Below, piece by piece: positions 1 to 20,000 of a stretch of DNA of 20,000 nucleotides (positions within the stretch are counted from its first letter, which is position 1; every line of letters starts with the position of its first letter). The DNA is taken from the IMG/VR virus record IMGVR_UViG_3300032320_000771; one strand, given 5' to 3'. The translations under genes and the position numbers were made by a program. Source of the stretch: an uncultured virus (IMG/VR IMGVR_UViG_3300032320_000771) (Duplodnaviria; Heunggongvirae; Uroviricota; Caudoviricetes). The notes under the pieces are model-generated. The model was not told where the DNA came from, ran no database searches, and saw only the letters and a program-made list of their open reading frames with translations.

Positions 1-3
1 AGC

Positions 4-28
4 AAAACCCCCGCAAGTGCAGGGGTTC
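4..28 (-). terminator. Intrinsic (Rho-independent) terminator closing the tail-gene transcript
   Basis: Minus strand reads GAACCCCTGC-ACTT-GCGGGGGTTT-T: a GC-rich ~10-bp stem (two G.U pairs), a 4-nt loop and a short T run, ~45 nt downstream of the 71..316 stop. The T tract may continue beyond the window edge. Confidence 0.75.
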
Positions 29-36
29 TACCAGTT

Positions 37-61
37 GTTACAGAAACCAACAAACTGCAAC
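37..61 (-). ncRNA. Candidate 3'UTR regulatory hairpin/sRNA with exposed loop UUUGUUGGUUU
   Basis: Minus strand GTTGCAG-TTTGTTGGTTT-CTGTAAC forms a 7-bp stem (one G.U) with an 11-nt loop. The loop is the reverse complement of leader elements at 11338-11348, 14306-14315 and 4423-4432. Function is inference. Confidence 0.4.
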
Positions 62-70
62 TTTATATTG

Positions 71-316
71 TTAGCAGAAATAAGCAACAATTAATTGTAA
101 TGCTTCTGCCATATTTGTATTAGTAGGAACAACAACAGTTTGCCCACAAAGAATTGGATCTCCTGTATATACCACACACTCTGCATCAAATACTTCTGAG
201 CAAGTTAAAGGTGATGGGCATCCAGCTGGAGTTGGACATGGTGCAGGTGATACCAAAGCATTGTCTGAACATCCACATTTTCTACATCCGCAAGTTGTAC
301 AAGTATTATGAGCCAT
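71..316 (-). CDS. Small Cys-rich virion (tail fibre-associated) protein, 81 aa
   Basis: 11 Cys, N-terminal CxxCxCxxCxC. The C-terminal half (CVVYTGDPILC...NMAEALQLIVAYFC) aligns by eye with the N-terminus of the adjacent 568-aa protein (CVIWQGPDIPC...TVSDVIYKLATELC). Confidence 0.75.
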   Translation of the reverse strand: MAHNTCTTCGCRKCGCSDNALVSPAPCPTPAGCPSPLTCSEVFDAECVVYTGDPILCGQTVVVPTNTNMAEALQLIVAYFC

Positions 317-327
317 AGTTTAATTTA

Positions 328-2034
328 TTAAGGACAAACAATTGGTGTTGGTATATTAGTAGTACAAGGATCAATATATGCAACTAGTCCGTCAAGTTGA
401 ATTCTAAACCCACCAACTTGTTGTTCATTATTTGCATTACATGTAAAAGGATATGTTAATGTTGCATCATATTCTAAATCAAGACCAATTGTACCGGCTC
501 CAGTATTACTGTTTACATTAGTATTAGCATTATCAAATTTAGGTACATTGTCTCCTGAAATTACATGAGAAACAATATAATTTAAATGAGATGTGTTAAA
601 TGCACCAGTTCCAGAAAAAGCATTTTGCTCAGCATTTTTTGGAAGAGATATTGTTAACAATTTACTTTGACTAATTGAAATATTAAATAATCCAGAAAGT
701 ATTGTACTTGTTGCCGGAGAAGCATCAATTTGAACTGGTCTAGTACCAACTAAAAAGTTAGTGGAATATGCATTATCAAACTGTTCACCAACTGCCATTA
801 TAGAAGTTGGTATAACTGAGTTACCTTGATTAAATGTAATAGATCCTGCAGTTGACATAACTACTGATCCTGCTCCAACAGATGCTGGCGTAGCAGTAGT
901 TGAAAGATAATATGTATCAACAGCTGGAGCAAAGCCGTAGTTCCAACCTAAAGCATTACCACCTCCATCATCAATAGGAATAACAAGAAGACCTCTAAAG
1001 TGTACAACATTACCAATTCTTCTTGCTTGTGGTACAACTGTTGATCCTGTAGTTCCTGAGTAATATCCAAAACCATCTAAGTCTACCCAACCAGTATCTA
1101 AAAGTTTTGCAGAGAAAGTATGTGCTGGACCACTAGATACAGTTAATTGTATTGTTGATGTGGTATCTCCAGTAAAGGTTAATAATGTAAGGTATTGATA
1201 AATATCACAAACAGTAATCCATAAATTGTTAATTGCATCTGCTACAGTAGTTGGGGTATTCACCCAACTTCCTAAATACTCAGTTGCAAAAGGTACAGGA
1301 GGATTAGTTAGTGTTGATGATGTATTTGCTATACATTGACTTAATACAGCACTTGCAATAGCTGATGGTAAACCCGTTGATGTTAATAATGCACAATAAC
1401 CATATGTGTTATCATTTACTAATGCATTGAGTACAATATCAATTGTATATGTGTTTCCTGCAATCACTGTTGGATTAGACAACGTACAATCAACAACAAT
1501 TGATGGGGTAGTAAATGATGGAGCTGGTGCACTTTCTAATGCTGTAACTCTAATATTTAAACTATTAAGCTGGTTATTTATAAGAGTTATTTGATCAACA
1601 ATAGAACAAATTCTAGACCCCATTGCTTGTGCATACTCAGCAATAGTCATTACTGTAGTTGTACCTATAATAAAGCAAGGTGCTACTGTAACAAGAGTAT
1701 CTGCAGTAGTTGATCTTGTTGTTCCATTTGTAGTTGGTGTTGCTACTTCTGCTGCATTCACTGCTTCAAGATCACAGATTCTTCCAATTAAAAATTGAAT
1801 TAACTCCTGAATATTTTGAGGCTTACAACTTGCTAAGTCAAAACAAGATAAGTCATAACCATTAACATCTAAAAGATCCATAATATTGCAAAGCTCTGTT
1901 GCAAGTTTATAGATTACATCAGATACTGTATCCCCTGTACATAGTTTAATACATGGAATATCCGGTCCCTGCCAAATAACACAATTACTTGATATTGGGC
2001 TACATGGGCTATTATCTAAATTTAATGGTTTCAT
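328..2034 (-). CDS. Tail fibre / receptor-binding protein, 568 aa
   Basis: Cys-containing N-terminal module, repeated helical segments ending in Cys, a coiled-coil (ITLINNQLNSLNIRVTALE) and a beta-rich C-terminal domain starting DTGWVDL...ARRIGNVVHFRG, a pattern typical of phage fibre/RBP head domains. Located in the tail region. Confidence 0.7.
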   Translation of the reverse strand: MKPLNLDNSPCSPISSNCVIWQGPDIPCIKLCTGDTVSDVIYKLATELCNIMDLLDVNGYDLSCFDLASCKPQNIQELIQFLIGRICDLEAVNAAEVATPTTNGTTRSTTADTLVTVAPCFIIGTTTVMTIAEYAQAMGSRICSIVDQITLINNQLNSLNIRVTALESAPAPSFTTPSIVVDCTLSNPTVIAGNTYTIDIVLNALVNDNTYGYCALLTSTGLPSAIASAVLSQCIANTSSTLTNPPVPFATEYLGSWVNTPTTVADAINNLWITVCDIYQYLTLLTFTGDTTSTIQLTVSSGPAHTFSAKLLDTGWVDLDGFGYYSGTTGSTVVPQARRIGNVVHFRGLLVIPIDDGGGNALGWNYGFAPAVDTYYLSTTATPASVGAGSVVMSTAGSITFNQGNSVIPTSIMAVGEQFDNAYSTNFLVGTRPVQIDASPATSTILSGLFNISISQSKLLTISLPKNAEQNAFSGTGAFNTSHLNYIVSHVISGDNVPKFDNANTNVNSNTGAGTIGLDLEYDATLTYPFTCNANNEQQVGGFRIQLDGLVAYIDPCTTNIPTPIVCP

Positions 2035-2051
2035 ATATTATAATATACTAA
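2033..2051 (-). promoter_or_regulatory. Putative phage promoter/operator, copy 1 (palindrome TATATTATAATATA at 2034-2047)
   Basis: 18/19 identical to 6785-6803. Fills the 20-bp intergenic gap and abuts the ATG of 328..2034. Confidence 0.5.
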
Positions 2052-2054
2052 TTA

Positions 2055-4271
2055 TTATTGAGAATTACAAGGAATAAGTGGAGTGCATCCACAAGATGCA
2101 TTGCCACATGATGGTGTGTTTGGACAACATGGGTTTACTACTGTACATTCATAGTCTGGATCTCTTAGTGCATCTAAGTCTATTAGTTCCTTTTTGATTA
2201 ACCACTTATCATTTTCATCTGGGCAGCAATCTGATATACCATATCTTAAATAGAGTACTTGCTTATAATATACATCTGCAGATCTACAAGATATTTTTTC
2301 ATACTTTGCTATAGTACATGCCGGTGTATTATATCCTGGTTGAACACTTCTTCTTGGATAAATAACCGGTGGACAATCCCAAATATTAGGTGTAGTTTCT
2401 GTACAATTACCAAATGTTTCTATATAATCTGTTTCAGGATAATACTGTGCCCATGTACGTATACAAAATCTTTCTGATGTTTCTCCTGATGTAAGTATAA
2501 ATGTTTGTACTACAAGTTCACAATCATAGTATTCATATTCTTTACTTGTAGTGCTATCATTTCTGACTGTTGTACAAATACAAGGGAATGTTAATAAACA
2601 TTCTTCACAATCCTCATATTCTACATCTGGAATTACTATTCCTGCATTTGTAGCTAATGGTGTTGTAGTTACGGTCCAACAAGTTTCAGGACAATATTTA
2701 ATTTTAATTGTAGAACCTACATATTGACTAAGATCAGTATAGGTAATAATTGGATCTTTATATCCTGTACAATCTGTAAGTAAGTAATAATCTCTAGCGC
2801 ACTCTATACAATTTACATATGCTACATCTACAGTTATAGGTACATCAGATGGTATATCTTCTATTTCTTCTATATACCAGCAACCTGGACAATCTAATCT
2901 AGTAATTACTTGACCAACATATGCACTTAAATCTGTACTAGTATAAACTATTAATGTTTCATTATCACAATTAATTAATTTATATTTTGGTGCATTTAGG
3001 CATGTAGGGCAATCTTCATATGATTGTAATACAACAACATCTATTGCACAATCACATTCTGCAGTATCTGTAATTTCCCAACAAGTACCAGGATAATTTT
3101 CTAATACTACAACTTGACCTAAAATTGCAAATGGACTTAATGAAGGTTTAGTAGCATATATTGGATCTAAGATTCCAGCACAGTCAGTTAAAACAAAACA
3201 CTCTGGCGGACAGTCCCATTCTCCAGTAGTTAAATCATTTTCACATGGACCACTACTAGTTATTACAGGAATAGTTCCTGGAATAGGTCCTGAAATTACT
3301 GGATATACTTGTGAACATATTTGTATTTGCGGAAGATTTAGCGGTGTATTATCAATCTCTCCTGTTTCACAATTAAGATAAAATACAGCTTTAGCTTCTC
3401 CTATAATGGTATAACAAGTACATTCACAATTACAGTCTTGACTAATTACTTCTACTTCTACAGCATCTGCACAAGATCCTGTTGTAGTTAATTGAACATA
3501 AAAACAACCTAATGAAGGTTCTCCAATTAAACTTACTTCTACAAACTCACCAACATAAGTACTAAGATCAGTGTATGTATTGAATGGTGGAATAGTTCCA
3601 TCACAAGAATATAATCTATAACATGGAACCTCACAACCTGGGCATATTGCAGTGTCATTGCAATCTACTGCTTCTGTGTAATTAGCAGTGCTATTTGCAG
3701 GAACATCTGGAAGATTACCAAAGAATGTTGGATCTTGAGTGGTTCCATTAGATACTGTATAACAAGTATTTGTTTCTAATCCTTGATAGTTTGGTCCTGT
3801 ATATAAGTATGTACCTGGAGCTATGCTAACAAATGCAGTTTTTCCAGGACCAAATGAAAGAACTTCTTGTGTACAGCAATTAGTAAACTCATAATATCTA
3901 AAGTCTATTAGACATGGTTCAGCTGCATTAAATTCTATTTCTGCACTAGTACAAAGAAATACATTTGAAGGATCTGTATCATCATAAAATGAAGCACTTA
4001 CTATACAACCATTAACACCATTTGATATCAAACCTGTTATTGTGTAAGGTATAGTAACAACTGCTACATCTGGAAATGGTCCAGTTGCTACATATGGACT
4101 TGATCCACCACCACTACATGTAGTTCCAAATACAACATAGCCATCTGTTCCAGAATTAGTTTGTCCTGGCGGATCTACAATTGATATTTGACCAGTAATA
4201 GAATATAATCCAGTAAGTGGATCACATTCTGATACTACTGCCGTAAATGAACCTGGAACAACTACACACAT
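2055..4271 (-). CDS. Cys-rich repeat-containing virion/tail protein, 738 aa
   Basis: About 58 Cys by hand count, acidic and Thr-rich, with two interleaved ~65-75 aa repeat types and a helical C-terminal segment (YYKQVLYLRYGISDCC). Coupled to the upstream small ORF by a TAATG overlap at 4269-4273. Confidence 0.75.
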   Translation of the reverse strand: MCVVVPGSFTAVVSECDPLTGLYSITGQISIVDPPGQTNSGTDGYVVFGTTCSGGGSSPYVATGPFPDVAVVTIPYTITGLISNGVNGCIVSASFYDDTDPSNVFLCTSAEIEFNAAEPCLIDFRYYEFTNCCTQEVLSFGPGKTAFVSIAPGTYLYTGPNYQGLETNTCYTVSNGTTQDPTFFGNLPDVPANSTANYTEAVDCNDTAICPGCEVPCYRLYSCDGTIPPFNTYTDLSTYVGEFVEVSLIGEPSLGCFYVQLTTTGSCADAVEVEVISQDCNCECTCYTIIGEAKAVFYLNCETGEIDNTPLNLPQIQICSQVYPVISGPIPGTIPVITSSGPCENDLTTGEWDCPPECFVLTDCAGILDPIYATKPSLSPFAILGQVVVLENYPGTCWEITDTAECDCAIDVVVLQSYEDCPTCLNAPKYKLINCDNETLIVYTSTDLSAYVGQVITRLDCPGCWYIEEIEDIPSDVPITVDVAYVNCIECARDYYLLTDCTGYKDPIITYTDLSQYVGSTIKIKYCPETCWTVTTTPLATNAGIVIPDVEYEDCEECLLTFPCICTTVRNDSTTSKEYEYYDCELVVQTFILTSGETSERFCIRTWAQYYPETDYIETFGNCTETTPNIWDCPPVIYPRRSVQPGYNTPACTIAKYEKISCRSADVYYKQVLYLRYGISDCCPDENDKWLIKKELIDLDALRDPDYECTVVNPCCPNTPSCGNASCGCTPLIPCNSQ
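2367..3623 (-). repeat. Protein-level tandem Cys-rich repeats, A-B-A-A-A-B
   Basis: Type A (Y/FxLxxC...TDLSxYVG...C[W/F]...CxxC; TDLSxYVG degenerate in the second copy) at about aa 217-282, 358-425, 430-492 and 495-559. Type B (CxCxT...YxxC...GxC...WDCPP) at about aa 284-356 and 564-635. Confidence 0.8.
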
Positions 4272-4420
4272 TATTTATTTGTATTTTCTTTATTCTTATT
4301 AGTTTTTAATTGTGCTTCATACTTTTTTAAACAGTTAGAACAAACTTGTTGTCCATTAGATGCTGTTCTTTTCTGACATCCACAAGATAGTTTTGCTTTA
4401 CAATTTCCACATGCTGACAT
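4271..4420 (-). CDS. Small Cys-rich zinc-finger/metallothionein-like protein, 49 aa (not in ORF track)
   Basis: Hand translation: MSACGNCKAKLSCGCQKRTASNGQQVCSNCLKKYEAQLKTNKNKENTNK*. Has CxxC, CGC and CxxC. Fills the gap between neighbours, its stop overlaps the next ATG (TAATG), and its leader carries AAAACCAATAA. Confidence 0.85.
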   Translation of the reverse strand: MSACGNCKAKLSCGCQKRTASNGQQVCSNCLKKYEAQLKTNKNKENTNK

Positions 4421-4441
4421 AATTATTGGTTTTTATTTGGT

Positions 4442-5011
4442 TTAACAATTTCTACATTCCATTTTATTCAAAAGTTTAACGGCATAGTTGTATAAGCTCA
4501 TACCTTTCTGTGGCTCAAGACAAAACTCTACCTTAGACTTTGCTGCTTGAAGATACATAAAAATTAATCTAAGTTCTTCCAATCTTTGTTGGATTTTAAA
4601 TGGAGGCTCACATGCTGCAACATCTATATCACAAAGAATTTTATAATATTTATTTAGAGCACTTGTTACTCTTAAATGATTATACTCTACATATACTGTC
4701 TCATTAGGAGACACACTGTATTTTATAATATATATACCGTCTGGTAAATTAAAATAAGTTGTTCCGCAATTTGAAGTTTGCAATTGCAAATCACATGCAG
4801 TTAAAGTTATGTGACCTGTATTAACAAAATTTGTCATAGCAGTTCCTTCAATCTGATTAGAATAACCAAATCCAGGTACTGTAACATTTAGTGTAGGGCA
4901 TACTATTGGAATAGCAGGATCTGCTGTCTGGTATACGCTTGTGTCAAGTATCTTAAGAATACATTCATTCATTACTTGAGGCACCTCTAAACTTAATACA
5001 TGATTTGCCAT
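4442..5011 (-). CDS. Conserved structural protein, possible tail hub/collar subunit, 189 aa
   Basis: Beta-rich N-terminus with LPDGIYIIKYSV and a helical Cys-containing C-terminus. Follows the putative auxiliary capsid gene, where tail hub proteins lie in PhiCrAss001-type genomes (synteny inference). Confidence 0.55.
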   Translation of the reverse strand: MANHVLSLEVPQVMNECILKILDTSVYQTADPAIPIVCPTLNVTVPGFGYSNQIEGTAMTNFVNTGHITLTACDLQLQTSNCGTTYFNLPDGIYIIKYSVSPNETVYVEYNHLRVTSALNKYYKILCDIDVAACEPPFKIQQRLEELRLIFMYLQAAKSKVEFCLEPQKGMSLYNYAVKLLNKMECRNC

Positions 5012-5026
5012 ATAACTTTCTTTTAT

Positions 5027-5064
5027 AAAAAAGGGAGAGGAGTATAAACTCTCTCTCCCCCTTT
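5027..5064 (-). terminator. Intrinsic terminator after the 557-aa structural gene
   Basis: Minus strand GGGAGAG(A)GAGT-TTAT-ACTCCTCTCCC followed by TTTTTT. Confidence 0.85.
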
Positions 5065-5087
5065 ATTTATTTATTAACCCTTAATTC

Positions 5088-6761
5088 TTAGATTCCGCAC
5101 TGAGCTGGGATAGCTGGGAATGCAACTGCTGTACAAGTAGATAAACAGTTAAATCCATTTGCACCAACTTCAATTTCACAAACTCCACAATTATTTAACC
5201 AATCTTCTGTAGCATTAACAAATGCAGTACCACTAACTGTACTAGTAAATACTACTTGCAATAAGTACTGATCATTATCAAATGTACCAGAAGGATTATT
5301 GAATCTTGGAACACTGTGTTGTAAGAAAACATTATAGTAAAGTGCTTGTCTGTTAATAGCATTTACAATTTGGTTACCTTGAGTAATTTCCCGGATTCTG
5401 AAGTCAGAAGAGAAGAAGTTTTGTCTGTAAGACTCAGAAAGAACAACATCTCTTAGAATAGTTTCTCCTAGACCCATTGCTTGAGATCCTAAACACTCAT
5501 TAACAACACAAAGACCTGTAAACTCACATGGATCACCATTTAAATCTACTTCACTTGGATATAAATTAACTGGTTGTTTCTCATAGAAGTCAGAAAGTTG
5601 GAAAGTACAATCTCCAAATCTAGTATCTACATAAGCACCATTCAAAATTAAACCAGCACAAGCACCAGTTGTGTGACCTGGAGATACATAGTTATTCCAA
5701 GTATCAGCACCTTCAGTAGCTAAGAAAGTAGGATTTGTTCCTGGAGCATACCAGATAACACCTGCTTCATCTTGAATAGCAATTTGGAAGAATGGAGATA
5801 CAATTGGAGAATTTAATAAATCATTAGCCCAAAGGATCATAACTTCAGTAGAATCTACTGGAGTTGGAGCAATAGCTCCTGCTGGACAACATCCTGTATA
5901 AGCAGTAGCAGTATAGTATGCATTGTGATTTAAGAATCTTAGAGCAGGAGAACCTTTAACATCCAAACGAAGATTATAAGTCTCACCACATAAAAATTCT
6001 TTACAGCAGTTTGTTCCAGGGATAACTGGATCAATTGCAGGGGTTACAGTTGCAATAGTATATACTGCAAGAGTTCCTGGTACACCTGTACTCCAATCAT
6101 TGATTGTTACAGTATCACCAACTTCATAACCTTTTCCTAAAGATGCAATTCCTGTTACAGTAGGTACACCTAGAGCAACAGTAATAAACAATGTAAGACC
6201 TGTACCAGTACCAGTTACTGTTGTTGTTTCAGCAACTTGTGCTGTAGCAGTATTAGAATATCCAACACCTGGAGTTGTAATAGATCCGGTTAATACACCA
6301 CCACCTAAACTTGCATATGTAGAACCAACGTGTACTACATTATTACTAGGAGTACATGGATCTACATCATAAAATCTAGATACATATCTAGGATTAACAA
6401 CTTTAGATTTGTTAGTCTCTTGATAACCACCTAAGAAAGGACTAATTTTATCTCTACAATAGATAGCAGAACCTGCAAGATAAAGAGGACAACACTCAGT
6501 TGCTGTACTAGGTACAACAGATAAATTAGTTCTAGGATCAAACCAACCAACATAGTTGTTTTCAAGATTACCATGTAATGTTGTTGCCGCAACTGCTAAT
6601 TGATTTAAAGCATAAGTTGGACGACCAGCAGTTACTAAAAATCCACCAGTTGCACTAGCATTACCTAGAGCTCCACCTTGAGGATCTGTGATTGCAACGG
6701 GACCAATAGTGTCACCACTTGCTAAAAACGTTTTTCTAAACGCGTGATTAAAATAAGCCAT
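5088..6761 (-). CDS. Structural protein, putative auxiliary capsid (cement) protein, crAssphage gene-73-like, 557 aa
   Basis: Position after the ring-protein gene in the conserved crAss-like capsid block. Beta-rich, Gly/Thr/Cys composition. Flanked by its own promoter-like motif and terminator, as expected for a high-copy capsid protein. Confidence 0.6.
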   Translation of the reverse strand: MAYFNHAFRKTFLASGDTIGPVAITDPQGGALGNASATGGFLVTAGRPTYALNQLAVAATTLHGNLENNYVGWFDPRTNLSVVPSTATECCPLYLAGSAIYCRDKISPFLGGYQETNKSKVVNPRYVSRFYDVDPCTPSNNVVHVGSTYASLGGGVLTGSITTPGVGYSNTATAQVAETTTVTGTGTGLTLFITVALGVPTVTGIASLGKGYEVGDTVTINDWSTGVPGTLAVYTIATVTPAIDPVIPGTNCCKEFLCGETYNLRLDVKGSPALRFLNHNAYYTATAYTGCCPAGAIAPTPVDSTEVMILWANDLLNSPIVSPFFQIAIQDEAGVIWYAPGTNPTFLATEGADTWNNYVSPGHTTGACAGLILNGAYVDTRFGDCTFQLSDFYEKQPVNLYPSEVDLNGDPCEFTGLCVVNECLGSQAMGLGETILRDVVLSESYRQNFFSSDFRIREITQGNQIVNAINRQALYYNVFLQHSVPRFNNPSGTFDNDQYLLQVVFTSTVSGTAFVNATEDWLNNCGVCEIEVGANGFNCLSTCTAVAFPAIPAQCGI

Positions 6762-6784
6762 TTTTTTAAATTTTAGTTAAACAT

Positions 6785-6803
6785 ATATATTATAATATAG
6801 TAA
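6785..6803 (-). promoter_or_regulatory. Putative phage promoter/operator, copy 2 (palindrome at 6786-6799)
   Basis: ATATATTATAATATAGTAA on + strand, 18/19 identical to 2033-2051, in the 62-bp gap ~25 nt upstream of the 6761 ATG. Confidence 0.55.
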
Positions 6804-6823
6804 AAATATCTGTAACTCCAAAA

Positions 6824-7282
6824 TTATTTTAGGAAAAGTAATTTATACTTTCCGGAGTTAATTGTATCTTTTACAGTATCTAATGAATTTACAATTTCAG
6901 AGTAAGGCATTTTAGCTTGTAGGCTATTAATCATTTGATACATATCTCTAAGGTATGCAATACCTTCTTCTACTGTATTCAATGTTCTTGGAGCTGACTC
7001 TTTGTAGTCTAGTAATTTTTCTGATGCTCCTTGATATCCTTCAGCAAGATCATCTGCATGTCCAGGTAGTGCATCATATAATTCATTAAGTGCTTTATGA
7101 GCAGCATATGATCCAGCTCCTTTAACTTTTAAGTGAAGTTTATGAATACTAGTTGCAGCATTCATAAGTTCTGATACACAAGCTGCAGTCATTGTATCAC
7201 AATTAGCTGATCCAGCAGCAGGTGCGCTTGAATAAGATGCTGATGTCATTGCATCTCTTTTTAACATTCTAGCTTTTTCCAT
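6824..7282 (-). CDS. Dps/ferritin-like four-helix protein, 152 aa
   Basis: HKLHLKVKGAGSYAAHKALNELYDALPGHADDLAE matches the Dps ferroxidase signature (HW-x-VKG...H...ELY...D-x-x-AE) with W replaced by L. Size fits a ferritin-like monomer. Confidence 0.8.
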   Translation of the reverse strand: MEKARMLKRDAMTSASYSSAPAAGSANCDTMTAACVSELMNAATSIHKLHLKVKGAGSYAAHKALNELYDALPGHADDLAEGYQGASEKLLDYKESAPRTLNTVEEGIAYLRDMYQMINSLQAKMPYSEIVNSLDTVKDTINSGKYKLLFLK

Positions 7283-7287
7283 TTTTA

Positions 7288-7989
7288 TTAGTTGTTACGT
7301 TCTGCAGTTTCTTGTTCTCTAGAGTATTGATTTCCAGACTCTATATCTCCAGCTAAAATACTCACTGCTTCATCTATTAGTACTTCTATTATATCATCTT
7401 TAAATTCACATTCTACATTTACTGTAGATTGAACTCCGGTGTAAGGGTCTGTACAACCTTGAATTTGAATCTTTCTAGGTTGTCTGTAATATGTAAGCTC
7501 TACTTCCGGAACATTAAACTCACCATTTGTATAAATGTTAATCTCATTGTTTATTAAAGTAGCAAATGTTTCAGCCCATTCAAAGCTTGGTTGTTTAAGT
7601 TTATCTCTAAGTAGTATAGATACATTCCCTTCTTCTGCAAGATAGATTACCATTCTTCTTTTATCACAACAATCTCTTTGAGCAAATACATCTACTCTCT
7701 TCCATTGAAGATAATTTCCAGGGATGCTTAAAAATGAATAGTCTCCTTTATCTGTTAAATTAGTTATAGTAGTTTTATTAAGAAGAACTTGTAAGTCATC
7801 CTTCCTTCTGGTAGATTGCTCATCACCTTCCTTAACTACATTAATACCATGAAGTTGTCGTCTGGCCCATTCAACCTGAGCTTTATTAAAAGACTCAACA
7901 ACTTGCCAGCAGGTTATGTTATCATAATCCTGACTATCAAGCTTATTAAGCCTTTGCTTCATCTTTATGGTAATAGTGCTATTTAACAT
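7288..7989 (-). CDS. Ring/head-tail connector protein, crAssphage gene-74-like, 233 aa
   Basis: N-terminal LNKLDSQDY...FNKAQ, EQSTRRKDDLQVL, LTYYRQP and C-terminal CEF...EVLIDEAV resemble crAss-like ring proteins. Size and synteny fit. Confidence 0.7.
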   Translation of the reverse strand: MLNSTITIKMKQRLNKLDSQDYDNITCWQVVESFNKAQVEWARRQLHGINVVKEGDEQSTRRKDDLQVLLNKTTITNLTDKGDYSFLSIPGNYLQWKRVDVFAQRDCCDKRRMVIYLAEEGNVSILLRDKLKQPSFEWAETFATLINNEINIYTNGEFNVPEVELTYYRQPRKIQIQGCTDPYTGVQSTVNVECEFKDDIIEVLIDEAVSILAGDIESGNQYSREQETAERNN

Positions 7990-7991
7990 AG

Positions 7992-8342
7992 TTATCTATT
8001 TTTAGCCATTTTTTTAAATGTTCTAGCAAGAGCTTTTCTTTTAGGAGTACAAGTAGGTTTACTCATTGGAGTACAGTATCCTTTATGTTTAGGGTTAACT
8101 GCTTTTTGAATCCACTTTTTATCAGTAGCCCCACCCTTTTTAGCTTTAAAAAGTGGTTCTTCCTTTAAAGGAGCTTCAATAATTGATGGTTTATTAACAC
8201 CTCTAAAGACACCTTTTATTGTTCTAGTCTCCTTAACTCTTGGAGCTTCATCATATCTTTTTTTAACCACTGTTTTGTAGTTACCATCTGGCGAGTAAAA
8301 TTTTTGTTTAGCCTCTTTTGGATTTTTAGGTTTTCCTGCCAT
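7992..8342 (-). CDS. Small Lys-rich hypothetical protein, 116 aa
   Basis: Same strand and tightly packed. Very basic, with AKKGG followed by a KWIQKA...KALARTFKKM module seen in small basic phage proteins. Confidence 0.75.
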   Translation of the reverse strand: MAGKPKNPKEAKQKFYSPDGNYKTVVKKRYDEAPRVKETRTIKGVFRGVNKPSIIEAPLKEEPLFKAKKGGATDKKWIQKAVNPKHKGYCTPMSKPTCTPKRKALARTFKKMAKNR

Positions 8343-8345
8343 GAC

Positions 8346-8390
8346 TTATTTTTTTACTACAACTTTTCCTTTATTTCTACAACTACACAT
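8346..8390 (-). CDS. Candidate 14-aa minigene MCSCRNKGKVVVKK (not in ORF track)
   Basis: Exactly fills the gap between 8397 and 8342 with 6-nt and 3-nt spacers. Start context AGTCATG is identical to the starts at 8342 and 10081. Basic/Cys composition matches the neighbours. Confidence 0.5.
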   Translation of the reverse strand: MCSCRNKGKVVVKK

Positions 8391-8396
8391 GACTAA

Positions 8397-8765
8397 TTAT
8401 TTTTTACCTTTTTTACGTGCATTTTTCTTAGCTCCAGCAATTCTGTCTGCTGCAGTTGCTTTATCATATGGAGGTGCTAAAGCAGCAAATTTCTTAACTG
8501 ATCCACCTGATTTATATTTGTCTCTATTACCACAACTTCCATCAGGCATTCTTACTAAACCACCTTTACAAACAGGAAGTGAAGATGCACCACCAACTTT
8601 CATAGAATATGGTCCAGTAGTACCACTATTTGCAAGACCATTTCTAGTAATAATGTCATTTAACATTTTACTTGTATTAGTCATACCACCAACACTCATC
8701 TTTTTTACTTTTTTAATAGGGCCTCCAGCTTTCATTTTACCACAACCCACTTTACAAGTTTTCAT
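8397..8765 (-). CDS. Small Lys-rich protein with repeated xxxGG motifs, 122 aa
   Basis: MKAGG, MSVGG, MKVGG, VCKGG and YKSGG repeats, plus a C-terminal AALAPPYDKATAAD module. Confidence 0.75.
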   Translation of the reverse strand: MKTCKVGCGKMKAGGPIKKVKKMSVGGMTNTSKMLNDIITRNGLANSGTTGPYSMKVGGASSLPVCKGGLVRMPDGSCGNRDKYKSGGSVKKFAALAPPYDKATAADRIAGAKKNARKKGKK

Positions 8766-8781
8766 AATCTATATATTAAAA

Positions 8782-9069
8782 TTAACAATTCCACTTTCTT
8801 AAAGACTTATTAATCCTTGAGTTAGGATCATTAGCTGTCTTTGAGCTTGTTAGTTTTTTCTTCATTCCTTCCATTCTAGAGCAAAAGCTTTTTCTTCTTT
8901 TAGCATCTTTACTTCCGGCTTTTAGTTTTGATGGTTTAGTAGTAACAGCTGTCTTAAGTTTACTTCCAGGATTAGCTGCTCTATAAGAAGCTACTCCCTT
9001 AGCATTAAGACCCCCTTCTGGATTCTTACCTTCTTTTCTTTGCCAGCTTGGACTCTTATACTTTGCCAT
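8782..9069 (-). CDS. Small basic phage protein (DUF6321-like), 95 aa; start moved from 9087 to 9069
   Basis: WQRKEGKNPEGGLNAKG...KRRKSFCSRM...SRINKSLRKWNC is a widespread phage family recalled as DUF6321 (unverified). ATG at 9069 lies 2 nt after the upstream stop and removes the overlap. Confidence 0.8.
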   Translation of the reverse strand: MAKYKSPSWQRKEGKNPEGGLNAKGVASYRAANPGSKLKTAVTTKPSKLKAGSKDAKRRKSFCSRMEGMKKKLTSSKTANDPNSRINKSLRKWNC

Positions 9070-9071
9070 CT

Positions 9072-9254
9072 TTATACTTTTACACAATTATTAACCACTT
9101 TACCATTTAGCATTTTAGTACCTTTCTTAGCATAACCAGGCCAACAATTTTTACTAGAACCTCCTGCTAAAGCTTTGGGTAAACTCTTAGGTTTCTTACC
9201 GGCTTTCTTCATAGAGATAGCTATTGCTGCTTGTTGTGCTTTACTTTTTGCCAT
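9072..9254 (-). CDS. Small basic protein with CWxGY...NCV motif, 60 aa
   Basis: CWPGYAKKGTKMLNGKVVNNCV resembles the CW(K/P)GY...GK.VPNCV micro-domain common in aquatic phage proteins. N-terminal QQAAIAISMKK module. Confidence 0.75.
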   Translation of the reverse strand: MAKSKAQQAAIAISMKKAGKKPKSLPKALAGGSSKNCWPGYAKKGTKMLNGKVVNNCVKV

Positions 9255-9501
9255 TCTTTTTATTTTTAGGATAAGGGTTGTCCTTATGCCATTTTTTTGT
9301 AGCAGCCACTCCTTGTTTAATAGTCTTAGCTCTACCTTTTGCAGTAAGATCTATTGTATCCCATTCACCTTTATCTTTAGTAGGATGATTAACCATTATA
9401 TTGCCAACCTTTCCTTCACCTTTTTTTGTAGTCTTTTTATAGACTACATGTTTTTCTCCACCGGCAGTAACTTTTACTTTCTTTGTTTTTGCCTTTCCCA
9501 T
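9241..9501 (-). CDS. Small Lys-rich hypothetical protein, 86 aa
   Basis: Operon packing (2 nt after upstream stop, 14-nt overlap with next gene) and basic composition. Confidence 0.7.
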   Translation of the reverse strand: MGKAKTKKVKVTAGGEKHVVYKKTTKKGEGKVGNIMVNHPTKDKGEWDTIDLTAKGRAKTIKQGVAATKKWHKDNPYPKNKKNGKK

Positions 9502-9503
9502 TA

Positions 9504-9740
9504 TTAAAACTTTTTACCAGAAGCAATACTATTAAACTCTTTTGCTTTTTCTGCAGCAAGTTTTTTAATATCTCCCATGAGCTTAGAATTCTTTTGAATA
9601 TCAGCAGCTCTTTGTAATGTGGACATAGCAGATTCAATTTCCCATTTTCTCATCTCTGCTTTGTTACCACCTAAAATAGAAATACCAACTGAAGAACTTT
9701 TCTTAGCTGGTGTTGATTTAGTTGTTTTTTTAATTGCCAT
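9504..9740 (-). CDS. Small basic helical hypothetical protein, 78 aa
   Basis: Operon packing. KWEIESAMSTLQRAADIQKNSKLM helical segment and histone-tail-like N-terminus (KKTTKSTPAKK). Confidence 0.72.
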   Translation of the reverse strand: MAIKKTTKSTPAKKSSSVGISILGGNKAEMRKWEIESAMSTLQRAADIQKNSKLMGDIKKLAAEKAKEFNSIASGKKF

Positions 9741-9742
9741 AA

Positions 9743-10081
9743 CTATGCTTTTTTAACTCTTCTTCCCATTCCTACTCTTGACTTCTCAGCTTTCTTAGCA
9801 GCTAGTTTAGAAGGAGATAATTCATATTTTGTTTTTGGTGTATCTTTAGATACTCTTTTTGTAGGCCGGCAGTATTCATTTTTACCACCGGCACCACAAG
9901 CTTTTCCTGATTTAGTATCTTGCCACTTTTCTGCTTGCCATCTTTTTAACTCTGTACCCTTCTCAGTCTTTCTAACTTGCCCTTTACCTTTACGGCATTT
10001 GGCAATGGCTTGAGAGGCTCTAGCAGAAGGAAACACAGCATACCGTGCTTTTACACTATGATAGCAAGAATCTTTAGGCAT
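9743..10081 (-). CDS. Small basic Cys-containing protein (DUF5872-like), 112 aa
   Basis: KDSCYHSVKARYAVFPSARAS..KCRK plus LKRW..EKW...CG...YCRPTKRVSKDTPKT, motifs recalled from a phage/giant-virus family (DUF5872, unverified). Confidence 0.78.
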   Translation of the reverse strand: MPKDSCYHSVKARYAVFPSARASQAIAKCRKGKGQVRKTEKGTELKRWQAEKWQDTKSGKACGAGGKNEYCRPTKRVSKDTPKTKYELSPSKLAAKKAEKSRVGMGRRVKKA

Positions 10082-10087
10082 GACTAT

Positions 10088-10297
10088 TTATTTTTTAGTA
10101 CCGCCTCTTTTCATCATGCCTGATTTCATAGACATTCCATTTTTAGCTTTTGGCTTAACAATAGCTTTAGGATTTGCACCAACTATAGTTCCTTTAGATC
10201 CAGGAGTTTTCAATGCAGAAACTTTTGCATTTGCATTAGTCATTCCTCCTGTCTTCATCATTGATTTGCCATACATGGCTTTACCCATCTTTTTCAT
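10088..10297 (-). CDS. Small Met/Lys/Gly-rich protein, 69 aa
   Basis: No acidic residues. MKTGG and MKRGG motifs. A-rich leader (TAAAATAAAATG). Confidence 0.72.
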   Translation of the reverse strand: MKKMGKAMYGKSMMKTGGMTNANAKVSALKTPGSKGTIVGANPKAIVKPKAKNGMSMKSGMMKRGGTKK

Positions 10298-10309
10298 TTT
10301 ATTTTAATT

Positions 10310-11335
10310 TTAAGTGTTCCAATATCTTTCACATGATGTAATTAGATCTTTAAGAATATCCTCATTTAAAGGATTCTTTAAATACTCAATTACATCTGAT
10401 ACATTTCTACCAAGTAAGCTATTTGACTTAGAATGATAAATATGACCATCTGCCTTACTAATAATATACTTAAAAAATACGGAATCTCTAACAACTGATT
10501 TAATTTTTAGTGTTTCCATATCCATATTTACTGCATCTAGGAAAGATTTGCATGCTCTTTCTTTGTTGCTTTCTCCACCTTCACCATTTATGTATACATC
10601 CATGTTTTCATACATTATATCATTTGGTGTAGATTTTCTATACTGTGTGCTATTGATATCTACTACTTTAGCAACATAGAATAGTTTTGTACTGTTTTTA
10701 TCATATAACTTCTGTAACTCAGAAAGTGCTTTGTTACGCATTTTCTTGTACTCAGTTCTAACCATTACAGTTTCTTCTTCTTTATCTAAATAAAACTTTG
10801 GCGGTTTAGATTTTGATCTTGCATCTTCATAGCTTTTTGCAACTATTGAAAAACCTCCAGCTTCAATTGCATATAATCTTACTCTATCAAAAGGATCTTT
10901 TGGATCTAGATATACTGGCTCATTACCACACTTTAAATCTATTTTATTCCAAAAGTCTTTGTTAGTTGGACTAAGCAATTTTACTTTATTCCAAAAGTCT
11001 TTATCATCAATGTCAATAACATTTGATGCTAATTCTCTTTCTAACTCAGCAACTGCTGTTCTGATTTCTCTAACCTTTGCTTCTTTTTGGTCTGCAGGTA
11101 ATAGTTTAATCTCAGGTGCAAATTCATTTAAACCTGTGATATATCTAATTACTCCATTAACTTCCAAACAAGCTAATTGTTCATGGTGCTTAACACCATC
11201 AAATAATACTTGATCATAAATTTCAAGCCCCATGTTTGAGGCATTCTTATCAAAGAACGGTCTAATAGCAATAGCTGTTTTTCTTGCGGTGGCAGCTTTA
11301 TTAATTTCCACCATTGTAAATTCTGAATTTTCCAT
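10310..11335 (-). CDS. Conserved post-MCP protein, crAssphage gene-75-like, 341 aa
   Basis: Immediately follows MCP. D..FW / YLDPKDPFD motifs and a C-terminal LGRNVSDVIEYLKNPLN resemble this conserved crAss-like family. Confidence 0.7.
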   Translation of the reverse strand: MENSEFTMVEINKAATARKTAIAIRPFFDKNASNMGLEIYDQVLFDGVKHHEQLACLEVNGVIRYITGLNEFAPEIKLLPADQKEAKVREIRTAVAELERELASNVIDIDDKDFWNKVKLLSPTNKDFWNKIDLKCGNEPVYLDPKDPFDRVRLYAIEAGGFSIVAKSYEDARSKSKPPKFYLDKEEETVMVRTEYKKMRNKALSELQKLYDKNSTKLFYVAKVVDINSTQYRKSTPNDIMYENMDVYINGEGGESNKERACKSFLDAVNMDMETLKIKSVVRDSVFFKYIISKADGHIYHSKSNSLLGRNVSDVIEYLKNPLNEDILKDLITSCERYWNT

Positions 11336-11337
11336 TT

Positions 11338-11349
11338 TTTGTTGGTTTT
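11338..11349 (-). promoter_or_regulatory. Leader element AAAACCAACAAA upstream of the gene-75-like start
   Basis: Lies at -14..-3 of the ATG at 11335. Recurs before the starts at 14304 and 4420. Confidence 0.5.
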
Positions 11350-11366
11350 AGTTTTTAAAAATAAGT

Positions 11367-11395
11367 AAAAAGAGGGAGCTGTTACCCTCCCTCTT
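11367..11395 (-). terminator. Intrinsic terminator after the major capsid gene
   Basis: Minus strand AAGAGGGAG-GGTAACAG-CTCCCTCTT-TTT: perfect 9-bp stem and T tract, 13 nt after the MCP stop. Confidence 0.85.
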
Positions 11396-11408
11396 ATACT
11401 TTGATCTA

Positions 11409-13025
11409 TTATAGAGAGCCTCCGGTAATTGGGTTTCTCATAACAATTTTCAAGACTTTAGTTGGGTCTTTTACCCAAATAGCTGGCATTGTTTGAGACA
11501 TCATCACACGGTACCCGTTGAATTGTCCAGAAGACTGGAACCCTTGAGTTCTTCCCATGTAGTCCATAGTACCATTTTGATACCACCACTTCAATTGGTT
11601 ATCCCAAGAAAGTTTCAACAAGAAGATGTTATCATTAGTGTTATCAGTGATATCAAAGATGATAAAGCTATAAGAAGATAATGGGAAACCATCAATGATT
11701 GGGTTCTCAATATCATTTGTATGAACATTGTCAAATGCTGGGTTAAGAACAAACTTAACATTTGCCAAGAACGGAATTACATATGAAGTATAAGCAAATC
11801 CAAAGTTCAAGTCCATACCTTTACCAGTGATAGCACCAATATCAGCAGCCTGAATTAATAAACCTGATGCGATAGCTTCTTGTCTAATGGCCTCATTAAC
11901 CATACGCATACCACCCATACCAGTTTGTACAACCAATGATCTTTTTGGATCTGGTCCTTGGAACTCAACCTTACCATTGAAGAAGTTATAGATTTCTCCA
12001 CGGAATAAATCAAGAGTAAAGTTATTCTTGTTGTATACTCTTTTGAACGCGTTGTTCAACTGTTGCCAAAGTCCAACAGATAATCTGATATCATCTGGAC
12101 CATCTTGCTTAACTCTACCTCCTTGTCCCCACATTAAGTAAGTCTCAATATCAGAAGCAATTTTAGTAAGGTGAGCTGCTTCCATTTGAGTTAAGAATGT
12201 TCTAGAAAGATCACCATTATCAAATGCTTTTTTAACTTTATCCTTACCTAAAACTTTTACCATATCTTCTAAAGATGTGATAGAAGGATCATTAGTAGCA
12301 CCAAAGTTTCTCCAGATCTCAGTTACAGGAACTGTACCATCTGCATTCATACCACCTTTGATCATTAAGTCAGCTCTTGAAGAAACTGAATAATGTACGT
12401 GAGCCTCAGCACCACCAACAAAGTTATAGTACTCACGGAATCCAGTTCTTGTAGTGATGTCAGAGAATCTTTCACCATACTCACCTCTTGCAGATCCTTT
12501 TCTGAAGAATCTTGTTCCGTTATTTAAATATGAATTATCTAAAAACTTAGTGTTGTCATTGTTCACAAGTTGAACAGTGTAGATGTAACCATCACCAATT
12601 GGAAGGATATCCTCATCTGTAATGTACATCTCAACCCCATTGTATTTGTCATAAGTGATGATATCACCATGTCCAAACTCTCTGCGGCTTAATTTAATTC
12701 TGAAGGTTGTTCCATCAATACCTTTGAAAGTATTAAGTGGTTCAATATCCTCAAGAATGTATGGAAGATCTGTAGAGACAGGAGTCTGCCACTTATACTC
12801 TCCACGAGCATTATCTACCATGATTACATTTTTACCCCCAAATGAAGACATTTGATAAAGGGGCATTTCTACTTTTTGAGACATAGCCCAAAGGTCAACT
12901 GGACCTAAATCCATAGGTTCAGCATCTTTAAGCATGTTCACCAAGTGGTAAGAATCCACATGGGAACTTGCATTGTAAGCGGTATCCCGGAGGAATATAC
13001 CATTGTTTAAAATTGGAGTTGCCAT
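11409..13025 (-). CDS. Major capsid protein (HK97-fold, crAss-like), 538 aa
   Basis: Size, position after portal and scaffold, and crAss-type MCP motifs (EYKW, YLMWGQG, GLWQQL, VVQTGMGG, FVLNPAFD, IWVKDPT). Followed by a strong terminator. Confidence 0.9.
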   Translation of the reverse strand: MATPILNNGIFLRDTAYNASSHVDSYHLVNMLKDAEPMDLGPVDLWAMSQKVEMPLYQMSSFGGKNVIMVDNARGEYKWQTPVSTDLPYILEDIEPLNTFKGIDGTTFRIKLSRREFGHGDIITYDKYNGVEMYITDEDILPIGDGYIYTVQLVNNDNTKFLDNSYLNNGTRFFRKGSARGEYGERFSDITTRTGFREYYNFVGGAEAHVHYSVSSRADLMIKGGMNADGTVPVTEIWRNFGATNDPSITSLEDMVKVLGKDKVKKAFDNGDLSRTFLTQMEAAHLTKIASDIETYLMWGQGGRVKQDGPDDIRLSVGLWQQLNNAFKRVYNKNNFTLDLFRGEIYNFFNGKVEFQGPDPKRSLVVQTGMGGMRMVNEAIRQEAIASGLLIQAADIGAITGKGMDLNFGFAYTSYVIPFLANVKFVLNPAFDNVHTNDIENPIIDGFPLSSYSFIIFDITDNTNDNIFLLKLSWDNQLKWWYQNGTMDYMGRTQGFQSSGQFNGYRVMMSQTMPAIWVKDPTKVLKIVMRNPITGGSL

Positions 13026-13053
13026 TTTTATATTTGTTTTATTTGTTACTTAA

Positions 13054-14304
13054 TTAAAATCTTTTAAATAGATTGTTTTTTGTTAATTTTTTAGGTTGTG
13101 GTGCAGCAGACGGTCTTCTTGGTTCATCATCATATTGATTGTTTCCAGATGATGCAAGTTTTCTAGACTGTTCAGTTTTTAATTGCTTAACTACTTTTTC
13201 AGTTGCTTGCTTACTACCTTGTTCTCTAACTCTGTTTTTATAACCATTTGGATCAGCAAGTAACCAAAGTGCTTCAGCAATAAGGTCATGTCTTGGCTCT
13301 ACAAACTGATACTTCTCTAACAAGTGTCCAAGTAGGTTTGTAGGTTTACCTGAGATAGATGGATAATTAGGTTGAACTAGTCCTGAGAACAATAAGCTTT
13401 GAATCTTCTTATCAAGTTTGATTCCACCTATGCTACCTGCAGATAATGTACCATATACATTTTCTTGATAAGCTTTAGCTTGTTCAGCTTGTAGTTTTTT
13501 TCTTTCTTCTTGTTCTTCTAACTGTTGCTGTACAATTTCAGCTTGCATTGCATCAAGCTTTGGTTTAAATTGATTTGCTTTTTGCTCAAGTCTATTTAAA
13601 TCTTTCCAGTCTTGGATCTCTTCCTCAATTTCTTCAGGTGTTCCAAACTGAGTAGCATGAAGGTATTGTCTTGCAATCTCTGCTTGATCATACTCATCTG
13701 ATGGGTCAAGCTGTCTCATTTCTTCTACATGAGCAAGAGTTCTAAACAATCCTTTAAGATCAGTACCACCATCAGCAACATATTTAGCTGCAACTTGAAG
13801 TTCTTCTGGAAGTGCTTCAAAAAATTCTCTTGGTGTATCTCTTCTAACTTGTTCTTCTCTCTCTTGGAAGTTTGCTTCAAATAGTTCACGGAAATCTTTT
13901 GTTGTATATTCTTCTAGTGGTTTATCATCTTCAAAAGGAATTAAAGTTCCCTCATCTATCATTTTAATAGCTAGATCATATAAACCTGACTTATCTACTT
14001 TAGGTCTTCCCTTATTACCTGCATCTTCTTCTTGTATGATAAGTTCATTAAGCTCATTGATTGCACTTTCAATCTCTTCTGGCTTAGACTCATCTTCACT
14101 TTTTTCAGAGTTAGATTTTTTGTCAAAGAACGATGTATCTACACTTTCTTTTGAAAACATAGATTTTGGTTTCTCTTCTTCTGCAGGTAGCATTACATTT
14201 TCTGCACCTGGCATTCCAAAGATTTCATCAATATTTACATCAACTTGTCCTACCGCTGTAGAATCTTCTACCTGATTATCAGGATTTTCAATGTGTTCAC
14301 TCAT
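13054..14304 (-). CDS. Acidic scaffold-like head assembly protein, crAssphage gene-77-like, 416 aa
   Basis: Very acidic, low-complexity N-terminus, coiled-coil middle and basic C-terminal tail. Lies between portal and MCP. Confidence 0.7.
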   Translation of the reverse strand: MSEHIENPDNQVEDSTAVGQVDVNIDEIFGMPGAENVMLPAEEEKPKSMFSKESVDTSFFDKKSNSEKSEDESKPEEIESAINELNELIIQEEDAGNKGRPKVDKSGLYDLAIKMIDEGTLIPFEDDKPLEEYTTKDFRELFEANFQEREEQVRRDTPREFFEALPEELQVAAKYVADGGTDLKGLFRTLAHVEEMRQLDPSDEYDQAEIARQYLHATQFGTPEEIEEEIQDWKDLNRLEQKANQFKPKLDAMQAEIVQQQLEEQEERKKLQAEQAKAYQENVYGTLSAGSIGGIKLDKKIQSLLFSGLVQPNYPSISGKPTNLLGHLLEKYQFVEPRHDLIAEALWLLADPNGYKNRVREQGSKQATEKVVKQLKTEQSRKLASSGNNQYDDEPRRPSAAPQPKKLTKNNLFKRF

Positions 14305-14319
14305 GTTGTTGGTTTTATG

Positions 14320-14338
14320 TTATACTTTAATATACAAA
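14320..14338 (-). promoter_or_regulatory. Putative phage promoter, copy 3 (GTATATTAAAGTATA)
   Basis: Shares TATATTA-w-A-r-TAT-A with copies 1 and 2. Located in the 88-bp gap upstream of the scaffold-MCP pair. Confidence 0.45.
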
Positions 14339-14392
14339 ATAAACTTCTAAAATTTAAAAACCAAGAAAAAAAAATTGCAATATATAGCTAAG

Positions 14393-17137
14393 TTATTTCT
14401 CTTTCTTAGTATTTGTATCATATTTGTTTTTGTTTTCTTGTGCAATTTGTAGTTGTTTCTCTGCAATTTCCCTTTCTGTTTGTAGTCTTTCTCTTTCTAA
14501 CTGGTTTTTTTGGTTTTCAATAGTCATTCTATTTGTTTCTTTTTCCCTTTGTAAACCAGTTTGTTCTTGATACTGTTCTGTCTCTCTTATTTCTTTCATA
14601 GCATCTGCATAGTCTGACATTTGATTTTGGTTAACATCACCCATAGATCCATAACCAGCAGCTCTAATTTCTGCAACCAAGATATCTCTTTGTCTATCTT
14701 TTTCTTTCTCAGCAGCAACAGAATCAATTTTCATTCTCTCAATATCTTGTTGAGACTTAATTTGTTCTTGTTGCATTTGCTGTTGTTGTTGCATTTCTTG
14801 TTGTTTCTGAGCTTGTTGTTTTTGTTCAGAATCTTTAAGTACAACATTAAGAGCAGCAATTGAATCAGATTGTACTACTTTACCAAGATCATAAATAGAT
14901 GCTCCTGTAGTATTATTCTGAATAGCCATTTGTTTTAATTGCTCAAGTATAGCTCTATGATTAGCATTAGTACTGATAGCAATGTTTAAATCTCTAAGTA
15001 AAAGATCAGTACCGTTTATCTCAAAGTTTACTTTCTCATCTGCTGAAGTAATGTAAGTTAATCTTGCAGATGGTTTTGTAGAATGATAGTACTGAGCTAA
15101 GTCAGTTCTCATTTGATGCACTCTAGGCATTAGATAATCACAGTGCTGGATAAAGTATATCTCTGTTTGTGCATATGATGCTTGCATAGCTTGCTCTACT
15201 CCGGTAGCAGTAGACTGAGATAACTGTTGTCCCATTCTTTGAGGATTAACACCAATTACTTCATATGCTTGTTGCTTAAAGTAGTTAGCTAAATTAATCC
15301 TTGACATTAATCTATTTGTCTGTTCTAGATCTAACTTTTGGAAATGCTGGAAGTTTAATGCATTCTCTGTATTTGTAATAGATGTATCTAAAGGAAGAAT
15401 CTGGAAGTTCTTCATTGCAACATATGCTTTAGCATAGTTACCTTTACCCCAATCTTCACCTAATGAATGTCTAGGCAATGAGTTTTGATCAAGCATGATT
15501 ACAGTACCAAGTTCATCAATTAAGATATCTGCAATCTGATTGTTTACAATGTTGTATCCAATCTGGTATGGCTTCATTAAGTCAATTAAAGCTGTAGACT
15601 TTGTATTTCTATCTGAGAAGACAGATCCTTCTACAGGAAGCTTACATCCATATAAACTAGAATCTCCTTTGAACTGAAACTTAAGTGGTCCAATATGGTT
15701 TCTGTTTACTCCAATGTAAATAGGAGAAAAACCACCTGGGTTATTCATACCCCAGAAAGATGGTACATTAGGCCCTATCTTTACTCCTCCCCAAGTTTCA
15801 TTAATCCAAATCCAATCTATATGCTCTCCAAATAATAAATTATCTTTTGTTTTATTTTTAAAGAGTCTTGTATCATAGATTGGTTTATCTGTTATTTTAT
15901 AGTCTTCAGTAACTATATCATTAGTTACTTCACCTTCTTCTGTAATCTTTACAAGATGTCCTACTTTTCTTTGAGACTTCCAGTATGCTTGAGTTACTCT
16001 AAGTAGATATGCTGTACCTTGGTCATAATAATCTTCACCTTGAGAAAGTATTTGAGTAACAACATCTGCACCATCTAATACATTACCTGACATAAATGAT
16101 GTATACTGTCTGTATGCAAGTGAAGGCATATTTGTATTCCACTCATGTGTTTTTGTTCCGTCATAAAAAGAACCATCATTTTGAAGACCTCCAATATTAT
16201 AACCAGCAGATCTAATTGGATATACAGATTCTAATGCCTCATGTTGTTCTGTAGTAAGTAAGTGTCCGTACTTATCAATTACATCTGACACAGTAAACAT
16301 ATCTGTTTTTCCAACCCAGTTACCTTGTGATGTATATCTTACATCTGGAGACTTATGATAGAAAGTTAGAAGTGGATTCCATAACTCTACTTGATAGTCA
16401 TCCTCCATCATATGGAAATGCCAGAACTCTCTATCTGTAATAAGCATATCTCTAAACCCTCTTTCCTCTAGCTCATCCATTCTGAATCTTTCCACATCCA
16501 CTTTATGCTGATGCTCTGCCCATTGCTCTACCATTGAACGGTAATCCTTTTTAAAAAACTGTTCTATTTCTGGTAAACTTTTTAAATTCTCTGGTTGTAA
16601 TTGTTGTTTTGCTTCTTCAGAGTTAGGATCTAAACCTTGCTCAAGCATAGCAGATAACATCTTTGTTGCAGCATCTGCCATTAAAGTTTGTTCTACCATT
16701 CCTCTTTTTTGCTCTAACATTTCATTATAAGAGAAATCATCAATAGCTCTGTATGTAAGTTTAGTAGATCTTTTAGCAAACTCTGCTACTAGTACATTAA
16801 CAACATTTGGAATAATAGGGTAAAATTTTAATTCAAGTGCAGAAACATCTTCTTTTGTGAGTACTTCAATGATATCTTTATACTCATTGTTTTCTTCAAA
16901 TATATAGTCTGATCTATCAATTACTCCTTTTGCAAGTTTGTAGTTTTTTAACAATCTTCTAGCGTTTCTTCTGATTTGTTTTAATCCTTGCCATTCCAAC
17001 CAGTCTAGATTCCAAGCAGCCCATTCTTCAGTCTTATCTTTTTTAGGTAAAAACTGCAAAGGTTGGGTTATACTTCCCAACCTATTTTGTTCTACCTTAG
17101 CACCTTTCTTTAACTGTAATGCGTTATATACCTGCAT
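14393..17137 (-). CDS. Portal protein (crAss-like), 914 aa
   Basis: Directly follows terL. YPIIPNVVNVLVAE, SLxD-type ALIDLMKPYQ..YNIV, GVNPQRMGQ and TATGVEQA portal motifs, with a long Gln-rich C-terminal coiled coil. Confidence 0.9.
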   Translation of the reverse strand: MQVYNALQLKKGAKVEQNRLGSITQPLQFLPKKDKTEEWAAWNLDWLEWQGLKQIRRNARRLLKNYKLAKGVIDRSDYIFEENNEYKDIIEVLTKEDVSALELKFYPIIPNVVNVLVAEFAKRSTKLTYRAIDDFSYNEMLEQKRGMVEQTLMADAATKMLSAMLEQGLDPNSEEAKQQLQPENLKSLPEIEQFFKKDYRSMVEQWAEHQHKVDVERFRMDELEERGFRDMLITDREFWHFHMMEDDYQVELWNPLLTFYHKSPDVRYTSQGNWVGKTDMFTVSDVIDKYGHLLTTEQHEALESVYPIRSAGYNIGGLQNDGSFYDGTKTHEWNTNMPSLAYRQYTSFMSGNVLDGADVVTQILSQGEDYYDQGTAYLLRVTQAYWKSQRKVGHLVKITEEGEVTNDIVTEDYKITDKPIYDTRLFKNKTKDNLLFGEHIDWIWINETWGGVKIGPNVPSFWGMNNPGGFSPIYIGVNRNHIGPLKFQFKGDSSLYGCKLPVEGSVFSDRNTKSTALIDLMKPYQIGYNIVNNQIADILIDELGTVIMLDQNSLPRHSLGEDWGKGNYAKAYVAMKNFQILPLDTSITNTENALNFQHFQKLDLEQTNRLMSRINLANYFKQQAYEVIGVNPQRMGQQLSQSTATGVEQAMQASYAQTEIYFIQHCDYLMPRVHQMRTDLAQYYHSTKPSARLTYITSADEKVNFEINGTDLLLRDLNIAISTNANHRAILEQLKQMAIQNNTTGASIYDLGKVVQSDSIAALNVVLKDSEQKQQAQKQQEMQQQQQMQQEQIKSQQDIERMKIDSVAAEKEKDRQRDILVAEIRAAGYGSMGDVNQNQMSDYADAMKEIRETEQYQEQTGLQREKETNRMTIENQKNQLERERLQTEREIAEKQLQIAQENKNKYDTNTKKEK

Positions 17138-17143
17138 AACCTA

Positions 17144-19342
17144 TTATTTAATATTTTTAAATGCCGACCTTTTAAAGTCACCCATATTATTTCCTGTTTT
17201 ATTCCCCATGTGTTTAAACGGACTCTTATTTAATTTAAACAAATTTTCTGACTTTTGCAAGTTTTTAGCTGCTTCATCCATTATTGCTCTCCTTAAATAT
17301 CCTCTATTAGACTGTTGAATTTTCATGAATCCAACTAATGCTGCAAAAGAAACAAGTCTATCCACGTTTACTCCATCTGAATATTCCCTCATTTCTTTGA
17401 TTAACATTGGATCTGGAATTCTCTCTATACCATAAATTGTTTTAACTACAGTACCATCAGGTTTTACTTCCTGATCTAGTTCTTCTTTAGTATATTCTAT
17501 GGCATAACTTAAGAGGTGAGCTTTAAATAAAGTACCAGTATTCTTCCAACCATATTCCTGAAATACATTGTTATTTGATCCAAGATCTTTCAAGAACATA
17601 ATTTGACTTTTGGGAACCAGATACTTTTGTTTTCTTCTTTGTATCATGTATTGGATAAACAATGAAATATTGTTTTCTACAAGTGCCCATGCATTATACC
17701 ACTCTATTATTAACTCTAATTGCCTGTGTGTTTGATTTATATCATCATATCTACCACACCAGGCTGCTACTATTTTATCTTGTTCTATATATGTTTCTAT
17801 CTCTGTACCAGTATGTCTTGCTACTTCAACTGGTGCTTTCATTACATATATGGAACATAGTGATTCTGAAGTTGTTGTTTTACCTTCACCAACGGGGTCA
17901 ATAGAGGCATAGTACATACCAAATTTTATATCCTCAACCGGTCTTTCCCAAACAACTAAACATCCAGTTTTATCTTCTGTCTTTTTATTAACTGGAAATT
18001 CCATGATAGGCCTTTTATTACTTTTTGTAACTGATGGCTTACCTTCTAAGTCCGGAGATATATCTAGAAACTCATAAGCATATTCTTTTTCTTCTATCCT
18101 TCTTTCTTGTGCAGCAAGAAGATGTGGTGGGAATACAGATACTGTTCTATGTGCAAATGCTTCCCTAATGTTTCTAGGGTGCTGAGAAATCCTTAACTGG
18201 TAATCTTCTGGAGCAAGTTCTTCTTTCCATTGTTTAAACTGTTTATCCAATGCTTCTAGTGCATCTTCTACAAGTGAATTACCATAGTTATCTATGTGTG
18301 GTGGCATAGACCATTGTTCAGGAATAAACAAACCTGACAAACCAATAGTACCTTTATCATCTATTAAATCAGTTTCTACAGCATAAATATCTTTTGAAGT
18401 AGGATTCAGGATCATGTCTTTCAAAGGATTACACTGAGATAAATCACCCACAGATCCTGCAGCTATAAACATACCCGTAGTAATTAAACCAGATCTCATT
18501 GCTGGTCTCATATACTCATATGTCTGATCCATCTTAGGAGCAATACCTCCCTCTTCATGAAAGAAGAACTTTACCGGACCCCCTACACCATTTGTTGGAT
18601 CTTTCTCAAAGGACATACCTTGCATAGTTCCCTTGAGACCAACCTCATTCTTTCTATCTCCTTTTCTAACTTCTATCTTCTGTTGCCACATCATTACCTT
18701 GTGTGGAGTCATTGGTCTATACCAAGCAGTATGTTCATTTAAGAATGCAGCATATTCATCTAAGAATTTCCAAGAACCTTTCTCATTTATATAGTCTTTA
18801 AGACTTGCTCCTATCTTCAATGTAACCCCAGCTTCAAACCAAATTTGATTTAAAAGCTTAGCCATATGAAAATAAGAAGAAGCTATCTGACGTTTTTTAA
18901 GAATAGCTACATGCTTGTAGTTGAGTTCTGCCAGTATTTCATAGAGGGCCATGTGATACTGGGCATCCCGTATTTTGGCAAAGTCAAAAATTTGTTGCTC
19001 CTTATCAAATATTGGTAAGAAGTTAAGCCACATGTAGTAGTCTCTTGTAAGATACCAGGTCTTATCTGCTGATTTGTAGATAACTCCTCTCCTACATCTG
19101 AGCTTTTGCTCATCCCAGTAATTGATAAAATCTTTGGATTTAAAAGGAGAGTCGCAGTAATATCCATTTTTTCTGAATCCTCTTGATTCAAAATTAAATA
19201 ATAAGCTAGTGTCATCAAAGTTATATTTACCTGGTTCTTTAAATAAGTCTCTTACAAACTGTGCAAACTCTTCTCTTGAAGAAAAGTCTGTAACAGTCCA
19301 AGTACCATTATCATAGGTTGGTATGTTTTCAAATATCTCCAT
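17144..19342 (-). CDS. terL: Terminase large subunit, 732 aa
   Basis: Walker A-like ILKKRQIASSY, Walker B FFFHEEGG, RNase H-like nuclease YYASIDPVGEG, ALVENN and NVDRLVSF. Lies upstream of portal. Confidence 0.92.
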   Translation of the reverse strand: MEIFENIPTYDNGTWTVTDFSSREEFAQFVRDLFKEPGKYNFDDTSLLFNFESRGFRKNGYYCDSPFKSKDFINYWDEQKLRCRRGVIYKSADKTWYLTRDYYMWLNFLPIFDKEQQIFDFAKIRDAQYHMALYEILAELNYKHVAILKKRQIASSYFHMAKLLNQIWFEAGVTLKIGASLKDYINEKGSWKFLDEYAAFLNEHTAWYRPMTPHKVMMWQQKIEVRKGDRKNEVGLKGTMQGMSFEKDPTNGVGGPVKFFFHEEGGIAPKMDQTYEYMRPAMRSGLITTGMFIAAGSVGDLSQCNPLKDMILNPTSKDIYAVETDLIDDKGTIGLSGLFIPEQWSMPPHIDNYGNSLVEDALEALDKQFKQWKEELAPEDYQLRISQHPRNIREAFAHRTVSVFPPHLLAAQERRIEEKEYAYEFLDISPDLEGKPSVTKSNKRPIMEFPVNKKTEDKTGCLVVWERPVEDIKFGMYYASIDPVGEGKTTTSESLCSIYVMKAPVEVARHTGTEIETYIEQDKIVAAWCGRYDDINQTHRQLELIIEWYNAWALVENNISLFIQYMIQRRKQKYLVPKSQIMFLKDLGSNNNVFQEYGWKNTGTLFKAHLLSYAIEYTKEELDQEVKPDGTVVKTIYGIERIPDPMLIKEMREYSDGVNVDRLVSFAALVGFMKIQQSNRGYLRRAIMDEAAKNLQKSENLFKLNKSPFKHMGNKTGNNMGDFKRSAFKNIK

Positions 19343-19857
19343 TATTGATCATATGCCATTCCAATTCCACCTCTTACTCTACTAGATTGTTCTTCTTGTA
19401 GATCTTTATATGCACCCTTAAATGATGCTCTAATTGCTTCATAGTTTTTAGCAGCATTTACTAAAGCTGTAATATTACCATCGCGCCCGTGTGTGATAGG
19501 TGTAGTTTCCATATATCTACCTAATCTATCTAACATAGATGCAATTCCTTTATATGCTCTGGATGTAGGAGTTTCAAACATTCTCTGGCAGAACTGCAAT
19601 CCTATGTATATGTCTTCATCTTCTGTAGAGAAGTCTGCTTCTATTTGCTCTAGAATTAAAGACTCTTTATCTAAATCCGGTGTGTAAAAGAATGGATTTA
19701 GATCTGGATTAGGACAAGTCATATAAAACAAGTACTGATATATCTTGATATAGTTATCAGGATAGTTGTCCATAATCACTTTAAGAGCCTTTAGGGTATA
19801 GCAATGTTCTGTGGGAATTACTTTACCATTCTGTATGTCAAATAGTTTTACTATCAT
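19342..19857 (-). CDS. Conserved protein upstream of terL, putative terminase small subunit, 171 aa
   Basis: Translationally coupled to terL (TAATG). Helical C-terminal half ending in RVRGG. TerS role is inferred from position and size only. Confidence 0.55.
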   Translation of the reverse strand: MIVKLFDIQNGKVIPTEHCYTLKALKVIMDNYPDNYIKIYQYLFYMTCPNPDLNPFFYTPDLDKESLILEQIEADFSTEDEDIYIGLQFCQRMFETPTSRAYKGIASMLDRLGRYMETTPITHGRDGNITALVNAAKNYEAIRASFKGAYKDLQEEQSSRVRGGIGMAYDQ

Positions 19858-20000
19858 TTCTTTTTAATTTTATCTCTGTTATCATGTAAGTAGTGCATGA
19901 TTGCAATTACCTCATCTTTTAAATATGGTATTTCCATTTGTACTACATCTTTAACTATAGGATCTCCATTATGATCATAACTAGTTAAAGGATATCCATA
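19854..20000 (-). CDS. C-terminal fragment of upstream gene, probably a PD-(D/E)XK nuclease (runs off window)
   Basis: Open frame YGYPLTSYDHNGDPIVKDVVQMEIPYLKDEVIAIMHYLHDNRDKIKKK* ends in an ATGA overlap with the next gene. The PYLKDEV end resembles crAss-like PD-(D/E)XK nucleases. Catalytic motifs are outside the window. Confidence 0.6.
   Translation of the reverse strand, partial: YGYPLTSYDHNGDPIVKDVVQMEIPYLKDEVIAIMHYLHDNRDKIKKK

Follow-up and report, generated by a model that had tools for sequence, protein, structure and literature searches.

Does an RNA hairpin at the end of a viral structural operon act as an antisense element on the leaders of head genes in that same operon? The locus that raises this question lies at the edge of a 20,000-nt stretch of DNA from an uncultured virus (IMG/VR record IMGVR_UViG_3300032320_000771), the whole of which was analyzed and is referred to here as the window. 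On its minus strand, the original prediction described a hairpin, GUUGCAG-UUUGUUGGUUU-CUGUAAC, followed directly by an intrinsic terminator, and proposed that the hairpin loop pairs with the sequences just ahead of several start codons. Few known phages are as abundant as those of the crAss-like group, and to our knowledge post-transcriptional control in these phages is essentially unstudied. A literature search, which was partly swamped by matches to 'crassa', found among the papers listed none on a small RNA (sRNA) or operon-end RNA element in crAss-like phages, nor was a paper found on Lbo-JY46, the isolate that proved to be closest to the phage examined.

Operon-end hairpin and terminator of a crAss-like phage

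The long open reading frames (ORFs) of the window are all encoded on the minus strand. Naming by PHROGs and Pfam identified the terminase large subunit (17144-19342), the portal (14393-17137), and a crAss-type major capsid protein (MCP; 11409-13025; PF23898, E = 1e-30). This gene content identifies the window as a structural (late) operon from a crAss-like phage. Isolates detected by tblastn of the portal were all distant (≤34% identity), with Leptolyngbya phage Lbo-JY46 the closest at 33.6% identity and the Cellulophaga, Flavobacterium, and gut crAss phages more remote. Megablast of the window and tblastn of its 341-amino-acid (aa) protein against INPHARED gave no match. The Bacteroidota host implied in the original prediction was inferred only, and the nearest isolate is annotated as a phage of Leptolyngbya. 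Two genes flank that of the MCP and are central to the proposal: (i) a 416-aa gene (ATG at 14304), placed between the portal and MCP genes; and (ii) the 341-aa gene (ATG at 11335), placed after the MCP gene. The 416-aa gene is the positional counterpart of gp092 of phi14:2 and has a conserved upstream block, GTATATTAAAGTATAAC; according to Drobysheva et al. (bioRxiv 10.1101/2020.03.07.982082), crAss-like phages have middle/late promoters for the host RNA polymerase upstream of the gp092 and portal homologs. The MCP gene is followed by a terminator-like hairpin (11367-11395, minus strand), which precedes the ATG of the 341-aa gene by about 30 nt. Because a promoter does not fit between this terminator and the ATG, the 341-aa gene is probably expressed from a read-through mRNA.

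The last gene of the operon in the window phage (71-316, minus strand; stop codon 71-73) encodes an 81-aa Cys-rich protein, which matched no Pfam or PHROG family and has homologs in 43 IMG/VR loci at 43-93% identity. Beginning 9 nt past its stop codon, the minus-strand RNA reads through the 5′ arm of the hairpin, GUUGCAG (55-61), the 11-nt loop that is the candidate seed, UUUGUUGGUUU (44-54), the 3′ arm, CUGUAAC (37-43), a short A/C-rich linker, AACU (33-36), and an intrinsic terminator (1-32) composed of a 14-bp G+C-rich stem-loop and the sequence UUUUGCU, the U-tract being cut by the window edge. In relatives, the terminator stem is followed by a U-tract in full, GGGGGUUUUG(C/U)UUUU, which completes the arrangement of G+C-rich stem-loop and U-tract that defines an intrinsic terminator. 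The minimum free energy (MFE) structure obtained with RNAfold is exactly the hairpin plus the terminator (-30.3 kcal/mol, z = -4.92; 0 of 200 shuffles as stable), in agreement with the structure first described, the coordinates of which were also correct. All parts, including the linker, are thus delimited by the MFE fold, with covariation adding to the evidence for the two arms and conservation to that for the loop. A cmscan of the whole window against Rfam gave no matches. The terminator is common to the hairpin and the upstream mRNA, and in this clade the hairpin lacks a promoter of its own. Among relatives, various genes end just ahead of the hairpin, 9 to 12 nt before it, and the hairpin stands at a spacing of 4 to 10 nt from the terminator in a constant arrangement. 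The sequence past the window edge can be read in these relatives, where a conserved block, TATATTTG(T/C)TAAAGT, is found directly after the terminator. It precedes another operon in the same direction, with genes for proteins of 193, 221, 350, and 1830 aa and further genes beyond.

RNA-level selection on the hairpin and terminator

Conservation of the element was examined at increasing phylogenetic distance. The hairpin and terminator were found downstream of the 81-aa gene in 43 of 43 IMG/VR loci (35 detected by a substitution-tolerant search and 8 as loop indel variants), including several in which at least one extra gene is inserted between the 81-aa gene and the hairpin; loop length across these loci ranges from 10 to 15 nt. 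An exact 25-mer of the hairpin is present in 21 IMG/VR contigs, some of them from phages with only 56% identity in the 81-aa protein. Across 29 distinct close variants, 100% of cells in helix 1 were paired, and the variation seen at three of its seven pairs was on one side only, always by way of a sense-strand G.U. A stem-anchored gapped scan of IMG/VR returned at least 123 matches; among those listed, 21 have a TTGTTGG loop and by eye precede a terminator, and the others appear by eye to be unrelated, mostly coding contexts. Four of four additional near-complete genomes also hold the hairpin and terminator, with a loop one G longer, and in three of these four 18-kb stretches the element sits at the sole terminator reported by a simple finder.

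A set of 80 loci from diverse lineages was then fetched through alignment of the 221-aa protein that is encoded two genes downstream, and a covariance model trained on the close variants was run on these loci. The model detected a sense-strand element in 75 of the 80, as well as in the window, and the loop core UUGUUGG was retained in 72 of these 75 matches, consistent with the loop conservation that had been set as a check on the antisense proposal. The five loci with no model match were of different kinds: the hairpin is visible by eye in L508; in L511, pairing of AAA with UUU leaves just GUUGG in the loop; L515 and L553 are loci without upstream sequence; and L529 has no element by model or inspection. 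The loop is much more conserved than the adjacent proteins. It stays the same among lineages in which the stems are wholly swapped, as exemplified by GUCACG/CGUGAC, AAAUGG/CCAUUU, AGGAGG/CCUCC, and AAUCCUGU/ACAGGAUU.

Covariation was scored on a model-fitted alignment of 94 rows (67 distinct), which is itself fitted to the structure and includes 17 rows that are reverse-strand or second terminator matches. In this alignment, changes on both sides were seen at each of the 7 pairs of the hairpin and each of the 14 pairs of the terminator, helix 1 was paired at 96.2%, and the covariation score was matched by none of 500 shuffles; the raw, unmodelled hairpins listed from the lineages give the same pattern of stem swaps. 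The stem covariation anticipated for a functional RNA was therefore recovered at every pair of the hairpin. G.U and U.G pairs were common (21, 13, and 12 rows at three pairs), non-pairs were confined to 0-5 rows per pair, and the hairpin stem tolerates G.U, not A.C. This combination of frequent G.U and rare non-pairs indicates that the selected structure is the RNA of the operon sense strand.

The accessibility of the loop was also considered, as the original prediction included an alternative fold that would hide the seed and act as a switch. This part of the proposal was not supported. Conservation of the ACAAC-type linker is limited to the close subclade and does not extend to distant lineages, and loop-linker pairing occurs only in that subclade. 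In addition, 9 of 12 representatives are predicted to leave the motif largely unpaired (mean P(unpaired) for UUGUUGG 0.62-0.97; 0.04, 0.16, and 0.29 in the remaining three). An H-type pseudoknot was judged by reasoning to be sterically impossible, with no linker between stem 1 and the would-be second stem. A conserved single-stranded seed, as is characteristic of 3′UTR-derived sRNAs, is consistent with both the loop core (72 of 75) and its predicted unpaired state (9 of 12). Other identities for the element were rejected. A scan of GTDB genomes with the hairpin 17-mer produced 86 matches, never more than one per locus, which does not fit a mimic of a CRISPR repeat (RNA anti-CRISPR); a host copy of the full element was not found, as it was present in 0 of 80 fetched GTDB loci; and ARAGORN found no tRNA in the tRNA-like stretch between the MCP gene and the next gene in genome G021. 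On these comparative grounds, the element is a real structured RNA of about 70 nt at the 3′ end of the virion-gene operon in a large uncultured crAss-like clade. Its hairpin and terminator are shown by covariation to be under RNA-level selection, and its loop is nearly invariant.

Head-gene leaders and their complementarity to the loop

The motif AAACCAAYAA was counted in the window, as had been suggested, and found 4 times compared with 0.33 expected (0 of 200 shuffles reached 4), with three of the copies located at -2 to -13 of start codons. The first copy (44-53, plus strand) is the hairpin loop itself. No plus-strand gene follows this copy, and the called genes here and in relatives are on the sense strand of the hairpin; the case that was to refute the proposal, in which the plus-strand copy is the leader of a plus-strand gene, thus did not materialize. 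On the minus strand, the leader motif was found as (i) AAACCAACAAA at -13 to -3 of the 341-aa post-MCP gene (11338-11348, with the AAACCAAYAA part at 11339-11348); (ii) AAACCAACAA at -11 to -2 of the 416-aa gene (14306-14315); and (iii) AAACCAAUAA (also written AAACCAATAA) at -12 to -3 of a 49-aa ORF (ATG at 4420; motif at 4423-4432), upstream of which there is a second partial copy, AAACCAAAUAA (4433-4443, minus strand). The loop is complementary to AAACCAACAA(A) at 2-3 nt ahead of the ATGs of all three, and the counts first reported for these sites (11 of 11, 10 of 10, and 10 nt with one G.U) were correct.

The leader motif is conserved at both head genes. Within 85 nt around the start of the 341-aa homolog, ACCAAC was found in 75 of the 80 best loci, including 71 with the full AAACCAACAA and 35 with at least two copies; three of the five misses are loci that end at a contig edge, and two have AAACCAAACAA. 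Near the start of the 416-aa homolog, ACCAAC was found in 79 of the 80 best loci, the single miss being truncated. The background of ACCAAC in adjacent coding sequence is 0.2-0.6 per kb, and the terminator and spacer sequence around the motif varies freely. Only 2-4 leaders per genome carry this tag, and in complete relatives these include the leaders of 65-aa and 72-aa genes in the other strand block (genome G3). The possibility that the 11-mer is a general leader motif of Bacteroidota was rejected. It showed no enrichment over the reversed control (109 vs 95 occurrences) in 8 arbitrary genomes of this phylum, which were picked only for chance presence of the 17-mer and may not be hosts; 4 of 30 sites inspected in these genomes were near a possible start.

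All leaders were ranked by RNAduplex energy against the loop, and the results were compared with those for 200 composition-preserving shuffled loops. In two related complete genomes (G3 and G2), the leaders of the two head genes rank first and second or third, and 7 of 200 shuffled loops reach the best duplex energy. In the distant genome G017 (portal 32% identical), the motif of that lineage, UUUGUUGGUUGUU, has its best partner in the leader of the gene that separates the portal and MCP genes (12 bp including one G.U, -13.9 kcal/mol; 8 of 200 shuffles as good), and the leader of the post-MCP gene ranks third. For G025, 49 of 200 shuffled loops were as good. The loop of Lbo-JY46 was no better than shuffled loops (101 of 200 and 189 of 200), with the post-MCP gene still first by a 14-nt motif. 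This isolate carries UUUGUUGGUUG just ahead of a terminator at the syntenic site (covariance-model match, E = 3.8e-5), where the AU-only stem is absent from the MFE fold, and the leaders of the same genes are C/A-rich without the CC core; only 7 and 1 relatives of the Lbo-JY46 lineage were found in IMG/VR. Overall, the complementarity is above chance, not overwhelmingly so, and arises in part from the composition of a U/G-rich loop and A/C-rich leaders. With composition taken into account, its significance is modest; U-rich loops readily pair with A-rich leaders, as seen in the 7 of 200 shuffles.

A compensatory change between loop and leader was not found in the loci of the 81-aa gene and of the leaders, where the core is invariant on both sides and loop-edge variants (GUUGUUGG..., ...GGUUA) occur with no mirror change in their leaders. 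Two candidates for such a change were set aside: (i) the variant leader AAACCAAACAA of L123 and L138, which occurs together with an ordinary loop; and (ii) an 11-bp match of the variant loop of G020 to the leader of its 189-aa homolog, which has no mirror in G036 and G037 and is therefore treated as chance. The loop is also more conserved than the proposed targets and could have another partner.

The joint distribution of hairpin and tags was examined by reading the head-gene leaders in 18 further contigs anchored on the MCP, as well as in G020, G021, and G052. In the 16 sampled genomes outside the clade of G025, G052, G020, G036, and G037, the hairpin and the tags were both present, with exceptions of detail (the leaders of G023 are outside the locus, and G027 and G034 have another gene after that of the MCP). 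Inside this clade, G025 has a canonical hairpin and no tags on the two head genes. The converse was seen for G052 (a 32.7-kb contig, estimated to be 27% complete), where the hairpin was not found at the syntenic site or in the rest of the contig and the tag AAACCAAC is on both head genes. The remaining three have no tags on the two head genes, and their hairpins are altered or lost: G020 has a weakened stem with the loop GUUUGUGAGUUUU, G036 has an unrecognizable loop, and G037 has no hairpin. The tag ahead of the 49-aa ORF homolog survives only in G020. G020, G036, and G037 all keep the terminator, which outlives the hairpin and thus marks the latter as a separable module. In an IQ-TREE phylogeny of the MCP, G025 and G020/G036/G037 are sister groups (support 100/98), and the sister of these four genomes together is G024, in which both parts are present (99/97); when G052 was included, FastTree placed it within the same clade (topology only). 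Every incomplete system that was found therefore sits in one small clade, which suggests that the loop and the leaders belong to one system. The clustering of defects is the pattern that would be expected of a two-part system under relaxed selection, and its support for this reading is moderate because the decay counts as one or a few evolutionary events.

Candidate mechanism, competing explanations, and known systems

An antisense role of the hairpin loop against the leaders is plausible and the best single explanation of these data, with a probability that we place just short of even. Termination, and perhaps 5′ trimming, would leave the module either attached to the late mRNA, forming its 3′ end, or free as a stable 3′-derived small RNA. 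The G/U-rich loop UUUGUUGGUU, presented on the 7-bp hairpin, would pair with the C/A-rich tag (A)AAACCAACAA at 2-13 nt upstream of the starts of the candidate targets, namely the 416-aa gene, the 341-aa gene, and the 49-aa ORF. As the duplex would cover the region bound by the 30S subunit and occlude this site, the most likely effect would be less translation of the head-assembly genes once the end of the operon has been transcribed, an 'anti-enhancer' action similar to that of GcvB that could be exerted in trans or, within a single polycistronic mRNA, in cis. Of the antisense reading as it was first put forward, the sense-strand RNA hairpin, the terminator, the conserved loop, the leader motif on the same two head genes, and the joint decay all speak for it, and the missing compensatory change between loop and leader speaks against it. 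More tentatively, the clade may encode a self-contained translational regulon, in which an 'anti-leader' RNA of about 70 nt provides operon-end feedback on the synthesis of scaffold-like and auxiliary head proteins. If true, this would be the first base-pairing sRNA regulon known to us in Crassvirales, and one that acts on leaders without a Shine-Dalgarno sequence. Should the pairing be real, the system would also offer (i) a compact and testable case in which a virus uses RNA to tune the stoichiometry of the proteins of its own head; (ii) a natural handle on translation from C/A-rich leaders that lack a Shine-Dalgarno sequence; and (iii) a sequence marker for the phage clade. Even without pairing, the structured RNA itself is new and well supported, and its invariant loop needs a partner.

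The strongest competing explanation, which we consider somewhat unlikely, is that the loop is recognized in a sequence-specific manner by an RNA-binding protein of the phage or its host, which might for example control how stable the 3′ end of the mRNA is, how it is processed, or whether transcription continues into the operon that follows. On this view, the leader tags would enhance translation independently of the loop, and composition would account for the complementarity. Invariance of the loop where the targets are weak or absent (Lbo-JY46, G025, and G035, with an MCP 27% identical) would be accounted for in this way, as would the C/A-rich leaders without the CC core on the same genes of Lbo-JY46, and shuffled U/G loops do frequently match A-rich leaders. 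The position of the hairpin, 4-10 nt ahead of the terminator and just upstream of the promoter-like block of the next operon, is likewise suited to such a protein. However, no candidate protein was identified, the G positions of the loop and the C positions of the tag agree exactly over 10-11 nt at three sites, and the defects in hairpin and tag share one clade, which independent functions would not predict. Moreover, the terminator persists without the hairpin, which is therefore not required for termination as such.

Pairing of the loop with some other RNA, either a host transcript or a phage RNA, for which the match to the head leaders would be secondary, is unlikely. The 11-mer occurs at the control frequency in the 8 arbitrary Bacteroidota genomes, the hairpin 17-mer is near chance in GTDB genomes (86 matches), and the full element was found in none of the 80 fetched loci, although a partner of this type would be in keeping with the deep conservation of the loop across lineages with differing leaders and with the further tagged leaders, such as those of the 65-aa and 72-aa genes in the other strand block of G3. 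We find it quite improbable that the hairpin is purely a cis-acting structure that protects against exonuclease or improves termination, with the loop constrained by folding alone. A protective hairpin needs no invariant 10-nt loop while its stem changes freely, and the terminator is retained in lineages without the hairpin; this must be set against the location of the hairpin directly ahead of the terminator in every lineage, the lack of its own promoter in this clade, and an upstream gene that stops 9-12 nt away. A role at the DNA level, with AAACCAACAAA/TTTGTTGGTTT as a double-stranded binding site for a phage regulator in either orientation, is very improbable: the same 10-11 bp are found in both orientations and the correlated loss would fit a common DNA-binding factor too, but the flanking inverted repeat covaries as sense-strand RNA (G.U being a mismatch in DNA or on the other strand), and the leader copies keep their distance to start codons, not to promoters.

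The antisense reading can be compared with several known systems. The 3′UTR-derived sRNAs of the CpxQ, SdhX, DapZ, SroC, and MicL type are bacterial, mostly Hfq-dependent, and released by RNase E. Like these, the candidate phage RNA shares its intrinsic terminator with the mRNA upstream, lacks a dedicated promoter in this clade, and carries a conserved seed upstream of the terminator hairpin. Loop-presented antisense RNAs such as CopA/CopT, RNA I/RNA II, P22 sar, and lambda OOP are cis-encoded and fully complementary to their targets. The phage element is similar in showing its antisense sequence in a hairpin loop for fast first pairing, and differs in that it is 4-14 kb from its candidate targets with a match of only 10-11 nt. 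SgrS masks an S1-dependent enhancer of manY, but this is an AU-rich element in an enterobacterial system that depends on Hfq. Among studied crAss-like phages, no leader tag or operon-end hairpin is described in the available text of the phi14:2 paper (bioRxiv 10.1101/2020.03.07.982082); TTGTTGGTT is absent from the phi14:2 genome, and its matches in phi17:2 and csAssE-Sib are not in hairpin-terminator contexts.

The closest likeness is to GcvB, whose G/U-rich seed masks C/A-rich translational enhancers (gltI and yifK) and thereby lowers translation, as summarized in PMC7534054, citing Sharma et al. 2007 and Yang et al. 2014. The two cases have in common a single-stranded seed, rich in G and U, whose complement is found in C/A-rich stretches directly ahead of the start codons of several genes. 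No Rfam match was found for the window, and the likeness is one of working mode only, not of homology. GcvB is transcribed independently from a promoter of its own on the chromosome, depends on Hfq, and has a linear seed. In contrast, the phage element presents its putative seed in the loop of a 7-bp hairpin where an operon ends, and its candidate targets are the phage's own head genes.

Conserved and small proteins of the structural operon

The genes described here lie on the minus strand of the window. The 81-aa protein (71-316) is rich in cysteine (CTTCGCRKCGC...) and has conserved homologs (43-93% identity) in 43 IMG/VR loci, with no family matched in Pfam or PHROG. A 152-aa protein with DUF5856 (6824-7282), whose gene is located among the virion genes, matched the PHROG annotation 'starvation-inducible transcriptional regulator / DNA binding protein' (E = 1.7e-21). 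The run of small genes at 8782-10081, which includes DUF6321 and DUF5872, matched longer PHROG families, among them phrog_727, in their C-terminal portions, suggesting either a large virion protein in pieces or modular small proteins.

Extended intergenic regions in related lineages

Some lineages were found to carry an additional 200-450 nt between the MCP gene and the next head gene, including the related genomes or contigs G020 (12730-13135), G021 (18895-19053), G025, and G052; these extra sequences include a common stretch, ..ACAACCTTGACGTGGTTTAGGAGCTT.. Part of the G021 sequence is similar to a tRNA T-arm; no tRNA was called there by ARAGORN. In the lineage of the Leptolyngbya phage Lbo-JY46, the UUUGUUGGUUG motif sits between genes, within a region spanning roughly 400 nt (L367:29492-29901 and L471:890-1280), which begins with another terminator and contains a conserved upstream block, ACTCAAAGTTACGA..TTTTTTTCG.CATTTCCAAATTT; L471 has an extra copy of TTTGTTGGTT 128 nt upstream. 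This region may represent a longer non-coding RNA that is independently transcribed.

Promoter-like elements

Two minus-strand blocks past the operon-end terminator, immediately outside the window next to position 1 (L006:3310-3372 in a relative), were found to be conserved in relatives: (i) TTTTATT(N2)TATATTTG(T/C)TAAAGT, directly 3′ of the terminator; and (ii) TTTATTTTTAGTATATTAATTAGTATAGT, which immediately precedes the ATG of a 193-aa gene. The -7 box of Bacteroidota promoters is TAnnTTTG, with which TATATTTG agrees, and the two blocks together look like the promoter region of the next operon. TAnnTTTG-like boxes, a promoter element of the Bacteroidota type, precede several genes of Lbo-JY46 (PP438436.1; loci L359 and L367), including TAATTTTG before the portal gene and TAACTTTG before the gene that follows it, with TACCTTTG and TATCTTTG in intergenic regions. 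Lbo-JY46 is annotated as a cyanobacterial phage, and because of these boxes the assignment of its host may be worth revisiting.

A further block, (T)TTATTT(N)GTATATTAAAGTATAAC, was detected 5′ of the leader tag, the C/A-rich motif just before the start codon, of the 416-aa gene (window 14316-14392, minus strand), and was conserved in most relatives among the upstream regions L145-L224. The 416-aa gene is the positional counterpart of gp092 of phi14:2, and Drobysheva et al. (bioRxiv 10.1101/2020.03.07.982082) report that in crAss-like phages middle/late promoters lie upstream of homologs of gp092; this block is probably a promoter of that type.
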